Source of the DNA: a virus
Lineage: Duplodnaviria > Caudoviricetes
Length of the DNA: 64,000 bases
IMG/VR virus record: IMGVR_UViG_3300032236_000109
Coordinates: 1,016 to 65,015 of that record
Reading direction: 5' to 3' (one strand)
In this document: one piece after another, positions 1 to 64,000 of the stretch
How the letters are laid out: each line of letters starts with the position of its first letter
Numbering within the stretch: the first letter of the stretch is position 1
The notes under the pieces: generated by a model
The model's database searches: none
Told to the model about the DNA's origin: nothing
What the model saw: the letters and a program-made list of their open reading frames with translations, nothing else
Made by a program: the position numbers and the translations under genes

Positions 1-246
1 TTGCGCCGTATTCAAGACGCCGGATCTGGTGTATACGTACAAGATATCCCATTTAGATTCATCCCATGTATGGTTGCAGGACTAGCTTATCAGCTATCTA
101 CCAAGTTACCAGATATGGATATGAACCGTATTCCAATGTTAAAAGCGGATTATGAACAACAGTTCCAATTGGCTGCAGATGAAGATCGAGATAAGGCTCC
201 TATACGTTTTGTGCCAAGGATGACGTTCTACGGTAGAGGAAGTTAA
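1..246 (+). CDS. C-terminal fragment of a putative head-tail adaptor/connector protein (5'-truncated)
   Basis: Open frame from the window edge; position upstream of tail genes; function inferred from synteny only. Confidence 0.5.
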   Translation: MRRIQDAGSGVYVQDIPFRFIPCMVAGLAYQLSTKLPDMDMNRIPMLKADYEQQFQLAADEDRDKAPIRFVPRMTFYGRGS

Positions 247-248
247 AA

Positions 249-674
249 ATGCCTAATCAGTTCGCTTCCGGCAAATGGGCAATTGCCGAATGTGACCGAT
301 GTGATCAAAGGTTTATGCTCAAATATTTACGGACGCAAACCGTAAAAACTAAACCTTATAAGATTAAGGTTTGTCGTGAATGTTGGGATCCAGATCATCC
401 TCAGTTACAATTGGGGATGTACCCTGTAAATGACCCACAGGCGGTTAGAGAACCCCGTCCTGATGTAAGTTACTTGCAGTCTGGTACGAATGGTTTGCAG
501 ATTAATTTAACTGGTATTGGTCCAGATGGTTTAGGTGGTCCAGACATGGGTAGTAGGGTATTCCAGTGGGGCTGGAATCCGGTTGGTGGTTCAAGACTAT
601 TTGACAATGCGTTAACGCCAAATGACTTGATAGGTAACACACAAATTGGTACAGTAACGGTAAGTATAACTTAG
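249..674 (+). CDS. Virion-module protein with Zn-finger (CDRC...CREC)
   Basis: Two CxxC pairs; tightly packed in the late operon. Confidence 0.6.
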   Translation: MPNQFASGKWAIAECDRCDQRFMLKYLRTQTVKTKPYKIKVCRECWDPDHPQLQLGMYPVNDPQAVREPRPDVSYLQSGTNGLQINLTGIGPDGLGGPDMGSRVFQWGWNPVGGSRLFDNALTPNDLIGNTQIGTVTVSIT

Positions 675-683
675 GAGTAAATT

Positions 684-881
684 ATGGGATTCAAAACGGC
701 GGCAGATGGTGTTACCAAAACAGGTAAAACCAAAGGTACAAATCTAGGTGATTCAGGTCCATCAGTGGGCATTGAAAAAGGTCCAATTAAAGGTCCACAG
801 AAATTGGGTAATTCCATGAAAGCTGTTGGACGCAATATGGCTCGTGCTATGTTGCAAAAATCTTCAGGCAGAGGTCGTTAA
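684..881 (+). CDS. Small basic Gly/Lys-rich protein
   Basis: AGGAG RBS; ADGVTKTGKTKG motif resembles ADGIASKGKTRG in 62761-63351. Confidence 0.7.
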   Translation: MGFKTAADGVTKTGKTKGTNLGDSGPSVGIEKGPIKGPQKLGNSMKAVGRNMARAMLQKSSGRGR

Positions 882-882
882 T

Positions 883-1158
883 ATGGCTACCGCTAAAAAC
901 GTTAAAGCAACTCCAGCGGGATCTTATCCGCTAGGTCATGCTAAAGAAAACAAAGATGCATCTGCATACGTTAACAATGGTACTAGCGTAGCTGATGGTG
1001 AAAATGCAGTAGTGCTAAAAGGCAAACCTGTTGATGCATTACGTCCATCTATTGGCACATTGTTCAAAAGTCAGCCAGAAACTAAAACTGATGGCGTTAC
1101 AATGCGTGGTTATGGTGCTGCAACTAAAGGCATCAAATCTAGAGGTCCGATGGCTTAA
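883..1158 (+). CDS. Small virion-module protein (start MATAKNV)
   Basis: ATG 2 nt after the previous stop; C-terminal RGYGAATKG. Confidence 0.6.
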   Translation: MATAKNVKATPAGSYPLGHAKENKDASAYVNNGTSVADGENAVVLKGKPVDALRPSIGTLFKSQPETKTDGVTMRGYGAATKGIKSRGPMA

Positions 1159-1847
1159 TGGATTACAACACTCTTTTCGCTCAGATACAGACGTACACGG
1201 AAAATATATTTCCGGATACGTATCTTGCTAATGGAAGTTCTATTTCTGCTACAACGCAGATTAATACTTTTATTCAGCAAGCGGAAGAACGTATATACAA
1301 TACCGTTCAAATCCCGTCTTTGCGTAAGAATGTTACAGGCACATGCACTTCAGGAAATCAATACTTAGCTTGTCCTAATGATTACTTATCTACTTATTCA
1401 TTAGCAATTATTAATCCTGATGGAAGTTACGAATATTTGCTTAACAAAGATGTTAACTTTATTCGTCAATCTTATCCTACACCAACTGCTACTGGTACAC
1501 CCCGTTATTACGCTTTGTTTGGTTCACGTTTGAATGACCCTAATGAACTTACTTTCATTCTTGGACCAACCCCTGATCTTAGTTACAACGCAGAGTTGCA
1601 CTATTTTTACTATCCAGAATCTATTGTTACTGCTGGCACCTCATGGCTTGGTGATAATTACTCTCCTGTTCTTCTTTATGGTTCCCTCGTTGAGGCGTAT
1701 ACCTACATGAAGGGTGAGACAGATATGTTAAATATGTACAATACCAAGTATCAGGAAGCAATGCAGCAACTCAACAGACTTGGAACTGGCTTAGAACGTG
1801 GCGATGCATATCGTGACGGTCAAGCTAAGATCAAAGTTAACCCATAA
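1158..1847 (+). CDS. Putative tail adaptor/tail tubular-type protein
   Basis: 229 aa; GTPRYY..GPTPD and LLYGSLVEAY motifs typical of podoviral adaptor proteins; inference. Confidence 0.55.
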   Translation: MDYNTLFAQIQTYTENIFPDTYLANGSSISATTQINTFIQQAEERIYNTVQIPSLRKNVTGTCTSGNQYLACPNDYLSTYSLAIINPDGSYEYLLNKDVNFIRQSYPTPTATGTPRYYALFGSRLNDPNELTFILGPTPDLSYNAELHYFYYPESIVTAGTSWLGDNYSPVLLYGSLVEAYTYMKGETDMLNMYNTKYQEAMQQLNRLGTGLERGDAYRDGQAKIKVNP

Positions 1848-1863
1848 TTTTTAGGAGCAACAA

Positions 1864-2298
1864 ATGGCAATCACTCAAGCAATGTGCGATTCGTTTAAGG
1901 TGCAAATCCTTAGCGGTCAACAAAATTTGGTTTCAGGCGCAAGCACTGTATATAAACTCGCTTTGTATACCAGCTCAGCAACATTAAGCAACGCAACTAC
2001 AGCGTACACAACCGTTAACGAAGTAACAAGTTCAGGTTCAAACTATACTGCTGGTGGTAACACACTAACAGTTAGCACAAGCCCAACTTCTACTGGTAAC
2101 GTAGCGTTCTTGTCGTTTGCTAATAGCTCTTGGACTAACGCAAATATTACTGCTAACGGCGCTTTAATCTACAACTCAACTGCAAATACGGCTGTTGCTG
2201 TGTTAGCTTTTGGTGCTGATAAAACCGCTACTAACGGTACATTTAGCGTGATTTTCCCAACTGCAGACGCAACAAACGCAATCATCCGTATTGCTTAA
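1864..2298 (+). CDS. Virion structural protein (Ser/Thr/Ala-rich, beta-rich)
   Basis: AGGAG RBS; KLALY..NEV..NYTAGG pattern seen in phage tail-associated proteins. Confidence 0.6.
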   Translation: MAITQAMCDSFKVQILSGQQNLVSGASTVYKLALYTSSATLSNATTAYTTVNEVTSSGSNYTAGGNTLTVSTSPTSTGNVAFLSFANSSWTNANITANGALIYNSTANTAVAVLAFGADKTATNGTFSVIFPTADATNAIIRIA

Positions 2299-2310
2299 TA
2301 GGAGCCTGAC

Positions 2311-3309
2311 ATGGCTCTTGTGCTGTTTGATAGGGTAAAAGAATCCAGTAATACCGCTGGTACTGGGACTATTGTTTTAGCTGGTGCGCAAACCGGCTAT
2401 CAGTCCTTTGCTGTGGTGGGAAACGGAAATACAACTTACTACACCATTGCGGATCAACAAGGATCTAACTGGGAAGTAGGTATTGGTACGTACTATTCTG
2501 GCAACGTTTCTCTTGCTCGTACGACTATTCTTTCCTCATCAAACGCTAATGCTGCGGTTAACTTTAGTAACGCCACTAAAGATGTATTTGTTACTTACCC
2601 AGCAGAAAAGTCTGTAAACCAAGACGCTACTGGTAACGTTACTGTACTTCAAACGGTTACTGCAAATAATATTGTATCTGTTGGAAATACCGCAGTTAGT
2701 TCTAATGCTGGTGCTTTTTCTCTTGGCGCTCTTAGTTATTCAGATACTGGCATTTTTGCTTCTTACGCAAATACAGCCAATACATATGTACAAATTATTG
2801 CTCAGAACTTAAGCAATGGAACTAATGCTTCTGTTGACTTTGTAGTAACAAACGATACTGGCACAGCATATGCAGACTTTGGTATTACTTCTAGCAAATA
2901 TACTGGATCTGGCGCACTTTCAGCAGCCAACGTAGCTTATATTTATGCTGGCGCTGCCGATCTTGTTGTTGGTACAGCAACTGCTAACTCGATTCACTTT
3001 GTTGTTAACAACTCTGCGGTTGATGCGTTTACTATTAATGCAAGCGGAGCTTTGGCAGCAAATGCTTCTTACGGTACATCTGGTCAAGTATTAACATCCC
3101 AAGGAAACGCCGCCGCTCCTACATGGGCAACACCAACCTCATCTGGTGCCTTGTCTGCTGGTAATAATTCAATCATCGTAAATAACGTAAATATTACTTC
3201 AAATGCTACAATTGCTGCTGGTCAAAATGGATTCTCTGTAGGACCAGTAACAACCGCAAATGGCGTTACTGTAACAATTGGAGCTAATTCTACTTGGGTG
3301 GTTCTATGA
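2311..3309 (+). CDS. Putative tail fibre protein
   Basis: N-terminal DRVKE..WEVG.GT..VFVTYPA domain; GTSGQVLTSQG..APTW fibre linker. Confidence 0.65.
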   Translation: MALVLFDRVKESSNTAGTGTIVLAGAQTGYQSFAVVGNGNTTYYTIADQQGSNWEVGIGTYYSGNVSLARTTILSSSNANAAVNFSNATKDVFVTYPAEKSVNQDATGNVTVLQTVTANNIVSVGNTAVSSNAGAFSLGALSYSDTGIFASYANTANTYVQIIAQNLSNGTNASVDFVVTNDTGTAYADFGITSSKYTGSGALSAANVAYIYAGAADLVVGTATANSIHFVVNNSAVDAFTINASGALAANASYGTSGQVLTSQGNAAAPTWATPTSSGALSAGNNSIIVNNVNITSNATIAAGQNGFSVGPVTTANGVTVTIGANSTWVVL

Positions 3310-4364
3310 GTACTATATCTGCTGGGAATACCACTTCTACAACGCTTGTACAAACTGGCGATACTACTGGTAATTTAACGCTGACCGCTATTGGTGGGGT
3401 TATTAATGCTCAATCAACTACTGGTGGTTTTGTAGTGCCTACTGGTACAACAGCGCAAAGACCCACTGCTAACGTAGCAGGAACAATTCGTTATAACACT
3501 ACTACCAATCAAACAGAGATTTACTCAGGAATTGCTTGGACAGGAATTACAAGCCAAACTTATACTGCAAGTTATTTTGTTGCGGCAGGTGGTGGTGGTG
3601 GCGCAGGAGTTCCTGCTAACTATGCCGCAGGTGGTGGCGGTGGAGCAGGCGGCTATTTAACTGGCACAACAACTTTAACTGGTGGTAATGTTTATTCTGT
3701 AACTGTTGGTGGCGGTGGTGCTGGTGCATCTCCAAGCTCAACTGTGAGCGCAAGTAGTGGCTCTAATTCAGTATTAGGCTCTATTGCAACGGCAATAGGC
3801 GGTGGTGGTGGCTCTCCTTACAATACAAACGGAGTTGCTGGTGGCTCTGGAGGTGGTGGTGGTGGAGCAACAAGTACAGGAGGTGCTGGAACTTCTGGTC
3901 AAGGATACGCAGGTGGTGGATGTTCTGGAAATGTAGGTGGAGGACCTGCTGGTGGAGGTGCATCTGCGGCTGGAGGTTCTGTTTCATCATCTAATACTGG
4001 CGGTAATGGTGGCGCTGGTATATCTTCAAGTCTTTCTGGCTCTCCAGTAACGTATTGCGGTGGTGGTGCAGGTTCTGCTTTTACTGCTGGAACTGCTGGA
4101 ACAGGTGGCGCAGGCGGTGGTGCAAATGGAGTTGTTGGAGCTAACAATGGAATTGCTGGTTCAACTAATACTGGAGGCGGTGGAAGTTCAGGCGGTGGTT
4201 CTGTTGGTGTTGCTTCTACTGGCGGTTCTGGTGGTTCAGGAATTGTTATTCTTTCCGTTCCTACAACCAATTATTCTGGAGTTACAACAGGATCACCAAC
4301 AGTAACAACATCAGGCAGTAATACAATTATGACGTTTAATAGTAGTGGAAGCTACACGGCTTAA
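3306..4364 (+). CDS. Glycine-rich tail fibre/adhesin paralog 1
   Basis: PTGTTAQRP..IRYN..EIY..W linker, then AGGGGG Gly-rich domain ending FNSSGSYTA; ATGA overlap. Confidence 0.75.
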   Translation: MSTISAGNTTSTTLVQTGDTTGNLTLTAIGGVINAQSTTGGFVVPTGTTAQRPTANVAGTIRYNTTTNQTEIYSGIAWTGITSQTYTASYFVAAGGGGGAGVPANYAAGGGGGAGGYLTGTTTLTGGNVYSVTVGGGGAGASPSSTVSASSGSNSVLGSIATAIGGGGGSPYNTNGVAGGSGGGGGGATSTGGAGTSGQGYAGGGCSGNVGGGPAGGGASAAGGSVSSSNTGGNGGAGISSSLSGSPVTYCGGGAGSAFTAGTAGTGGAGGGANGVVGANNGIAGSTNTGGGGSSGGGSVGVASTGGSGGSGIVILSVPTTNYSGVTTGSPTVTTSGSNTIMTFNSSGSYTA

Positions 4365-4379
4365 CAAAGGAGAAATTAC

Positions 4380-4727
4380 ATGAGCCATTTTGCAAAAGTA
4401 GTAGACGGCAAGGTCACTCAGGTGATCGTAGCCGAACAAGATTTTTTTGATACGTTTGTGGATTCAAGTCCCGGTACATGGATTCAAACTTCTTATAACA
4501 CCCGTGCTAATCAGCATCCAGAAGGTCGCCCATTGCGTGGTAATTATGCTGGTATTGGTTATACATACGATGCTACGCATGACGTTTTTTATGCTCCGCA
4601 ACCATATGCAAGTTGGGTATTAAACCAATCTACATGGTTATGGGAAGCACCAACACCAATCCCACAAGATGGCAAACCATATCGTTGGGATGAATCTACA
4701 GTAGCTTGGGTTGAAATAACCGCTTAA
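4380..4727 (+). CDS. Small Trp-rich protein accompanying Gly-rich fibre genes (possible assembly chaperone)
   Basis: AAGGAG RBS; WIQTSYN..RGNYAGIGYTYD..PQPYASW..WEAP; chaperone role is inference. Confidence 0.65.
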   Translation: MSHFAKVVDGKVTQVIVAEQDFFDTFVDSSPGTWIQTSYNTRANQHPEGRPLRGNYAGIGYTYDATHDVFYAPQPYASWVLNQSTWLWEAPTPIPQDGKPYRWDESTVAWVEITA

Positions 4728-4736
4728 GGATAAAAA

Positions 4737-5243
4737 ATGGCGGTCATAATCAACGGAACTAACGGTGTAGCAACTTCGGGAACAAACTTAACTTCCACTA
4801 GTTTAATTTTAAATGGTGGTACTTCTGGAGCTATTACACTTGTTGCCAATGCAACGGCTGGTACAAACACGTTAACATTACCTGCATCTACAGGCACCAT
4901 TTTGAGTAACACAACTGCTGGAGTATGTGCTGCATGGGTAAATTTTGATGGTACTTTAACAACCCCCATAACCCCTAGAGCATCATTTAATGTAACCAAC
5001 ATTACAAAAGTATCTACAGGTGTATATACAATAAACTTTACGAATGCTTTAGCAGATGCTAACTATGCTGCAACTTGTTCTGCCGCAGCAGCTTCTGGTG
5101 GGGTTACTGTTATAGCAGATACACAAACTAATGGTTCAGGTTCGATAGCGCCAACTGCAAGCAATGTAACGATAGCTATTGTTAATAGGTCTGCTGGTGC
5201 TTTTGTTGATTCTCCATATGTCAATGTACAGGTATTTAGATAG
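4737..5243 (+). CDS. Putative tail fibre protein
   Basis: TLTLPASTGT linker; AWVNFDG..SFNV..TGVYTINF..DANY domain typical of fibre C-termini. Confidence 0.65.
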   Translation: MAVIINGTNGVATSGTNLTSTSLILNGGTSGAITLVANATAGTNTLTLPASTGTILSNTTAGVCAAWVNFDGTLTTPITPRASFNVTNITKVSTGVYTINFTNALADANYAATCSAAAASGGVTVIADTQTNGSGSIAPTASNVTIAIVNRSAGAFVDSPYVNVQVFR

Positions 5244-5251
5244 CATAATGT

Positions 5252-6571
5252 ATGCCAAGTACCATCAATGTCATTCCAGATAAACAGATAGGACAGCTTC
5301 GTAAAAACGGCGCTGCTGATGGTAATCTTGCATTTCAAACAAATGGTACAAACGCAGTCGTAATAGACAGCAACCAAAACGCTAACTTTGTTTCTACTGG
5401 TGCAATAACATTACCAAAAGGTACAATCGCACAAAGACCAGCAAGTCCAGTAAATGGGATGTGGAGATATAGCACTAGCTATGCTGGCGTAGAAGCCTAC
5501 GCAAATGGTTCTTGGCTTAATTTAACGCCCATTCTTACCCCCATTAATTCTGCTGCGCCCGTATTATCTGGTTCTACTGTTGTAGGGTCTAATGTAAGTG
5601 TTAGTACAGGAACATGGAATAACTCTCCAACAAGCTATGGTTATCAGTGGCTTGCTAATTCTGTTGCCATATCAAACGCAACCGCAAACGTATTTACAAT
5701 TACATCCTCACAAAACGGATCTAATCTTTCTTGTAATGTAACTGCAACTAATGGCGCAGGAAGCACTGGTATAGCCGCAACATCAAATACCGCTGGTCCA
5801 GTAACGTCTACATATAGTGCATCATATTTAGTGATTGCTGGCGGAGGCGGCGGCGGTAGTGGGCAAACCAATTCTTCAGGCGGCGGTGGGGGAGCTGGTG
5901 GGTACTTAGCAAATACTGCAACCTTTACTCCGGGAGTTGTTTATACAGCTACTGTAGGCGCTGGCGGCGGATCTGGTGGTGGTGGAACAAACTCCTCTCT
6001 TTCAGGAACTGGTTTAACTACAGTAACATCCATTGGTGGCGGTAATGGTGGAGGAAGCGGTGGTGGTGCTGGAGGATCAGGCGGTGGATCAGGATCTGGC
6101 TACGGAGGTTCACCCAATGGTGGTGCAGCAACTTCAGGTCAAGGAAACGGCGGATCTGGTACTGGATATGATGGACAAGTTGATCCCGGTGGTGGCGGTG
6201 GTGGAGCTGGCGGAAGTGGTAGTGGTTCAAGTGGTGGTGCAGCTGCCTCTAGTTCTATAACTGGTTCATCTGTATCAAGGGCTGGCGGAGGCGGCGGCGG
6301 AAAAGGCGGTTCAGGTGGCGGCGGCGGTGCTGGTAATGGTGGATATAGTAGCGGTGGTGGTAGCGGTTCAGCAAATACTGGTTCAGGCGGTGGTGGTGGA
6401 GGTCAAAATGGCGGCGGACCTCAAAGTGGTGGTTCAGGTGGTTCAGGAATAATTATTCTTTCCGTGCCTACTACAAACTATTCTGGTACAACTACAGGAA
6501 GCCCTACCGTAACTACATCAGGATCAAATACAATTATTACGTTCACATCTAGCGGGACATACACAGCATGA
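5252..6571 (+). CDS. Glycine-rich tail fibre/adhesin paralog 2 with Ig-like insert
   Basis: PKGTIAQRP linker; GTW..PTSYGYQW..LSCNVTATN Ig-like module; Gly-rich C-terminal domain. Confidence 0.75.
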   Translation: MPSTINVIPDKQIGQLRKNGAADGNLAFQTNGTNAVVIDSNQNANFVSTGAITLPKGTIAQRPASPVNGMWRYSTSYAGVEAYANGSWLNLTPILTPINSAAPVLSGSTVVGSNVSVSTGTWNNSPTSYGYQWLANSVAISNATANVFTITSSQNGSNLSCNVTATNGAGSTGIAATSNTAGPVTSTYSASYLVIAGGGGGGSGQTNSSGGGGGAGGYLANTATFTPGVVYTATVGAGGGSGGGGTNSSLSGTGLTTVTSIGGGNGGGSGGGAGGSGGGSGSGYGGSPNGGAATSGQGNGGSGTGYDGQVDPGGGGGGAGGSGSGSSGGAAASSSITGSSVSRAGGGGGGKGGSGGGGGAGNGGYSSGGGSGSANTGSGGGGGGQNGGGPQSGGSGGSGIIILSVPTTNYSGTTTGSPTVTTSGSNTIITFTSSGTYTA

Positions 6572-7668
6572 CAACCAAAATAAACGCATCTACGGCTGGC
6601 TTAACTGAAACAGTTGATACTTCTGGAATTCTTGAATTTCAGACTGCAAATACATCTGCACTCATTATCGACACAAGCCAAAACGCAAACCTAGTGTCTA
6701 CTGGCGCAGTAACTATTCCAAGAGGTACGACAGCCCAACGTCCTACTGGCGTTAATGGCATGGTTCGGTATAACAGCGATTCAAACGTAGCAGCGATTGA
6801 GGCATATGCTAACGGAGCTTGGACTACTTTGGGTTCTGGTAGCAGCTCAAGTATTTATTCTGTTTCTTACTTGGTTGTGTCTGGGGGTGGTGGTGGAGGT
6901 GGTAATCCAACGAATAATAATGTTTGCGGTGGCGGTGGTGGTGCTGGTGGCTTGCTAACAAGTACGGCAAATTTAACCGCTGGTACTAGCTATACAGTTA
7001 CAGTAGGTGCTGGAGGATCTGGTGGTGTTAATGCTGCCGCAGCAACGTCTGGTGGAAATTCTTCTATGCAGTCAGTAGGCGCAACTACTGGTGGTGGTTA
7101 TGGCTTTGGTGGAATTTATGCTGGTAGCGCATATTATACAGCTGCAACTGGTGGTTCAGGTGGTGGCGGTGGTTATGGTACTCAAGCAGGAGCTGCTGGA
7201 ATAGGCGGTCAAGGTAATACAGGTGGTAATGGTACTAACACTGGTAGCTTTGCTGGTGGTGGCGGGGGTGGAGCGGGTGGTGTTGGGGGTAATTATTCTG
7301 GCAATACTGGCGGCACTGGCGGAAGCTCTGCAAACTCTTCGATTACTGGAACAGTTGTTGCTTATGCTGGCGGTGGTGGTGGCGGTGGCGGAACTGGAGG
7401 CGCTGGTGGCGGTGCTGGTGCTGGCGCTGGTGGTAGTGGTTCCACACCGTCTAATGGAAATTCGGCTTCAGCAAATACTGGTTCAGGCGGTGGTGGTACT
7501 GGTGGCGGAGGAGGCACATTCGGAGCTACTGTAACGGCTGGAAACGGTGGTTCTGGAATAGTTATTATTACTTATGCTGGATCTCCTCGTGGAACTGGCG
7601 GAACAATTACGCAATATAACGGCTACACAATCCATTCCTTTACCTCTAGCGGTACTTACACAGCCTAA
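6568..7668 (+). CDS. Glycine-rich tail fibre/adhesin paralog 3
   Basis: PRGTTAQRP linker; Gly-rich domain ending IHSFTSSGTYTA. Confidence 0.75.
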   Translation: MTTKINASTAGLTETVDTSGILEFQTANTSALIIDTSQNANLVSTGAVTIPRGTTAQRPTGVNGMVRYNSDSNVAAIEAYANGAWTTLGSGSSSSIYSVSYLVVSGGGGGGGNPTNNNVCGGGGGAGGLLTSTANLTAGTSYTVTVGAGGSGGVNAAAATSGGNSSMQSVGATTGGGYGFGGIYAGSAYYTAATGGSGGGGGYGTQAGAAGIGGQGNTGGNGTNTGSFAGGGGGGAGGVGGNYSGNTGGTGGSSANSSITGTVVAYAGGGGGGGGTGGAGGGAGAGAGGSGSTPSNGNSASANTGSGGGGTGGGGGTFGATVTAGNGGSGIVIITYAGSPRGTGGTITQYNGYTIHSFTSSGTYTA

Positions 7669-7670
7669 TT

Positions 7671-8573
7671 ATGTTTGGATTTAGCCCATTTGCCTCAGCC
7701 CCATTTGCCGCTACTGGCGGGGCTACTTCAGTTAACGTACAGGTTAATGTTACTGGCGTACAGGCGGTTGGCTATCTTGGCACAGCATCTGTAACGGGCG
7801 CAGCTAATGTCTATGTAACAGGCATACAAGCTATTGGTTATGTCGGTACTGTAAATGTAGCCCAAGGCATAGGAGTTCTTGTTACTGGAGTTCAAGCCGT
7901 TGGTCAAACAGGCACAGTCACTATAACTGCCGCAGCTAACGCCACAACCACAGGCGTTCAAGGTATTGGTCAGGTTGGTTCTGTAACCACCCAAGTCGCT
8001 ACAAATGTATATGTAACTGGCGTTCAAGGTGTAACCCAATTAGGAACTGCTTCTGTTCGGGCTGGCGCTAACGTTATCACAACTGGAGTTCAAGGTGTTG
8101 GTCAAACAGGTACTGCAACCGTAGCTGCTAGTGCTAATGTATCCGTAACAGGTGTTCAAGGTGTAGGAAAAATAGGTACTGTAACTGTACAAATTGGTAA
8201 TATTGTTTACCTGACAGGCGTTCAAGGAAACACCCAGCTTGGAACTGCAAGTGTCACAGGCGCAGCCAATGTATCTGTAACAGGTGTTCAAGCCCCAGCT
8301 CAGCTCGGTAATGTAAGCGTCCAATTAACCCAAAATATTCGTGTTACTGGGGTGCAAGCTGTAGGTTATGTGGGTAATGCAAGCGTTACAGGTAATGCCG
8401 TAATCTACTTAACAGGCGTTCAAGCACAGGGTATAATCGGACAAGTGTTAGTTTGGGGTCAAATTCCCGACAATTCTAGCCCAAATTGGACAGGCATAAG
8501 TACATCCAATACAAGTAGCTGGACTCAAATTAACGACAACACAACCCCTAACTGGGACTTAATAGCGGCTTAA
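7671..8573 (+). CDS. Repeat protein (about 23-aa VTGVQxxGxxG repeats), probable virion fibre/shaft
   Basis: About 11 tandem VTGVQ repeats; MFGFSPFASAPFA N-terminus. Confidence 0.7.
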   Translation: MFGFSPFASAPFAATGGATSVNVQVNVTGVQAVGYLGTASVTGAANVYVTGIQAIGYVGTVNVAQGIGVLVTGVQAVGQTGTVTITAAANATTTGVQGIGQVGSVTTQVATNVYVTGVQGVTQLGTASVRAGANVITTGVQGVGQTGTATVAASANVSVTGVQGVGKIGTVTVQIGNIVYLTGVQGNTQLGTASVTGAANVSVTGVQAPAQLGNVSVQLTQNIRVTGVQAVGYVGNASVTGNAVIYLTGVQAQGIIGQVLVWGQIPDNSSPNWTGISTSNTSSWTQINDNTTPNWDLIAA

Positions 8574-8574
8574 T

Positions 8575-9147
8575 ATGTTTGTATACAAAATAACGAACAA
8601 AGTAAATGGAATGCTATATATCGGCATTACTACTCGTTCCGTACATAAACGTTGGTTGCAACACAAAAGCTGTGCTTTTAGAAAAATTCAGTACCCATTG
8701 TATAACGCAATGAATAAGTATGGCTTTGATGCTTTTGAAATAGAAACTATTTATCATGGTCAAAGTCTAGAAGAGATTCAAAAATTAGAGCGTCATTTAA
8801 TTGAGCAATATGGTTCATATGTACGTAATGGCAACGGATACAATGCAACATATGGTGGAGATGGTGGATCATCCATGCCACGTGAAATTATTGAAAAAGT
8901 TCGGTTAGTTAGAATTGGTCAAAAAAGAACTGATGAGCAAAAAAAACGCATGTCAACTAATCGGATTGGTAAAGGTTTACTAAATGACGCTCCAAGAAAA
9001 CACCCAAAAGAAAAAGTTTTTATGGCGATAGAATTATTATCAAAGGGTGTAAAACAAATAGAAATAGCCTCTATTACTGGATTGACTCAATCTTATATTA
9101 GCAACCTTAAAAATAAAAAACGTGGTCGTGCGTTGTTAGGGGTGTAA
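8575..9147 (+). mobile_element. Free-standing GIY-YIG homing endonuclease gene
   Basis: VYKITN..YIG..RW..H; GYNATYGG; NUMOD3-like GQKRTDEQKKRMS; C-terminal HTH; AT-richer than flanks. Confidence 0.85.
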
Positions 9148-9149
9148 CC

Positions 9150-10658
9150 ATGTCGTCAACTTACTCAACATCGCTTCGCATACAACTGATTGATACAGGC
9201 ACAGAGCTTGAAGCTTGGGGTACACCTACTGATAACAACTTAGGTACTATTATTGAGCAAGCTATTGTTGGCGCTAATTCTATTAGTCTGACTGGGGTTT
9301 CTACCTATACACTTTCTACCGCTAACGCTGCAGTAGATCAATCTCGTAATGCTGTATTGGTATTTACAGGAACGCCGACTGCTAACTGCAACGTCATAGC
9401 GCCTAGCGTAAACAAAGTATATATTGTTAAAAACGGCACATCTGGTGGATATACGGTTAATATCAAAACTGCCAGTGGAAATGCTGTTGTTATTGCTGCT
9501 AATACCACGCAGCTTGTTTATTGCAACTCTGTTAGCTTTATTAGTGCCGTAAACATTAACAATGTAATTGGTAATTTAAATGTTACAGGAGATGTAACAG
9601 TCAGCGGAAATGTAACGGTCAATACGACTGTTGGAAAAATATCTAATTCATCTGGCAATCTAACATTAACTTCTAGCGGAAACACAGTAAACTTTTCACC
9701 AACTACAGGCGCTTTTATGGTTCCTGTAGGAAATACAGCACAACGTCCCGCTACACCAAAAAACGGTATGTCCCGTTGGAATTCTGAGCTTGGATATTAC
9801 GAAATTTGGAATGGCGCTATTTGGCAAGCTGTTACAGGTTTATATAATATTCAATACGTTATTGTGGCTGGCGGCGGTGCTGGTGGTGGACATGACCCCG
9901 GAGGTGGTGCTAATGGTGGTGGGGGCGGTGCTGGTGGGCTATTGTCATCATCTTTTCAAAGCCCAGTAAATTCTACTAGCTATACAGTTACAGTAGGTGC
10001 TGGAGGGGCTACTGGTCCTGATGGAGGTCCAGTCCAATCTGGATCTAATTCTTCCGTTGTTGGTGGGATTGTTTCTGCTATTGCTATTGGCGGCGGTGGT
10101 GGTGGTAATGGTCGTGGTGGCGGATCTAGTTCTGGTCAAAGTGGTGGCTCTGGTGGCGGAGGATCTAGTTTTGAAGGTTCTTATGCAGGTTCAGGAACCG
10201 CAGGTCAAGGATATTCCGGTTCTACTAGCGGTGCTGGAGGTGGGGGTGGAGGAGCTGGTGTAGCTGGTTCTGGTTCTTCTGGCGGTAACGGAGTTGCTAA
10301 TCCATTAACAGGCTCTACTGCGGGTCAAAACGTTTCTGGCACTTATTATCTTGCTGGCGGAGGTGGAGGCGGTTCCTATGGTACTGCTGGTATAGGCGGT
10401 GGCGGCTATGGTGGTTATCCCGGTTCTTATAACCAAGGCGGCTCTGGTCAAACCAACACTGGAGGAGGTGCCGGCGGTTCTGGTGGTGACGGCGGTGGTC
10501 AACAGTTACCAAGCGCTGGTGGTTCTGGTGTTGTTGTATTTAGATACCAATCACCTATTCAAAAAGCTACAGGCGGTACAGTTACAAGTTACTCATCAGG
10601 TGGATACACCTACTGGATTCATACATTTACATCAAGTGGTACATTTACTACGAGCTAG
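9150..10658 (+). CDS. Glycine-rich tail fibre paralog 4
   Basis: MSSTYSTSLRIQLI..WG..NNLGT anchor domain; PVGNTAQRP; Gly-rich C-terminus. Confidence 0.75.
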   Translation: MSSTYSTSLRIQLIDTGTELEAWGTPTDNNLGTIIEQAIVGANSISLTGVSTYTLSTANAAVDQSRNAVLVFTGTPTANCNVIAPSVNKVYIVKNGTSGGYTVNIKTASGNAVVIAANTTQLVYCNSVSFISAVNINNVIGNLNVTGDVTVSGNVTVNTTVGKISNSSGNLTLTSSGNTVNFSPTTGAFMVPVGNTAQRPATPKNGMSRWNSELGYYEIWNGAIWQAVTGLYNIQYVIVAGGGAGGGHDPGGGANGGGGGAGGLLSSSFQSPVNSTSYTVTVGAGGATGPDGGPVQSGSNSSVVGGIVSAIAIGGGGGGNGRGGGSSSGQSGGSGGGGSSFEGSYAGSGTAGQGYSGSTSGAGGGGGGAGVAGSGSSGGNGVANPLTGSTAGQNVSGTYYLAGGGGGGSYGTAGIGGGGYGGYPGSYNQGGSGQTNTGGGAGGSGGDGGGQQLPSAGGSGVVVFRYQSPIQKATGGTVTSYSSGGYTYWIHTFTSSGTFTTS

Positions 10659-10667
10659 GAATTACAT

Positions 10668-12128
10668 ATGCCATCAACCTATTCAACCTCATTAAAAATA
10701 GAACTTATCGGTAACGGCGAGCAGTCTGGTACTTGGGGTCAAACAACTAACAATAACCTTGGTACGCTTATTGAACAAGCCATTACTGGAGTAGGCTCTC
10801 TGTCTTTATCTGGTGATTATGTTCTTACAAACTATAATGGCTTACCTGATGACGCACGTAATGCAGTGCTTGTATTTAACGGCTCTTTATCTGCACCTGC
10901 AAACGTTGTAGCTCCATCAGTTCAAAAAACGTACATTGTTACAAACAATGCTGGTGCTAACGTAACACTCAAAACTTCTGGCGGTAATGGTGTTGTAATC
11001 CAAAATGGGTTAAGCGCTTTGGTTTATTGTGATGGTACTGAGTTTTATACTGCTGTAAACGTAAACAATGTTATTGGCAATTTAACCGTATCAGGCAACG
11101 AAGTTATTGGCGGCTCCGTATATTTAGGTAACAGCACGGTTTCTGGTGCAGCGGGTAATTTAACTTTGTTTGCTAATTCAAGCATTATTGATATGTCTAC
11201 CAATACTGGCGCTTTTGTTCCACCAACAGGAACTACTGCACAGCGTCCATCTAGCCCAATAACAGGTATGTCTCGCTGGAACTCAGATACCGGCATTTAT
11301 GAAATTTGGAATGGTTTAACTTGGCAAGCAATTGCTGCTGGTAACTATACTGTTTCTTATTTAATCGCTGCTGGTGGCGGTGCCGGTGGTGGTGATTCAG
11401 GTGGTGGCGCAGGTGGTGGCGGCGCTGGTGGCGTTTTAACTGGTAGTACGTTAATTACTTCTGGAACTACATACACAATTACTGTCGGTTCTGGTGGCGC
11501 TGCCCAAACGTATAACCGTGGTTTAGCGGGTGGTAATTCATCATTTAGCACTTATACTGCAATTGGTGGTGGTGGCGGTGGCGGACGTGATGGTCAAGGC
11601 GGTGGCACAGGCGGCTCAGGTGGTGGTGGATGTACTAATCAGTCTGGTGGAGCAGGTACTGGCGGACAAGGCAATACAGGTGGTAATGCTTCTGGAGACA
11701 ATGCTGGAGGCGGTGGCGGTGGAGCTGGTGGTTCTGGAGGCGCTGGTACTAACTACGGAATAGGCTCCGGTGCTGGTAATGGCGGTATAGGTGTTTCCTC
11801 TAGTATTACAGGAACTGCAACTTATTATGGCGGTGGCGGTGGTGGTGAATCTACAAACGGTTCAACTGGCAGCAATCAAGGTACTGGTGGTTTAGGTGGC
11901 GGCGGCACAACTACTGGTTCATATACTGGTGCTGGTAATGGTACGCCAAATACTGGCGGTGGTGGTGGCGGCTCTTTCCCATACGGTGGTACAGGTGGAT
12001 CAGGCGTAGTTATTCTTTCTATTCCAACTGCAAGTTATACAGGAGCTACTACAGGCTCTCCAAGCGTAACTACAAATGGCAGCAATACTATTCTTAAATA
12101 TACATCTTCAGGAACTTACAGAGCATGA
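10668..12128 (+). CDS. Glycine-rich tail fibre paralog 5
   Basis: Same architecture as 9150-10658 (tandem paralog). Confidence 0.75.
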   Translation: MPSTYSTSLKIELIGNGEQSGTWGQTTNNNLGTLIEQAITGVGSLSLSGDYVLTNYNGLPDDARNAVLVFNGSLSAPANVVAPSVQKTYIVTNNAGANVTLKTSGGNGVVIQNGLSALVYCDGTEFYTAVNVNNVIGNLTVSGNEVIGGSVYLGNSTVSGAAGNLTLFANSSIIDMSTNTGAFVPPTGTTAQRPSSPITGMSRWNSDTGIYEIWNGLTWQAIAAGNYTVSYLIAAGGGAGGGDSGGGAGGGGAGGVLTGSTLITSGTTYTITVGSGGAAQTYNRGLAGGNSSFSTYTAIGGGGGGGRDGQGGGTGGSGGGGCTNQSGGAGTGGQGNTGGNASGDNAGGGGGGAGGSGGAGTNYGIGSGAGNGGIGVSSSITGTATYYGGGGGGESTNGSTGSNQGTGGLGGGGTTTGSYTGAGNGTPNTGGGGGGSFPYGGTGGSGVVILSIPTASYTGATTGSPSVTTNGSNTILKYTSSGTYRA

Positions 12129-12337
12129 TTATTGAAAACCAAGCAAAAGAGTTAGCTCCAGACGTTATGGAAGTGGCTCACAAGATTGAAATTTACTGTC
12201 CTAATTGCAGTAAAGATGTGGATGAGGCTGAGCTATCAGCTTTGAAATGTAATGATTGTGGCGCTGATTTAACCGATCCAACACAGCACGTGGCGGTTGC
12301 AGTTACTTCAGTTCCTGTTATTGGAATTACTTGGTAA
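12125..12337 (+). CDS. Small Zn-ribbon protein
   Basis: CPNC..CNDC; ATGA overlap. Confidence 0.65.
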   Translation: MIIENQAKELAPDVMEVAHKIEIYCPNCSKDVDEAELSALKCNDCGADLTDPTQHVAVAVTSVPVIGITW

Positions 12338-12354
12338 GGTGAAAAAAGTGTTTT

Positions 12355-12807
12355 ATGTCAGACGGATTCGGGTTCTCGGAAGGAGCAGAAGCTCTTAGCA
12401 AGAGTATGAATTCTAGCCTAGAGGCTAGTAAGAAGCTCACTAAGAGTATCGAAAACGTTCAACAAGACGCCGCACAAGTGGCACAACACAAAGCCCAAGA
12501 GCGATTGAGGGCTGCAAGAGAAGCAGAGTTAAAGAAGGAAAAGGCGCTGATTAAAGCGCTTGAGCAGTGGAAGCATAAGAAGCAAATCTCCGATGAGGAG
12601 GCGAATCTAAAGATTCAGTTTGTAAAGAAGTATGGAGCAAAAGAATGGGAAGCCGTTCTGAAGATTAAGTTAGATATAGAGAATATGGAGCGTAAGAACA
12701 ATGAAGAATTTCAGCATGATCTTAAAGCAGTTAGGCGAGTACAGTTCTATTGCTTTGCGTTGGCTGCAGTCATTGCTTGGTATCTTACTTGGGGCATTAA
12801 AGGTTAA
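12355..12807 (+). CDS. Coiled-coil protein with C-terminal membrane anchor
   Basis: Charged helical body plus hydrophobic C-terminal segment. Confidence 0.65.
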   Translation: MSDGFGFSEGAEALSKSMNSSLEASKKLTKSIENVQQDAAQVAQHKAQERLRAAREAELKKEKALIKALEQWKHKKQISDEEANLKIQFVKKYGAKEWEAVLKIKLDIENMERKNNEEFQHDLKAVRRVQFYCFALAAVIAWYLTWGIKG

Positions 12808-12810
12808 AAA

Positions 12811-13035
12811 ATGAACGATATTATTCAACACTTACTTACTGGTAAAGACAACAAAACCCACGATCTTGGTCGTTGGACATGGTTAATTAGCTTGGTTGCG
12901 GTTATTGCCGTAGCATTGTGGGAAGTTATCCATACCAACCAAGTTAGCATTCGTGAACTTGCAGAAGCTTTAGGTATAGTATCTGCTGCTGGCGGCGCTT
13001 CTGTTGCAATGAAGCAAGGCTCCGAACCACAATGA
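12811..13035 (+). CDS. Putative holin
   Basis: 74 aa, two hydrophobic segments, upstream of endolysin. Confidence 0.55.
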   Translation: MNDIIQHLLTGKDNKTHDLGRWTWLISLVAVIAVALWEVIHTNQVSIRELAEALGIVSAAGGASVAMKQGSEPQ

Positions 13036-13451
13036 ACTTTCTCTTAAACATTCTTGGCGGTATTGGTGGACAAACTTACATATATCTTGCTCTTGTATTC
13101 GGCGGTTTTAGCGCTGGCTTTTATGTGGAGCATTTGCGCTTTGCTGATTTTAAAAATCAAGTACAGATTGTTGCAGAAAAACAGATTGCGCAAAACACTG
13201 CAAAAGAGAAAGAACAACAATTAGTTAACAAAGGAGTAGAAGATGCTTACAAGGCTAATCTTAGTAATATCCATAATTTTTATAACGGGATGCTCAACAC
13301 CGGTAGCAGTACCGTGTCCCCCAATGGCACAGCCTCCATCAATATTAATGGAGAAACCCATAACCTACTATCTGTTGCCGAGCAATGCGCCAGCACAACA
13401 GAACAAGTAATAGCCTTACAGGACTGGATTAAACAACAGGCGGGCTTGTAA
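13032..13451 (+). CDS. Putative Rz-like spanin
   Basis: N-terminal TM, coiled coil, C-terminal C..QVIALQDWI; located in lysis cassette. Confidence 0.55.
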   Translation: MNFLLNILGGIGGQTYIYLALVFGGFSAGFYVEHLRFADFKNQVQIVAEKQIAQNTAKEKEQQLVNKGVEDAYKANLSNIHNFYNGMLNTGSSTVSPNGTASININGETHNLLSVAEQCASTTEQVIALQDWIKQQAGL

Positions 13452-13672
13452 TGAATAAAGATAAATTAACCTCTTATGTCACCCTCATCGCTACTATCAC
13501 TCTTACTCTTATTCTTTTGTCTATGGTTCTTGTGTTATTGCTGGGTCTTTTCAATCCCGCAATAGACAATACAGAGATATTTAAAGCGATTACTCCAGCA
13601 TTCCAAATGATTGTAGGTGCTTTTGTAGGTCTTGTAGCGGGTATAAAAATAGGGCAACAAGAAAATGAATAG
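13451..13672 (+). CDS. Two-TM membrane protein (holin/antiholin candidate)
   Basis: Two hydrophobic helices; overlaps the endolysin start. Confidence 0.55.
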   Translation: MNKDKLTSYVTLIATITLTLILLSMVLVLLLGLFNPAIDNTEIFKAITPAFQMIVGAFVGLVAGIKIGQQENE

Positions 13673-14258
13673 TGCGCAATTAGGACAGCTTGGGATTGAT
13701 GCCAAGTGGTTAGAACCATTGGAGGCTACCTTTGCTAAATACGATATCAACACACCACAACGTCAAGCAGCGTTTATTGGTCAGTGCGCTCATGAATCTA
13801 ATAATTTCAAGACTCTTGAAGAAAACTTGCACTACAGCGCAAGTGCATTAATGAGGGTATGGTCTAGCAGGTTTACAACTCAAATCGTTGCAGATGCCTA
13901 TGCAAATAACCCTGAGAAAATAGCCAATAAGGTGTATGGCGGTAGAATGGGTAATGGTCCTGAAGAAACTGGCGATGGCTGGAAGTACCACGGTAGAGGT
14001 CTGATTCAGCTTACCGGAAAGGAAAACTATGTCAATTGCGGAACTGGTATTAATGTGGATCTTGTTAACAATCCTGATTACCTTCTTACTCCTGAGTATG
14101 CAGCTTTATCTGCCGGATGGTTCTGGAACAAAAAAGGACTAAACAGCTTGGCAGATGCCCAAGATTACGAGACAATGACGAAGAGAATAAATGGTGGTAC
14201 TTTGGGGTTAGATGACCGCAAGGCTAAAATCGCTAAAGCAATATCTGTATTAGGGTAA
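13665..14258 (+). CDS. Endolysin, glycoside hydrolase family 19
   Basis: AAFIGQCAHES, EENLHYS, YHGRGLIQLTGKENY, RINGG..GL.DR. Confidence 0.92.
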   Translation: MNSAQLGQLGIDAKWLEPLEATFAKYDINTPQRQAAFIGQCAHESNNFKTLEENLHYSASALMRVWSSRFTTQIVADAYANNPEKIANKVYGGRMGNGPEETGDGWKYHGRGLIQLTGKENYVNCGTGINVDLVNNPDYLLTPEYAALSAGWFWNKKGLNSLADAQDYETMTKRINGGTLGLDDRKAKIAKAISVLG

Positions 14259-14266
14259 ACCATTAG

Positions 14267-16414
14267 ATGCCATTACAAAAAATACAACTTAGACCCGGCT
14301 TAAATCGTGAAGGTACCGACTACTCAAACGAGGGTGGATACTATGACGGCGATAAGATTCGCTTTCGTTCAGGCTTTCCTGAGAAATTGGGTGGTTGGAT
14401 TCGTCTAAGCGCTTATAAGTTTTTAGGCGTTGCCAGATCTATATGGAACTGGGCAACGTTAGCGGGCGCTAACTATTTAGGTATTGGTACTAACCTTAAG
14501 TATTATATTGAGCAGGGCGGTCAGTATTACGACATTACGCCTATTGTTACTACAACATCTTATAACAACGTATTGTCTACTGGATTTACCACTCTGGTAG
14601 CTAATATCACATCCAATTCAAATACCATATCGTTAACCAACACTACACATTTTGTACCCCAAAGTGGCGTTATGAAGATTGATAGTGAAGTTATTTTTTA
14701 TTCTTCTATCGTGTCAAACGTAGCTTCTGGTTGCGTTCGTGGTTATGCCAATACTACGGCAGCCTCTCATACTGCTGGCGCTAACGTAGCTTGTGGTTAT
14801 TTTGAGTTCCATGATCTAGATAACGATTCTAATAATAGAGACTTTTTAATATTCTCTAACGTTTCAACATCTGTTGGCGGGCTATCTAATACAGTCATCA
14901 ATGGCGAACATCAAGTATTTAAATATGGATCTGGCTATAGCTATGCAATGTCTAGTACATCAGATAACAATCTAGCCAACATTACCTACACTACTTCTTC
15001 TGCAATAAACGTAGGCGGCGTATTTACTGTTCAATATGAAGTACCATCTGGTAGTGATGTATATACAACAGGTTTAGGCTGGGGTGCTAGCTATTGGAAT
15101 CGGGGTACTTGGGGATCTGCGGCAACAGTAGGTATTGGTAGCCAGCTTCGTCTATGGTCTGCTGATAACTATGGACAGAACCTTGTATTTGCTCCCCGTG
15201 GCGGTGGTATTTACTATTGGGATGCCAACCTAGGAACATCTTATCGTGGGCAAAAGCTTTCTGATTTAGCAAATAATGCATCTTATAGCGGTCAATTTGT
15301 TCCACAAGCTACTAACCAAGTAATCGCATCTGCTATTCAACGCTTTGTTATTGCCTTTGGTGCTAATTCTTATTTAGCATCTAATGCGTCTACAACTTTT
15401 GATTCTATGTTGGTACGTTGGTCAGACCAAGAAAATCCATTCCAATGGGTTCCAGATGTAACAAACCAAGCTGGAGAATTCCGTTTGACTAACGGTTCTT
15501 ATATCATGGAAGCCAAGGCAACCCGCCAAGAGATTTTGGTTTGGACAGACTCTGCCATATATTCTATGCAGTATCTTGGACCGCCATATGTTTGGGGATT
15601 CCAAATATTGATGGATAACATTTCCATCATGTCTCCTAATTCGGCAATTACTATTAACAACGTTACCTATTGGATGGGTACGGATAAGTTCTATATGTAC
15701 TCTGGTAGGGTAGAAACTTTGCCTTGTTCATTGCGCCAGTACATTTTTGCCGATATTAATAAAGACCAAGCATACCAAGTAACTTGCGGCGGCAATGAAG
15801 GTTTTAATGAAGTTTGGTGGTTTTATTGCTCTACCAATTCTACAGTAGTTGATAAGTATGTTATTTATAATTACTTAGATCGTGTATGGTATTACGGTAC
15901 TTTAAACCGTACTGCATGGCTAGATTCTGGTATTCGTCAAAATCCTATGGGTACATTTATTAACGGCGTTGATGATGTTGGCAATCCAAAAGGAAACGTT
16001 ATTTACCATGAGATAGGCACAGATGATCAATCTACCGCTACTCCGGCACCTATCGTTTCCTATGTACAGTCCTCAGACTTTGATATTGGCGATGGTCACA
16101 ACTTTGGTTTTGTATGGCGTTTGCTACCAGATATTAACTTTAACGGCTCTACGGTTAATCAGCCTAGTGTTGTGATGACTATTCGTCCTAGACAAAACAG
16201 TGGTAGCGCTTATCAACAAGCAGATACACCAGCAGTTCAAAGCGCCCAAAATTACACAGTTGCTCCTGAATATGTTGTTCAGCAGTTTACTGGTCAGATT
16301 TACACTAGATTGCGGGGTCGTCAATTAGCTATGAGAATTAGTTCAGACGGTCTTGGCGTAGCGTGGCAAATGGGTACACCTCGTATTGATATTAGAAATG
16401 ATGGTCGCAGATGA
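14267..16414 (+). CDS. Putative tail hub/stabilisation (nozzle-like) protein
   Basis: 715 aa beta-rich; VRWSDQEN, WGFQ; precedes internal virion genes as in podoviruses; inference. Confidence 0.6.
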   Translation: MPLQKIQLRPGLNREGTDYSNEGGYYDGDKIRFRSGFPEKLGGWIRLSAYKFLGVARSIWNWATLAGANYLGIGTNLKYYIEQGGQYYDITPIVTTTSYNNVLSTGFTTLVANITSNSNTISLTNTTHFVPQSGVMKIDSEVIFYSSIVSNVASGCVRGYANTTAASHTAGANVACGYFEFHDLDNDSNNRDFLIFSNVSTSVGGLSNTVINGEHQVFKYGSGYSYAMSSTSDNNLANITYTTSSAINVGGVFTVQYEVPSGSDVYTTGLGWGASYWNRGTWGSAATVGIGSQLRLWSADNYGQNLVFAPRGGGIYYWDANLGTSYRGQKLSDLANNASYSGQFVPQATNQVIASAIQRFVIAFGANSYLASNASTTFDSMLVRWSDQENPFQWVPDVTNQAGEFRLTNGSYIMEAKATRQEILVWTDSAIYSMQYLGPPYVWGFQILMDNISIMSPNSAITINNVTYWMGTDKFYMYSGRVETLPCSLRQYIFADINKDQAYQVTCGGNEGFNEVWWFYCSTNSTVVDKYVIYNYLDRVWYYGTLNRTAWLDSGIRQNPMGTFINGVDDVGNPKGNVIYHEIGTDDQSTATPAPIVSYVQSSDFDIGDGHNFGFVWRLLPDINFNGSTVNQPSVVMTIRPRQNSGSAYQQADTPAVQSAQNYTVAPEYVVQQFTGQIYTRLRGRQLAMRISSDGLGVAWQMGTPRIDIRNDGRR

Positions 16415-16728
16415 GTACTGGAACAACTAGATCCCCAAACTTACCGATTGCTCCAGTCGAGTATAGTCAACAGTACCAAGACCAGCTTAATAACGTTTTA
16501 AGGCTGTATTTTTCACAATTAGACAATGCTGGACCTTCAGCTATGTCCACCCAAAGAAACACGGTTAACGGGGTTACTAAGATCATTTCAGCTCTAAACT
16601 TTAGTCAAGCTAACTCTACAGGGGTTCAGGTACTAAGTTTGCCTACTCAAGTGGACATATCTAATTTAAGGGTTGGTGATCTATATGTAGATACTGCCAA
16701 TGCCAATGTTTTGAAAGTAAAGGTTTAA
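16411..16728 (+). CDS. Hypothetical virion protein
   Basis: ATGA coupling to the upstream gene. Confidence 0.6.
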   Translation: MSTGTTRSPNLPIAPVEYSQQYQDQLNNVLRLYFSQLDNAGPSAMSTQRNTVNGVTKIISALNFSQANSTGVQVLSLPTQVDISNLRVGDLYVDTANANVLKVKV

Positions 16729-16765
16729 ATGATAAACTCTACTAAATCCGTACCAAAAGGTCACT

Positions 16766-18385
16766 ATGGCGTTAACTAACATATTCGCACAGCAACAGCA
16801 GCCACAGGGCGGTATAGATCGGCTTGCCCAAAATGCCATGTTTCCACAGTCCCAGATGGACAAAACCCAATACGCCGTACCTAGCCAAATGCCAACTAGC
16901 GCAGAAGTCATCAATTCAGACTACGATCCACAGACCGATCCGTACACAGGGATGCCAGCAAAACCGTTTAAAAAGGGCGGGATTGCTACATTAAGATATA
17001 ACGGCGCTGAAGATGGCAGCGATGTACAGGCATGGGATCCAGCGTCTGGTCAAGTAACATTGCAAAAATACAACACTCAAGACCCAAGCGCAGAACCTAC
17101 GCAAGTTGCGTATAAAATCCCAAAAGATAGCATTAAAACTTTTGTTGCCAATACAAATGATAGCGGGCAAGAAGATCCCTCAATGGGCGGTAAATACATC
17201 TTAAACGATGGTTCTACTATGATTGTTGGTGGTGATGGCACAGTCCAAGCTGCTACCCCAGCAAGAAACGAATACACATTAAATCAAGACAAATACTACC
17301 AGCCAACAGGTGAAAATCTTAATTGGAATGGAGCAACAAGTTCGCTAACTAAAAACATTGGCGGCGTTGATGTTCAGGTTCCCGGTATGTATACCAAAGG
17401 TGGATACCAAGATCAACAAGGTAATCTACGTACAGACCAATATGGGGTACCGGTTCCATTGGCTCCTAATTATTTAGATAGCGGCGCTGGCAAAAGTGGT
17501 TTATCTGATGCTGCTCCATTAATGGCTATTGCTGCTATGGCTGCTATGACAGGCGGCGCTGCTGCACCAGAGGCACTTAGTAGTATGGACGCTTATATGG
17601 CATCCGCTGGATTAGATGCAGGTACCTATGGTAGTGAATTCCTATCTCCTGAGTTTGCTTCAGTAGAAACTCCTATGGAGGGTTCTGGCTTGCCGCCAAC
17701 CGAATCAAACCCATATACTCCAGAGCAAATGCAGTCTCAATATGAAGCTCAGGATATGATGGAGCAAGCAAGAAATGTTAATGCACCTCCCGGATCGCCA
17801 GAAGCTTGGAATACTGCCACTGCAGCAAAAGGACTAACCGCAGCAAAAGCAGCTAAAGCTCTTGCTGGTCTTAACATGTTAACTTCTGGTATGAAAAGCA
17901 CAGGAACACAACCCGGCGGTATTGCTGGCGGAACTCCTGTAGCTGCAGCCCCAACTATTTCTCCATCAGTAAACCAATTTGGCGTTACTGGTTATAGTGG
18001 TGATGCTCCAATTGGCTCTGGTTATGTTGGATATACCCCTACCCTTTCCAAGATTAGAGGCGCAACCGGCGAAATGGCTTTTGCTGCTGGTGGACCTACT
18101 GGTGGGATTGCAACCCTTGGAGCCTACTCAGATGGCGGTCAACTATTAAAGGGTCCCGGAGACGGTATGAGTGACAATATTCCAGCTAAAATAGGGGATC
18201 ACCAGCCAGCTCGTTTGGCTGACGGAGAATTCGTAATCCCAGCAGATGTGGTTAGCCATCTAGGTAATGGCTCAACTGATGCTGGCGCTAAACAGTTATA
18301 CGCAATGATGGATCGTATTCGCAAAGCCCGCACTGGAAACAAGAAGCAGGGTAAGCAAATTAATCCATCTAAGTTTTTACCTTAA
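16766..18385 (+). CDS. Putative internal virion/ejection protein
   Basis: C-terminal GPGDGMSDNIPA..LADGEFVIPADVV domain; several FxxGG motifs. Confidence 0.65.
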   Translation: MALTNIFAQQQQPQGGIDRLAQNAMFPQSQMDKTQYAVPSQMPTSAEVINSDYDPQTDPYTGMPAKPFKKGGIATLRYNGAEDGSDVQAWDPASGQVTLQKYNTQDPSAEPTQVAYKIPKDSIKTFVANTNDSGQEDPSMGGKYILNDGSTMIVGGDGTVQAATPARNEYTLNQDKYYQPTGENLNWNGATSSLTKNIGGVDVQVPGMYTKGGYQDQQGNLRTDQYGVPVPLAPNYLDSGAGKSGLSDAAPLMAIAAMAAMTGGAAAPEALSSMDAYMASAGLDAGTYGSEFLSPEFASVETPMEGSGLPPTESNPYTPEQMQSQYEAQDMMEQARNVNAPPGSPEAWNTATAAKGLTAAKAAKALAGLNMLTSGMKSTGTQPGGIAGGTPVAAAPTISPSVNQFGVTGYSGDAPIGSGYVGYTPTLSKIRGATGEMAFAAGGPTGGIATLGAYSDGGQLLKGPGDGMSDNIPAKIGDHQPARLADGEFVIPADVVSHLGNGSTDAGAKQLYAMMDRIRKARTGNKKQGKQINPSKFLP

Positions 18386-18394
18386 GGATATACC

Positions 18395-19459
18395 ATGTCA
18401 ATTTTCGACAGCATTTTTGGCGCCAGCTCAGCACCTACCAGTCCAACTGGAATGGTTAATACATCGGCTTCTATTCAGCCATGGGCGCAACCTTACATAT
18501 TCAATTACCTTAACAAAGCGCAACAGTTAACCACTAACGCTCAGCCTACACCGTTTCAGAATCAAGTATATTCTAGCGCTCAAGGTATGGAGACTCCGGG
18601 TCAGTTTGCACAAGGTAGCGACTTAGCACAGCAAGCTGGTCAAGGTCAATTAAGCACTGCTCCTACAGCTTTAGGTTATGGTCAACAAGGCGCTGGTATT
18701 GGCGCATTAGGTCAAATGTATGGCATGGGCGCTGGTGCTAATTATGCACAGCAAGCAACTAACCCATATGCGGTTGGTGCTTACATGAACCCTTATATTC
18801 AACAATCACTTGCTCCACAGCTTGGATTATTGAATCAACAACAACAATTAGAACAACAGAAAGCACAAGGTCAGGCTACTGGTCAAGGTGCGTTTGGTGG
18901 TAATCGTGCCGCATTGCAACAAGGATTAATTGGTCAAAACTATGACTTAGCTAAGCAACAAGCTATTGGTCAAGGATACAACCAAGCATTTAATCAAGCC
19001 CAGCAAGCTCAACAGTTTGGTGCTAATCTAGGATTACAAGGCGCTATTCAAGGAACTCAAGCTGGTTTAGCTGGATTGCAAACTGGCTTACAAGGCGTAC
19101 AAGGCGCCCAACAAGGTTATACAGGCGCTACTCAAGCTGGCGCAGCATTGGGTAACATTGGTTCACAGCTCGGTCAATTTAATCTTAACAAGCTTGCACT
19201 GCAAAACCAGATTGCAAATCAGCAATACAACTTACCATTCCAGCAACAGCAATACATGCAAGGTATGTTATCTGGTTTACCAATCTCTTCTCAGTCACAA
19301 CAAACTTATGCAGCGCCTCCAAACGTAGCATCCCAGTTAGCTGGTTTAGGAACCGCAGGTCTTGGTGGTTATATGTTGTATAACGCTTTCAATAAAGGCG
19401 GCAAAGTTGGTAGTGACTTGGCTGACATTCAACTTCATAATTTAGTAGGTCAAGAATGA
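18395..19459 (+). CDS. Putative DNA-ejection (pilot) protein
   Basis: Gln/Gly/Ala-rich; YMNPY..GAFGG.R; C-terminal hydrophobic Gly-rich segment. Confidence 0.65.
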   Translation: MSIFDSIFGASSAPTSPTGMVNTSASIQPWAQPYIFNYLNKAQQLTTNAQPTPFQNQVYSSAQGMETPGQFAQGSDLAQQAGQGQLSTAPTALGYGQQGAGIGALGQMYGMGAGANYAQQATNPYAVGAYMNPYIQQSLAPQLGLLNQQQQLEQQKAQGQATGQGAFGGNRAALQQGLIGQNYDLAKQQAIGQGYNQAFNQAQQAQQFGANLGLQGAIQGTQAGLAGLQTGLQGVQGAQQGYTGATQAGAALGNIGSQLGQFNLNKLALQNQIANQQYNLPFQQQQYMQGMLSGLPISSQSQQTYAAPPNVASQLAGLGTAGLGGYMLYNAFNKGGKVGSDLADIQLHNLVGQE

Positions 19460-21615
19460 ACATTACTCAGTTATCGGAACAGTTAAAAGACGTTCCACAG
19501 AATCGCCTAATAGATTACGCTAAGAATCCTAATAGCGTAGTTCCACAGTTCTTGGCTTTGGCAGAAATACAACGCCGCCAACAATTAAGCGCACAAGCTC
19601 AGCCACCACAGTCTACTGTTGCGAATGACGTATTGTCACAAGCTGCTCCACAAGTTGATCCTACAATTGCAAGAGCGCAAATGATGCAACAGCAACAACC
19701 ACAATCAGCTCAAATGGCTCAGCAGTTGCCAGAGAATCAGCCCGGCGTTGCTCAGTTACCATCTGGTGTAGCTCCACAAGGATTTGCTAATGGCGGGATT
19801 GTAGCGTTTGCTAGTGGTGATTTAGTAGATGATGATGAAGAAGAAAGCCGTGAAATGGCTAAACTGTTTCCAAAGTCTAGGATTACTATGGAAGATATTA
19901 TGTCTCTTCCAAGACAAATTGGTTCTGGTATTAGCTCTTTGGCAGATAAACTTCCTAAGTCTTATGAAGCAACTAAAGCCGCTCAAGATCAAGCAGGTAT
20001 AGCAAGTTTTGCAAGACCAAAAGCAATGCATCCATTAGAAGAAAAAGCTATTGCTGCGGCTGATAAACTTGGTTTAGATCGTAATATTATGTTGCATGCA
20101 CTTTATAAGGAAACGGGCGGACACAAGGATCCAGAGCATGCAGTTTCAAAAGCTGGAGCATATGGTCCAATGCAGATTATGGAAGCAACAGCTAAAGACC
20201 TTGGTATAGATCGCAAAAATACAGAAGAAAATCTTTATGGTGGAGCAAAGTATTTAAAACAATTGCACGATAAATATGGAGATGCAAAATTAGCGTTAGC
20301 TGCATATAACGCTGGTCCCGGAAATGTTGATAAAGCACTTAAGCGTAAAGGCGGTTTAGATACCCTTGCTGGTGAAACTCGTAACTATATTGCTGGTTTA
20401 GCTAAAGGCGGCGATATCAAGAGTTATGCTGGAAATGGTCCAGACGGTAGCGATGTACAAGATGATAGTTTAAAAGACAACGAATACATGAATCGTAGTC
20501 GTGGCGTAGTTGATTTGGTAAAAAGTGCTGGAGACGCATTAACTAACCCTAAAAACTATGACCTGTATGATATGTATCAACGTAACATTGGTCAGCCATT
20601 TGCAAACAAAATCAATAGCATGATTAATGAAACACCAGAAGAACAGGCTGCAAAATTCCGTTCATACTCAATGACTCCAAACAAAGAGCCAGAGGTTGGA
20701 TACAAAGTTCCTGTTGGATCTAATACGCCAGTTCCATCTGGACCTGCAACACCTTCTCCATATGGTGCTAGTGAAAATGAACGTCTACGTGCTCGTTATC
20801 CTGCTCCAATTGCTAGACCATCTGCTGGTCCAAGTGAACAAGATTTTAGAGACTTTGATCAGGCGGCTGCATTGTTCCAAGCAGAGAATGCAAATAAACA
20901 ACCTATGCCTAGAACTACTGAGTCAAAATCTGATTTGTATGAAGAAGCTTTAGCTAAACAGATTGAAGACCAAGCTGCGTCATTAGCTAAGCAAGGCAAG
21001 ATTGATCAAGCTCTTGCTGTTTTACAAACTGGCTTCGGCATTATGAAATCTGCTGGCACTGTTAAAGCTGGTGAAAGACGTACATTCCTTGGAGACATTG
21101 CTGGCGGTGCAGAACAAGGTATTAACACTTATGCAGCGCTTGGTAAACAAAGGGCGGATACTGCTAAAGATATTATGGGCGCTCGCTTAGGATTGTTTAA
21201 GTATGGCGCATCTAAAGAAGCTTCTTTAAGAGAAGAAGAGAGAATGCAAAAAATGTATGCAGATCGTCTTGGTATGTCTAAAGAAGAACTTGCTGAAAAA
21301 ATGCGAGCGCATAACATGTCTGAAAAACAACATGCTAATACTTTATTGCAACATGCCATAGGTTTAAAAGAAACTGCTTGGAGCAAAGATGCAATGAACG
21401 TTGGCAAGTCTGATGCAGAAAAAAATGCTTATATTTATGGCGACCCTTACATTCAACAACTTGCTCAAAATACTGGATTAGACTTATCTAAACTAGTGCC
21501 ATCTGTTGGCGTTCCCCAAGCAGCTATTGATGCTTTGAGAAAGGATCCTAGCAGAAAAGCGGAATTTGATGGAAAATACGGATCTGGAGCTGCTGATAGA
21601 ATTCTAGGCAAATAA
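19456..21615 (+). CDS. Internal virion protein with lytic transglycosylase (SLT) domain
   Basis: ET..S.AGAYGPMQIM..TA; ENLYGGAKYL; ALAAYNAGPGNV. Confidence 0.85.
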   Translation: MNITQLSEQLKDVPQNRLIDYAKNPNSVVPQFLALAEIQRRQQLSAQAQPPQSTVANDVLSQAAPQVDPTIARAQMMQQQQPQSAQMAQQLPENQPGVAQLPSGVAPQGFANGGIVAFASGDLVDDDEEESREMAKLFPKSRITMEDIMSLPRQIGSGISSLADKLPKSYEATKAAQDQAGIASFARPKAMHPLEEKAIAAADKLGLDRNIMLHALYKETGGHKDPEHAVSKAGAYGPMQIMEATAKDLGIDRKNTEENLYGGAKYLKQLHDKYGDAKLALAAYNAGPGNVDKALKRKGGLDTLAGETRNYIAGLAKGGDIKSYAGNGPDGSDVQDDSLKDNEYMNRSRGVVDLVKSAGDALTNPKNYDLYDMYQRNIGQPFANKINSMINETPEEQAAKFRSYSMTPNKEPEVGYKVPVGSNTPVPSGPATPSPYGASENERLRARYPAPIARPSAGPSEQDFRDFDQAAALFQAENANKQPMPRTTESKSDLYEEALAKQIEDQAASLAKQGKIDQALAVLQTGFGIMKSAGTVKAGERRTFLGDIAGGAEQGINTYAALGKQRADTAKDIMGARLGLFKYGASKEASLREEERMQKMYADRLGMSKEELAEKMRAHNMSEKQHANTLLQHAIGLKETAWSKDAMNVGKSDAEKNAYIYGDPYIQQLAQNTGLDLSKLVPSVGVPQAAIDALRKDPSRKAEFDGKYGSGAADRILGK

Positions 21616-24600
21616 TGGCAAACTACTTCGATCAATTTGACCAGCCATCTGGTGGCAAAAACTTTTTTGATCAGTTTGATGAGCCAAAAGAAAAACGTGA
21701 TACCGGGTTTACTGGTTCCGCTAAAGCGACCTTAGAAGACATAAAAGGTCAGGGCGCCCTTACTCTTGGCAAGATTGGTCTAATGGATAAGGCGGAAGCA
21801 GAACAATATGCTGCCGCTCAAAAAGCAAAATCAGAAAAAATATTCCAGCCTACACAAAAAGGTTGGACAGAAGCCTCCGGTGAGAAGATTCGTGAGATGC
21901 TTGGTAGCACTGCTGCCTATGCTGCAGCACCTTTAGCCGCTGCTGGTGCTACGGCATTACTTCCTGAGTTTGCGGTTGCTGGTATTGGCGGAGCTACGTT
22001 GGCTGGTCTTGGCGTTGGCACAGCACAATATACTGGTACCAATTTAGCACGTCAGATGGAAACCGGTAAACGATTGGCAGATACTAGCTTGTTAAATGCT
22101 GGAGCTGCTGCGGTTGGTGAATCAGTATTGGATCGAGTTTCCTTTGGAATGATGCCCGGAATCCGTAAGATCTTTACTGCCGCTGGAAAAGACTTGTCTG
22201 AAGAGGCTGTAAAAACAATAGCCAAGAAAGGTCTCTTAGCAACCGCTGGAGAGTACGCTTTAGCGGGCGGTAAGGCGGCAGGTACCGAAGGTGCAACGGA
22301 AGCAGCACAAGCGTTTTTAGAGCGTTTACAAGCTGGTTTAAATATATCCAATGCACAAGCCCGTGATGAATACTTCCAGAACTTTATTGGTGGAGCTATT
22401 TTAGGTGGAGCTGTATCTGGTCCCGGTAGGTTTATTGAAAAAAGCTTTGCCCCTAAAGGCGCTGCTCCCGGTCAAGAGCCAGAAGAAAAGGCTCCAAAAG
22501 TATCTGAGATTTACCCAACTGCTGAGCCTGTTACATCTGCTGGATTACAACCGATTGTGCAACCAGCCCCAATTGCACCAGAAGCCCCTGTAGCGGCTCC
22601 TCCTTCTGCTCCAGCACCTATGCCATCACCTACTGCTGAAGTTGCTCTTGTAGAGGCTCCTGTAGAGGCTCCTGCAGCCCCTCCAATGGTTCCAAAGTCT
22701 GCAATCCCAAGCGGTCAATTGGATATGGCAACTACTGTTCCAACTCAAGAAATTCCCGGTCAAGCATTAGACCAACACAACTTTGCCTTTATGGATAAGG
22801 GAAATATTCAAAGTGTTTATGGGAATATTGTAGATAAAAACGGCGTTCCATATATTGAATACACAACTAAAAGCGGCAACAAAGGATCACGAAAATTTAC
22901 CAATGATGTAGTGGTAAACCCTAATCCAGATCAAATGGATTTGCTTGAAGCATATCACGACAAAGAAAAAACAGAACGTGAAAGTGATGATTTTAAAAAG
23001 TGGCTGTTTAAGCAAAAGATAAACACTGCTGAAAAAGCAGACATGGGTTTAGATCCTAGATTTTTGTCCCCATACATTTCCGACAATGGCAAATCTATAG
23101 ATGAACTAACTGCTGATGCAATCTCTAATGGTATTTTAAATGAGAAAGACTTAACAGAAGGTGTTGGCGGCGTAGAGTCTATGCGTGAAATTTTGCATGA
23201 TGTTTTGGTCAACGGCGCTCGTGCGCCATCTCCAGAAAATCAAGCATACGAACAAAGATTGGCTGGCGCTAAAGGTCGCATTGAAGCAATCGAAAGTCAA
23301 TTAGAGCCTATCCCAGAAGAAGTTGATAGCGAACTAGCCCAGCAAAAAATGGCTGAGCTTGAAGAGCTTCCGTTGCAATATTCTAAAGCTACCGTAGAAG
23401 AGAAAAAAGCTGCAAGCGATGTAGCCGCTCATTACAAAGGTGATCTTGTTTGGCAAGAAGGACCATTAGCGCTTGTAAGAGATTACGGAGTTCAAGAAAA
23501 ATCTACTGGGCAGCCATTGTATCGTTTTGTTAAAAACAGATCTGCTGCAAACTATAGATTAGAAGACATGTCTCCAGCCTCTCTTGGAATTACTCAAGAG
23601 CAAAAAGACAGAATTGTTGGAATAAAAAACCAAATAGAAAAAGAAGCTCAAGAAAAGCACGATCAAAAACCATTTCTAACTATCAAGCAAGGTGTTACTG
23701 GATCACCGGACTTGCATAAAAACATTTTGCCAATTGCAAAAAATTGGGCAAAGATACTTGGTATCAATGCAAATGTCTATATTACTACTAGCGAAGACGC
23801 TTTAGCAAACCGTGAAAATTATACGGGACCACATAGAATTATTGGTTACATGGGCGGTAAAGACGTACCCGGCGTGATGACCAAGATTGATGACAATAAC
23901 TATGCAATTGTTTTAAGAAAAACTACCAGTCCATCCAAAATGCTTGAAACATTAGCACACGAGATGGGTCACATTCACGAAAAAAATGTATTTGATCAAG
24001 CGGATCCAGAAACAAAACAAGCGATTATCAAAGATTTTAACAAATGGATGAGCAGTCTTTCAAAGGAAACTTTGGCAAAAGAAATGATTCATACAAATCT
24101 TCCAAAAACAATGGCACAAACTACTGAGATGCCAGAGGGATTGAAAGTAAAAAATGTAAACAATTTGCAGTATTGGACAAAGTTTGCTGAATGGTATGCA
24201 AACCAAGTGGCTAGATGGTCTGTAACTAGCGATAAACCTGTAAGCGTTGTAGAAAAGTTCTTTAAAAAACTTGCAGATGCGATGCGCAGATTTTACCAAA
24301 CTGCTAAAGGTCAAAAGTATTTGCCAACAGAAAACATGAAGCAATTTTTGGATAACATTGCATCCAAAGTTACTTTTGCTGAGTATGCAGAATCTAAAGA
24401 ACCTAAAGGTCAAATGGCGCTTTTTGCCAAAGGAAAGGTTGAGGCTGCACCATCTGGCAAGTTAAGCAACGCTCCTCCTAAAACATTTACTAAGATTACT
24501 CCACAGCAAACTGCTGGTGAGAAGCTGCAGACCATTAACGCTAATGTTAAGAATGCATGGAATGATGATAAGTTTTGGACCAAAATACGTAATGAATGGA

Positions 24601-27212
24601 TTGATCCTAGTTCCGGATTAACTAAGAGCTTGCAGTCTGAAGAGACATTTAAAGATGGTCAGTTACGTGCAGATATGCTGAACCATGCCCAAGCTCAAAG
24701 CATTAACTTAATTAAGAATGGTCTACTAACCGGTATGCCAGTTCTCAATAAAGACGGCTCTATCGTTATTGACGAAAGCGAAAACAATCTAGCTCGTTCT
24801 CAGACCATTGCTGACAGCATTGACAATAACTCATATGTTAGGTCTTCTGGATTAAGTGGACGTGCTTATATAGCTGAGATTGCCCGTGCGATGCGTGGTA
24901 AAGAGATTATGGAAGAGGATGCTGCTCGCCGTAAGCTAGGTATCCAGCAACTTAAACAAGCCAAGGAAGCCATTAAAGCGGCGCAAGAAGCCCGTGATGA
25001 GAAGCGCCCTATTGGTGAGATTCGCAATCATTTAAACCGTGCTAAAGACTTACGCAAGCAGGGATACGAAAACAAGTCCATGAACCGTGAGCTACAGGTA
25101 GATCAAGCTCAAATTGATTGGGCAGAAAAACAACTTAAGAATGTACCAGAAGTAAAACAAGTTCTTGACATCTGGAAAAACGTAAACGATAGCTTGGTTA
25201 AGTTATGGGAAAGCGTTGGTTTGTTGACCAAAGATCAGGCAGATAATTACCTAAGCAAGAAATCCTATGTTCCATTGTTTAAATCTCGTGAAGACTTAAG
25301 CGATAAGCCTACTGGATTTGGCGGCACTGGATTGAAAACCGCTAAAGAATTAAAGCGTTTAAAAGGTGCTGATATTGATCGCAACATTTGGGAAAACGTA
25401 GAGAAGCACTATGCATCTATGGTGGCATCTGCTTACCAGAACCAAACTCGTAAAGTAGGATCTGAGCAACTGAAGTCCCTTGGATTAGCAGAAGTAACTG
25501 ACGCTACGAATCCAGACGTTAACCTACGCTATCGTGATCCAACAAGTGAGTTTTCTGACAATCAAGGTATTGTCCATATGATCATTGAGAACCCAAATGA
25601 TTTAGCGGCGTTTCAAATGATGCATTATGAGCTTGGACCGATAATGAAGGGTATGGCTGCTGCCAATAACTTGCTACGTGCTGGAGCGTTATTAAACCCT
25701 ATGTTCTGGATTAAGCAGTTAATCCGTGATCCAATACATGCAACATTGGTTACTAATAGCGGGATTGTTACTCCATTCCATTCAGCCAAAGGTTATTTAG
25801 ATATCCTGCGTGGTGACTCTAGAGAAGCGGGCATTCTTGCCAGAGCTGGCGTAATCGGTCAAATGGATTCTACTATTGATATCCATGACTTTTTAAAACA
25901 AGTAGGTCAAGAAAAGAAAACTCCATCTTTATTAGATAAAGCTATCCATAAAGCAATGAAGTTCCATGAGGCTTCTGATGCTGCAACCCGTGTAGCTATA
26001 TTTAAAGATCAAGAGAAACAAGCTTTAGCTAAAGGCATGAGCAAAGAAGATGCAGTGAACTATGCTGTATTTAAAGCTCGTGAGTCTATCAACTTTGCTA
26101 TTCACGGTACTTCTCCAATAATCAATAATTTACGCAATATGATTCCATTCTTATCTGCGTCTATTAACAGTTTGGATACTGTGTATCGTGCAGCAACTGG
26201 TTATGGCTTGCCTCCTGCAGAAAAGAAAGCCGCTCAGATGTTGTTTGTTAAGCGGGCTGCAATGATGTCTGTTATGGCTACAGCCTACGCAATGATGTAC
26301 CAAGGCGATGAAGATTATAAGAAGTTGCCAGATTACACCAAAGATAATAACTTCCTGTTGCCTAATCCATTTGGTGATGGTCATACGTTTATTAAGATTC
26401 CAGTGCCATTTGAAGTTGGATTCTTATTCAAGACTGTTCCAGAAGCGACTGTTCGTTACATGGCTGGCAATAGCACAGGAAAAGAAGTGCTTGGTTCTTA
26501 CTTAAGCGGTATTACTAATACCATTCCCGGCAACGGTATCTTATTGCCACAAGCAGTTAAGCCCGCATTTGAAGTAGTTACTAACCATTCATTCTTTACG
26601 CACCGTCCAATTGAGTCTATTGGTGAGCAGAATCTGCCAATAGCTATGCGTGGCGCTCGTGCTTCTGAAGTTTCTAAGCAATTAAGTTCTTTGGGATTAG
26701 ATAAGGTTGGATTATCCCCAGCTAAGATTGATTATTTAATCCAAGGATATGCTGCCGAGCTTGGTACATTTACAACTGGTATGGCTAGCTCTGCTGTTGA
26801 CTTGGCTACAGGTCAAGAACGTACCGCTAAGAATATTGAAGAGATGCCATTCTTTAAGTCGTTTATGACTAACCCTAAAGCTAGTAAGGCTATTGCTGAC
26901 TTTTATGATTTAACGCATACCGCTCAAGAAACAGTTAATGAGTTTAATCAATATAAGAAATTTGGTGAAGTTGAAAAGATTAAAGAATTAATGGCTAATG
27001 AGCAGAACCGTAAATTAATTGCGGCTGCTCCTGAGCTGCGTGGTATCCAGTCTCAAATGACTAATTTGCGTACCCAAATGAAGGTAATAGATCAAAACCA
27101 AAATATGGATCCTGAAGTACGCCGTCAAAGATTAAATGATTTACAGACTGTTTATGAAAGATTAGCGCTGCAAGGTGAAAAAATAGCAACAGCTATGAAA
27201 ATAGAAAGATAA
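21615..27212 (+). CDS. Large ejected/polyvalent protein (zincin-like HExxH plus LPD38-like C-terminus)
   Basis: 1865 aa; LAHEMGH..EWYAN; C-terminal IKIPVPFEVG..E..TN.SFFT.RPI..SPAKIDYLIQGY pattern. Confidence 0.7.
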   Translation: MANYFDQFDQPSGGKNFFDQFDEPKEKRDTGFTGSAKATLEDIKGQGALTLGKIGLMDKAEAEQYAAAQKAKSEKIFQPTQKGWTEASGEKIREMLGSTAAYAAAPLAAAGATALLPEFAVAGIGGATLAGLGVGTAQYTGTNLARQMETGKRLADTSLLNAGAAAVGESVLDRVSFGMMPGIRKIFTAAGKDLSEEAVKTIAKKGLLATAGEYALAGGKAAGTEGATEAAQAFLERLQAGLNISNAQARDEYFQNFIGGAILGGAVSGPGRFIEKSFAPKGAAPGQEPEEKAPKVSEIYPTAEPVTSAGLQPIVQPAPIAPEAPVAAPPSAPAPMPSPTAEVALVEAPVEAPAAPPMVPKSAIPSGQLDMATTVPTQEIPGQALDQHNFAFMDKGNIQSVYGNIVDKNGVPYIEYTTKSGNKGSRKFTNDVVVNPNPDQMDLLEAYHDKEKTERESDDFKKWLFKQKINTAEKADMGLDPRFLSPYISDNGKSIDELTADAISNGILNEKDLTEGVGGVESMREILHDVLVNGARAPSPENQAYEQRLAGAKGRIEAIESQLEPIPEEVDSELAQQKMAELEELPLQYSKATVEEKKAASDVAAHYKGDLVWQEGPLALVRDYGVQEKSTGQPLYRFVKNRSAANYRLEDMSPASLGITQEQKDRIVGIKNQIEKEAQEKHDQKPFLTIKQGVTGSPDLHKNILPIAKNWAKILGINANVYITTSEDALANRENYTGPHRIIGYMGGKDVPGVMTKIDDNNYAIVLRKTTSPSKMLETLAHEMGHIHEKNVFDQADPETKQAIIKDFNKWMSSLSKETLAKEMIHTNLPKTMAQTTEMPEGLKVKNVNNLQYWTKFAEWYANQVARWSVTSDKPVSVVEKFFKKLADAMRRFYQTAKGQKYLPTENMKQFLDNIASKVTFAEYAESKEPKGQMALFAKGKVEAAPSGKLSNAPPKTFTKITPQQTAGEKLQTINANVKNAWNDDKFWTKIRNEWIDPSSGLTKSLQSEETFKDGQLRADMLNHAQAQSINLIKNGLLTGMPVLNKDGSIVIDESENNLARSQTIADSIDNNSYVRSSGLSGRAYIAEIARAMRGKEIMEEDAARRKLGIQQLKQAKEAIKAAQEARDEKRPIGEIRNHLNRAKDLRKQGYENKSMNRELQVDQAQIDWAEKQLKNVPEVKQVLDIWKNVNDSLVKLWESVGLLTKDQADNYLSKKSYVPLFKSREDLSDKPTGFGGTGLKTAKELKRLKGADIDRNIWENVEKHYASMVASAYQNQTRKVGSEQLKSLGLAEVTDATNPDVNLRYRDPTSEFSDNQGIVHMIIENPNDLAAFQMMHYELGPIMKGMAAANNLLRAGALLNPMFWIKQLIRDPIHATLVTNSGIVTPFHSAKGYLDILRGDSREAGILARAGVIGQMDSTIDIHDFLKQVGQEKKTPSLLDKAIHKAMKFHEASDAATRVAIFKDQEKQALAKGMSKEDAVNYAVFKARESINFAIHGTSPIINNLRNMIPFLSASINSLDTVYRAATGYGLPPAEKKAAQMLFVKRAAMMSVMATAYAMMYQGDEDYKKLPDYTKDNNFLLPNPFGDGHTFIKIPVPFEVGFLFKTVPEATVRYMAGNSTGKEVLGSYLSGITNTIPGNGILLPQAVKPAFEVVTNHSFFTHRPIESIGEQNLPIAMRGARASEVSKQLSSLGLDKVGLSPAKIDYLIQGYAAELGTFTTGMASSAVDLATGQERTAKNIEEMPFFKSFMTNPKASKAIADFYDLTHTAQETVNEFNQYKKFGEVEKIKELMANEQNRKLIAAAPELRGIQSQMTNLRTQMKVIDQNQNMDPEVRRQRLNDLQTVYERLALQGEKIATAMKIER

Positions 27213-27299
27213 GTGATTTCCCTTATAAATCAAATAAATGTAGTGCATTCTTAAAATAATTGTGGTAAAACCTTTCTAACAATAAGAGAGGAGCTGCAA

Positions 27300-28268
27300 T
27301 TGAGTAACTATTATTTAACCGATGATCAGTTTATTGCCGAGTGGAAGAAGTTTGGAAGCCCTCAAAAGTTTGCAGAACAGCACAAGATGTCTGTGCGTTC
27401 GGTATATAACCGCAGACGGGTTTTAGAAACTAGATTAAAAATAAGTCTGCCGACATTAAATGACAGCAGATACGATCCATTAAAAAAGTTACAACAAACT
27501 CCCGGTCATTCTCGCCGTGGAATTGAGATGGAAAAAGGTCGAGTGGTTGTATTCTCAGATGCCCATTTCTGGCCCGATGAAGTCACTACCGCCTACAAAG
27601 CTCTTCTCTTAATCATTAAAGAATTTAAACCTAAAGTAATCGTAGCCAACGGCGATATGTTTGACGGCTCTCAAGCAAGCCGCCATGCCCGTATCGGATG
27701 GGAAAAGACCCCAACAGTCAAAGAAGAATTGCAAGCCTGTCAGGAGATGATGGGCGGGATTGAGAAGGCTGCTGTAGGAGCAGGTGCAGAACTTATTTGG
27801 ACACTGGGAAACCATGATGCCCGCTTTGAGACTTTCCTATCAGCCCAGATGGGAACCTATGAGGGAGTAGCAGGGTTTACCCTTAAAGACCATTTCCCTA
27901 TGTGGAAGCCATGCTGGTCATATTGGATCAATGAAGACACCTGTATTAAGCACCGTTGGAAAGGTGGATTTGGAGCTGGTCGTGCCAATGCCCTTAATGC
28001 TGGCGTAAACATGGTTACAGGACACACACACAATTTGGCAGTGCAACCCATTACCGATTACAACGGAACCCGCTATGGCATCCAAACGGGCTGCCTAGCC
28101 GATCCTAATGGGGAACAGTTCATGGCGTATACAGAAGACTCTCCAAAAGACTGGAGATCAGGGTTTACCCTTATGTCTTTTGAGCGTGGTAGACTAATGC
28201 TTCCAGAGTTAATACAGGTATGCGGTGAGGACGAATTTGAGTTCCGAGGCTGCATAAATAAAGTATGA
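27300..28268 (+). CDS. Calcineurin-like metallophosphoesterase with N-terminal HTH-like region
   Basis: SDAH, GDMFD, GNHD, GHTH motifs; GAGGAG RBS; TTG start. Confidence 0.88.
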   Translation: MSNYYLTDDQFIAEWKKFGSPQKFAEQHKMSVRSVYNRRRVLETRLKISLPTLNDSRYDPLKKLQQTPGHSRRGIEMEKGRVVVFSDAHFWPDEVTTAYKALLLIIKEFKPKVIVANGDMFDGSQASRHARIGWEKTPTVKEELQACQEMMGGIEKAAVGAGAELIWTLGNHDARFETFLSAQMGTYEGVAGFTLKDHFPMWKPCWSYWINEDTCIKHRWKGGFGAGRANALNAGVNMVTGHTHNLAVQPITDYNGTRYGIQTGCLADPNGEQFMAYTEDSPKDWRSGFTLMSFERGRLMLPELIQVCGEDEFEFRGCINKV

Positions 28269-28612
28269 AGCTAAGTCCAGCAATCCTTAAGAATTTGTAC
28301 AGTGCAATCTACTGTATGAAGCCCTTTGACCGCTGGGAAATGCCATTACCTGAAGAGATTAACTTTGTTGTTGATCAAGACCCAGAAGTGATGGGTACTT
28401 ATTACTATGATGATGGCGGTGACTTTGAACATATCATCACCATTTCATCCAAGAAATGCGGTCATTTATCGACCGTAATCAGGGTTCTGTGCCATGAATG
28501 CGTCCACATGAGCAGACATAAGACGCATCGTTGGACCCACCATGACGCTGAATTCAGGCGGCGAACTAAACGTATTTCTGACGAGCTGGGGTTTGATCCG
28601 CTCGAATTGTGA
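28265..28612 (+). CDS. SprT-like zinc metalloprotease
   Basis: LCHECVH..HDAEF. Confidence 0.7.
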   Translation: MKLSPAILKNLYSAIYCMKPFDRWEMPLPEEINFVVDQDPEVMGTYYYDDGGDFEHIITISSKKCGHLSTVIRVLCHECVHMSRHKTHRWTHHDAEFRRRTKRISDELGFDPLEL

Positions 28613-28616
28613 TACT

Positions 28617-28907
28617 TCATTTTCGTGCTGCGATCTCTCCCAGTTTCTGGTTGACTCGCTCCAGTAGCTCCTGTTGGGTAACTTTCCATTTATGCTCAAA
28701 ACCTTTTGCACCCAGTCCGTGAACGCCACTGTTTCCCCGATGGTGTTCCGGGCAAAGTGGTATGACTGGGGATGAAGACCTTTTGCCACCAAACCGTCTG
28801 ATGTGATGCAGTTCTGCTGGGCTACCTTCAAACCCAAGGACGGTGGAACAGAGAATACATCCGAGGCTTGCAATCTGGTTAAGTGCGTTCTTTTCATCTT
28901 TGGTCAT
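28617..28907 (-). CDS. Ref-like RecA-dependent HNH nuclease
   Basis: LGCILC..PAELHHIR..VIPLCPEHHR. Confidence 0.75.
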   Translation of the reverse strand: MTKDEKNALNQIASLGCILCSTVLGFEGSPAELHHIRRFGGKRSSSPVIPLCPEHHRGNSGVHGLGAKGFEHKWKVTQQELLERVNQKLGEIAARK

Positions 28908-29158
28908 TTCAAATCAATCATCTTACGAATATGTTCGGCAGCAATATCAATTGGCGTAATTGCTTTGGGTTCTATTTTAATAATGTAACCATCAGCCACA
29001 TGCCAGCCATGGTTAGTATCTCGGATTAACATTCCATGATCCATCAGCGCTCGTGTATGGGCGCCAATAGAAGCCCTTCCTAACCCTACATTGATGTCAA
29101 TTGACTTGACCCCCGGATTCTGGGCTATGAACTGCAATATCAGCGTTTTCTTGTCCAT
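28904..29158 (-). CDS. Winged-helix DNA-binding protein
   Basis: ILQFIAQNPG..GLGRASIGAH.RAL..G.L pattern. Confidence 0.55.
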   Translation of the reverse strand: MDKKTLILQFIAQNPGVKSIDINVGLGRASIGAHTRALMDHGMLIRDTNHGWHVADGYIIKIEPKAITPIDIAAEHIRKMIDLK

Positions 29159-29415
29159 TGTAGAAATAATAGCTCCCGTCTTCCAATATCTTATATTGCG
29201 GCGTAGACATTCCAGCCGCTTTAAGAGCTAGTATAACCTCTTCTATTTCATCCATGGTTGATTCCTTTTAGCTTGGGCGCAAGCTCGTTGTACGTCTGCT
29301 GGATCCTTGGTTGTAACCTCAGAGCAAGCATACACAGTGGGGTACTCTATCTGCGTGTTAAGAACCCATGCAAATAGAGCTATTAAAAATACTGTACAAG
29401 CCAAGATCCCATTCA

Positions 29416-29637
29416 TTATTCGGCGCTCCGGCGTTTACGCTTAGGAACAATATCAACAATCCCGCCAGTAGAAGATCCGCTCTCCAGTTCTTTAATCAAA
29501 GCATCGGCGCATTCAACTGACACTTGCGCTAGATACTCTTCAGTAAATTCTTTATGACTTTGGTATCCCTGCAGCAATCCATTCATGGCAAAGCAGCTTG
29601 CCAAGAATCTCATGTGTTCTTTGTCTTTATTTTCCAT
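29416..29637 (-). CDS. Small helical protein (AMxGL..ADAL family)
   Basis: FAMNGLL..ADALIKEL resembles 40574-40765 and 47317-47538. Confidence 0.55.
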   Translation of the reverse strand: MENKDKEHMRFLASCFAMNGLLQGYQSHKEFTEEYLAQVSVECADALIKELESGSSTGGIVDIVPKRKRRSAE

Positions 29638-29914
29638 GTTGCTCCAGCATATCAATGCGTTCTACCAGTATATCGCTAAGCCTATCATTACCAATCAATA
29701 GGATGGACGCTTCTTTGGTTTCTCTGACTACATTAGATGCGTCTCTTAAACCTTTGTTGTAACCGCTAGTAAACTCATCGCCACCGTTAAAAGCCGTAAT
29801 GAGAGCATCCCTAATAAAAGCAGATGCCCTACGGCTTTGAGATAACTTCTTAAGCTTATTGATTAAGCTCTGTGGCAGATAAATGCTATACGGCTTTAGC
29901 AATTCATCAGGCAT
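29627..29914 (-). CDS. Ribbon-helix-helix-like regulator
   Basis: YSIYLPQSLINKL..SAFIRDAL. Confidence 0.55.
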   Translation of the reverse strand: MPDELLKPYSIYLPQSLINKLKKLSQSRRASAFIRDALITAFNGGDEFTSGYNKGLRDASNVVRETKEASILLIGNDRLSDILVERIDMLEQHGK

Positions 29915-30323
29915 TTTTCCATTCCTTATATTGTGCATATATTTCTTTAAACGCATTTTGAGCATTTGGATTGGTTTTGATATCTGACCTAGAACTAATT
30001 TCTAAATAAGACTGCATCCACTCAATACAAGCAGGTTCATTGCGTTCAAACAACTGACCATCTTCATACAGGAAGTTCCAAAACTCTTTATCCCTGCACA
30101 ACATACCAGCCAACTTGACTAGCTGGGCGCCCGCATATTCTTCACGATTAAGCGGCGTTTCAGAATCAGCTAAACGAACCATGACTACCATGTACCTAGC
30201 ACCTACAAAGTCCCTTAGAATTTCTTCTGGAATCTCATCGGGATGGATTGCAAGCGTTAGGACATGACCGTCTTTAGTCTGCTTGAGAGCTACCTTCTTG
30301 GCTTCAAACTGACTGGTTTCCAT
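29907..30323 (-). CDS. Hypothetical conserved phage protein
   Basis: 138 aa ORF coupled to its neighbours. Confidence 0.65.
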   Translation of the reverse strand: METSQFEAKKVALKQTKDGHVLTLAIHPDEIPEEILRDFVGARYMVVMVRLADSETPLNREEYAGAQLVKLAGMLCRDKEFWNFLYEDGQLFERNEPACIEWMQSYLEISSRSDIKTNPNAQNAFKEIYAQYKEWKNA

Positions 30324-30595
30324 TAGTATTTCCCAGTAACGACAAGCTTAACTCGTTGCCAAAAACCAAGGGTAGATATTGGTGTTGCTACCGTTTGAAA
30401 CTCTTCAACCAGCTTCTCATACTGTTGAGTTTCTTTAATCTGGTTAGCCAATGCTTCCTGTAAACGCTTAGCTAAAGTTTCCCAATCCACTTCTTTTGCA
30501 ATTGGGAATGCAGGTAGCTTAGCTTTGTTCTTGGAACCAACTGGACGACCACGTTTCTTGGCTGCTACTGCTGGTTTCTTTTTAGTTACGCCCAT
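30323..30595 (-). CDS. AT-hook-like protein
   Basis: KKRGRPVGSKNK plus coiled coil. Confidence 0.6.
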   Translation of the reverse strand: MGVTKKKPAVAAKKRGRPVGSKNKAKLPAFPIAKEVDWETLAKRLQEALANQIKETQQYEKLVEEFQTVATPISTLGFWQRVKLVVTGKY

Positions 30596-30846
30596 GGATC
30601 TTTCTCCTCTTGCTTAGGTGCTGCATCTTTCTTAACAAAGGTATCTACAGCGATAGACAAAAAGTTATTGCCCGCTTTGGATTGACGTTTCCAGCCAGAC
30701 AACTTAACTTCTACCAAACCATCACTCTTGGACATCAAGTCACGCAAATACGCCGGATCAATCTTGATGCTGCCAAAGAAATCAGGTGATTTGTCAGACT
30801 TACGAACTGTTGATGGTACTAATGAACCGCTATTTGGATACTCCAT
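30586..30846 (-). CDS. Putative single-stranded DNA-binding protein
   Basis: SGSL..KSPDFFG..LSGW..FLSI; acidic/Trp tail; adjacent to ERF. Confidence 0.6.
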   Translation of the reverse strand: MEYPNSGSLVPSTVRKSDKSPDFFGSIKIDPAYLRDLMSKSDGLVEVKLSGWKRQSKAGNNFLSIAVDTFVKKDAAPKQEEKDPWA

Positions 30847-31554
30847 TTACTTCTCCTTTTTGAAAGTACTTCTTGCTTCTGAAAATTTGGACATCAAGTC
30901 CTCGTAAAACTCTTTATCTAGCTCTTTTGCCCGATCAAACAATGGACGATTGACTGTAAAGATGTTCAATACATCCTGCTCTTTTGAGGCAAGCTGCAGT
31001 AAAGCTAGGCATCCAGCTTTAAAACCTTCTAACCATTGCTCTGCGGTTCCCTTGTCGCTAATAGGCTTTAATGACCATTCACCCGGTAATTCTCTTTTTT
31101 CTACCTTAACGGTAGCAACCACTGGTTTAGCAGTAGCCACGGCTGCGACTACTGCTTCAGGCTTTTTTGCTGGCTCATCCTTACCAGTCACTGCCTCTAA
31201 TGCGTCATGCTCAACGATTTCAAAGGCATTAACCCAGAGATAACGGCGCAGATAGGTTTGTACCGCACCTAAGTTCTGGACGTCATGGCAGCCCTTTAAA
31301 GCGGCGCTAGCCATAGGTGATGTAAACATAATGGAAGTACCATCTTCTGTGTCTATGATCTGCAAGAATGCCATCTCGTGGTTAAACGATACGACACCGC
31401 ATAAGCCCATCTGTGCGCAGATACCTTGAATAGCTGGTAAGAAATCACCTAGCTCAAAGTACTTATACCCAGCAAACTTATTGTGACCAGACTTCCTTAG
31501 TTCCGTATTCTGCAGCTTGATACGGGCATCTTGTAACTTCTTATATACGCTCAT
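30847..31554 (-). CDS. ERF-family ssDNA-annealing recombinase
   Basis: KSGHNKF..YKYFEL.D and QNLGAVQTYLRRY motifs. Confidence 0.85.
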   Translation of the reverse strand: MSVYKKLQDARIKLQNTELRKSGHNKFAGYKYFELGDFLPAIQGICAQMGLCGVVSFNHEMAFLQIIDTEDGTSIMFTSPMASAALKGCHDVQNLGAVQTYLRRYLWVNAFEIVEHDALEAVTGKDEPAKKPEAVVAAVATAKPVVATVKVEKRELPGEWSLKPISDKGTAEQWLEGFKAGCLALLQLASKEQDVLNIFTVNRPLFDRAKELDKEFYEDLMSKFSEARSTFKKEK

Positions 31555-31742
31555 ACTTTACCCTTTAAATATGCATCTGCCATCATTTCAGCTTTTGCGT
31601 AAATATCGTTTAACTCTTCTTGCAATACTTCTGGATTTCCCTCTTCTCTTTGGTACCATCTTAATAAATCTGCCAAATCTTCATGCAAACTTGGCGTCAA
31701 TGCCAACATAAACTCATAAATCATTTCATCTCTAGTTTTCAT
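31551..31742 (-). CDS. Hypothetical protein
   Basis: RBS; coupled ORF. Confidence 0.55.
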   Translation of the reverse strand: MKTRDEMIYEFMLALTPSLHEDLADLLRWYQREEGNPEVLQEELNDIYAKAEMMADAYLKGKV

Positions 31743-31743
31743 T

Positions 31744-31959
31744 TCACTTCTCCTCTTTAGTTGCTACTTCAATTAACTTTTCTGTGTAGTGGGCGACTTT
31801 TCTGAGGTCGTCAACTCCACCCTTGTCTCGCCATCTGGATATGTATTTGACAATATTACCTTCAAGGTATCCGAGGTTATTGGCAACAATGTAATCCCAT
31901 GGCTGTATAGCATGTCTAGCATAGTGTTTTCCTCCTACTTGATGATCATTGGCGCTCAT
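31744..31959 (-). CDS. DUF3310-like protein (T7 gp1.7/SaV-related)
   Basis: QVGGKHY..IQPWD..GNIVKY..R..KGG.DDLRK. Confidence 0.8.
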   Translation of the reverse strand: MSANDHQVGGKHYARHAIQPWDYIVANNLGYLEGNIVKYISRWRDKGGVDDLRKVAHYTEKLIEVATKEEK

Positions 31960-31960
31960 A

Positions 31961-32176
31961 TTAATTCCTTATGTACATCAAAACCATAACTGTTACTACA
32001 AATGCTACGGCTATTTTGTAGGCAATATTGATCCAATGCTCCAAGCGTAGTCTGTCTGGATTGCCAATCATCCATTTCTGGATTTCTAGCATGTCTCGGT
32101 CTTGCTCGACATACTTTGGCGGCTGATAGTAAATTCCCATCTTGATCTTGCCGTTGTCATACGGGGGTGTTCTCAT
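31961..32176 (-). CDS. Small membrane protein
   Basis: TPPYDNGKIKMG..YQPP; C-terminal TM. Confidence 0.6.
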   Translation of the reverse strand: MRTPPYDNGKIKMGIYYQPPKYVEQDRDMLEIQKWMIGNPDRLRLEHWINIAYKIAVAFVVTVMVLMYIRN

Positions 32177-33050
32177 TGCCCTGCTCCTCTAAGTAAAGTT
32201 TATATTGATCACAAAACTGATTAACTGGGCAATAGTTCTCACAACGGGTTCTCTCGCCCTTACGGGTCTCTATATAGAATCCTTTGCCCAACTTCTCTAC
32301 TGCTTCTTCTGCTTCTTGCATCGTTGCATGTAACGACTTTGCTCTTACTGCTCCGTCTTTCTTAACTGCGTAGACCGGATCTTTTTCCCACATTTCGGAA
32401 GCCGTACAGGACGGTAAGACTCCTCCAGTTTCTTCTGAGAAACGGGCTTCGGAGTGTGCCAGAATGCGTTGACGGATGTATGCTTCACGTTTATCCATAC
32501 TCCATACAGGAATGTCAATTGTGACCACGCCCGACTTTGGATAGTTGGCACGATACTTTGACTCTTTTGCACTAAAGTCTCGTAAGAACGCAATGATCTT
32601 AAGTGTTGTAACTGGAGTCTTTTTAATCTCTTCAACCAACCATGCGTATACATTTAGCTGCTCCTCCCATTCTGGTTTAGGATTTTGGACAGACCATACT
32701 CCTACGTTCTTGTAATCGTTAATCTCAATGCCCGCATCGCTGACAATCTGCAGATCAATAGCGCCAGAAATAGTCCAGCCATCAAACTCTGCATAAAGAC
32801 GCTCTTCAACAATATGGTTCTCGTCTGCACCTTTCTCAAGGATGTTATGCAGCGCAGTACCAGCCATTGAATACAACATATCGGATACATCAATCTCAAT
32901 CTGGTCATCGTACTTCTTACGCAGAATAGATATCTTCGGGCTATTCATCATCTCCGTTACGGATAGATTAGCGTTGCCCTTTGAATACTGTGGTCTATTT
33001 ACAACATTGACCAGCGTCTGCGGTAAATTGTACTTATTGGTTATGATCAT
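32157..33050 (-). CDS. PD-(D/E)XK exonuclease (Cas4-like fold, recombination partner of ERF)
   Basis: GTALH..E..SGAID..DYK..QLNVY; C-terminal C..YC....C. Confidence 0.8.
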   Translation of the reverse strand: MIITNKYNLPQTLVNVVNRPQYSKGNANLSVTEMMNSPKISILRKKYDDQIEIDVSDMLYSMAGTALHNILEKGADENHIVEERLYAEFDGWTISGAIDLQIVSDAGIEINDYKNVGVWSVQNPKPEWEEQLNVYAWLVEEIKKTPVTTLKIIAFLRDFSAKESKYRANYPKSGVVTIDIPVWSMDKREAYIRQRILAHSEARFSEETGGVLPSCTASEMWEKDPVYAVKKDGAVRAKSLHATMQEAEEAVEKLGKGFYIETRKGERTRCENYCPVNQFCDQYKLYLEEQGNENTPV

Positions 33051-33204
33051 TTTGTTTCCTCAACCACCATTTCAAATCAACCAAATCAGCAATCATTTGA
33101 TCTACTGCATGGGTTGCTTCCTCAAACTTCTTCTTTAGCAATAGGTCGTCTAATTTTTTCTTACCTGTTTGCAATGCGATTGTAGTCTCTACATAGTCAA
33201 TCAT
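33034..33204 (-). CDS. Small hypothetical protein
   Basis: GAGG RBS before MIDY. Confidence 0.5.
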   Translation of the reverse strand: MIDYVETTIALQTGKKKLDDLLLKKKFEEATHAVDQMIADLVDLKWWLRKQNDHNQ

Positions 33205-33218
33205 CTTTTCCTCTTTTA

Positions 33219-33365
33219 TTATTTTGTTGCCAACATCCACAGTCCAACATTAGCACCTGCATAGCAGATGTAACATATGAACATGGCAAGATTTCCCTTG
33301 GTCATTTGCTCTATGGCAATGTATGCATAAATCAAGCCAGTTACGATAATTAGATTAGCGCTCAT
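33219..33365 (-). CDS. 48-aa membrane protein (absent from ORF track)
   Basis: MSANLIIVTGLIYAYIAIEQ..YAGANVGLWMLATK; ATGA-coupled. Confidence 0.55.
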   Translation of the reverse strand: MSANLIIVTGLIYAYIAIEQMTKGNLAMFICYICYAGANVGLWMLATK

Positions 33366-33904
33366 CTAAAGCCTGATATCCTCGGCGAGAAAACGAATGT
33401 CGCTTGATAGCGTCTTTGAGGCGGTACGTTAGGATCCACCAAAGCACGGATATTCCAACCAAGATTAACCATAAAGCACCGACTAAAGCCAATAGGGGTA
33501 ATAAACACAAATTGAAATAGTCCACTAGACTTAACGAGTAGATGCCCCGCTTTCGCATTATCATTGTCTTTAATCTCCCGATCACCACTCCAAGTTACTG
33601 GAGCTAAACCATCAATGTACTGTATTCCATAGCTATAGGCTGGATTACGCCACAGCCATAGCACTTGAGACCAGTAGCTATGCGGATGGATAGACTGAAA
33701 CGTAAAGTCTCCCCAAAGGTTGTTATCGGGCGTCTGGAACCAGTTTAACCATGTAGGCAACCAAGGACCCGGACCATAGCCGCTATTGTTGTTAATTGGT
33801 CCATCCTTGATGCTGGCAAACTTCGGTAGGATTGGCGCTAATACCATCGCTAAAGCAGTCACCACTAATGATACTAAAACCATAAATGCATATCTAAAAT
33901 ACAT
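33362..33904 (-). CDS. Membrane-associated phage protein
   Basis: N-terminal TM; WFQTPDN..GD..WLWRNPAY motif; AAGGAG RBS. Confidence 0.65.
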   Translation of the reverse strand: MYFRYAFMVLVSLVVTALAMVLAPILPKFASIKDGPINNNSGYGPGPWLPTWLNWFQTPDNNLWGDFTFQSIHPHSYWSQVLWLWRNPAYSYGIQYIDGLAPVTWSGDREIKDNDNAKAGHLLVKSSGLFQFVFITPIGFSRCFMVNLGWNIRALVDPNVPPQRRYQATFVFSPRISGFR

Positions 33905-33906
33905 AA

Positions 33907-34686
33907 TTAACTCCTTGGAAGTGCGCCAGTGAAACCGTAAGTTCCGGTATGAGTAAAGTGCGCCCATGGTGCTGCATAGACTTTAAAGCCCGCTTCTCTA
34001 GCAATCTTGCAGAAGTGATAGTCTTCTGACAATAAACGGTTAGACTCTTCGTCAATGCTGGTAGCAAAGAATTCTTTAATGACTTTTACTTCACGAACGG
34101 TATCTACGGCGTGATACATATCATTGGTGTAACTAGGTACTTTGTCTGCCAAAGCTTCAAAGACTTTACGTTTGATCAGCATAAACCCTGTACCGCCGTT
34201 AGCAATCTCCAATGGCTCGTTGATGCTGCCAGATGTTGTAGTTTGACCATGTGGTAAATTTACAACAAAAGCTCCAGTGTGGGTTTGCAGCTCTTGCGGT
34301 GGAACGCCACGTTTAACAGCCTCAGTAACTTCTACCCAGTTGATCTCTTTCTTTGGATATAAGCCGCAGATAATATCTTTGTCTGCTTGAACCATGCGTG
34401 GAATGTCTTGTGGATTAAAACCAATGTCGGCGTCAATAAACATTAGGTGAGTAGCATCAGACTTAAGGAAGTCATATGCCATACTGTTTCTAGCACGGGT
34501 AATCAATGACTCATTCATCATAAAGCTATAGTACATCTGGATCCCGTTTTGCCCCATAACTCCTACAGTTTGCATAATTGCTGAGCAATACAAACCAGTA
34601 CACATACCGCCGTACATTGGTGTAGCTACAAATAATGCAGCCTTTGGCGCCTGTTTGACTACCAATTTATCTTTTTTAAAACTCAT
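33907..34686 (-). CDS. GT-A-fold glycosyltransferase-like protein
   Basis: ATPMYGG, ESLITRARN, FIDADI (DxD), GTGFMLI, SEDYHFC. Confidence 0.75.
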   Translation of the reverse strand: MSFKKDKLVVKQAPKAALFVATPMYGGMCTGLYCSAIMQTVGVMGQNGIQMYYSFMMNESLITRARNSMAYDFLKSDATHLMFIDADIGFNPQDIPRMVQADKDIICGLYPKKEINWVEVTEAVKRGVPPQELQTHTGAFVVNLPHGQTTTSGSINEPLEIANGGTGFMLIKRKVFEALADKVPSYTNDMYHAVDTVREVKVIKEFFATSIDEESNRLLSEDYHFCKIAREAGFKVYAAPWAHFTHTGTYGFTGALPRS

Positions 34687-35366
34687 TTATTTCTCCAAGG
34701 TAAGGGTTGATTATATGCTTTCTTCATTTGTTCATTGCCTTCTCTAAACATTTCAAATAATCGTTCGGGCGCTCGGTAATTAACTGTAGCCTCGCCTGTG
34801 CATCCAAAGGAAGGCAGATGTTTGGCGGCAGCTTTATAGAACTGGCGGTCTGCACCCCATTGCCCGTAGAAAGCATGAGCAATATTGACCAGATACTCAC
34901 GCTTAAAGCAATAACAGTTAGTATCGACAAAATTGAGTAGATGATCGTAAAACGCCGGGTAGCGACCGAGTGACTCGCAATCATCGTCACAAACATATTG
35001 TCCTCGTTCATCACAGATTCTCCTCAAGCTGTATGACCACATCAGGTCTTTTGATTTAATTTTATTAATCATGGTTTCCACATGATTTGGTTCGTACCAA
35101 TTATCCTCATCTAAAAATAAAATGTAATCAGCGTTTACCATTAGTGGCATAGCGGCATAGACTCGGTGTCCATACCAGTTATTAGCGCCTACATTCTCAG
35201 GTAAAACAATACGGTGTACGGAAGAGAAAAAGTGAGGGTTATTTGTTGCATCTTTACCATCAGCCACAAGTAAATGCTCCACCGGAATAGTCTGATTAGC
35301 TACGCTTTCTACTGCATCTTTAAGTGTATCTTTCCCAGTAGTTGGGGTAATGACCATTATTCGCAT
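34683..35366 (-). CDS. GT2-family glycosyltransferase
   Basis: VITPT..AVESVANQT..DG..FLDED. Confidence 0.8.
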   Translation of the reverse strand: MRIMVITPTTGKDTLKDAVESVANQTIPVEHLLVADGKDATNNPHFFSSVHRIVLPENVGANNWYGHRVYAAMPLMVNADYILFLDEDNWYEPNHVETMINKIKSKDLMWSYSLRRICDERGQYVCDDDCESLGRYPAFYDHLLNFVDTNCYCFKREYLVNIAHAFYGQWGADRQFYKAAAKHLPSFGCTGEATVNYRAPERLFEMFREGNEQMKKAYNQPLPWRNK

Positions 35367-35788
35367 GCTAACTCCGTGCCGTAAGAAAACAACATATCTT
35401 TCTTTATTAAAAATGCTTTTTTACTCACCTTATCACCTTTACCAGTAAATTCTACTGTGCGCAATTTATTGTCATCAATACAGTTATGAATGTTTTGTTT
35501 TTTCATCATAACAAACACATGATCATCATAGAATAACCAATAATCTGCAGTGCTTGCAGATAAAGCAGATGGCTTTCCATTCATCTCAACTTCAATAACA
35601 ATGTTTCCAGTTTCGTTACTCTTCGGGTCATACTTCACTTCTACAGATTTATGTATCTCTGGCACCCAAATATCGTAACCTTGAAATGCGTTAATCAATA
35701 CTGCACAAGGATGCCTTCTTTGAATGATTGCTAAAGCTTTTCTCTCTACTGCTTTGCCACGCTCTAGGTCTTCAAAAAAACTGTTCAT
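35357..35788 (-). CDS. PD-(D/E)XK restriction-fold nuclease-like protein
   Basis: G..E..YDI..VEVK.D..TGNI.IE. Confidence 0.65.
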   Translation of the reverse strand: MNSFFEDLERGKAVERKALAIIQRRHPCAVLINAFQGYDIWVPEIHKSVEVKYDPKSNETGNIVIEVEMNGKPSALSASTADYWLFYDDHVFVMMKKQNIHNCIDDNKLRTVEFTGKGDKVSKKAFLIKKDMLFSYGTELACE

Positions 35789-36660
35789 ACGCCTAGCTCA
35801 AGTACGTTTTCACAAGACTTACAGATGCTGCACTTATTAAACTCTGGAGACTCATTGATATCAATTAAATCTTGTAAGGGTTTACCCTGCATAACTTCTT
35901 CATAAGACTGGGTTAACAAGTTGCCGATCACGTGCTTAAGGTTATAGTCCATGCAGCATAGAACGACATCACCGTTAGGCAGTAGCACATTGCGGTCATA
36001 GAACGGCGTACTTTTGCAAGTCAACGAAAAAGCATTGTGCGGCGTTATGCTGATTGGTTGTCCTTTAATCTGCTCTAAGTCCAAGCTATCTGCTCTGGTA
36101 TGACCTTGCCAGCTAGGGAGTCGCCCAACAAAGTCTTGCAGCTCTGGATGTACAAAGCCCGACTTATCCATAGTCATAGCGCCCACTCCACAAGGCACCT
36201 TTGTATTGGTCATAATCGCTGCAGCCCGCTGCCACTCCTCACTATTCTTCCAGCCCTTCATGTTTCCATTGGCATCAGGAAAGTGAAACATCATTACTTC
36301 TACTTGGTCTGGGTGATCTTCCAAGACTTTACGGACTCGCTCAGGATCTGTCATCCCGTACAGGGTCGTGTATATAGCAACGTGATATCCCATGTATAGA
36401 GTCTCTTCTAGCATTGCCGTACACTCTGGGTTAGCCCAAGGTTCAGACATGCCGGAAAAATCAATACGGGTGTTTTTAGGCAGCTTTACGAGCATCTTTG
36501 TAAAGTCGGTCTGTGTCATGTACTTAGTCTTTTTGCCATACTCTGTGCGTAGATTATCTTGCGGGCAAAATGTACACATCAGCGGGCAGCCGATCATTGT
36601 GGTCAACTCCATGACAGGACCATCTGCATGAATTATTCCGTATTTTTCTCTCATAATCAT
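35785..36660 (-). CDS. Radical SAM protein with C-terminal SPASM/Twitch domain
   Basis: CPLMCTFC (CxxxCxxC); NGDVVLCC.D..IGNL..C..C..C. Confidence 0.85.
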   Translation of the reverse strand: MIMREKYGIIHADGPVMELTTMIGCPLMCTFCPQDNLRTEYGKKTKYMTQTDFTKMLVKLPKNTRIDFSGMSEPWANPECTAMLEETLYMGYHVAIYTTLYGMTDPERVRKVLEDHPDQVEVMMFHFPDANGNMKGWKNSEEWQRAAAIMTNTKVPCGVGAMTMDKSGFVHPELQDFVGRLPSWQGHTRADSLDLEQIKGQPISITPHNAFSLTCKSTPFYDRNVLLPNGDVVLCCMDYNLKHVIGNLLTQSYEEVMQGKPLQDLIDINESPEFNKCSICKSCENVLELGV

Positions 36661-36668
36661 TTTAAACC

Positions 36669-36914
36669 TTATCTGTAACGTGGCATGCAAGTGACTTCTA
36701 CTGGAATGTCAGTAGTGTGTCCATTAATCCTTCGTTTGGTGGTAATCACATACGGGCGCAATCCTGATCCTTCGCATTCTGTAACGCCGTTAATGACTTC
36801 GTTACGGGTTAGCGGAGAAATCTCTTTATCCAAAATTAACTCTTGGCTAGGCGCTTCTCTGGATGTACCGCAAGCGGTTAATAATAATGCAGCTAATACA
36901 ATTATATATTTCAT
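36669..36914 (-). CDS. Lipoprotein
   Basis: Signal MKYIIVLAALL with LTAC lipobox. Confidence 0.75.
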   Translation of the reverse strand: MKYIIVLAALLLTACGTSREAPSQELILDKEISPLTRNEVINGVTECEGSGLRPYVITTKRRINGHTTDIPVEVTCMPRYR

Positions 36915-37649
36915 TTATGACTCCTCTTGATAAAACATTGCTGGTGGTAATGGGCGATTAGGTTTATCCAATACGTTTGGTTGGTCTAATGGATGCGGGA
37001 ACTCTGTTGCATATCCCTCTGGCTCAGCACGGTCTTTGCGCAGCAACGTTAATTCAAATACCGTAGGCATCAACATACCTTCTACTTCAATAAATTCGCA
37101 GTTGTTGTTGGGATGGCTGTGAACTACATGGAAGTCTTGTAATAACTTGGCAAAGAAAGTCTGTACTACTTCCCAAGCAAGCGGCGTAAACCAAGTATGA
37201 GCATTATGTATCTCAATGGCTATGATTCTAAAGCGGCGCAAGATGTCAATCGGCGTAGCTAGAATGGTTGTATATTCGCTACCTTCAATATCCATCTGCA
37301 AGATTAAATCACCAAACTCATTAGCTTTATTTCTTACCCAAAACTCTAGTGTCATGTAGCCATCAGTATTGATGCCATCCAAATACTTTTTGGTGAAGGA
37401 CGCTACCTCTAGTCCTGCTGGCGGTGCATCTACAGAAGCATCCGCAAGGTGAGACCGTATGCCCCGTTTAAGAAGATCTTGCTCAAAGGTGGCAATAACG
37501 TCTACCCCCGGAGAGAAGCACGTTGAAATGCCGCTTAAATCGTCTGGAATCAGGTATCCGCCATCGTTATTTCCGCCAATACGTACCAGATCGTATTTGG
37601 TTTTAACTGGATACAGCGACTCCAAAAGACTTTGTAGTTGCTCAATCAT
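36915..37649 (-). CDS. FkbM-like SAM-dependent methyltransferase
   Basis: RIGG..DGGY, SPGV..FE, MDIEGSEY..IEIH..H.NN. Confidence 0.75.
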   Translation of the reverse strand: MIEQLQSLLESLYPVKTKYDLVRIGGNNDGGYLIPDDLSGISTCFSPGVDVIATFEQDLLKRGIRSHLADASVDAPPAGLEVASFTKKYLDGINTDGYMTLEFWVRNKANEFGDLILQMDIEGSEYTTILATPIDILRRFRIIAIEIHNAHTWFTPLAWEVVQTFFAKLLQDFHVVHSHPNNNCEFIEVEGMLMPTVFELTLLRKDRAEPEGYATEFPHPLDQPNVLDKPNRPLPPAMFYQEES

Positions 37650-38503
37650 TTAACTATTCCTCTGACAAATTCCATGGCGTTATTTAGACTTGGTTCTTCC
37701 CATAGTAACGGGCGATTATACATAGCCTCATACAGCTCCATGCTTTCGTCATATGCTTGAATGGTTGTAACAAACCAACTCAAGTCTTTGGTGTTCATAT
37801 AGTTTAGATAAGCTCCCTCATGGAAGTCGCAGTCCACGGATAACGTACCACTGTATATCGGTACAGTACCGCCCGCATAGGCGTCAATCAGCTTCTCGGT
37901 TACATAGCCATCGTAAACAGAGTTCTCTGGACATAAGCAAAACTTATAGTCTGGCAAGATATCAAACTTAGAATTACGTAAAGACCTACCAAACATATTG
38001 CCGTATCCATCTACGGGTTTATACTTAGATATAGAGTTATAAAGGTTTACCCTTAGTCCTTCAGGGTTGCCAGCAATCATAGCGCAAAAGCGATCTTTCT
38101 TACTCAGATCAAGAGTTCTTTGCTGTGTTAGCGGTTTAATCGGAATCAATGGTTCATAACCATGATTGTGGGAATTTGGTTTGCGTGGTTTTTGTTCAAA
38201 TCCATCCCAAGCAAGCCTAGCGTACCACAACGGTAATCTAAAGTTCCGCCCGCCATAACTATCATAGTCAAACGATAGAGAGTAATCATACCCAATATAA
38301 CTGGGGCGCATATTCTCACCAATGTACTGAATAGTTTTCTTTGGATCAGTCTGCACATTACCAAAGACAGAACTAACAATCAGGTCTGCAGTATGCGGGT
38401 TGTGAGTATATTCAAATCCACCCAAGGCTTCCTTAAAAAAGAACTCAAAAAAGTCTCCGTCAAAAGCCCCGTCCCAAAAGTTCACTACGCATATTTTTTT
38501 CAT
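37646..38503 (-). CDS. GT10 alpha-1,3/4-fucosyltransferase-like enzyme
   Basis: YKFCLCPENS..DGYVTEKL..A..GTVPIY.G signature; N-terminal GEN.RP..D..LSFD. Confidence 0.85.
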   Translation of the reverse strand: MKKICVVNFWDGAFDGDFFEFFFKEALGGFEYTHNPHTADLIVSSVFGNVQTDPKKTIQYIGENMRPSYIGYDYSLSFDYDSYGGRNFRLPLWYARLAWDGFEQKPRKPNSHNHGYEPLIPIKPLTQQRTLDLSKKDRFCAMIAGNPEGLRVNLYNSISKYKPVDGYGNMFGRSLRNSKFDILPDYKFCLCPENSVYDGYVTEKLIDAYAGGTVPIYSGTLSVDCDFHEGAYLNYMNTKDLSWFVTTIQAYDESMELYEAMYNRPLLWEEPSLNNAMEFVRGIVK

Positions 38504-38787
38504 TAGCAGCGCCCATCATCATCTTGAACGTCTTTATTTTTCTTGCCCTTCTTCGTTTCCAACGTAGCTATAACCTTCTGTTGCTGGCGATTTACAGCCA
38601 TAATATGTGCCGCTAACTCTTCTAGTTCTTCGCTATATTGCTGAAGTATTTCTGTTGCAGCCCACAATGCACCGCTCTCAGCATTATCTGTAATACGATC
38701 TGCCACCAGTTCCACAATCATTGCGGCGCTGTGAATCTTGTAACCAATCTCGCTAACTCGGTTAGCTTTCTCCCAAAGTCCGTCCAT
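38503..38787 (-). CDS. Hypothetical helical protein
   Basis: GAGGAG RBS before MDGLWEK. Confidence 0.55.
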   Translation of the reverse strand: MDGLWEKANRVSEIGYKIHSAAMIVELVADRITDNAESGALWAATEILQQYSEELEELAAHIMAVNRQQQKVIATLETKKGKKNKDVQDDDGRC

Positions 38788-39014
38788 CTTTTTCTCCTCG
38801 TAGTAAAGTGTGTCCAAATATGTAGTAAAGTTGTCCGCTGCTTTTTTCAATAAGCTTGCGTTTTTTGTGTATAGAGTCTTCATCTTTTAAGTACCAAGTG
38901 ATATGGTTATCTAGCTTAAACATTTCTTCTTTGCGCTTACGCATCATCTGCCTTTCATAAACAGAAAGACTGCATAGCAAACAGCAAACACCAGCGCCGC
39001 AACAATCAGCTCAA

Positions 39015-39302
39015 TCATTTCTCTTGTGCCTTTCTTAGTATTGCTCTAGCAAATTCAATAACTCCTGTTTGCCAATCCATGTCTAAATGTTCTTCAGATA
39101 ATTCTTCTATTTCCTCATCTGTTAGTGTCTTTTCAGATTCTTGCGTAAAGTCAAACAGTCGTTGTAATGCAGCTTCCTTTTTCAACGCCTCTATTTCAGC
39201 TTGTTGCTGGCGTAGCATGGCAACGGCATCGCCAATATAACCAAGGCAAAAACCATCAACCATTTCTTTTTCCATTGTGTCAGCTAGTTCTAATGCGTTC
39301 AT
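39015..39302 (-). CDS. Mosaic small protein (modules A+B+C+D)
   Basis: MNALELAD..LRQQQAEIEALK..KTLTDEEI..ARAILRKAQEK; ATGA overlap. Confidence 0.7.
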   Translation of the reverse strand: MNALELADTMEKEMVDGFCLGYIGDAVAMLRQQQAEIEALKKEAALQRLFDFTQESEKTLTDEEIEELSEEHLDMDWQTGVIEFARAILRKAQEK

Positions 39303-39511
39303 TCTGTCAATGCCTCCGTATCCTCTACCCAGCCAAAATATCCAGCCGCTTCGCCACAAGCAGCGCAACGCAAGCGTGGAAAGTTACTTCCTCTTACGCC
39401 ATACTCAGCAGTCCAAGTTTTATTATTACATCCACCGCATACAAGTACTTCTGTCATAGCCGTTGGTGTGTCATTCCTGTGGGCAAGAAACACGACTTTG
39501 TTTTCGTTCAT
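39299..39511 (-). CDS. Zn-ribbon protein
   Basis: CGGC..CAAC; starts within repeat D (ATGA). Confidence 0.65.
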   Translation of the reverse strand: MNENKVVFLAHRNDTPTAMTEVLVCGGCNNKTWTAEYGVRGSNFPRLRCAACGEAAGYFGWVEDTEALTE

Positions 39512-39741
39512 TTCTCTTGTGCCTTTCTTAGTATTGCTTTAGCAAAACCCAATAGTTCTAAATCATCAGGATAAACATTGCCTGACTCTTTGCTTTTCCA
39601 AGCGCCATTTTCAACAGCTAAAGAGTATATTTCCTCATCTGTTAGTGTCTTTGCTGGACTATATGTAGTTTCACATGAATGTCCTGCGCCATTTTCCATT
39701 TTCATCTCTTCTCCGCAAAAACAACAAGTCATCTTTATCAT
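39508..39741 (-). CDS. Mosaic small protein (Zn-finger plus modules C+D)
   Basis: CCFC..HSC; KTLTDEEI; AKAILRKAQEK. Confidence 0.65.
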   Translation of the reverse strand: MIKMTCCFCGEEMKMENGAGHSCETTYSPAKTLTDEEIYSLAVENGAWKSKESGNVYPDDLELLGFAKAILRKAQEK

Positions 39742-39971
39742 TTCTCTTGTGCCTTTCTTAGTATTGCTCTACGCATTTGTCCTGTTGAACGATTATTTCG
39801 TCTTGCTCTAAACACAATTGCTTTACCTAATCCACGCTTGAGCAAATCAAACTGCATATCATGGACAAGTCCGCAATCACAGCAAGCAAACTTGTATTTA
39901 ATCCTATTTGGATAAACCCATTCTGACCAATCTCCATCTTTTTCTACTTCATGTTTTTTAAATCGGCTCAT
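39738..39971 (-). CDS. Mosaic small protein (CCDCGLVH domain plus module D)
   Basis: Starts MSRFKK within degenerate repeat D; ends RAILRKAQEK. Confidence 0.65.
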   Translation of the reverse strand: MSRFKKHEVEKDGDWSEWVYPNRIKYKFACCDCGLVHDMQFDLLKRGLGKAIVFRARRNNRSTGQMRRAILRKAQEK

Positions 39972-40079
39972 TTCTTTCGTGCCTTTCTTAAATATGCAAA
40001 CTAACCCAAACCAACACAATCAAAATTCCTATTGCTGGAACGGCTGGCATTAACGCATCCATAAACATTTCTAATTTAT

Positions 40080-40310
40080 TCATTTTTCTTGCACTTTTTT
40101 TAATAATTCGTCAAGCATCATATTTCCTAAGTTTTCGTAACTTTTTATTTTGTTTTTCAACGCCTCAATTTCAGCTTGTTGCTGGCGTACCAAGGATTCA
40201 AGTTGGTCAATGTAGTGCTTTCTATTTCCGTAATAAACAGAGTCCATGTTAAACAAATCAACTTCTCGTAAATCCTCAAGCAATTTATCAGCTAGTTCAT
40301 TTGCGTTCAT
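40080..40310 (-). CDS. Mosaic small protein (modules A+B plus degenerate D)
   Basis: MNANELADKL..RQQQAEIEALK..LLKKVQEK. Confidence 0.7.
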   Translation of the reverse strand: MNANELADKLLEDLREVDLFNMDSVYYGNRKHYIDQLESLVRQQQAEIEALKNKIKSYENLGNMMLDELLKKVQEK

Positions 40311-40572
40311 TGCTCAGCTCCTTTGCTACCTCATTGCCACGCTCGGCGTATACCAGTTTGAACGCAAGGTCAACAATGTGTTTGTCTTGTGCTTTCATGT
40401 ACTCTTTTTGCGCCTCAATAACATCAAGGTGGCGCTTTTGCCATTGCTCTAGGTTGTTGATTTTCTCTGCTTGCTGGCGTAGCATGGTGGCTGCTTGTTC
40501 CATGTACTCATCGCAGTCATATTCCATAGTAAGGCTGGACATCAATTTATCAGCTAATTCATTTGCGTTCAT
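40297..40572 (-). CDS. Mosaic small protein (module A plus partial B)
   Basis: MNANELADKL..AATMLRQQAE. Confidence 0.65.
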   Translation of the reverse strand: MNANELADKLMSSLTMEYDCDEYMEQAATMLRQQAEKINNLEQWQKRHLDVIEAQKEYMKAQDKHIVDLAFKLVYAERGNEVAKELSNERK

Positions 40573-40573
40573 A

Positions 40574-40765
40574 TCAATGCGCCGTTGGAATGTTTTCAAT
40601 CTCACGCTCTGCAAGCATGGCATCTGCAATCTCATAAGCCCGTCTTGCTGCTACCTCATCCCAGTTTTTGCCGCTGGATAAATCAAACTTCCAGTCGCCG
40701 GAACACATACCGCTCATTACTTTGGCGGCAAAATAATCTCTTAATCTACGTTGTCTATCAGTCAT
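40574..40765 (-). CDS. LRDYFAAK-family small phage protein
   Basis: LRDYFAAKVM..AYEIADAMLAER. Confidence 0.7.
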   Translation of the reverse strand: MTDRQRRLRDYFAAKVMSGMCSGDWKFDLSSGKNWDEVAARRAYEIADAMLAEREIENIPTAH

Positions 40766-40941
40766 ACTGTTTCCTCATATTTGGCTAATTGTTTTTTTAA
40801 CTCTTTAATTTCAGCACATTTTTCGTTGTAATTTTTCATCCAAATATTTCTCTTGTAGGCAAAGTATTGAACTCTCCTACCTAATACATGTAAATCGTGC
40901 CTAAAGGCTTCAACCTCGTTTTGAAAATCATCTTGTGTCAT
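40762..40941 (-). CDS. Hypothetical protein, first gene of the leftward operon
   Basis: GAGGAGAGG RBS. Confidence 0.55.
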   Translation of the reverse strand: MTQDDFQNEVEAFRHDLHVLGRRVQYFAYKRNIWMKNYNEKCAEIKELKKQLAKYEETV

Positions 40942-40963
40942 ATACCTCTCCTCTTTTTTTAAG

Positions 40964-40992
40964 ACTATAATCATTACTATCAGAAATGTAAA
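40964..40992 (-). promoter_or_regulatory. Sigma70-type promoter of the leftward operon
   Basis: TTTACA-17 bp-TATAGT on the minus strand. Confidence 0.65.
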
Positions 40993-41027
40993 TAGGTTGT
41001 TCCCATTTTTTTCACATATATTGATTA

Positions 41028-41426
41028 GTGATTACCCTTAAACTACCTTATCCATGCAGCGTGAACTCTTACTGGCTGACGTCAGGTAAGCGCCGCTATA
41101 TATCGAAACGTGGAATGGCGTTTAAAGCTGCAGCAGCAGAGGCGTGTAATGGACTAACTGGATTTGGAAGTGATCCAGTAGAAGTGTCAATCGTGTTGTA
41201 TCCAAGAGACAAACGGCTGCTTGACATAGATAACATTTGTAAATGTATTCTAGATTCATTACAAGGGTATCTGTATGAGGACGATCAACAGGTCTGGAAG
41301 CTGACCGTTGAACGAGCCGAAAAGATTAAAGGCGGAGGATGTGACGTGACCGTCAAAGAATATAGTAAGCATGATCCTACTGTAACGGATCGCATGGCTG
41401 CGCTTATACAAGACTTAACTGATTAG
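41028..41426 (+). CDS. rusA: RusA-like Holliday junction resolvase
   Basis: LPYPCSVNSYW..DIDN..K..LDSL..EDDQQV. Confidence 0.88.
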   Translation: MITLKLPYPCSVNSYWLTSGKRRYISKRGMAFKAAAAEACNGLTGFGSDPVEVSIVLYPRDKRLLDIDNICKCILDSLQGYLYEDDQQVWKLTVERAEKIKGGGCDVTVKEYSKHDPTVTDRMAALIQDLTD

Positions 41427-41579
41427 GTGCGCTATGCACTTTCATGCGGCATGAATGCATGAATTTTCAATAAATGATGCATCTCATTCTTATTTATAGG
41501 TTCCCTTTTGGTACCTTTAGGTATTAATTTTCTATATACATTGATACCTATAGGTATAAAAAATGCTAATAAGTATGCA

Positions 41580-41629
41580 TATATAGGGTAAACCCTAATT
41601 GCTGTCAACGGCTGACAGCGTTGTATAAT
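41580..41629. promoter_or_regulatory. Divergent promoter hub with two palindromes
   Basis: Minus strand TTGACA(41608-41603)-17-TATATA; plus strand TATAAT at 41624; TAGGGTAAACCCTA 41584-41597; GCTGTCA-N5-TGACAGC 41601-41619. Confidence 0.6.
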
Positions 41630-41635
41630 AGCAAC

Positions 41636-41716
41636 AATGCCCTCCTCGGCATCCTTGGTGCAACTCCTCATTGCACCCCCCTTTGGGAGCGTGAGTATAC
41701 CGCTCCCATCTTTTTA
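41636..41716 (+). ncRNA. Candidate sRNA: two hairpins with CUCCUC loops plus intrinsic terminator
   Basis: ATGCC-CTCCTC-GGCAT; GGTGCAA-CTCCTCA-TTGCACC; TGGGAGCG..CGCTCCCA followed by TCTTTTT; TATAAT about 7 nt upstream. Confidence 0.65.
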
Positions 41717-41724
41717 TGCTACAA

Positions 41725-41740
41725 TTGCTGCATTGCAACA
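41725..41740. promoter_or_regulatory. PhaR-like operator
   Basis: TTGCTGCATTGCAACA matches the TGC-N3-GCA pattern of phasin promoters; lies just upstream of AAGGAG/ATG 41759. Confidence 0.45.
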
Positions 41741-41758
41741 TATCTTAAGGAGATAACC

Positions 41759-41899
41759 ATGTTTACATCTGAATTTGAAAAACAGTACAAAGATGCAGTA
41801 GCTAAGTTTGAAGTAGTAGCTGAGCATATTAAGCAAGCCAATGAGTTTTGGTTCAATGCTATACTCTCCAGCTTCAAGTCTTTCTCAAAGACTAAGTAA
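41759..41899 (+). CDS. 46-aa amphipathic-helix protein (mini-phasin candidate)
   Basis: Strong AAGGAG RBS; followed by its own terminator. Confidence 0.6.
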   Translation: MFTSEFEKQYKDAVAKFEVVAEHIKQANEFWFNAILSSFKSFSKTK

Positions 41900-41914
41900 T
41901 CGGTCTTAGACCGC

Positions 41915-41951
41915 AGGGGGTGAGCAGAAACTGCTTGCCCCTTTTCTTTTT
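41915..41951 (+). terminator. Intrinsic terminator
   Basis: GGGGTGAGCAG-AAA-CTGCTTGCCCC followed by T-run. Confidence 0.75.
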
Positions 41952-42006
41952 GTGTTACACTAATTGCGCAGATTGGAACTTTGGACGGTTCCTTGATGTT
42001 ATAATC

Positions 42007-42123
42007 AGCCACGAAACCCTATACACATGGGGTCTGTCATAGTTTTCTTATGCTTGGTTCGTGGCTTGACAAACATAAGCGAATGTCCAAAACAGACTCC
42101 AGTTGTATGGGGTTTTTTCTTTT
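42007..42123 (+). ncRNA. C4/CI-like antisense hairpin RNA candidate
   Basis: TGnTATAAT at 41997-42005; three nested stems; loop TTCGTGGCT (42058-42066) complementary to AGCCACGAA (42007-42015). Confidence 0.5.
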
Positions 42124-42126
42124 CTG

Positions 42127-42312
42127 CGGTCTATTCCGGACGCTTGAAACTTACACCAGCGGAATAGGTCTCAGCGCTACTGGGGGTTTAGTAGATGGAA
42201 CAGCGCAATATCGGTGGCGAAGCTAGAGCCGATACTACGAACGTCTGGCGGGTGCTGTGGCTCCGAACGGGTAACAGTTGAAGGCATCTAGGTAAGGCTA
42301 GGTGCGTTCACC
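42127..42312 (+). ncRNA. Multi-hairpin structured non-coding element upstream of replication genes
   Basis: CTATTCCG/CGGAATAG, GCGCT/AGCGC, TATCGG/CCGATA, GAACG/CGTTC and GCATCTAG/CTAGGTGC stems. Confidence 0.45.
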
Positions 42313-42371
42313 AAACGGGTAACATGCGGCATTATAGTATTACATGTTATATACGGGTATATGAGGATAGT

Positions 42372-42557
42372 ATGGACATAAGAGAAGAAATCAAAAAAGC
42401 AACTGGGGTAATCCCCGATTCAGTTAAATACGGATCAGTGCAACAATCAATCAGGTGGAAAGAGCGGGCGATGAGTGCTATACGTACTGCAGATAACCCA
42501 AAATCCACACAATATGAATTAAAAATGGCATTGGCATCACTAACGAGGAACGCATGA
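42372..42557 (+). CDS. Hypothetical protein (start MDIREE)
   Basis: GAGG RBS; ATGA overlap with the next gene. Confidence 0.55.
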   Translation: MDIREEIKKATGVIPDSVKYGSVQQSIRWKERAMSAIRTADNPKSTQYELKMALASLTRNA

Positions 42558-43438
42558 AGTTATCCCAAATAACACTAGACACGACCCTGCAAATGCGGGA
42601 AAAGATTGACGAAGAAGTAGTATCAGAGTATAGCCAAGCATTACTAGACGGCGCTAAGTTTCCGCCAGTAGTTTTATTCCATGACGGTAAAAATTATTAC
42701 ATCGGTGATGGCTGGACACGCATTCTTGCTCATCAATTAGCGGGCTTTGAAATAATCAACGCTGACGTTCGCATGGGCAGCTACGATGATGCATTTGACT
42801 ACGCTCTCAAGGACGCTAACAAAGATCATGGACAAAGATATACCAACGCAGATAAGCGTAAAAAAGTATTAAAGGCAGTCCATACTCCACGTTATGAGAA
42901 AGAGAGCAGCCGTAAGATTGGTGAGATCTGCAACGTGTCTCATGCTTTTGTAGCTAAGGTTCGTGAAGAGACTGGAACCAAACCAAACGTCATCAAGACC
43001 GTACAAAACGGTAAAGAAGTAATGATGACCAACACCAAAAAAGATATCAAGAAAGATGAGCTAGTTGAGGATCCCATTGAAGAGAATCAAGTCATCACTG
43101 AGCTATCGCACACCGTACAAGAACTTGCGGAAGAGAATAAAAAACTTGAAGCAAGGGTCGCTGTGGCTGCGATGGACGCTACCGAAGAAGAGAAGTCTAG
43201 CGCACATCAAATTATTTCTGATCTACAAGAGCAAGTTAGAATGCTTGAAGCGGACAATCGAGTATTAAAAGCATCTCGTGATTCATTCCAAGCCGAAGCA
43301 TCTGAAGCTAAGAAGCAAGCTCTATATGGAAAGCGCCGTTACGAAAAGGCGGAGAAAGAAATAGAAGAGCTACGCAAAAAGTTAGCAGATATAAAAATGA
43401 AGTTGGATTTTGCAGAAGCAGATTTAGCAATACGTTAG
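42554..43438 (+). CDS. ParB-like N-terminal domain protein with coiled-coil tail
   Basis: LQMR..V.EY..GAKFPPVVLF..GDGWTR; HTH-like SSRKIGEICNVSHAFV. Confidence 0.75.
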   Translation: MKLSQITLDTTLQMREKIDEEVVSEYSQALLDGAKFPPVVLFHDGKNYYIGDGWTRILAHQLAGFEIINADVRMGSYDDAFDYALKDANKDHGQRYTNADKRKKVLKAVHTPRYEKESSRKIGEICNVSHAFVAKVREETGTKPNVIKTVQNGKEVMMTNTKKDIKKDELVEDPIEENQVITELSHTVQELAEENKKLEARVAVAAMDATEEEKSSAHQIISDLQEQVRMLEADNRVLKASRDSFQAEASEAKKQALYGKRRYEKAEKEIEELRKKLADIKMKLDFAEADLAIR

Positions 43439-43571
43439 TTTTACGGGGGGAAAGCAGGTCGGCTCGGCGACCTTAAATAACCTGTAGGTATTAATTAAAA
43501 GTTAATGCTCCTTCACATTGTTAGTACCCCCACCCGATACCAAGCGGTTCTTGGCAGACAAAGGAGAGAAG

Positions 43572-45050
43572 ATGTTACAGTTGCGCCCGCACCAGCAAGA
43601 AGTAGTGGAAAAACTACGGGATGGGTTTAAAGCAGGACATATGTGCCAGTTGTTGTATGCACCGACTGGCTTTGGTAAAACAGAGGTAGCAATGGCAATT
43701 ATGAAAGCCGTTGCAGAGAAGTATAAGAAGTGCGCCATAGTTTTAGATCGTATCGTTCTGGTCGATCAAACAAGCAGACGTTTAGATAAATATGGGATCT
43801 CTCATGGGGTTATGCAAGCCGGACATTGGCGTGATAAACCAGAAGAGCATATCCAAGTCTGCTCATCTCAGACGCTAGAGCTACGCAAATCATTTCCAGA
43901 GATTGATCTATTGATCGTGGACGAGTGCCACGTCACCCGCAAGGGATTGGTTCAGTTTATTAAAAACAATCCTCACATCAGAGTGATTGGATTGACTGCT
44001 ACCCCGTTTACAAAAGGTCTCGGCGATCTTTATACCCACGTTGTTGGCGCTACTCCTACTGGAGAATTGATAGACAAGGGATGGTTAGTACCATTGAAAG
44101 TTTATGTTGCCAAAGAGATAGACATGACTGGCATCAAGAAGCGGGCTGGTGAATGGGCTGCAGAAGACGTAACCCTCCAAGGTATCAAGATCGTTGGAGA
44201 TGTAGTGGATGAGTGGCACAAGAAAACCCACGCCATCTTTGGTAAACCAGTAAAAACCATTGTCTTTTCAGCAGGGGTAGAGCATAGTAGGGAGTTGGTA
44301 AAGCGGTTCGCAGATGCGGGCTATAACTTTGTTTCTATTTCCTACAAAGAAGATGACCAGTTCAAAAAAGACACTATCGAAGAATTCAGTAAGCCTGACA
44401 CTGATATTCACGGTCTTATTGCCACTGATATTCTCACTCGTGGTTTCGATGTTAGCGATGTTCTTATAGGCGTATCCGCCCGCCCGTTTTCCAAGTCCTT
44501 TAGCAGTCACGTCCAACAGATGGGTAGGGTTATGCGCTCCCATGAAGGTAAGACCTTTGGCGTTTGGCTAGATCACTCTGGTAATTTTTTGCGGTTCCGT
44601 AATGACTGGGACAAGATCTTCTACGAAGGGGTTACAGAACTTAAGGAAGGCGGAGAGAAAGCTAAGAAAGAGCCGACAGTCAAAGAAAAGAAAGAAGCTA
44701 TCTGCCCAGCTTGTAAGGTCTTATGGACGTTTTCTGGAAAAATCTGCGGCGCTTGTGGGTTTGAAAAGAAAAAGCCGACTGGCGTAGATATGGTAAATGG
44801 AGAGCTGCTAGAGCTGGTGGCTAACAATCAGAAGCTAATGATTGATAACAAACAGTTTTATGCTGAGCTGCTCTATTACTGCAAGGCAAAAGGATACAAG
44901 GATGGTTGGGCTGCCAATAAGTATCGAGAGAAGTTTGGCGTGTTCCCAAGATCAATCCCGCAAGATATTGCGCCGCCATCCCCAAGCACAATGAAGTGGA
45001 TACAAAGCCGCAACATAGCCTATGCCAAGGCTAAGCGAGTAGCAGCATGA
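43572..45050 (+). CDS. Superfamily 2 (DExH) helicase with Zn-finger
   Basis: LRPHQ, APTGFGKT, DECH, TAT, GFD, QQMGRVMR, CPAC..CGAC. Confidence 0.92.
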   Translation: MLQLRPHQQEVVEKLRDGFKAGHMCQLLYAPTGFGKTEVAMAIMKAVAEKYKKCAIVLDRIVLVDQTSRRLDKYGISHGVMQAGHWRDKPEEHIQVCSSQTLELRKSFPEIDLLIVDECHVTRKGLVQFIKNNPHIRVIGLTATPFTKGLGDLYTHVVGATPTGELIDKGWLVPLKVYVAKEIDMTGIKKRAGEWAAEDVTLQGIKIVGDVVDEWHKKTHAIFGKPVKTIVFSAGVEHSRELVKRFADAGYNFVSISYKEDDQFKKDTIEEFSKPDTDIHGLIATDILTRGFDVSDVLIGVSARPFSKSFSSHVQQMGRVMRSHEGKTFGVWLDHSGNFLRFRNDWDKIFYEGVTELKEGGEKAKKEPTVKEKKEAICPACKVLWTFSGKICGACGFEKKKPTGVDMVNGELLELVANNQKLMIDNKQFYAELLYYCKAKGYKDGWAANKYREKFGVFPRSIPQDIAPPSPSTMKWIQSRNIAYAKAKRVAA

Positions 45051-45166
45051 GCTTTACCATATATCAACAAGACGGTCTTAAAGTAATTCAATGGTTCAAG
45101 AATGCCGATGAGTTGCTTGCAAGTATGTTAAATAACCCTAAAGATGTTTACTGGAGAAATACATGA
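45047..45166 (+). CDS. 39-aa hypothetical protein (absent from ORF track)
   Basis: ATGA overlaps at both ends. Confidence 0.5.
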   Translation: MSFTIYQQDGLKVIQWFKNADELLASMLNNPKDVYWRNT

Positions 45167-45432
45167 AGTTAAAAGTTACAAAGCCCGCAATAAAACATAA
45201 AGACGGCACGATTACCAAAGCACCTAATGCATCTTGGAATCACGATGAGATCATTGAAAAAGCTGGCAAGTCAGGTCAGCATGGTTTCATGTTATCCGAT
45301 GGCACGTTTGCCACCAGAGCTAAGGCGGCAAAAATCGCAGAAGCAATCCATGAGGTTCCAAAGTCTGCAGGAAAGAAATTACACTCCCACGAATTGCGTC
45401 AAGCATTACATTTAAAAAAGGCAAAAGTATGA
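45163..45432 (+). CDS. Hypothetical protein
   Basis: H..QHGFMLSDG.F.TR..A..LHS.EL motif. Confidence 0.6.
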   Translation: MKLKVTKPAIKHKDGTITKAPNASWNHDEIIEKAGKSGQHGFMLSDGTFATRAKAAKIAEAIHEVPKSAGKKLHSHELRQALHLKKAKV

Positions 45433-45608
45433 GAAAAGAAAAAACACCTTACCATGATTTCCATATGACCCAAGAGCAAGTCGGCGATTATTTTGGTATC
45501 AGTCGTGCTGCTGCCGGACAATTAGAGACCCAAGCATTACAAAACTTTCGCAGAGAATTAGAAAAGCGTGGTATCAAGATGGAAGATTTAATGGGGAGCA
45601 TGCAATGA
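45429..45608 (+). CDS. Stand-alone sigma70 region-4-like HTH protein (absent from ORF track)
   Basis: MTQEQVGDYFGISRAAAGQLETQALQNFR. Confidence 0.65.
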   Translation: MRKEKTPYHDFHMTQEQVGDYFGISRAAAGQLETQALQNFRRELEKRGIKMEDLMGSMQ

Positions 45609-45772
45609 GAGACGGCGGCAAAGGGGATGTAAGACGTCCGTTAGTTGTATCAGAAGAGCAGTTCAACAATAACTGGGACGCTATCTTTAAAAAGGTGGTC
45701 AATGAGATTGTAGAAAAAGAAGCATTCAAAGGTGATGTTGGTGGAGTTCCATTGATCAAGGAAAAGAAATGA
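45605..45772 (+). CDS. 55-aa hypothetical protein
   Basis: GGKGDVRRP..F..NWDAIF; ATGA overlaps. Confidence 0.55.
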   Translation: MRDGGKGDVRRPLVVSEEQFNNNWDAIFKKVVNEIVEKEAFKGDVGGVPLIKEKK

Positions 45773-46566
45773 GCTTTCAAGAGTTTGCACAGCAGCATGG
45801 TTTGATCATAGATCACTTGGTATCTGATCGTTGGACTAGGGTTCCGACTACTGATAAGCCGCAATCCCGCAATGGCTCTTACATATTTGATGGAAACTCT
45901 GGAGCAGTCCAGAACTGGGCTATCCATGAGAAGCCGATTGGCTATCGTGGCAATCGTGACCCTCAATTTAGGGAAAAGATTAAAGTTGCACAAGTTAGCA
46001 GGGCAGAGGAAAACAAAAACGCCGCATCTAAAGCAGCATGGATTATGAATCAGGCTACCAAGAAAAAGCATAAATACCTAACGTCTAAGGGTTTCGCTAA
46101 CTCCGAAGGCTATGTATGGAATGACAGTCTTTTAATTCCCATGAGAATAGATCAAAAACTCGTTGGTCTTCAGATGATTAAGCCCGATGGTAAAAAGACT
46201 TTCTTGCGTGGTCAGATTACCAAGGGAGCTGAGTATCAGATTGACGCTAAAGGCGCTCATATACTGTGCGAAGGGGTTGCTACTGGTCTATCCATAAGAC
46301 GGGCTTTGAAAGCCGTTAATACCCGCTATACAGTCCATGTATGCTTCTCTGCTGGCAATATTAAGGCGATGGCTGCCAAGTATCCTGATTGCGTGATCGT
46401 TGCAGACCATGATCCAGTAGGAATTAAGGTAGCCAAAGAATCAGGACGTCCGTTTTGGGTATCACCTAACGTCAAAGAGGATTTCAATGACTATGAGCTA
46501 AGAGTAGGTGCTGCCGTTGCTGGTAAATCTCTTACTGCACTAGGTCTGTCGGTGGCTGCTGCGTAA
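45769..46566 (+). CDS. Toprim-domain primase
   Basis: HKYL..KG, GLQ.I..DG.K.FL, CEGVAT, ADHD, DFND. Confidence 0.85.
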   Translation: MSFQEFAQQHGLIIDHLVSDRWTRVPTTDKPQSRNGSYIFDGNSGAVQNWAIHEKPIGYRGNRDPQFREKIKVAQVSRAEENKNAASKAAWIMNQATKKKHKYLTSKGFANSEGYVWNDSLLIPMRIDQKLVGLQMIKPDGKKTFLRGQITKGAEYQIDAKGAHILCEGVATGLSIRRALKAVNTRYTVHVCFSAGNIKAMAAKYPDCVIVADHDPVGIKVAKESGRPFWVSPNVKEDFNDYELRVGAAVAGKSLTALGLSVAAA

Positions 46567-46723
46567 ACTCGTTGTTTACAAATACGGTTTGATCTAAGTC
46601 ATATAGGTTCTTGATAATGGCGTTCCCGACTAGAAATGACTGGCTGGGATCGCCTATGAGTTCCATACTAACTTCAATCTTGCCGTTTTTGCCGTCTTTG
46701 AGGTAGATAATTGTTGCGTCCAT
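46532..46723 (-). CDS. Hypothetical protein
   Basis: GGAG RBS; last gene of the leftward early run. Confidence 0.55.
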   Translation of the reverse strand: MDATIIYLKDGKNGKIEVSMELIGDPSQSFLVGNAIIKNLYDLDQTVFVNNEFTQQPPTDLVQ

Positions 46724-46941
46724 TGGTTCTCCAAAGCCTGACCCTCAATAAATAACTTGGGGAAGGTGTTTACTAATAGTTCTAAGTTAGTTTCATCAGC
46801 CAATAACGCTGCTTCTCCTATTCTACCAGCAAAACCCCCCTGCTTTATCAGTTTATGGATAACTGGAATTAGCTTGTTTCGGTCTATATAAAGCATAAAG
46901 CTATCACCATCAGACCAAATAAGAAGGTGCAGATAATGTCT

Positions 46942-47148
46942 TCAGATTTTAGTTCGTCCATGTTTAACCCCTATTCCATGTGCTTGTTCAATGCGTTTAA
47001 CAAACTCAAAGAGCTGAACTCGATGAGCATATTTGCGTGATACATCCATGTAAATTTGCATAATCTCGAACGGCTCAAGGGGTGGGGATACTTCAATATC
47101 CTCCATCTCCCTGAGACCATCAAAGAATGCTTTTTCGTTATTAGTCAT
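46942..47148 (-). CDS. Hypothetical protein (start MTNNEK)
   Basis: FVKRIEQAHGIG C-terminal motif. Confidence 0.5.
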   Translation of the reverse strand: MTNNEKAFFDGLREMEDIEVSPPLEPFEIMQIYMDVSRKYAHRVQLFEFVKRIEQAHGIGVKHGRTKI

Positions 47149-47320
47149 TGTCCAGTTCTGATTCAATATCGGTAATCTCAGTATATTCTCCCAAATCTCC
47201 GATGTCATTCCCAAATTCATCACTGGCTACATCTTCGGCTTCCCCGTAGTCTGGCGATTCTACAAAGTAGGTCTTTGACCCTCTAAAGTAAATAGTGACT
47301 GCGTATCCCTTCTGTCTCAT
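47141..47320 (-). CDS. Small acidic protein, DpnD/PcfM-like (absent from ORF track)
   Basis: YAVTI..FVESPDYGEAEDVA. Confidence 0.5.
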   Translation of the reverse strand: MRQKGYAVTIYFRGSKTYFVESPDYGEAEDVASDEFGNDIGDLGEYTEITDIESELDND

Positions 47321-47538
47321 GCGTTGATCTCCCTTCCATAGTCTGCGGGATCCATGTCCCTGATTACCATCATGGCATCTGCGTATTGATAAGCTAGTTC
47401 AGCAGCTCCAATAGGGCTGGCACTTGTCCATTTGTCAATTACTTGCGTCAAAGCCTTGGCAGCAAAATAATCACGCAAATCCATTCCTTGCCATTTATCA
47501 ATGCTGGCTGTGTTTACATCTATTGGAAATGCTTTCAT
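47317..47538 (-). CDS. LRDYFAAK-family small phage protein
   Basis: KAFP..GMDLRDYFAAKAL..AYQYADAM. Confidence 0.7.
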   Translation of the reverse strand: MKAFPIDVNTASIDKWQGMDLRDYFAAKALTQVIDKWTSASPIGAAELAYQYADAMMVIRDMDPADYGREINA

Positions 47539-47819
47539 ACATCCTCCTCGCATCTGCATCCAAAACCATCTTTAGCTGGGCAGTTATGTTTATGGTATTT
47601 CTCTCCAATCAGTTTGCCCGTATCCACTTTATAGTTGTGGGCTAGCTCATCCATAAGCCTAGATAAGCTATAAGCTACATCCTCATACGCATTCATATTT
47701 AAAATGTCATGTATGCGTTGATAGATATACTTGGTGGCTACTCTGCTAGCTCCCCATCCATTGGTATCGTCATCCATATACTGGTCAATCTGATTTAAAA
47801 AGTATTCTTTATTAATCAT
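47535..47819 (-). CDS. Hypothetical protein
   Basis: Coupled ORF; C-terminal CPAKDGFGCRC. Confidence 0.55.
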   Translation of the reverse strand: MINKEYFLNQIDQYMDDDTNGWGASRVATKYIYQRIHDILNMNAYEDVAYSLSRLMDELAHNYKVDTGKLIGEKYHKHNCPAKDGFGCRCEEDV

Positions 47820-47988
47820 GGCTCACCTCGTTGATGTCATCAATCTCAAAATCACCTTCTCCGCACTCTGTCCACTCAATCTCGCCTTGATCTTCTTGCA
47901 CCATCTCTTGGGCTTCTTCTTCAGAATCAGCACGAATAAAGGTCTCATACCAAATTAACTGGCTGCAAATTACTTTGTAAGTATTCAT
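47812..47988 (-). CDS. Small acidic protein, DpnD/PcfM-like (absent from ORF track)
   Basis: YKV..IRADSEEEAQE. Confidence 0.55.
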   Translation of the reverse strand: MNTYKVICSQLIWYETFIRADSEEEAQEMVQEDQGEIEWTECGEGDFEIDDINEVSHD

Positions 47989-48269
47989 ACTGTTTCCCTT
48001 TCGTCAATGACTGATTGCTGCCATACATTTATTGCATCCCAATTGATGCCTATTTCTGGATTTCCGTATTTATCCATCATCTCCAAAACAGATTGTGCTT
48101 CCTCATCTGTCAAAGTGATGTATTCTCCGTCTCCCGCATAGTATTCTTGGACGTCCTCAATATGCCACCAGTCCGCATGCCAATTAGGATCAGTAAGACG
48201 GATAATGTCTCTAGGATCAGGGATAGCCTGACCCTCTGGTAGATCAAATTCAACGATAACTTTAGGCAT
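47985..48269 (-). CDS. Acidic hypothetical protein
   Basis: WHIEDV..LTDEEA..VL..GINWD. Confidence 0.6.
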   Translation of the reverse strand: MPKVIVEFDLPEGQAIPDPRDIIRLTDPNWHADWWHIEDVQEYYAGDGEYITLTDEEAQSVLEMMDKYGNPEIGINWDAINVWQQSVIDERETV

Positions 48270-48438
48270 TTTCTGTCTCCTTTACTTCTTCAATATCGTA
48301 AATTTCCCAGTCAATATCTACTGGCTCGTCATCGAGATCAGCGTCCCATGCCTTTTCTCTTGCTTCTTCCCAGCTATTTGCTTCTACTTCTATCAAGAAG
48401 TATTCTTTTTTAATAACCCATCCTTTGTATATAGCCAT
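48262..48438 (-). CDS. Small acidic protein, DpnD/PcfM-like
   Basis: IEVEANSWEEAREKA; GAGGAG RBS. Confidence 0.6.
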   Translation of the reverse strand: MAIYKGWVIKKEYFLIEVEANSWEEAREKAWDADLDDEPVDIDWEIYDIEEVKETENA

Positions 48439-48439
48439 T

Positions 48440-48631
48440 TCAATTCTCCTCAAATCCAAGGTAATCAATAAGTTCTTGTTCAATAGCAAAATACAAAGCC
48501 TGACCTTTTTCTGTATTTCTAGTGCCGCCAATATTGTCTGGATCGGGTTCTATATATTCTCTATCCGTATCTAACGACACTTCTCTAACTACTGCCCAAT
48601 ATACTGCGTCTGCCATGTCATAAACATTCAT
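48440..48631 (-). CDS. Acidic hypothetical protein
   Basis: GAGGAG RBS. Confidence 0.55.
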   Translation of the reverse strand: MNVYDMADAVYWAVVREVSLDTDREYIEPDPDNIGGTRNTEKGQALYFAIEQELIDYLGFEEN

Positions 48632-48632
48632 T

Positions 48633-48839
48633 TCAATTCTCCTCAATTTCAGTAATTACAAAACTATCTGCAACAATTGCGCCGACCTTTAATGGCTCTC
48701 CGTCCATGTAAAAGAAAATCTTTTCGTCTGCGTAATCCTCTTTACCATCCCAATCACCTAATGCAATAGTGACTGGATAGATATTATCGGGTTCGTCCGT
48801 CCAATAGCCCTCGCAATACTTGGTCTGGTATTTAGACAT
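48633..48839 (-). CDS. Acidic hypothetical protein
   Basis: AAGGAG RBS before MSKYQ. Confidence 0.55.
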   Translation of the reverse strand: MSKYQTKYCEGYWTDEPDNIYPVTIALGDWDGKEDYADEKIFFYMDGEPLKVGAIVADSFVITEIEEN

Positions 48840-49008
48840 TTTCTGTCTCCTTTTCCCATTGTTTAACTTGCATATAAACATTCTGAATGTATCCGCAGAA
48901 TGGTATTGCCTTGCACATTTCTACTGCTTCAAACTGATCTTCGGCTAAAAATTCCTCATATTTATAACCTTCTGAATCATGGTGATACTCAATCAAATAG
49001 TAATTCAT
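48832..49008 (-). CDS. Small acidic protein (absent from ORF track)
   Basis: GGAGG RBS; FLAEDQFEAVE. Confidence 0.5.
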   Translation of the reverse strand: MNYYLIEYHHDSEGYKYEEFLAEDQFEAVEMCKAIPFCGYIQNVYMQVKQWEKETENV

Positions 49009-49158
49009 AATTCCTCCCCCATAAGTAAAGTAATCAATACTCCGCTAAACAACATCCCAAATACTAAAAACCAATTTACTGCGTAGAGCTGCGTCTGTCC
49101 ATAAAAACAAGTTATAAATATAAGCCCGTATATAAAAAACAACAGTCTATTCATGGTC

Positions 49159-49413
49159 TTATCCTTCACGAGCTAAGCGAACATAAGGTCTAACAAAACC
49201 TTTGCATGGGATTGAGGACTTAGGTTCATCCACGAAAACCCGTTCTGCTAAATCGGATGGTCTCAAAAACTTATGGCGTTCCTCTGACATAATTTGATCA
49301 ATCAATTCATTCAATGGTTGGTTTACTAATCCAAATTCAGGATTGAGCTTTCCGTTAATCATCGGTTTACGGGCTAATGCTTTGAGTTTGTTTTGGTTCT
49401 TAATGCTCAACAT
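49159..49413 (-). CDS. Hypothetical protein
   Basis: AGGAG RBS. Confidence 0.6.
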   Translation of the reverse strand: MLSIKNQNKLKALARKPMINGKLNPEFGLVNQPLNELIDQIMSEERHKFLRPSDLAERVFVDEPKSSIPCKGFVRPYVRLAREG

Positions 49414-49597
49414 GGTAAATCTCCTATAAAAGCCTGACCCTCAATAGCAAAATGCTACCTTGCGTCTCAGCTAAAGTTAAAAAATAATTCTCAACACTTA
49501 AGTGATGAATTCATACCCCCGTTAATTCAACGGGTAAAACATAGGGTAAACCCTACTCCAAAATACCCCCTTTAAATGAGGTATTTCAGGGAAGTGT

Positions 49598-49804
49598 CTA
49601 TTCTGTGAAAAAATCCTCTTCTTTCCCGTTCATGGTTGTGCCATCCCGCCAAGTAAGCCCTATGGTGTGGTCATTCTGTAAGCACGTTATATTCCACCAC
49701 TGCTCCCCATCGTCATAAAAGCCCGTAAACACTTCATAGCCCTTGTGATGCTGGAATACCCTCTTGCCCTCTGCTAGTGCCGCTTTAATCTCGCTTAGTG
49801 TCAT
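49598..49804 (-). CDS. Hypothetical early protein
   Basis: MTLSEIKAAL..G.RVF..IGL. Confidence 0.6.
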   Translation of the reverse strand: MTLSEIKAALAEGKRVFQHHKGYEVFTGFYDDGEQWWNITCLQNDHTIGLTWRDGTTMNGKEEDFFTE

Positions 49805-50056
49805 TTCAAACCCCTATTAAAGTTTTGCAAATACTCCATGATCGGTAAAACTTGGTATTTCTTAAGGTTTACTGCCTGCGCTACTTTCTCGCTGAATGTT
49901 TCCAATACTGCTACCTTATCGGCTCGCCTAACAATTACCCATGATGTAGTCATTTCAAGCCCCTATAAATGGCTATAAACTCGGCTACTTGCTGGGCGGT
50001 CAATATGCCCTTAGCGTAAGCCCTTGTAAGTGTGTAGTGTGTCCACTGGTGGTTTG

Positions 50057-50428
50057 TCATGCTGTAATCTCCTCTAGGTTTACTGCTTCGGCTGTAATCT
50101 TTTCAATCTGGAAGGTATAAATACAATCCCACAATTGAATGTCTGCTTCTTTCCATGATTCAATTTCCCATTCTGCGGCTTTGCAGCCGTCTGCATTTTC
50201 CATAATTGAAATATCTACTCTGCCCGCTTCATCACAAGAATTCAGCTCCATGCAGCTACTATCGCCGCCTGTAAAGTCTAAGAGCTGCTGCAAAAGCCCG
50301 TCTAGGGTCTCTGCCTTGAATAGCTGGTTTCCGTCAATAATCCCGCCAGTGTGCGGAATGCATCCCTCTTGATAGATATCTTCCTCGTAAAACTTTACCC
50401 ATCCATTAGCTTGATAGTATGTGTTCAT
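50057..50428 (-). CDS. Acidic hypothetical early protein
   Basis: GAGG RBS; ATGA coupling. Confidence 0.6.
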   Translation of the reverse strand: MNTYYQANGWVKFYEEDIYQEGCIPHTGGIIDGNQLFKAETLDGLLQQLLDFTGGDSSCMELNSCDEAGRVDISIMENADGCKAAEWEIESWKEADIQLWDCIYTFQIEKITAEAVNLEEITA

Positions 50429-50631
50429 GCTGCTTCCTCGCTTTCGTTGTAGTCTTCTCGTTCAATGCTGCGTAATTCGTCTAGCTCGTTTAAGTAGATT
50501 TGTAATTCATCGTTTAAGGCTTCTGGTAGGTCTGGCGCTAAATCCTCTACCATTCCATCATTCCAAATTGCAATAACCTTGTATTCAATAATTCCAAAAT
50601 CCCCGTCTGCTATTGTGTTGGTTCTTTTCAT
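50425..50631 (-). CDS. Acidic hypothetical early protein
   Basis: ATGA coupling. Confidence 0.55.
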   Translation of the reverse strand: MKRTNTIADGDFGIIEYKVIAIWNDGMVEDLAPDLPEALNDELQIYLNELDELRSIEREDYNESEEAA

Positions 50632-50981
50632 GCTGCACCCTCCTCTTGTGGGTCAAATTGCTCCAAATATTCAACATCATCAGGATGTAGGCTATCCCTG
50701 TCTAAGTCTTGAAGATCAAAAATGAATCCTTCTTCTCCGCTATAAGGCAAGGAATGCCAAACTTCTAGCGTGTCAGGTGTGCCGCTACATAGCATGGCTA
50801 CTTGATACTCGCTATTAACTAGGAAAACATAGCCCGAATTCATGTTAAAAGCTGGGCGCACTTCGTTATCCCAAAAATCGGACGGAAGCCCGCTTTCATT
50901 CCATGCGTGAAGGATCTTTTCCAGCTCTACCCGTTCACGATAGCCAAATTTACTCAAGTCCTCTGTATATGCGTTTTGCAT
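50628..50981 (-). CDS. Hypothetical early protein
   Basis: DLSKFGYRE..FNMNSGYVFL.N. Confidence 0.6.
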   Translation of the reverse strand: MQNAYTEDLSKFGYRERVELEKILHAWNESGLPSDFWDNEVRPAFNMNSGYVFLVNSEYQVAMLCSGTPDTLEVWHSLPYSGEEGFIFDLQDLDRDSLHPDDVEYLEQFDPQEEGAA

Positions 50982-50983
50982 AA

Positions 50984-51292
50984 TTAAGCCGCCTTTCTGA
51001 TTTGTACGTCATTGAATCGGACTGCATCTAAACCTCTTATAAAAGCATGCATAGCGTTAAATAACTCCCGCTTTGTTGTGTGATAGCTTATAAGTGGAGT
51101 ATTTACCCCGCCACTTGTGTTGCTCATGCGATGCAAACAAACTCCCCCGTATGCGTGGCTTATATGATAGTTGCCAATATTGGCGCAAAATTTTCCGTTT
51201 TGATCCTTAGAATATGGCTCCAATGGGCTATTAGTTAGCTCGTTCAAGTATGTTGCTAGACTGTCCAGTTGTTTATCTGTGATTCTTTGCAA
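50984..51292 (-). CDS. Hypothetical early protein
   Basis: GAGGAG RBS; TTG start. Confidence 0.6.
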   Translation of the reverse strand: MQRITDKQLDSLATYLNELTNSPLEPYSKDQNGKFCANIGNYHISHAYGGVCLHRMSNTSGGVNTPLISYHTTKRELFNAMHAFIRGLDAVRFNDVQIRKAA

Positions 51293-51311
51293 GATAATTC
51301 TCCTCGGTTTA

Positions 51312-51488
51312 TTAGTTTGTTGCGGTTTTTTGGTCGGCTGCGCTGCGCTTTTCTGCTGCCGTATTTACTTGGTTGATGATTCTAAGCCCGCCATTACTCC
51401 AGCCAATGGCTGAAGCTCTGGCATCCTTCAAAGTCTTAAAACTATGGATAGTGCCGTCTGCTGCTTTAATGGTGTATTTAATTGCCAT
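51312..51488 (-). CDS. Small early protein directly downstream of the hammerhead
   Basis: GAAGGAG RBS before MAIKYT. Confidence 0.6.
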   Translation of the reverse strand: MAIKYTIKAADGTIHSFKTLKDARASAIGWSNGGLRIINQVNTAAEKRSAADQKTATN

Positions 51489-51507
51489 AATCACTCCTTC
51501 AATTGTT

Positions 51508-51568
51508 GATCTCATCAGTAAGGGCTTAACCCTCAGACGGGATTGCTCCCGTTTCGATCTGTTAAGCG
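51508..51568 (-). ncRNA. Hammerhead ribozyme, type II, with pseudoknot
   Basis: Minus strand reads GCTTAACA GATC GAAAC GGGA GCAA TCCC GTC TGAGGG TTAAG CCCTTA CTGATGA GATC: full core, three stems, and a 5' arm able to pair with loop I. Confidence 0.93.
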
Positions 51569-51786
51569 TGTTGCAGTTGCCATACTGCTTCTGCTTCTGC
51601 TTGCTCTTTTAAAAGCCCGTCATAATGCTTAATCCAGTCTAAACAGTCAGATACGCTAGTAAGATATACGCATCCATTAGGGTGCATTAGTGCGTATGGG
51701 TTTGTAGATGGAAAATCTCTGCTAGTCTTTAAGTCAATGTAATAAGTAGCGTATTCGGTCTGAATGGTTGCGGTAAATGTTTTCAT
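51562..51786 (-). CDS. Hypothetical early protein (first gene of the operon)
   Basis: GAAGGAG RBS. Confidence 0.6.
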   Translation of the reverse strand: MKTFTATIQTEYATYYIDLKTSRDFPSTNPYALMHPNGCVYLTSVSDCLDWIKHYDGLLKEQAEAEAVWQLQHA

Positions 51787-51829
51787 GGTATAGCTCCTTC
51801 ATGGTTGTGGGTTGTGCTGCTATGTATGA

Positions 51830-51873
51830 ATTAGATCACCAGTAAATAGACAAAATCTTGACCTAGATCAAGA
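51830..51873 (-). promoter_or_regulatory. FNR/CRP-family class II promoter candidate
   Basis: TTGAC-CTAG-ATCAA (51858-51871) centred at -41.5 relative to a TCTAAT -10 (51835-51830). Confidence 0.6.
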
Positions 51874-51909
51874 AAATGACAAATAGTTTTCCACAATGTG
51901 AGAAAGTTT

Positions 51910-51934
51910 AAGAAAAGCGGGTTATTAGCCCGCC
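51910..51934 (-). terminator. Intrinsic terminator (minus strand)
   Basis: GCGGGCT-AAT-AACCCGC followed by TTTTCTT. Confidence 0.6.
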
Positions 51935-51942
51935 TTCCTTTG

Positions 51943-52098
51943 CTACTTGCTACGGATTAGGTCATGCGATCTTAGCAAGGCACAAGCAAATAACTCTTTG
52001 GCTAAGTCTGGCATCTCCTGATACTTTGGATCATCCTCAAATACTGTCGCCAGCGTGTCTAGTGCTAATTGAATCTCTTGTTCTGTGTATGTGTTCAA
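51943..52098 (-). CDS. 51-aa hypothetical protein (absent from ORF track)
   Basis: GGAG RBS; TTG start; followed by a terminator. Confidence 0.5.
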   Translation of the reverse strand: MNTYTEQEIQLALDTLATVFEDDPKYQEMPDLAKELFACALLRSHDLIRSK

Positions 52099-52367
52099 GA
52101 TGTTAATTCTCCAGTTGTTTAAGGTTGCGGTATTGCTTCCTTAACTACAAGACGATTGAAAACCCCAAAAGTCAGGGCAAGATACAAAATATTTTTTCGG
52201 CTGCCTAGGGGTTTTCTGCTGCAAAAAGTCGGGGCGCTGCCGTCATCCTGACAAATTTAAAAGCCCGCTATTTGTTCCGACTGGATAGCTTGGATCAATC
52301 TCATGTAAGGGAAGATAGAGTTCATAGAGGGAATATAAGAGGGTAAGTATCTGCCTAGAGTTAAAGC

Positions 52368-52410
52368 ATGACATCCTAGTGCATCATTACTACTGTGTTT
52401 ATATACAGTA
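52368..52410 (+). promoter_or_regulatory. SOS (LexA) box overlapping the putative terS promoter
   Basis: TACTGTGTTTATATACAGTA at 52391-52410; ATGACA-17-TACTGT. Confidence 0.75.
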
Positions 52411-52453
52411 ATCTATGCTATCATCTAGCTATACTCAATTCATACCCTATTCA

Positions 52454-53146
52454 ATGAGACTGCCGAAGTTAAGTAAAGCCCAAATAAAAGAAAGCCTAGA
52501 GCAGACGCCAGCTCATGTCATTCTAGCGGGTAAGAGACAGCTAACCCATAAGCAGAAGCAATATTGCAAAGGGATTGTAGAGGGATTGACCAAGACAGAA
52601 GCCTATGCAAGAGCTTACAAACACAAGGGAAAGCGTAAAACAATGTCAGACAATGCTAGCAGACTGAGCAACGATAGCAGAATAAAAGCAGAGGTCGAAG
52701 CTCTAGAGAGGGCTAAACAGTTCGAAGCGATGTATTCTCTTGGACAATTAAGGACACTTGTTATTTCACAATTGACAAAGGAAGCAGTCGATCCCCAGTC
52801 CAAGCCCGCAGAACGGATTAGCGCACTGTCTAAGCTAGGACAAGTCGCAGAGCTCGGAGTATTCGTAGCACGCACTGAGACCAAGATCATCAAGGATAGT
52901 GAGACCGCTAAGAATGAACTAATGGAGCAGCTTAAGCAAGCCCTAGCAGATGACGCAAGGACAATAGACTCAGATGTCGATGAGCTAATGGCACAGATCA
53001 ACAAGCCCGCCGCCATCGCAGATGCCGACCCAGCGACCCCACCTATCCCCGACCCCACCTCTGAGCAAATTGACGGGTCCCCTGCATTACATAGTACTCC
53101 AGACAAACGATCCGTAGAGACAGACAAACAATCCCATGACGCATAA
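52454..53146 (+). CDS. terS: Terminase small subunit
   Basis: LTHKQKQY..TEAYARAY..ASRL..I; upstream of TerL; start uncertain (52415 possible). Confidence 0.7.
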   Translation: MRLPKLSKAQIKESLEQTPAHVILAGKRQLTHKQKQYCKGIVEGLTKTEAYARAYKHKGKRKTMSDNASRLSNDSRIKAEVEALERAKQFEAMYSLGQLRTLVISQLTKEAVDPQSKPAERISALSKLGQVAELGVFVARTETKIIKDSETAKNELMEQLKQALADDARTIDSDVDELMAQINKPAAIADADPATPPIPDPTSEQIDGSPALHSTPDKRSVETDKQSHDA

Positions 53147-53248
53147 TTCCTGTTGCAAAAAAACAACGCTGTCAACGGTTGACACTTTTTATAGGGAAAG
53201 GCACCCCCTTGTGTTTCTAAACGCATAGGGTGGGGGGTATATTTTTTT

Positions 53249-53479
53249 ATGACAGAGAAACAGGCTTACATCTACGACATCATTAATAAGTGGTGGATTA
53301 AACATGGGTTCGCCCCCTCTATAGATGACATCATGGATATCACTGGAGATAAGGGTAGAGGGAACGTTCATAGGACAATGAAGAGATTAGTAGAGTTAGG
53401 GCATTGCAAGATGCTACCCCGCCGGGCGAGGAGTATTCGTCCCTCTTATCTTAGAGTGAATAAACTGGACGCTGAATGA
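53249..53479 (+). CDS. LexA-type winged-helix DNA-binding domain without protease domain
   Basis: MTEKQ..IYD.I..HGFAPS..DI..G..NVHR..L..G..RSIR aligns with the LexA N-terminal domain. Confidence 0.8.
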   Translation: MTEKQAYIYDIINKWWIKHGFAPSIDDIMDITGDKGRGNVHRTMKRLVELGHCKMLPRRARSIRPSYLRVNKLDAE

Positions 53480-54963
53480 ACTTAGATGCTCTTCTAGCTA
53501 AACTGCCCCCAAGTGAGCAAGCGGACTTCTTGGAAAAGGCGCAAGCCTACATATCGTCTATTAAGCGGGAAAAGAGCCAAGAAGACTTTATGAAGTTTGT
53601 TCATACGCTCTGGCACGGGTTTGTAGATGGCGCCCACCACAAGATTATGGCTAAGAAATTTCAGGAGATTGCAGATGGCAAATGTAAGCGTCTTATTATT
53701 AATATGCCTCCTCGTCACACAAAGTCTGAGTTTGCTAGTTACCTTCTACCTGCTTGGTTCCTTGGAAAATTCCCTAAGAAGAAAGTCATTCAGACGTCTC
53801 ATACGGCGGAGCTTGCGGTGGGGTTTGGGCGGAAGGTGAGGAACCTTGTTGGTTCCGAGGCTTATGCCGAAATTTTCCCGGGTGTGGGGCTAAAAAGCGA
53901 TTCAAAAGCAGCGGGGCGCTGGGCAACTAACAAGGGGGGAGACTATTTTGCGATCGGTGTTGGCGGTACTGTAACTGGTAAAGGTGCGGATCTTCTGATT
54001 ATTGACGATCCCCATTCTGAGCAAGAAGCGGCGATTGCCTCTACTAATCCAGAAGTCTATGACAAGGTTTATGAGTGGTACTCCTCTGGTCCACGCCAGC
54101 GTTTACAGCCGGGCGGCGCAATTGTAGTCGTTATGACCCGTTGGAGTCTGAGGGATTTAACGGGGCGGATTTTAAAATCTTCCATAGAGCGAGACGGCGA
54201 TGAGTGGGAAGTCATTAACTTTCCAGCAATCCTAGATAACAATAAACCTCTCTGGCCCGCATTCTGGCCCATAGAAGAACTGTTAGCTCTGAAGGAAGAA
54301 TTGCCTGTTTCCAAGTGGAATGCCCAGTACCAACAAAGCCCTACGAGTGAAGAGGGTGCGCTAGTAAAAAGAGAGTGGTGGCAAACATGGAAGGGCGATA
54401 GGGCGCCCGCCTGTGAATTTATCATCCAATCTTGGGATACCGCTTTTACTAAAAACGAGCGCAGCGACTACTCTGCCTGTACTACGTGGGGAGTCTTTTA
54501 TAAAGATGAAGACCAAAAAGACCCCAATATTATTCTCTTGGATGCTTTTAAAGAACGCCTAGAGTTCCCTGAATTAAAGAAGCGGGCTTTAGAGGAATAC
54601 AAACACTGGGAACCAGATGCATTCGTGATTGAGGGAAAGGCGTCAGGACTGCCGTTAATCTTTGAATTGCGAAGGATGGGTATACCCGTACAAGAGTTTA
54701 CACCTACTCGTGGCAATGATAAGATAGCTCGACTGAACTCTGTAACAGATTTATTTGCATCCGGCAAGGTCTGGGCGCCGGGAACAAGATGGGCTGATGA
54801 AGTGATGGAAGAGATGGCGGCGTTTCCAAACTCGGAACATGACGACTTAGTGGATAGTGCCACTCAAGCGTTAATCCGGTTTCGAAAGGGCGGTTTCATT
54901 TCACTCCCATCAGATGATGATGATGACGAACCAATTTATAGACGCAAAGCTGCGTATTACTAG
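53476..54963 (+). CDS. terL: Terminase large subunit
   Basis: MPPRHTKS Walker A, LIIDD Walker B, YQQSP, SWDTA, HDDLVD. Confidence 0.95.
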   Translation: MNLDALLAKLPPSEQADFLEKAQAYISSIKREKSQEDFMKFVHTLWHGFVDGAHHKIMAKKFQEIADGKCKRLIINMPPRHTKSEFASYLLPAWFLGKFPKKKVIQTSHTAELAVGFGRKVRNLVGSEAYAEIFPGVGLKSDSKAAGRWATNKGGDYFAIGVGGTVTGKGADLLIIDDPHSEQEAAIASTNPEVYDKVYEWYSSGPRQRLQPGGAIVVVMTRWSLRDLTGRILKSSIERDGDEWEVINFPAILDNNKPLWPAFWPIEELLALKEELPVSKWNAQYQQSPTSEEGALVKREWWQTWKGDRAPACEFIIQSWDTAFTKNERSDYSACTTWGVFYKDEDQKDPNIILLDAFKERLEFPELKKRALEEYKHWEPDAFVIEGKASGLPLIFELRRMGIPVQEFTPTRGNDKIARLNSVTDLFASGKVWAPGTRWADEVMEEMAAFPNSEHDDLVDSATQALIRFRKGGFISLPSDDDDDEPIYRRKAAYY

Positions 54964-54971
54964 GAACCACT

Positions 54972-57443
54972 ATGGCAATTGAAAAAGGTTTATACCAAGC
55001 CCCTGAAGGGATTGAATCTCTAGCTCAAGCAGAGCCAGAATTTGAAATAGAGATCGAGGATCCTGAGTCTGTAACAATTGGCATTGATGGCATGGAAATA
55101 TCCTTAGAGCCAGAAGTCGAGACCGCTGATACTTTTGACGCTAACTTAGCGGAGTACATGAGTGATGCAGAGTTATCTTCTGTAGCTGGCGATTTAATCG
55201 GCGAATACGAAGCTGACGTAGCATCTAGAAAAGACTGGATCCAAACTTATGTAGACGGTCTAGAACTCTTGGGTCTAAAAATCGAAGAGAGAACCGAACC
55301 ATGGGAAGGCGCATGCGGCGTTTACCATCCAATTCTTTCCGAAGCAGTAGTGAAGTTCCAAGCAGAAATGATTATGGAAACTTTCCCTGCCGCTGGTCCT
55401 GTAAAGACAGAGATTATTGGTAAAGAAACTACAGAGAAAAAAGAATCTGCATCTCGTGTTCAAGCTGACATGAATTACCAGTTAACAGATGTAATGCAAG
55501 AATACCGTCCTGAGCATGAGCGTTTGCTCTGGGGCTTGGGGATTGCAGGTAACGCCTTTAAGAAGGTGTACTTTGATCCTTCTTTAAACCGCCAAGTAGC
55601 CATGTTTGTACCGGCAGAAGATATGGTGGTTCCTTACGGCGCATCTAATCTAGAGTCGGCAGAGCGTGTTACTCACGTTATGCGTAAGACTGAAAACGAT
55701 ATTGCCCGCTTACAAGCTGCAGGTTTTTACCGTGATATTGATCTTGGTACACCAGACAATGTATTAGACGAAGTAGAGAAAAAGATTGCTGAGAAGCTAG
55801 GCTTTAGAGCTACCTCGGATGACCGCTATAAAGTTTTGGAGATGCACGTTAATCTGGATCTACCCGGATTTGAGCATACTGATGAAGATGGTGAGATGAC
55901 TGGCATTGGATTGCCGTATGTTGTCTCGATTGAAAAAGGATCTGGCTCTGTATTAGCCATCCGCCGCAACTGGAACCCAGACGATGAGACACATCAAAAA
56001 CGCCAGCACTTTGTTCATTACGGTTACATTCCGGGCTTTGGTTTCTATTGCTTTGGTCTTATTCATCTTATTGGAGCTTTTGCCAAGTCTGGTACTTCTA
56101 TCCTTAGACAGCTCGTGGATGCGGGATCCCTCGCTAACTTGCCGGGCGGCTTTAAGACCCGTGGCATGCGAATCAAAGGTGACGACACACCGATAGCACC
56201 GGGCGAATTCCGTGACGTAGATGTACCAAGCGGAACCATGAAGGACAATATTCTTCCTCTGCCATACAAAGAGCCATCATTAGTATTAGCTCAATTGCTA
56301 GATAAAGTTGTTGACGAAGGACGCCGCTTTGCTTCTGCAGCAGATCTCAAAGTTGCCGACATGTCAGGGAATACCCCAGTAGGGACAACCCTAGCAATCT
56401 TGGAAAGAACTCTCAAAGTAATGTCTGCGGTACAAGCCCGTGTTCATTATTCTATGAAGCAAGAGTTCCGTTTACTAAAGCGCATTATCGCTGACTACAC
56501 ACCAGAAGACTATAGCTATGAGCCATCTGACGGTCGCCGTTCTGCTAAGCGTTCTGACTATGACAACGTTGACGTTATCCCAGTAAGCGATCCTAATGCA
56601 GCGACAATGAGTCAAAAGATTATGCAGTATCAAGCTGCTCTTCAATTGTCTCAAGGCGCTCCACAGTTATATAACTTACCGCTATTACACCGTGAGATGC
56701 TAGATGCTTTAGGTATTAAAAATGCAGCCAAGTTAGTTCCATTACCAGACGATCAAAAGCCACGGGATCCAATTTCGGAAAACATGGCGGCGTTCAAAAT
56801 GGAACCGCTAAAAGCATTCTTGTACCAAGACCACGAAGCGCACATTGCCGTTCATATGGCTGCAATGCAAGATCCAAAGATCATGGCAACAATGGGTCAA
56901 AACCCAAATGCCCAAATGATTCTTGGCGCTATGATGTCTCACATTCAAGAACACGTTGGATACGAATACCGCCGTCAGATGGAAGAGATGATCGGCGTTC
57001 CAATTCCATACGATGAAGAAAACGAAGATGGAATTCCACAAGAGATGGAACTCCAGATCGCAAGATTGGCAGCACCTGCAGCTCAGAAATTACTGCAGCT
57101 CAGCCAGTCACAAGCTGCTCAACAGCAAGCACAGCAACAGGCTCAGGATCCGTTGATCCAGATCCAACAAGCTGAACTAGCCGTTAAGCAACAAGACGCT
57201 GCGACTAAGCAGCAAAAAGTCCAGATGGATGCGCAAGCGAAAGCCCAGCAAATTGCAATTGAGCAAGAACGAATTGCTTCTCAAGAGCGTATTGCGGCTA
57301 TGCAAAACCAAACGAAGATGGATAAGGATAGAACCCAAATGGCTATCCAAAGTGATATTGAACATGCACGACTTGCGGTGGACATCGGCAAGCATGAACA
57401 ACAGATGTCCGTACAGAAGGAGAAACCAACGAAAGGTAAATGA
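54972..57443 (+). CDS. Portal protein
   Basis: 823 aa directly after TerL; Gln-rich coiled-coil barrel C-terminus as in P22-like portals. Confidence 0.85.
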   Translation: MAIEKGLYQAPEGIESLAQAEPEFEIEIEDPESVTIGIDGMEISLEPEVETADTFDANLAEYMSDAELSSVAGDLIGEYEADVASRKDWIQTYVDGLELLGLKIEERTEPWEGACGVYHPILSEAVVKFQAEMIMETFPAAGPVKTEIIGKETTEKKESASRVQADMNYQLTDVMQEYRPEHERLLWGLGIAGNAFKKVYFDPSLNRQVAMFVPAEDMVVPYGASNLESAERVTHVMRKTENDIARLQAAGFYRDIDLGTPDNVLDEVEKKIAEKLGFRATSDDRYKVLEMHVNLDLPGFEHTDEDGEMTGIGLPYVVSIEKGSGSVLAIRRNWNPDDETHQKRQHFVHYGYIPGFGFYCFGLIHLIGAFAKSGTSILRQLVDAGSLANLPGGFKTRGMRIKGDDTPIAPGEFRDVDVPSGTMKDNILPLPYKEPSLVLAQLLDKVVDEGRRFASAADLKVADMSGNTPVGTTLAILERTLKVMSAVQARVHYSMKQEFRLLKRIIADYTPEDYSYEPSDGRRSAKRSDYDNVDVIPVSDPNAATMSQKIMQYQAALQLSQGAPQLYNLPLLHREMLDALGIKNAAKLVPLPDDQKPRDPISENMAAFKMEPLKAFLYQDHEAHIAVHMAAMQDPKIMATMGQNPNAQMILGAMMSHIQEHVGYEYRRQMEEMIGVPIPYDEENEDGIPQEMELQIARLAAPAAQKLLQLSQSQAAQQQAQQQAQDPLIQIQQAELAVKQQDAATKQQKVQMDAQAKAQQIAIEQERIASQERIAAMQNQTKMDKDRTQMAIQSDIEHARLAVDIGKHEQQMSVQKEKPTKGK

Positions 57444-57631
57444 TGGATCCTTTAGCAGTAGTACTCATAGAGGCGAAAGACCGCCTTGCAATGCTCAGTG
57501 AGGCATTACAAAAAGGTCATTGCGCATCTTACGATGAGTACAAATACATATGTGGACAGATTCGAGGTCTAGAGTCTGCATGTGGAATCATACTAGACCT
57601 TCAGAAAAAAATGGAGACCTCCGATGAGTGA
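57440..57631 (+). CDS. Small head-module protein
   Basis: YDEYKY.CG.IRGL. Confidence 0.6.
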   Translation: MMDPLAVVLIEAKDRLAMLSEALQKGHCASYDEYKYICGQIRGLESACGIILDLQKKMETSDE

Positions 57632-58025
57632 TCTTAAGTTAGACCAAGCAGTAGATTTATCCGCATTACTCAACAAAGACGCAGATGACAAAGCCCGTCA
57701 ATTGCCTCAACCAACTGGTTATCGCATTCTTTGCGCTATTCCAGAGGTAGAAGCAGAGTACGAAAGTGGCTTAATAAAAGCAGACGCAACCATTAACTAT
57801 GAAGAAAAGCTGGCAACAGTCCTTTTCGTGGTAGATCTTGGTCCAGATTGCTATTTAGATAAAACAAGGTTCCCAAATGGACCTTGGTGCCAACGTGGTG
57901 ACTTTGTAATCGTAAGACCAAACGCTGGAACACGCCTGTTAATTCATGGTCGTGAGTTCAGATTGATCAATGATGATTCCGTAGAGTCCGTAGTCCAAGA
58001 CCCTCGTGGAATTAAACGTGCTTAA
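57624..58025 (+). CDS. GroES-like co-chaperonin
   Basis: PTGYRIL..SGLI..VVDLGP..GDFV..G.EFRLINDDSV. Confidence 0.8.
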   Translation: MSDLKLDQAVDLSALLNKDADDKARQLPQPTGYRILCAIPEVEAEYESGLIKADATINYEEKLATVLFVVDLGPDCYLDKTRFPNGPWCQRGDFVIVRPNAGTRLLIHGREFRLINDDSVESVVQDPRGIKRA

Positions 58026-58035
58026 GGAGTAATAA

Positions 58036-58992
58036 ATGCCACAAGAACTAAAACAGTTCGAATTTCCAGACGAAATTGAAGTTGAAGGTACTAATACTGA
58101 AAACGCCAATCAAGATGGATTCGAAATTGAGATTGAAAACGATACTCCTCCACAGGATCGTAATCGTAAACCCGTAGATCCTGAAGTTGCTGAAGCAGTA
58201 GAGGAAGAAAACCTCGAAAAATTCAACAATGATCAGAATGAAGCTATCAAAGCAGCTAAAAAACTCTGGCACCAAGAGCGCCGTGAGAAGGATGCTGCAG
58301 TTCGAGAGCAGCAAGAAGCCCTGAAATTGGCAAAAATTGCGCTTGAAGAGAACAAAAAGCTCAAAGAACGTCTACATAATGGTGAAAACGCTTTTGTTGA
58401 CACGGTAAAACAGTCCGCTCAACAAGAATTGGAGTCAGCAAAGGTAGCATTTAAGGCTGCATATGAGTCTGGTGACGCAGATAAGCTGTTAGAAGCCCAA
58501 GAGCGCATGACAAATGCAAAGATTAAGGCAGATAGAGCAGAAAACTATCGTCCTCAACCTGAAAAGGCTTTACAACTACCAGAAGCTGATGTACAAATAC
58601 AACAACCGCAAGTAAATGCGCCCGATAAGAAGGCTCTTAAATGGCAAAAACGCAATCAATGGTTTGGTCAAGACGAAGAGATGACTAGCTTAGCGCTTGG
58701 CTTGCATGAGAAATTGGTACGTAACGGGGTCCCGGCTGGATCAAGTGAATACTACGAAAGCATTGATAAAACGATGCGCAAACGCTTCCCTGAGAATTTC
58801 GAGGAAGAAGAAGTAGAGGTAGAAGAACCCGAAAAGGTTCAGAAACCTAAAGCTAGTACGGTAGTCGCTCCGGCAACACGAAGTACGTCTCCGAAAAAGA
58901 TTCGTATGAGCAAAACCCAAGTCCTGCTTGCGAAAAAGCTAGGTCTTACCCCAGAGCAGTACGCCCGTGAACTAACTAAATTGGAGTCTTAA
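58036..58992 (+). CDS. Putative capsid scaffolding protein
   Basis: Acidic coiled coil; C-terminal AKKLGLTPEQYA; upstream of capsid genes. Confidence 0.7.
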   Translation: MPQELKQFEFPDEIEVEGTNTENANQDGFEIEIENDTPPQDRNRKPVDPEVAEAVEEENLEKFNNDQNEAIKAAKKLWHQERREKDAAVREQQEALKLAKIALEENKKLKERLHNGENAFVDTVKQSAQQELESAKVAFKAAYESGDADKLLEAQERMTNAKIKADRAENYRPQPEKALQLPEADVQIQQPQVNAPDKKALKWQKRNQWFGQDEEMTSLALGLHEKLVRNGVPAGSSEYYESIDKTMRKRFPENFEEEEVEVEEPEKVQKPKASTVVAPATRSTSPKKIRMSKTQVLLAKKLGLTPEQYARELTKLES

Positions 58993-58993
58993 A

Positions 58994-59443
58994 ATGGCTG
59001 AAGTAAGAAAAACTCGTGAGCTTGAAACCCGTGTAACAATGGAGCGCCCTAACAGTTGGCAGCAACCAGAATTACTCCCTGAACCTGATAAACAGGCTGG
59101 GTTTGCTTATCGCTGGATTCGTGTCGCAACACTGAACAACCCAGATCCACGTAATCTTTCAGGAAAACTGAGAGAAGGATGGGAACCTGTTCGTATTGAG
59201 GAACAACCTAAATTCCAACTGTTAGTCGATCCGACAAGTCGCTTTAAGGACAACATCGAAATCGGCGGTTTGTTGCTTTGCAAAACCCCAGAAGAGTTTG
59301 TCGCACAGCGTAACGCTTATTACGCTAACCAAACACAAGCCCAGACGGATGCTGTAGACAACAATCTCATGCGCCAGAGCGATCCTCGTATGCCACTCTT
59401 TAAAGAGAGTAAGTCTACGAGTACCAAAGGCGTTACAAATTAA
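58994..59443 (+). CDS. Head-module protein
   Basis: YRWIR..EGWEPV..GGLLLCK. Confidence 0.6.
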   Translation: MAEVRKTRELETRVTMERPNSWQQPELLPEPDKQAGFAYRWIRVATLNNPDPRNLSGKLREGWEPVRIEEQPKFQLLVDPTSRFKDNIEIGGLLLCKTPEEFVAQRNAYYANQTQAQTDAVDNNLMRQSDPRMPLFKESKSTSTKGVTN

Positions 59444-59464
59444 CTTTTATTAATGGAGATTTAA

Positions 59465-60091
59465 ATGGCTTATCCAACCGTTTCTGCTCCCTACGGCTTA
59501 GACCCTGTTAACCGTGCTGACTTTATGCCTTATGCGGGCGCAACTCAGCAATTGCCAATCGCTAGTACTTATAACACTGCGATTTTCAATGGTGACATCG
59601 TTATGGTCAAAGGTGGCAATATCATCAAATCAAACGTAACTGTAGACGCTACTACTGACAATACCGCTAACTTAACATACGGTGTTTTCATGGGCGTTCA
59701 ATACGTTAACACTCAAGGTCAAACAGTTCAGGCTCAGTACTATCCCGGTAATGCTGCTGCTACTTCTGCTATTGCTTATGTTGTTAGCGATCCTATGGCT
59801 GCGTTTAAAGTTGCTATTACCTATTCAGCTAATACAACTATCACTACTGCCAACTCTTCTGTTGTTGGTACTAACATGACTATCCTGCAATCTACAGGTT
59901 CTACTACTACTGGTGACTCAGCAATTTCTGTTGTTGCTCCAGTAATCGGAACCGGTAACGCTGCAGCATTGCCTGTTAAATGTATCGCCGTAGTTCCAGA
60001 GACTGCTACTGGTAATAACGCCTACACGGAAGTTATCGTGAAGTTGAATAACCCACAGATGCTGGCAACTGCAGCACAAAACTACGTATAA
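59465..60091 (+). CDS. Putative capsid decoration/minor capsid protein
   Basis: Immediately upstream of the capsid gene; beta-rich. Confidence 0.6.
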   Translation: MAYPTVSAPYGLDPVNRADFMPYAGATQQLPIASTYNTAIFNGDIVMVKGGNIIKSNVTVDATTDNTANLTYGVFMGVQYVNTQGQTVQAQYYPGNAAATSAIAYVVSDPMAAFKVAITYSANTTITTANSSVVGTNMTILQSTGSTTTGDSAISVVAPVIGTGNAAALPVKCIAVVPETATGNNAYTEVIVKLNNPQMLATAAQNYV

Positions 60092-60104
60092 AGGAGCTAA
60101 TTAA

Positions 60105-61013
60105 ATGGCTATTTCTCGTGCCCAACTATTAAAAGAGCTTCTGCCCGGTTTGAACGCATTGTTCGGATTGGAATACGCTCGCTACGGTGAAGAACATAAA
60201 GAAGTTTATGAAACAGAGACTTCTGAGCGTTCTTTTGAAGAAGAAACCAAATTGTCTGGCTTTAGCGCAGCACCTGTCAAAAACGAAGGCTCAGCCATCG
60301 CTTATGACAATGCGCAAGAAGCATGGACAGCTCGCTACAACCATCAAACTATCGCCCTTGGCTTTAGCTTGACAGAAGAGGCGATCGAAGATAACTTGTA
60401 TGACTCTTTGTCTGCTCGTTACACTAAAGCTTTAGCTCGTGCTATGGCTTACACTAAGCAAGTTAAAGCTGCTGCTGTATTGAACAACGGCTTCACCACT
60501 GGTTACAACGGTGGCGATGGCGTTCCATTGTTCTCTACTGCACATCCTTTGGTTTCTGGTGGTACAAACAGCAACACTCCATCTGTTGCCGCTGACTTGA
60601 ATGAGACTTCTTTGGAGTCTGCTGTTATTCAAATCGCTGCTTGGACAGATGAGCGTGGTCTGTTGATCGCTGCTAAACCTAAGAAATTGGTTGTTCCACC
60701 TGCACTCCAGTTCGTTGCAACTCGCTTGCTCGAAACTGAATTGCGTGTTGGTACAAACGATAACGACATCAACGCAATCAAGAACAATGGTTCCGTTGCT
60801 GAAGGTTACGCTATCAACCACTTCTTGACTGACACAAACGGCTGGTTCTTGACAACTGATGTTCCAAACGGTATGAAGCATTTCGTTCGTACTCCTTTGA
60901 GCAACAGCATGGACGGCGACTTCGATACTGGTAACGTTCGTTACAAGTCTCGTGAGCGTTATTCATTTGGTTGGTCTGATCCTCTTGGTATGTTCGGCAG
61001 CCCCGGCGCCTAA
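60105..61013 (+). CDS. Major capsid protein
   Basis: AAGGAG RBS; biased codon use; LVVPPAL; KSRERYSFGWSDP; terminator follows. Confidence 0.85.
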   Translation: MAISRAQLLKELLPGLNALFGLEYARYGEEHKEVYETETSERSFEEETKLSGFSAAPVKNEGSAIAYDNAQEAWTARYNHQTIALGFSLTEEAIEDNLYDSLSARYTKALARAMAYTKQVKAAAVLNNGFTTGYNGGDGVPLFSTAHPLVSGGTNSNTPSVAADLNETSLESAVIQIAAWTDERGLLIAAKPKKLVVPPALQFVATRLLETELRVGTNDNDINAIKNNGSVAEGYAINHFLTDTNGWFLTTDVPNGMKHFVRTPLSNSMDGDFDTGNVRYKSRERYSFGWSDPLGMFGSPGA

Positions 61014-61035
61014 TACCTTAAAACCCACGGTTTTA

Positions 61036-61066
61036 GACCCCGCCCAAAAAGTGGGGTTTTTTCTTT
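61036..61066 (+). terminator. Intrinsic terminator after the capsid gene
   Basis: ACCCCGC-CCAAAAA-GTGGGGT followed by T-run. Confidence 0.8.
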
Positions 61067-61192
61067 ATAAAAGCTTGTAAATACTTTTACTTGTAGTATT
61101 ATTGGGGTAAACCAGAGTTTTGGTCTATCAAACTGATCTGGCAGACGACATACCGATTGATAGACTTATCTTGTATGTAAGGACAATTTATC

Positions 61193-61702
61193 ATGGCATT
61201 AGCAACAACCTCAGCCGTATGGCGCTCAACAGGTGGTGATCAGACTCGTACAGCTTACGCTGGTTCGATGGACATGGTTGCCCAGTTTTATATTGCAAAC
61301 ACATCTTCAACAACCGCAAACGTAGTAGTTTCTTCTACTAACAACGCTGCTGTTATTCTTCCAGCAAACGCTGTAGTTTTGACTGTAAATATTACTAACC
61401 CATCTACTGGCGCTAACTCTACAGCTAACATTGGTTACACACCTTTGGTTTCTGTTGGTCCCGGTCAAACAACTACTTTAGGCACAAACGTTCCTAATGC
61501 ATTTGTAAACAATGCAAACTTAACAACCCGTCAAGTAATTAATATTGCTGGTACAGGCGCTGGTGCTTCATTGGGTAACGTAGCTAACGCAACTAACCTC
61601 ATCGTTCTTACTTCTGCTATCGGTACTGCTGGTGCAGTTGGTGGTCCAGTTACTGGCTCTATCCGTTACTACATCGCAGACAACGGTCAGCAAAACGTTT
61701 AA
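61193..61702 (+). CDS. Putative virion structural protein
   Basis: ILPANAVVL motif; follows the capsid gene. Confidence 0.6.
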   Translation: MALATTSAVWRSTGGDQTRTAYAGSMDMVAQFYIANTSSTTANVVVSSTNNAAVILPANAVVLTVNITNPSTGANSTANIGYTPLVSVGPGQTTTLGTNVPNAFVNNANLTTRQVINIAGTGAGASLGNVANATNLIVLTSAIGTAGAVGGPVTGSIRYYIADNGQQNV

Positions 61703-61750
61703 TTAATCTAGGGGGATTCGTCCCCCGCTTAAATCTTTAGGAGATTAATT

Positions 61751-62263
61751 ATGACAATGCAATATGACGTAAAAGGCTCGCACCTTAGCGGTTCTGGCTT
61801 TTTATATGTTGGTCGAGTTCGTATGAAAAACTTGGTATATCAAGGTAACGGCACTGCTGGCGCTATTGATATTTTTGATACTAACGCTGCACCTAATGCA
61901 GCTACATACGCACGTACTGGATATGTTGTTACAGTAACTAGTACGGGACATGGTTTAGGTAACGGGCAAACAGTTGGTATTACTTTTGCGCCACTTTCAA
62001 ACGTGTCAGCTACTGCTGGTAATTACCAAATAGGCAATGCAACTGCCAATACATTTACTATTACTGATATTAATACTGGTTCAATTGCTAACACCGCAAA
62101 CTGTACTTATGTTTATGGCGGTAATGAATGGCTTACTAGCTACAATACTGGTACTGCAATACAACCTTTCCAAGTTATTTTTTCTGGTGAAGGCGTATTA
62201 GCAAGAAACGGTGTCTATGCAAACGTAACTAACATATCGTATCAAACTATTCAGTATGGCTAA
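61751..62263 (+). CDS. Putative virion structural protein
   Basis: AGGAG RBS; internal TVT.TGHGL..GQTV..Y.I..NTFTI module. Confidence 0.6.
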   Translation: MTMQYDVKGSHLSGSGFLYVGRVRMKNLVYQGNGTAGAIDIFDTNAAPNAATYARTGYVVTVTSTGHGLGNGQTVGITFAPLSNVSATAGNYQIGNATANTFTITDINTGSIANTANCTYVYGGNEWLTSYNTGTAIQPFQVIFSGEGVLARNGVYANVTNISYQTIQYG

Positions 62264-62513
62264 TAAGAAAACCCCTTCTCTAGCAGTAGGTAGAGGCGAA
62301 AAATTACCAGTATCTAAGGGTGCTGGTCTTACCGCCAAAGGTAGAGCAAAGTACAATGCTGCAACTGGCTCAAACCTTAAAGCCCCACAGCCAGAAGGCG
62401 GAGCAAGAAAGAAATCTTTCTGCGCTCGCATGTCTGGTATGCCGGGTCCAATGAAGGATGAAAAAGGACGCCCTACTCGTAAGGCGGCTAGCTTAGCAAG
62501 ATGGAAATGTTAA
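62256..62513 (+). CDS. Small basic protein
   Basis: GAGLTAKGR..LKAPQP..SFCARM..SL.RWKC. Confidence 0.65.
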   Translation: MANKKTPSLAVGRGEKLPVSKGAGLTAKGRAKYNAATGSNLKAPQPEGGARKKSFCARMSGMPGPMKDEKGRPTRKAASLARWKC

Positions 62514-62761
62514 TGAACGATATAGATCCAATTTCAACAGCAAGAGAATTGGCTACACATGCTAATGACATTTCCCATTTACAGTCGGATATGGACAAAA
62601 TGGTACAAGAAATGCAGGAGATAAAAGCCTGTATCCAGAAGATTGAAAAAACCCTATCCGAAGCTAAAGGTGGTTGGAAAACATTGATGGCTATTGGTGG
62701 CGCTATTAGTATTGTTACCGGCATTGTTGGTGTAATCGTAGGATATTGGAGTGCCAAGTAA
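62513..62761 (+). CDS. Coiled-coil membrane protein (XhlA-like architecture)
   Basis: Coiled coil plus GGW..TM; start could be 62501-62513. Confidence 0.55.
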   Translation: MNDIDPISTARELATHANDISHLQSDMDKMVQEMQEIKACIQKIEKTLSEAKGGWKTLMAIGGAISIVTGIVGVIVGYWSAK

Positions 62762-63351
62762 TGCCAAGTGTCTCTAAAAAACAACACAATTTTATGGAAG
62801 CTATTGCCCATAGCGCCAAGTTTGCCAAAAAAGTTGGAGTTCCTCAATCTGTTGGCAAAGACTTTGCTGCTGCTGACAAAGGTAAAAAATTCAAGAAAGG
62901 TGGCGTTATGGCACACAGCGAAAAAGGCGAAATGAAGAAAGATATTGCGCAAGACAAAAAGCTCATTAAAAAAGCTTTTGGCATGCACGATAAGCAGGAA
63001 CACAAAGGTGAACATACCAATTTATCCAAACTGAAAGAAGGTGGCAACGTGAAATCAATGGGAATGAAAAAAATGGCTCTTAAAGAGACAATGGGTCCAA
63101 AAACAATGTCTAAGGATGTTGAAGCTGGTTCAAACAAACTGCTCAAACATGGTGAGTCTGGCGTTCAAAAAAGTGCGCACACTAAAGGCATGGAAGAGCG
63201 TGACTATAAAACTTTAGGCATTCAAGCTGGTGCTAAAGGTGGTAAAGGCACAATGAACGCCGATCCTATCAAGATGGCTAAAGGTGGTTCTGCATCTAGC
63301 CGTGCTGACGGTATTGCTTCTAAGGGTAAAACCCGTGGGAAGATGTGCTAA
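62761..63351 (+). CDS. Basic Lys/Met/Gly-rich protein with repeated xxGG motifs
   Basis: MPSVSKKQHNFM; FKKGG, LKEGG, MAKGG. Confidence 0.65.
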   Translation: MPSVSKKQHNFMEAIAHSAKFAKKVGVPQSVGKDFAAADKGKKFKKGGVMAHSEKGEMKKDIAQDKKLIKKAFGMHDKQEHKGEHTNLSKLKEGGNVKSMGMKKMALKETMGPKTMSKDVEAGSNKLLKHGESGVQKSAHTKGMEERDYKTLGIQAGAKGGKGTMNADPIKMAKGGSASSRADGIASKGKTRGKMC

Positions 63352-63353
63352 TC

Positions 63354-63773
63354 ATGCCAACTATTAAAGAAGCCCTCCTTGGCACAGACGAACAAAACCG
63401 TGTAGCCCAAAATAATATAGATAGATACAACCTATCTGAACGTGCTCGTAAAGCATTTACAGCTGCACCCGGCGAAGAGATTAGTGATACATATAATTTA
63501 GATACTTACGGTCCTAAGAAAATGAATCGTGAGTCAGCTATGAAAGCTCTAGAAGCCGCTGATTCTGAAAAAGCTCGTGAGCACACTCGTGGTGTCAAAC
63601 CAATGAAAAAAGGTGGAAAAGCTATGGAACACAAGCATAAAATGGAACACGACAAGAAGCATGCTGCTGGCTTTATGCATGAGCAAGATAAAGCTGTTAA
63701 ACATGCGTCTGGTCACAAAATGCACCATGAGCATGTAAAAGCTATGTGCATGGGCGGGAAAGCTAAAAAATGA
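63354..63773 (+). CDS. Protein with His-rich C-terminus and xxGG motifs
   Basis: MKKGG..HKHKMEH..HKMHHEH..MCMGG. Confidence 0.6.
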   Translation: MPTIKEALLGTDEQNRVAQNNIDRYNLSERARKAFTAAPGEEISDTYNLDTYGPKKMNRESAMKALEAADSEKAREHTRGVKPMKKGGKAMEHKHKMEHDKKHAAGFMHEQDKAVKHASGHKMHHEHVKAMCMGGKAKK

Positions 63774-64000
63774 GACCCTCTAGAGGTATGGGAGATATAG
63801 CTCCTTCTAAGATGCCATCTGGCAAAAAGAAAGCCCGTAGAGATGACACAGATTTTGAGCAATTTGCAGAAGGTGGCGCAGTTAAGCCCGGACTTTATGC
63901 CAATATCCATAAAAAGCAAGCACGTATTAAGGCTGGCTCTGGTGAGAGAATGCGTAAAGTTGGATCTAAGGGTGCGCCTACTAAAGAAGCATTTATTCAA
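63770..64000 (+). CDS. Basic protein, 3'-truncated (MRPSRGMG..FAEGG..GLYANIH)
   Basis: ATGA overlap; frame open to the window end; absent from ORF track. Confidence 0.6.
   Translation, partial: MRPSRGMGDIAPSKMPSGKKKARRDDTDFEQFAEGGAVKPGLYANIHKKQARIKAGSGERMRKVGSKGAPTKEAFIQ

What the first reader, a model, noticed from the sequence alone, without database searches (positions are those of the whole stretch)
41624..41716. Phage sRNA candidate with tandem anti-Shine-Dalgarno (CUCCUC) loops
Seen: a perfect TATAAT; about 7 nt later, two perfect hairpins with different stems but the same CUCCUC loop; then an 8-bp terminator with U-tract. Known: hairpin-displayed anti-SD loops define cuckoo/alpha-r14 and AbcR-type bacterial sRNAs. 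Inference: an ~80-nt trans-acting translational repressor of GAGGAG RBSs. Several phage genes have exactly GAGGAG (before 48438, 48631, 51292, 40941, 38787, 27300), whereas many structural genes use AGGAG/AAGGAG. This could act as an early-to-late switch or in host shut-off.
Basis: partly seen in the sequence, partly recalled or inferred. Interest (0 to 1): 0.85.

Follow-up and report, generated by a model that had tools for sequence, protein, structure and literature searches.

The report
Phage small RNA with anti-Shine-Dalgarno loops
An uncultured freshwater phage carries a conserved gene for an ~80-base RNA whose two hairpin tips display the complement of ribosome-binding sites, so it probably damps translation of many messages, though no transcript or target has been shown.

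Summary
A -10 TATAAT (41624-41629) is followed 7 nt later by hairpin 1 (41637-41652, loop CUCCUC), hairpin 2 (41657-41677, loop CUCCUCA) and a GC-rich terminator with a U-run (41685-41715). The fold scores z = -5.3, and both motifs are unpaired with P about 1.0.

It is a real, conserved, non-coding gene. Twelve distinct homologues from related uncultured phages each fold alone into the same three hairpins. On a model-fitted alignment, 95.9% of cells are paired and 11 of 19 pairs change on both sides. Stems vary, but UCCUC stays in the hairpin-2 loop in 12 of 12.

The same slot (RusA, then the RNA, then a small ORF, then ParB/helicase) holds other small terminated RNAs in relatives. These show UCCUC single-stranded, or on four hairpins (L007). 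Three of 22 lack it.

No Rfam family matches. No RNA-seq holder was listed. No specific target or private RBS tag emerged, and the host is unknown.

Best reading (about 0.55): a trans-acting anti-SD sRNA, working like cuckoo/alpha-r14 sRNAs but not a member of that family. This scan has noted similar RNAs in other lake phages. The early-to-late switch idea remains untested.

The parts
41601..41619 (.). Palindrome GCTGTCAACGGCTGACAGC overlapping the -35 region, a probable operator for a phage regulator. A second copy lies at 53168-53186, after terS.
   Evidence: 0 and 2 mismatches. One search also found the second copy by similarity. Relatives carry variant palindromes in the same upstream region (TGTCAACGTTGACA, TGGTAACGTTACCA, TGGCAACGTTGCCA), read. 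Protein binding is inferred.
41602..41629 (+). Sigma-70-type promoter: -35-like CTGTCA, 16-nt spacer, -10 TATAAT (41624-41629).
   Evidence: 10 of 12 matches. In 12 of 12 type-A homologues a -10 box (TATAAT, TATACT, TACAAT or TATATT) ends 6-8 nt before hairpin 1 (read). Promoter activity has not been shown.
41636..41715 (+). Predicted ~80-nt small RNA. The start is inferred from the -10 box and the end from the terminator U-run.
   Evidence: fold; covariance-model hits in relatives; covariation. The ends are inferred; no RNA data exist.
41637..41652 (+). Hairpin 1: AUGCC / loop CUCCUC / GGCAU.
   Evidence: The stem pair G-C changes to A-U in 10 of 12 homologues. The loop is YUCCUC in 11 of 12 type-A RNAs and UCAGCA in L005.
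41657..41677 (+). Hairpin 2: GGUGCAA / loop CUCCUCA / UUGCACC.
   Evidence: Six of 7 pairs change on both sides across homologues. UCCUC is in the loop in 12 of 12.
41685..41715 (+). Intrinsic terminator: GGGAGCG / loop UGAGUAUAC / CGCUCCC, then UCUUUUU.
   Evidence: Four of 7 pairs change on both sides. The loop consensus GUGANNAYAC is unusually conserved across type-A RNAs, which is unexplained.

Best explanation
This is a phage gene for a free-standing ~80-nt small RNA. Host sigma-70 RNA polymerase starts about 7 nt after the TATAAT. This promoter is probably controlled by a regulator that binds the palindrome over the -35 region. The RNA folds at once into two short hairpins and ends at a strong intrinsic terminator.

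Both hairpin tips hold the pyrimidine run (C/U)UCCUC permanently single-stranded. This run copies the core of the ribosome's anti-Shine-Dalgarno sequence. It can therefore pair with GAGGA(G)-type Shine-Dalgarno sites of messages, by loop-to-RBS pairing, and keep 30S subunits off them.

The conserved seed is only 5-7 nt and there are two redundant seeds. The RNA is thus expected to act broadly, on many messages, rather than on one target. The likeliest targets are the phage's own leftward blocks of small genes, where GAGGA(G) sites are concentrated, and possibly host messages.

Shown: sequence anatomy, fold, conservation, covariation, exposed motif, autonomy of the unit, and the skewed GAGGA distribution. 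Inferred: transcription, pairing with ribosome sites, repression, and the identity of targets.
For: 1. Fold and exposure. z = -5.31 with 0 of 200 shuffles as good. Both motifs are unpaired with P about 1.0.

2. Twelve distinct type-A homologues were found by anchors independent of the RNA: window, L003, L004, L005, L045, L048, L054, L057, L065, L068, L070 and L080. The anchors were ParB protein and a pattern in the downstream 'P3' RNA. Each folds alone into hairpin 1, hairpin 2 and terminator, with z from -2.6 to -5.2.

3. Covariation on alignment A9. 95.9% of 221 cells are paired, against 77.9 +/- 1.8 when shuffled (0 of 500 shuffles reach it). Eleven of 19 pairs change on both sides (1 of 500). 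The covariation score is 0.502 against 0.156 +/- 0.025 (0 of 500), and against 0.067-0.098 when partners are slid by 1-3 columns.

4. The loops are the conserved part. UCCUC is in the hairpin-2 loop in 12 of 12 and in the hairpin-1 loop in 11 of 12, over at least 8 different hairpin-2 stem sequences.

5. The same motif appears in other architectures in the same slot.
- Nineteen of 22 distinct P3-anchored loci have an unpaired UCCUC in the small terminated unit between RusA and P3: 11 type A, 2 type A', and 6 type B with single-stranded AUCCUCUUU.
- L011-13 have a 5' single-stranded UCUCCUCCC.
- L007/L008 and L142-144 have four hairpins with loops CCUCC, ACCUC or UCCUC, z = -5.06.

6. The unit is autonomous.
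- A -10 box sits 6-8 nt from hairpin 1 in 12 of 12.
- A strong terminator follows in all.
- Next comes a separate conserved extended -10 promoter for the next gene.
- The L004 group keeps the RNA but lacks the downstream ORF.
- In L070 that ORF is inverted and lies upstream.
- A metagenome contig replaces 41599-41711 with 113 other letters between conserved flanks.

7. Distribution of targets. GAGGA lies within 20 nt upstream of called starts as follows (crude own gene caller):
- Window: 15 of 64 genes on the opposite strand against 4 of 62 on the RNA's strand.
- G003: 12 of 63 against 4 of 65.
- G002: 12 of 55 against 5 of 70.
Initiation regions with at least 8 contiguous complementary bases number 7 of 126, against 1 of 258 intragenic controls.

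8. Precedent. The loop aSD motifs of NfeR1 (alpha-r14) block the ntrB ribosome site and act redundantly (PMC10746234, passages read). The SL2 loop of the Neisseria sibling sRNAs obstructs ribosome sites (PMC9973317, passages read).
Against: - No expression evidence of any kind.
- The invariant core is 5 nt, too short to name a target.
- No own-genome specificity in the sRNA-by-genome matrix of complementary initiation regions. The window sRNA scores 14/7, 7/4 and 3/1. The G003 sRNA scores 11/3, 10/4 and 9/2. The G002 sRNA scores 10/6, 20/9 and 17/9 (counts at >=7 / >=8 nt). There is thus no private RBS tag and no loop/RBS co-evolution.
- G003 has UUCCUC loops, yet GAGGAG (7) is not replaced by GAGGAA (6) in its ribosome sites.
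- The GAGGA share of ribosome sites does not track RNA type: type A 33 of 167, B 15 of 175, C (no motif) 9 of 66, D 11 of 33, E 1 of 22.
- Three of 22 slot variants (L066, L072, L078) carry a small RNA without UCCUC.
- Hairpin-1 loops are UCAGCA in L005 and UGGAUG in L050 and L064.
- Most of the 80 sampled ParB-family loci show no multi-hairpin cluster. On the plus strand there are 4 real clusters (L007, L142-144) and one doubtful (L200), against 5 two-hairpin clusters on the control strand.
- The conserved terminator loop GUGANNAYAC is not explained by this model.
- The covariation alignment was fitted to the structure by the model, and four of its rows (the L004 group) are near-identical, so cell counts are inflated.
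- Complementarity to ribosome sites is automatic for any RNA that carries this motif.
Confidence: 0.55

Rival explanations
1. Decoy or sponge RNA. The exposed CU-rich loops, and the conserved terminator loop, bind and titrate something other than messenger ribosome sites. Candidates are a protein (for example ribosomal protein S1, an RNA chaperone or a nuclease) or a purine-rich host sRNA.
For: - The conserved core is very short, and no specific mRNA partner or co-varying tag emerged.
- The motif is multiplied from 1 to 4 copies per RNA across relatives, as expected for a titrating RNA.
- The terminator loop GUGANNAYAC is conserved for no reason that base-pairing explains. Its complement is not enriched in the window: 11 matches against 12.4 expected.
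- That S1 binds pyrimidine-rich single strands is recalled textbook knowledge, not tested here.
Against: No candidate partner was identified. The motif is exactly the complement of the commonest strong ribosome-site core of the phage's own small genes. Characterised RNAs with this design act on ribosome sites.
Confidence: 0.15
2. Cis-acting leader of the rightward replication operon. The two hairpins and the terminator form an attenuator, or a put-like element that modifies RNA polymerase. On this reading the element controls read-through into ORF46, ParB, helicase and primase rather than acting as a free RNA.
For: - The unit heads a series of three promoter-terminator units (41624-41715, 41717-41943, about 41995-42115) upstream of the replication genes.
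- Two hairpins directly after a promoter resemble HK022 put sites (recalled, not tested).
Against: - A strong terminator (7-10 GC-rich pairs and a U-run) follows directly in all 12, and a separate conserved extended -10 promoter follows it.
- The loops are conserved, not the stems.
- Type B and type E relatives keep the motif without the two-hairpin design.
- The unit keeps its form while its downstream neighbour is absent (L004 group) or inverted (L070).
- The unit is swapped as a cassette.
Confidence: 0.1
3. Replication-linked RNA: a primer or regulator at the phage origin. The RNA sits beside iteron-like repeats and palindromes, just upstream of the replication module.
For: - The AT-rich region 41480-41600 carries repeated TACCTATAGGTA-like and GGTTCC...GGTACC motifs.
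- The palindrome TAGGGTAAACCCTA occurs at 41584 and again at 49542.
- Neighbouring genes encode ParB-like protein, helicase and primase.
Against: Nothing links the UCCUC loops to DNA replication. The motif is kept in relatives where the spacing to the palindromes varies from 23 to 62 nt. The RNA ends at a terminator instead of running into an origin.
Confidence: 0.07
4. No function of its own: chance hairpins, or a plain terminator region after RusA.
For: Short hairpins with UCCUC or CCUCC in the loop are common by chance: 18 on the plus strand and 8 on the minus strand of the window with stems of at least 4 pairs.
Against: Conservation with compensatory changes in 12 distinct homologues, a fixed promoter distance, and recurrence of the motif in unrelated architectures in the same slot.
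Confidence: 0.03

Closest known systems
Cuckoo / alpha-r14 sRNAs of Alphaproteobacteria (NfeR1, CcsR), with the related AbcR1/2
   Same: Two to four adjacent hairpins with variable stems, each showing the same pyrimidine anti-SD motif in its loop. The motifs are redundant and block ribosome sites of many mRNAs (PMC4615179 abstract; PMC10746234 passages). The L007-type relative, with four such hairpins, looks most alike.
   Different: - The defining 9-nt motif CCUCCUCCC is absent. Here the loops are CUCCUC(A) or UUCCUC, with a conserved core of only UCCUC.
- There is no Rfam match even at E <= 10.
- It is encoded by a phage, not a bacterial chromosome.
- The last hairpin is a terminator, with its own conserved non-aSD loop.
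- It is an analogue, not a member.
Neisseria sibling sRNAs NgncR_162/163 (RcoF/NmsR)
   Same: An RNA of roughly 80-90 nt with three stem-loops, SL3 being the terminator. The SL2 loop and the adjoining single strand obstruct ribosome sites of many targets (PMC9973317 passages). The host class is possibly related, since a Betaproteobacteria-1 RNA lies 400 nt downstream.
   Different: Rfam gave no hit. Those sRNAs are chromosomal and metabolic. Their length is recalled, not taken from a call.
c4 antisense RNA of phages P1 and P7
   Same: A small phage-encoded RNA whose loop sequences pair around a ribosome-binding site to block translation (review PMC12197685, passages).
   Different: c4 has extended, specific complementarity to one target (ant/icd) in its own operon and serves immunity. 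Here the seed is generic and no single target exists. That c4 is processed from a longer transcript is recalled.
T4 RegB endoribonuclease
   Same: A phage device that inactivates GGAG Shine-Dalgarno sites of early phage messages to end early protein synthesis (PMC1702504, abstract start in the search listing). It is the functional analogue of the proposed switch.
   Different: RegB is a protein nuclease that cuts the site. Here an RNA would mask it. No timing data exist for this phage.

Membership tests
Cuckoo / alpha-r14 (Rfam ar14) | 2 to 4 adjacent hairpins with variable stems | tested here: met
   Two hairpins plus a terminator hairpin. The stems vary across 12 homologues. The definition comes from the PMC4615179 abstract.
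Cuckoo / alpha-r14 (Rfam ar14) | Each hairpin loop carries CCUCCUCCC | tested here: not met
   The loops are CUCCUC and CUCCUCA. The homologues have YUCCUC(N). None of the 12 has the 9-nt motif.
Cuckoo / alpha-r14 and AbcR (Rfam models) | Match to the family covariance model | tested here: not met
Nothing reaches the gathering threshold in the candidate. At E <= 10 over 41400-42400, nothing overlaps the three hairpins 41637-41715.
Trans-acting base-pairing sRNA (general kind) | Own promoter and Rho-independent terminator giving a discrete short transcript | tested here: inconclusive
   Sequence signals are present and conserved: a -10 box 6-8 nt from hairpin 1 in 12 of 12, and a terminator in 12 of 12. 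No transcript data could be obtained.
Trans-acting base-pairing sRNA (general kind) | Conserved, accessible seed complementary to targets encoded elsewhere | tested here: inconclusive
   The seed is conserved and unpaired. It is complementary to many GAGGA(G) ribosome sites, but with no specificity beyond the SD core.
Intrinsic terminator | GC-rich stem-loop followed directly by a U-run | tested here: met
   Seven to eight pairs, five of them G-C, then UCUUUUU. It is kept with compensatory changes in the homologues.
HK022 put-type antiterminator RNA | Two stem-loops after a promoter that act in cis to make RNA polymerase read through terminators | not testable with these tools
   The position after a promoter fits. 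The conserved loops with variable stems, the single-motif variants and the strong terminator directly behind all argue against it. The features of put RNA are recalled, not taken from a call.
Neisseria sibling sRNAs (NgncR_162/163) | Sequence or structure homology to the sibling sRNAs | not tested
Only the architecture was compared, from passages of PMC9973317.

The most novel reading that the evidence does not exclude
A large group of uncultured freshwater phages keeps, at the head of its replication module, a swappable 'small-RNA cassette' slot. Unrelated RNA scaffolds in this slot carry one single-stranded run, two hairpins or four hairpins. They have repeatedly been selected to display the ribosome's anti-Shine-Dalgarno pentamer. 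This would be an RNA counterpart of T4 RegB: a general, RNA-based way for phages to mask GAGGA-type ribosome sites and reprogramme translation, whether of their own early genes or of host messages. Together with the similar RNAs this scan noted in other lake phages, it would point to a widespread and so far undescribed phage strategy.
Probability: 0.3. Interest if true: 0.8.

Novelty: new variant of a known kind. Interest (0 to 1): 0.6.

Why it matters
Phage-encoded small RNAs are known mainly from a few prophages and model phages. Almost nothing is known for the uncultured phages that dominate lakes.

Here a conserved, structurally supported RNA family shows the anti-Shine-Dalgarno core in hairpin loops. 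It sits in a polymorphic slot where quite different RNAs keep the same motif. If it masks ribosome sites, it is a simple global translational control device carried by a virus, and an RNA analogue of RegB.

The family gives concrete and cheap experiments: reporters with loop mutants, and expression of the RNA in a surrogate host. It also provides a covariance model for finding more members. Even if the target is a protein or a host RNA, the family is new to Rfam.

Tried and rejected
**Searches that found nothing**
- Rfam has no family for the candidate at gathering or at E <= 10.
- GenBank phages gave no DNA match by megablast or blastn.
- ParB has only three weak partial protein hits, in unnamed phages. 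The helicase has no close named relative. The host is therefore not identified.
- Expression: no RNA holder listed. Reads could be laid only as DNA contigs.

**Host genomes**
- The genome-contig scan with the ParB alignment gave one MAG contig, L058.
- Model R1 found nothing in that MAG.
- Among 151 genomes of its order it gave 2 hits at E about 0.005. That is the level expected by chance, and I did not inspect them.
- No taxonomy was returned, so 'host sRNA mimic' could not be tested.

**Target searches**
- Private RBS tag and loop/RBS co-variation: rejected. This idea was taken from earlier scan notes.
- RNAduplex ranking of initiation regions ignores accessibility and was uninformative. Its top hit is only the antisense ORF that overlaps the RNA.
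- GAGGA share against RNA type: no clean trend.
- The base before GAGGAG is U or C in some genes and A in six, so it gives no signal beyond chance.
- Complement of the terminator loop in the window: 11 matches against 12.4 expected.

**Other tests**
- Pentamer test upstream of 116 plus-strand terminators in ParB-family loci: TCCTC 17, CTCCT 17 and TCTCC 16, against 4-11 for the other C3T2 permutations. The control strand was flat. The effect is suggestive but weak.
- A coding reading is rejected. The window and L003 differ by non-triplet indels in hairpin 2. The minus-strand ORF 41432-41671 and the plus-strand ORF 41621-41899 are not conserved.

**Technical dead ends**
- The 16-mer of hairpin 1 gave 29 viral hits. 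In the blastn none of them matched the wider region beyond about 23 nt (L025, L037), so they are taken as chance.
- The hairpin-1 plus terminator-loop pattern gave 57 loci. Fifty-one were new, and only 3 of those (L090, L112, L121, all of the L004 group) are real by model R2.
- MAFFT alignments A2 and A6 put hairpin 2 out of register. Model R1 was therefore weak there and was replaced by R2, built from A7.
- The script had an indexing bug that printed long sequence. It was repeated correctly.
- The strict terminator finder missed known terminators. Its zero counts for L006, L009, L010 and L014 are weak evidence.
- The pattern had the wrong spacing for the window's palindrome and found nothing.
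- The small proteins were never aligned after the coordinate error.
- Supplements of papers were not opened.
Full report
**Setting.** The window is nearly all of a complete 65,015-bp virus record with direct terminal repeats. It has no close relative among GenBank phages. DNA runs that hold it are freshwater metagenomes. The candidate lies at the head of a rightward replication module:
- RusA-like resolvase, 41028-41426
- the candidate RNA
- a 46-aa ORF with its own promoter and terminator, 41759-41899
- a further promoter-hairpin-terminator unit ('P3 RNA', about 41995-42115)
- an Rfam Betaproteobacteria-1 RNA, 42129-42253 (93 bits)
- a 77-aa ORF, a ParB-like protein, a helicase and a primase

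Two blocks of mostly small genes run leftward, at 28.6-41.0 kb and 46.5-51.8 kb. Structural genes run rightward.

**Observation.**
- TATAAT lies at 41624-41629.
- Hairpin 1 (AUGCC/CUCCUC/GGCAU) starts 7 nt later, at 41637-41652.
- Hairpin 2 (GGUGCAA/CUCCUCA/UUGCACC) lies at 41657-41677.
- The terminator (GGGAGCG/UGAGUAUAC/CGCUCCC) lies at 41685-41707, followed by UCUUUUU.

RNAfold returns exactly this structure at -29.2 kcal/mol, with z = -5.31 and 0 of 200 shuffles as stable. Both CUCCUC runs are unpaired with probability about 1.0. The strand is fixed by the -10 box upstream and the U-run downstream. The opposite strand has neither.

**Relatives.** I collected relatives by anchors that do not include the RNA itself.
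- The ParB protein gave 13 viral loci.
- A pattern in the downstream P3 RNA gave 13 viral and 18 metagenome loci.
- Of the 34 sources with the P3 pattern (the window, L004 and L005 included), 4 had under 300 nt upstream and 8 were identical to others. This left 22 distinct upstream regions.
- Two covariance models were built: R1 from A2 and R2 from A7.
- They found 12 distinct 'type A' RNAs: window, L003, L004, L005, L045, L048, L054, L057, L065, L068, L070 and L080.
- Three more of the L004 group came from a motif scan: 3 of 51 new loci proved real.
- There is one copy per complete genome in G000, G002 and G003.

**Structure is under selection.**
- Each of the 12 folds on its own into hairpin 1, hairpin 2 and terminator. 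In L005 an extra outer helix encloses the first two. z ranges from -2.6 to -5.2.
- On the model-fitted alignment A9, 95.9% of 221 cells pair, against 77.9 +/- 1.8 in shuffles.
- Eleven of 19 pairs change on both sides: 1 of 5 in hairpin 1, 6 of 7 in hairpin 2 and 4 of 7 in the terminator.
- The covariation score is 0.502 against 0.156 +/- 0.025 in shuffles and 0.067-0.098 when partners are slid.
- Two caveats apply. The alignment was fitted to this structure, and four rows (the L004 group) are near-identical.
- Non-triplet indels between close relatives exclude a coding reading.
- Close population variants agree. A contig variant 41690 C>T turns a C-G pair into U-G. Other changes fall in the terminator loop. 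None was listed in the two CUCCUC loops for the contigs that cover them.

**The loops are what is kept.**
- Hairpin-2 stems come in at least eight sequences, but the loop always contains UCCUC. The forms are CUCCUCA, AUCCUCA, UUCCUC(U), CUCCUC, UAAUCCUCU, UCCUCCUCU and CUCCUCU.
- Hairpin-1 loops are CUCCUC(N) or UUCCUC in 11 of 12, and UCAGCA in L005.
- The -10 box (TATAAT, TATACT, TACAAT or TATATT) ends 6-8 nt before hairpin 1 in 12 of 12. The RNA therefore begins at the foot of hairpin 1.

**The slot is polymorphic, yet the motif recurs.** In the 22 P3-anchored regions, the small terminated unit between RusA and the next gene falls into four types:
- Type A: 11 regions.
- Type A': 2 regions (L050, L064), with hairpin-1 loop UGGAUG and a weak second hairpin with loop UUUUCCUCG.
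- Type B: 6 regions (L049, L051, L053, L055, L056, L071), with a different first hairpin, then single-stranded GAUUAUCCUCUUU directly before the terminator.
- Type C: 3 regions (L066, L072, L078), with a GUAUC/UCGUGAG/GAUAC hairpin and no UCCUC.

So 19 of 22 show an unpaired UCCUC.

Among more distant ParB-anchored phages:
- L011-13 have a 5' single-stranded UCUCCUCCC, one hairpin and a terminator.
- L007/L008 have, behind an extended -10 box, an RNA of four hairpins whose 5-nt loops are CCUCC, ACCUC, UCCUC and UCCUC. The last of these is the terminator loop. z = -5.06.
- L142-144 (ParB 87% identical to L007) keep these loops with changed stems.
- L006, L009, L010, L014 and L058 showed nothing comparable.
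- In a sample of 80 loci of the wider ParB family, multi-hairpin clusters on the ParB strand were limited to L007 and L142-144, plus one doubtful case (L200). The opposite strand had five loose two-hairpin pairs.
- Several further single-motif units were seen by eye (L146, L169, L184, L195/L201, L196). UCUCCUC-derived pentamers are 2-4 times commoner than other C3U2 permutations in the 70 nt before plus-strand terminators. This is suggestive only.

**The unit is autonomous.**
- A separate, highly conserved extended -10 promoter for the 46-aa ORF follows the terminator.
- The L004 group has the RNA but no such ORF.
- In L070 the ORF is inverted and upstream.
- One metagenome contig replaces 41599-41711 with 113 other letters between conserved flanks. 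Loose ends of other contigs show type-C-like and L057-like cassettes at the same place.

All this fits a free-standing gene better than a leader.

**What could it pair with?** I used a crude gene caller of my own: longest non-overlapping ORFs, with the start chosen by SD strength. GAGGA within 20 nt upstream of the start is found as follows.

| Genome | Opposite strand | RNA's strand |
|---|---|---|
| Window | 15 of 64 | 4 of 62 |
| G003 | 12 of 63 | 4 of 65 |
| G002 | 12 of 55 | 5 of 70 |

Five more GAGGAG sites exist, before 30595, 32176, 36914, 47538 and 50631.
- Hairpin 1 with its flanks matches 8 contiguous bases in the initiation regions of the genes starting at 47538, 50631, 51292 and 33365. 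The whole hairpin-2 loop matches UGAGGAG before 48631.
- Initiation regions are enriched over intragenic controls: 7 of 126 against 1 of 258 at 8 nt or more. Any anti-SD sequence would show this.

The sharper tests failed:
- The sRNA-by-genome matrix shows no own-genome preference.
- UUCCUC loops in G003 are not matched by a shift from GAGGAG to GAGGAA.
- The GAGGA share does not follow RNA type.

There is therefore no private tag. The seed is the generic SD core.

**Interpretation.** The best-supported reading is a trans-acting sRNA that masks GAGGA(G)-type ribosome sites through two redundant loop seeds. Experimentally characterised RNAs of the same design work this way: NfeR1 of the alpha-r14/cuckoo family (PMC10746234, passages; family definition in the PMC4615179 abstract) and the Neisseria sibling sRNAs (PMC9973317, passages).

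It is not a member of those families. The 9-nt cuckoo motif is absent and no Rfam model matches. Among phage systems, c4 of P1/P7 is the nearest RNA precedent (PMC12197685, passages). T4 RegB is the nearest functional precedent for silencing early GGAG sites (PMC1702504, listing).

A palindrome over the -35 region recurs after terS and appears in variant forms in relatives. It suggests regulated transcription, but the timing is unknown.

Rivals that remain are a protein or sRNA decoy, a cis leader, and an origin-linked RNA. The decoy reading would also account for the unexplained conservation of the terminator loop GUGANNAYAC.

**Novelty.** Searches of the paper library turned up reviews and single cases, but no description of a phage RNA with generic anti-SD loops. 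The searches were 'phage-encoded' + sRNA + anti-Shine-Dalgarno (1 paper, unrelated) and 'phage-encoded small RNA' + 'ribosome binding site' (4 papers). Supplements were not available.

This scan has itself noted comparable RNAs in other lake phages. I used those notes only as leads. Their 'private tag' idea was tested here and not found.

I rate this a new variant of a known kind. It is a new RNA family, phage-borne, in a swappable slot, that very probably works like known anti-SD sRNAs.

Noticed in passing
window 42129-42253 (+): A full-length match to Rfam RF02932, Betaproteobacteria-1 RNA (93.2 bits, gathering 49.4), inside the phage between the P3 unit and the 77-aa ORF/ParB. It is also conserved in L003, L004, L005 and L045.
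   Followed up: partly
window ~41995-42123 (+): 'P3 RNA': an extended -10 box TGTTATAAT, a long hairpin RNA (CAUGGGGUCU...AUAGUUUUCUUAUG...AACAUAAGCGAAUG) and a weak terminator. Its core is identical in 13 viral and 18 metagenome loci. No Rfam family matches. It is probably a leader or attenuator of the replication genes.
   Followed up: partly
window 41717-41943 (+): A self-contained unit: extended -10 box TGCTACAAT, conserved TGCATTGCAACA, strong RBS, a 46-aa ORF (41759-41899) and a 13-pair terminator. The ORF has no PHROG hit. It is conserved in most type A and B loci, absent from the L004 group and inverted in L070.
   Followed up: partly
window 41584-41597 and 49542-49555: The perfect palindrome TAGGGTAAACCCTA occurs twice (7 matches at up to 2 mismatches against 0.6 expected). 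It is conserved upstream of the sRNA promoter in all relatives, at spacings of 23-62 nt. It is probably a regulator-binding or origin-linked site.
   Followed up: partly
window 41601-41619 and 53168-53186: An operator-like palindrome (TGTCAAC-N-GTTGACA type) lies over the sRNA -35 region and again just after the small terminase gene. Relatives carry co-varying versions (TGGTAACGTTACCA, TGGCAACGTTGCCA, TGGAAACGTTACCA).
   Followed up: partly
L007:981-1078 (+), also L008 and L142-L144: A four-hairpin RNA in which every 5-nt loop is CCUCC, ACCUC or UCCUC, including the terminator loop (z = -5.06). It sits in the RusA-to-ParB interval of a related phage clade and is the most cuckoo-like form seen.
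   Followed up: partly
L066, L072 (=L074, L075), L078, upstream of P3: Type C cassette in the same slot: hairpin GUAUC/UCGUGAG/GAUAC, then UUCCC and a terminator, without UCCUC. Its CGUGAG..AUAC echoes the conserved terminator loop GUGAGUAUAC of type A, which is unexplained.
   Followed up: no
window 48436-48451, 48629-48644, 51290-51305 (-): Three small leftward genes share nearly the same initiation module, (U/C)GAGGAGAAUU followed by the start codon. This suggests duplicated or shuffled 5' modules among the small genes.
   Followed up: no
window 41599-41711, contigs of run X4: A related phage population has the whole sRNA gene replaced by 113 unrelated letters between conserved flanks. This is cassette-like exchange at this slot.
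   Followed up: partly
The Rfam scan of the whole window at gathering thresholds listed only RF02932. I did not examine the site further.
   Followed up: no
L007:846-934 (+): Directly after RusA in L007/L008 lies a further small terminated element with CU-rich runs (UUCCCUUUCAUUUCCC) and a CGUGAG motif. Model R2 hit it weakly (18 bits).
   Followed up: no

Follow-up and report, generated by a model that had tools for sequence, protein, structure and literature searches.

The minus strand of the DNA analysed here (64,000 nt, positions 1,016 to 65,015 of IMG/VR record IMGVR_UViG_3300032236_000109, called the window below) carries at 51561-51506 every nucleotide of the hammerhead core together with a 4-bp open stem II and 6-bp stems I and III, as read directly from the letters. 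With a probability of roughly 0.8, we consider this element to be a genuine type II hammerhead ribozyme of an uncultured freshwater phage, transcribed within a leftward polycistronic message of small ORFan genes and predicted to be self-cleaving.

Structure of the ribozyme

In the RNA the elements follow one another as one stem II strand, GAAA, the stem III hairpin, UC, the stem I hairpin, CUGAUGA and the other stem II strand. Both ends of the RNA leave via stem II, and loops close stems I and III, which is the type II topology. The core nucleotides C3 U4 G5 A6 N7 G8 A9, G12 A13 A14, the pair A15.1-U16.1 and H17 are all in place, with no deviating position, and the pairs next to the core are G-C (10.1-11.1), U-A (1.1-2.1) and A-U (15.1-16.1), as in the three-helix criterion given in the available text of PMC3088659. 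The preliminary description of this DNA had claimed a complete core with type II stems, which this direct reading of the minus strand bears out. It had also predicted a cut between 51536 and 51535, which is where the hammerhead consensus places it, and had located the stop codon of the upstream gene inside a tail arm, where TAA at 51564-51562 indeed ends a 74-amino-acid ORF. Its span of 51508-51568 is in order except that 51568 lies one base past this arm, which starts at 51567. The parts of the element are the following.

51506-51561, minus strand: type II hammerhead including the flanking A51560 and A51507 (limits from covariance models)
51561-51567, minus strand: 5' tail GCUUAAC, complement of loop I and its closing pair, holding the stop codon TAA at 51562-51564 (sequence)
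51560, minus strand: single A between the 5' tail and stem II (sequence)
51556-51559, minus strand: 5'-side strand of stem II, GAUC, positions 11.4-11.1 (sequence and listed pairs; three variable pairs covary in 93 relatives)
51553-51555, minus strand: core G12 A13 A14 (sequence; invariant in A1 and A3 because the search patterns demand it)
51537-51552, minus strand: stem III hairpin, A15.1-CGGGA/UCCCG-U16.1, with a GCAA loop at 51543-51546 (pair probability 0.87-1.0; variable pairs covary)
51536, minus strand: C17 (sequence)
51535-51536, minus strand: predicted cleavage site between C17 (51536) and U1.1 (51535) (hammerhead consensus position)
51519-51535, minus strand: stem I hairpin, UGAGGG/CCCUUA, in which one pair is G.U, and the 5-nt loop UUAAG at 51525-51529 (sequence; six pairs covary)
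51512-51518, minus strand: core C3 U4 G5 A6 U7 G8 A9, CUGAUGA (sequence)
51508-51511, minus strand: 3'-side strand of stem II, GAUC, positions 10.1-10.4 (sequence and listed pairs)

A large subclass of phage hammerheads

A search pattern made of the window's own stem II (GAUC), the core and GUC (pattern 1) matched at least 120 stretches of viral contigs, and 16 stretches in bacterial and archaeal contigs taken at one genome per species, all of them MAGs and belonging to many phyla. The 17-nt stem I hairpin, for which pattern 1 does not ask, is present in 97 of the 102 distinct cores listed. In an alignment of 98 distinct copies from which the window was left out (A1), 99.3% of the cells are paired, with 100% for the stem I cells, and nine pairs change on both sides, namely all six of stem I and three of stem III. 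The covariation score is 0.696 compared with 0.126 after shuffling, and none of 500 shuffles scores as high.

Since pattern 1 had fixed stem II, the stem II part of the pattern was relaxed. The relaxed pattern again matched at least 120 stretches in viral contigs; at the 104 new loci listed, 117 of 128 raw matches have stems I and III, and they amount to 112 distinct copies. In 101 of these 112 listed copies the length of stem II is 4 bp exactly, with A/A flanks in 82, and its sequences among the listed matches are diverse (GGUC/GACC, GGCC/GGCC, GGAC/GUCC and others). A second alignment (A3) was made of 93 copies with a stem II other than GAUC, again leaving the window out and with rows pre-filtered for pairing; it has a covariation score of 0.930 compared with 0.183 after shuffling, which none of 500 shuffles reaches, and with rows so filtered shows 11 covarying pairs, three of them in stem II. 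These hammerheads form a large, phage-borne subclass, with a stem II of exactly 4 bp set in A/A, a 6-bp stem I, a loop I of the form U-N-A-N-G/U, a variable stem III and GUC at the cleavage site. A literature search found this subclass under no name, which is weak evidence; the supplements of PMC3088659 may already contain it, as well as its class of tertiary contact.

Covariance models R1 and R2 were built from A1 and A3, respectively, and neither contains the window. R1 finds the window ribozyme with 64.7 bits (E 4.7e-18; next best 11.3 bits) and R2 with 62.7 bits (E 2.2e-15; next best 10.1 bits), scores that are partly circular at the fixed positions because the family was fetched with the window's own core. 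The window has A51560 and A51507 around stem II, the loop UUAAG and GUC, and thus, with its R2 score, belongs to the subclass as defined above. The covariance model search finds a single copy in the 65,015-nt genome.

Relation to Rfam models and to known type II hammerheads

The preliminary description had proposed a search with the Rfam type II model as a check, and this search was negative. At gathering score, Rfam gives no hammerhead family in the whole window; at E<=10, it gives no hammerhead in 401 nt around the site and, in 86 nt, a sole hammerhead match, which is a partial type III of 12.1 bits. RF02276 (Hammerhead_II) run on the whole genome at E<=10 gives no match, so that its gathering cut-off of 37 bits is not reached, and 12 other loci with family members likewise have no Rfam match at gathering score. 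On some relatives RF02276 matches over its full length with 28.8-29.6 bits, under the cut-off. In the printed consensus of RF02276, stem II is 2 bp long, loop I spans about 10 nt and a 3' tail of 8 nt is conserved, in contrast with the 4-bp stem II in A/A and the 5-nt loop I found here. The Rfam result does not refute the hammerhead, because RF02276 models a subclass that is built differently.

Two Rfam matches to other RNAs came up in these searches. The only one at gathering score in the window is a full-length RF02932 (Betaproteobacteria-1 RNA) at 42129-42253 on the plus strand, with 93.2 bits for a cut-off of 49.4. At L126:1508-1581, a sub-threshold RF02980 match (freshwater-2 RNA, 25.4 bits compared with 49.9) overlaps a hammerhead of that locus together with the ribosome-binding site behind it; the resemblance, of hairpins before an A-rich leader, is possibly fortuitous.

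Apart from these differences of build, the window ribozyme shares with published type II hammerheads (Perreault et al., 2011, PMC3088659, in its available text; RF02276) the core, the circular permutation and an open stem II, as well as the habitat, phage or prophage intergenic regions beside small genes of unknown function. According to the same text, several hammerheads flank prophage genes and may process long phage transcripts, and the genes next to the prophage hammerheads are inconstant, a mosaic pattern that is also found here. The three hammerheads around ardA in Agrobacterium tumefaciens (PMC3088659, available text) are comparable in lying between cistrons, with a proposed role in cutting into shorter mRNAs, but the genome analysed here has one copy, some relatives having 2-8 copies within a few kb. 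Arrays with one ribozyme per gene junction occur in the phage contigs L168 (eight copies in about 4 kb), L154 and L183 (four each) and L040 and L120 (three each). In Desulfovibrio vulgaris, three type II hammerheads cleave in vivo, as reported from cyPhyRNA-seq in the available part of PMC8782182. Likened by description, they have in common with the window ribozyme the type II topology, a neighbourhood of phage-derived genes and the product ends, which are predicted here; the evidence is in vivo in their case and from sequence in ours.

The motif is unlikely to be fortuitous or decayed

The bare core pattern, with no demand on stems, matches twice in the window, compared with 0.21 matches expected from dinucleotide shuffles. 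The second match (39563-39612) lacks a stem I and is due to chance. Folded without constraints, 51600-51470 has precisely the hammerhead with its three stems as its minimum free energy structure (-30.9 kcal/mol), and a 76-nt stretch folds with z = -2.66. We hardly credit the idea that the element is a chance motif, or a decayed one that has lost cleavage. The lack of an Rfam hit would fit such a motif, as would the outcome of a search for RNA runs, which listed none for this DNA, and the absence of the element from the related locus L001; nevertheless, the core is intact at all positions, and the family features that the search patterns did not demand are all present (the A/A around stem II, the U and A of loop I, the 6-bp stem I with its 5-nt loop and the other stem lengths). 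The distance between the 62.7 bits of R2 and its next best match also argues against such a motif, as do metagenome contigs from three runs of one study, in which the ribozyme is covered with no listed difference. A genuine ribozyme is thus the reading we retain.

Complementarity between the 5' tail and loop I

The preliminary description had further proposed that the 5' tail GCUUAAC can form a pseudoknot with loop I, and that a terminating ribosome could modulate cleavage. Spelled out as a model, the pseudoknot would hold stems I and II parallel, and a ribosome terminating within the arm would melt it and thereby tune cleavage. The complementarity itself is real. Over its seven nucleotides the tail is fully Watson-Crick complementary to G-UUAAG-C (loop I with its closing pair), with a duplex energy of -6.7 kcal/mol, and among the 113 GAUC-type members listed a 7-nt run represents 0.09% of non-self loop/tail pairs and occurs once in the data, in the window itself. 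A role for such a pairing is not without precedent: in type II hammerheads the tertiary contact described in print is a pseudoknot that loop I forms with the tail beyond stem II, and its mutation drops the rate more than 100-fold (PMC3088659, available text). Furthermore, the 5' and 3' tails exit stem II at the same end, and six or more complementary bases are found in 4 of the 113 listed members for about 1.2% expected.

The comparison with relatives nevertheless makes a functional pseudoknot improbable. In the 113 GAUC-type members listed, the longest run between loop I and the 5' tail is distributed as in non-self pairs, with means no different from permutations. Over 221 listed members with a 4-bp stem II, the mean run between the 5' tail and loop I is 2.83 compared with 2.85 in permuted pairs (134 of 200 permutations are as high), and that between the 3' tail and loop I is 2.63 compared with 2.73, with no excess. 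In the published form (PMC3088659, available text), it is the 3' tail that pairs with a loop I of about 10 nt, whereas here neither tail exceeds permuted pairs in the 221 listed members; because the loop is only 5 nt long, a pseudoknot would have to use all of it and also the G-C pair that closes stem I. A pseudoknot of the published type (loop I joined by at least four pairs to the nucleotides that directly follow stem II on its 3' side) was looked for in the window, where the best run is 3. Among 35 other distinct ribozymes with the identical loop G-UUAAG-C, none has the 7-nt tail complement, and their best 5'-tail runs are 2 (11 members), 3 (16 members), 4 (7 members) and 5 (1 member). Metagenome contigs from three runs of one study, which cover 51347 or 51394 to 51564 with no other letter listed inside the ribozyme, diverge at 51564, inside the arm, so that as derived from the letters of their loose ends only UAAC, four of the seven bases, is kept. 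Finally, the ribozyme of locus L002 has two compensatory changes in stem I, and its loop finds three to four complementary tail bases at most. Being absent or at the permuted level in the family comparisons, in the contigs and in L002, the complement of tail and loop is real but idiosyncratic, and as a functional pseudoknot it looks fortuitous.

The same seven nucleotides could also act in the opposite way, as an alternative helix that excludes stem I, an inactive trap that ribosomes on the last codons of gene 1 would open, licensing cleavage. The energies leave room for it: with the tail helix forced the fold reaches -30.4 kcal/mol compared with -30.9 kcal/mol for the hammerhead, the ensemble probability is 0.58 for the tail helix and 0.42 for stem I, and the tail helix is the minimum free energy structure of a 141-nt stretch. 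These nearest-neighbour energies leave out tertiary contacts and co-transcriptional order, and although the tail emerges first, local closing of stem I is possible as soon as it has been transcribed. In addition, a ribosome halted on the stop codon would mask the 5'-side strand of stem II as well, and the relatives do not keep the complement (the 221 listed members, the 35 same-loop members and the contigs). We regard a trap of this kind as very improbable.

Conserved nucleotides and a putative tertiary contact

In the 221 listed members, stem II is preceded by A(-1) in 96% and followed by A(+1) in 84%, and loop I has U as its first base in 97%, A as its third in 75% and G or U as its last in 91%. 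This conservation suggests that the tertiary contact that speeds natural hammerheads is here most likely made by the U (and A) of loop I with the conserved A residues closing stem II, and is probably not the 7-nt pairing of tail and loop. In this subclass the loop I uridine and the adenines past the outer end of the 4-bp stem II are thus near-invariant, and in hammerheads of types I and III (sTRSV, Schistosoma) a reverse Hoogsteen loop-loop pair is conserved according to the available text of PMC6155905. The arrangement found here would match a conserved U-A contact of this reverse Hoogsteen kind, with the difference that 'loop II' is open in our case, the adenines being the first unpaired bases of the two tails, and that the contact is proposed from conservation alone.

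Genomic context

Two small genes of a leftward unit flank the ribozyme, with the following features around it.

51562-51786, minus strand: upstream gene of 74 amino acids, no PHROG family, stop ending 2 nt before stem II (ORF list, PHROG search)
51312-51488, minus strand: downstream gene of 58 amino acids, no PHROG family, Shine-Dalgarno AAGGAG at 51494-51499, ATG 19 nt after stem II
51823-51933, minus strand: terminator-like hairpin (51917-51933) with TTTTCTT, then a promoter-like block of about 85 nt before the 74-amino-acid gene

The G+C-rich hairpin at 51917-51933 directly follows a 51-amino-acid ORF (51943-52098) and looks like an intrinsic terminator between two leftward units. The block of about 85 nt (51823-51905, minus strand) is near-identical at L001:1760-1848, with unrelated flanks on both sides, and contigs from four metagenome runs cover it; it behaves like a portable regulatory module placed before a swappable first gene. 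Because the terminator-like hairpin and the conserved promoter-like block precede it, the 74-amino-acid gene is plausibly the first of its unit. The preliminary description had the ribozyme split the first two genes of an early operon. Its position between the 74- and 58-amino-acid ORFs agrees with this, but 'early' is an inference only, drawn from small ORFan genes divergent from the packaging genes: the two ORFs are part of a leftward run of small ORFs, about 5 kb in length, that diverges from terS, terL and portal, and a PHROG search gave no family for seven genes of the leftward unit.

The placement of the ribozyme between cistrons, where the upstream stop precedes stem II by 2 nt and the next start codon follows it by 19 nt, is that of the subclass. 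Of 205 listed members, 161 have an upstream stop (of an ORF of at least 40 codons) at -6 to +5 nt relative to stem II, and 135 have a start codon 12-35 nt downstream.

The genes on either side are not constant. The 74-amino-acid protein has six homologues, 57-81% identical, and single-protein and alignment searches found no relatives of it in viral contigs. Its invariant C-terminal peptide, whose coding stretch includes the tail, is shared by five full-length homologues: the last 13 residues are identical in all five (P0001-P0007 set), for an overall identity down to 57%. These last 13 codons (51565-51603, minus strand) also include a predicted hairpin at 51573-51588, and the invariant stretch may reflect a constraint at the RNA level, or on recombination, beside the ribozyme. 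At L002 the ribozyme precedes a homologous 58-amino-acid gene and has an unrelated ORF upstream, while at L001 the homologue of the 58-amino-acid gene has no ribozyme upstream; L131-L134, which encode relatives of this protein, were found to have no ribozyme either. A blastn search of 50900-52200 against the phage collection gave no match. One metagenome contig joins 51564 to 51822 via 469 other letters, which replace 257 of the 74-amino-acid gene, and other metagenome contigs share with the window only 55-59 nt of ribozyme. The edges of the ribozyme thus coincide with mosaic junctions, with a cassette exchange across 51564-51822.

Proposed mechanism and coupling to translation

We propose that the RNA would cut itself after C17 (51536). 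The stem III hairpin, bearing a 2',3'-cyclic phosphate, would then terminate the message of gene 1, and the downstream message would open on the stem I hairpin, with a 5'-OH at its end, about 47 nt before the start codon of gene 2, so that the second gene would gain a defined leader. Engineered insulators of the RiboJ type work in a comparable manner, a hammerhead placed before the ribosome-binding site removing the upstream RNA and giving a leader with a fixed hairpin start. RiboJ was engineered from a type III satellite-RNA hammerhead, and its likeness to the window ribozyme is one of function only. Once cut, the products would separate because only the 4-bp stem II still holds them, and the stability and translation of gene 1 would therefore be uncoupled from the genes behind. 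A 2',3'-cyclic phosphate and a 5'-OH are the ends reported for type II cleavage products (PMC8782182, available part), and cutting of this kind fits the published idea that phage hammerheads cut long transcripts to gene-length mRNAs (PMC3088659, available text). A point against this reading is that the 58-amino-acid homologue in L001 does without the ribozyme.

The abutment of stop codon and stem II could reflect mere tight packing of phage genes. It could also have consequences for folding. Where the stop codon is 2 nt away from stem II, a terminating ribosome should occlude the 5'-side strand of this helix along with part of the core, and for this reason translation could gate folding by position. 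Modulation of cleavage by a terminating ribosome, as suggested in the preliminary description, is therefore plausible through the stop codon abutting stem II, a position common to most of the 205 listed members, but not through the pseudoknot. Extended to the whole subclass, the abutting stop would be a coupling device in which the ribosome covers the 5'-side strand of stem II and G12-A14, so that cutting takes place only in gaps between ribosomes, the 7-nt complement of tail and loop in the window adding a second, lineage-specific layer. In this complete form we hold the proposal to be unlikely. If it were true, strong translation of an upstream message would keep it joined to its downstream genes, and weak translation would let it be cut off from them.

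Significance

The hammerhead described here joins an already known kind, as phage hammerheads have been known since 2011, and a single copy adds little by itself; the role of phage hammerheads is still called an open question in the available text of PMC6155905. The wider point concerns the subclass. The Rfam type II model misses a very abundant and sharply defined phage subclass, with a 4-bp stem II in A/A, a 5-nt loop I and no signal of a Watson-Crick pseudoknot, and phage annotation pipelines that rely on Rfam will for that reason overlook it. The near-fixed register of these ribozymes between a stop codon and the next ribosome-binding site leads to the testable idea that they define the boundaries of cistrons, possibly in a manner linked to translation.
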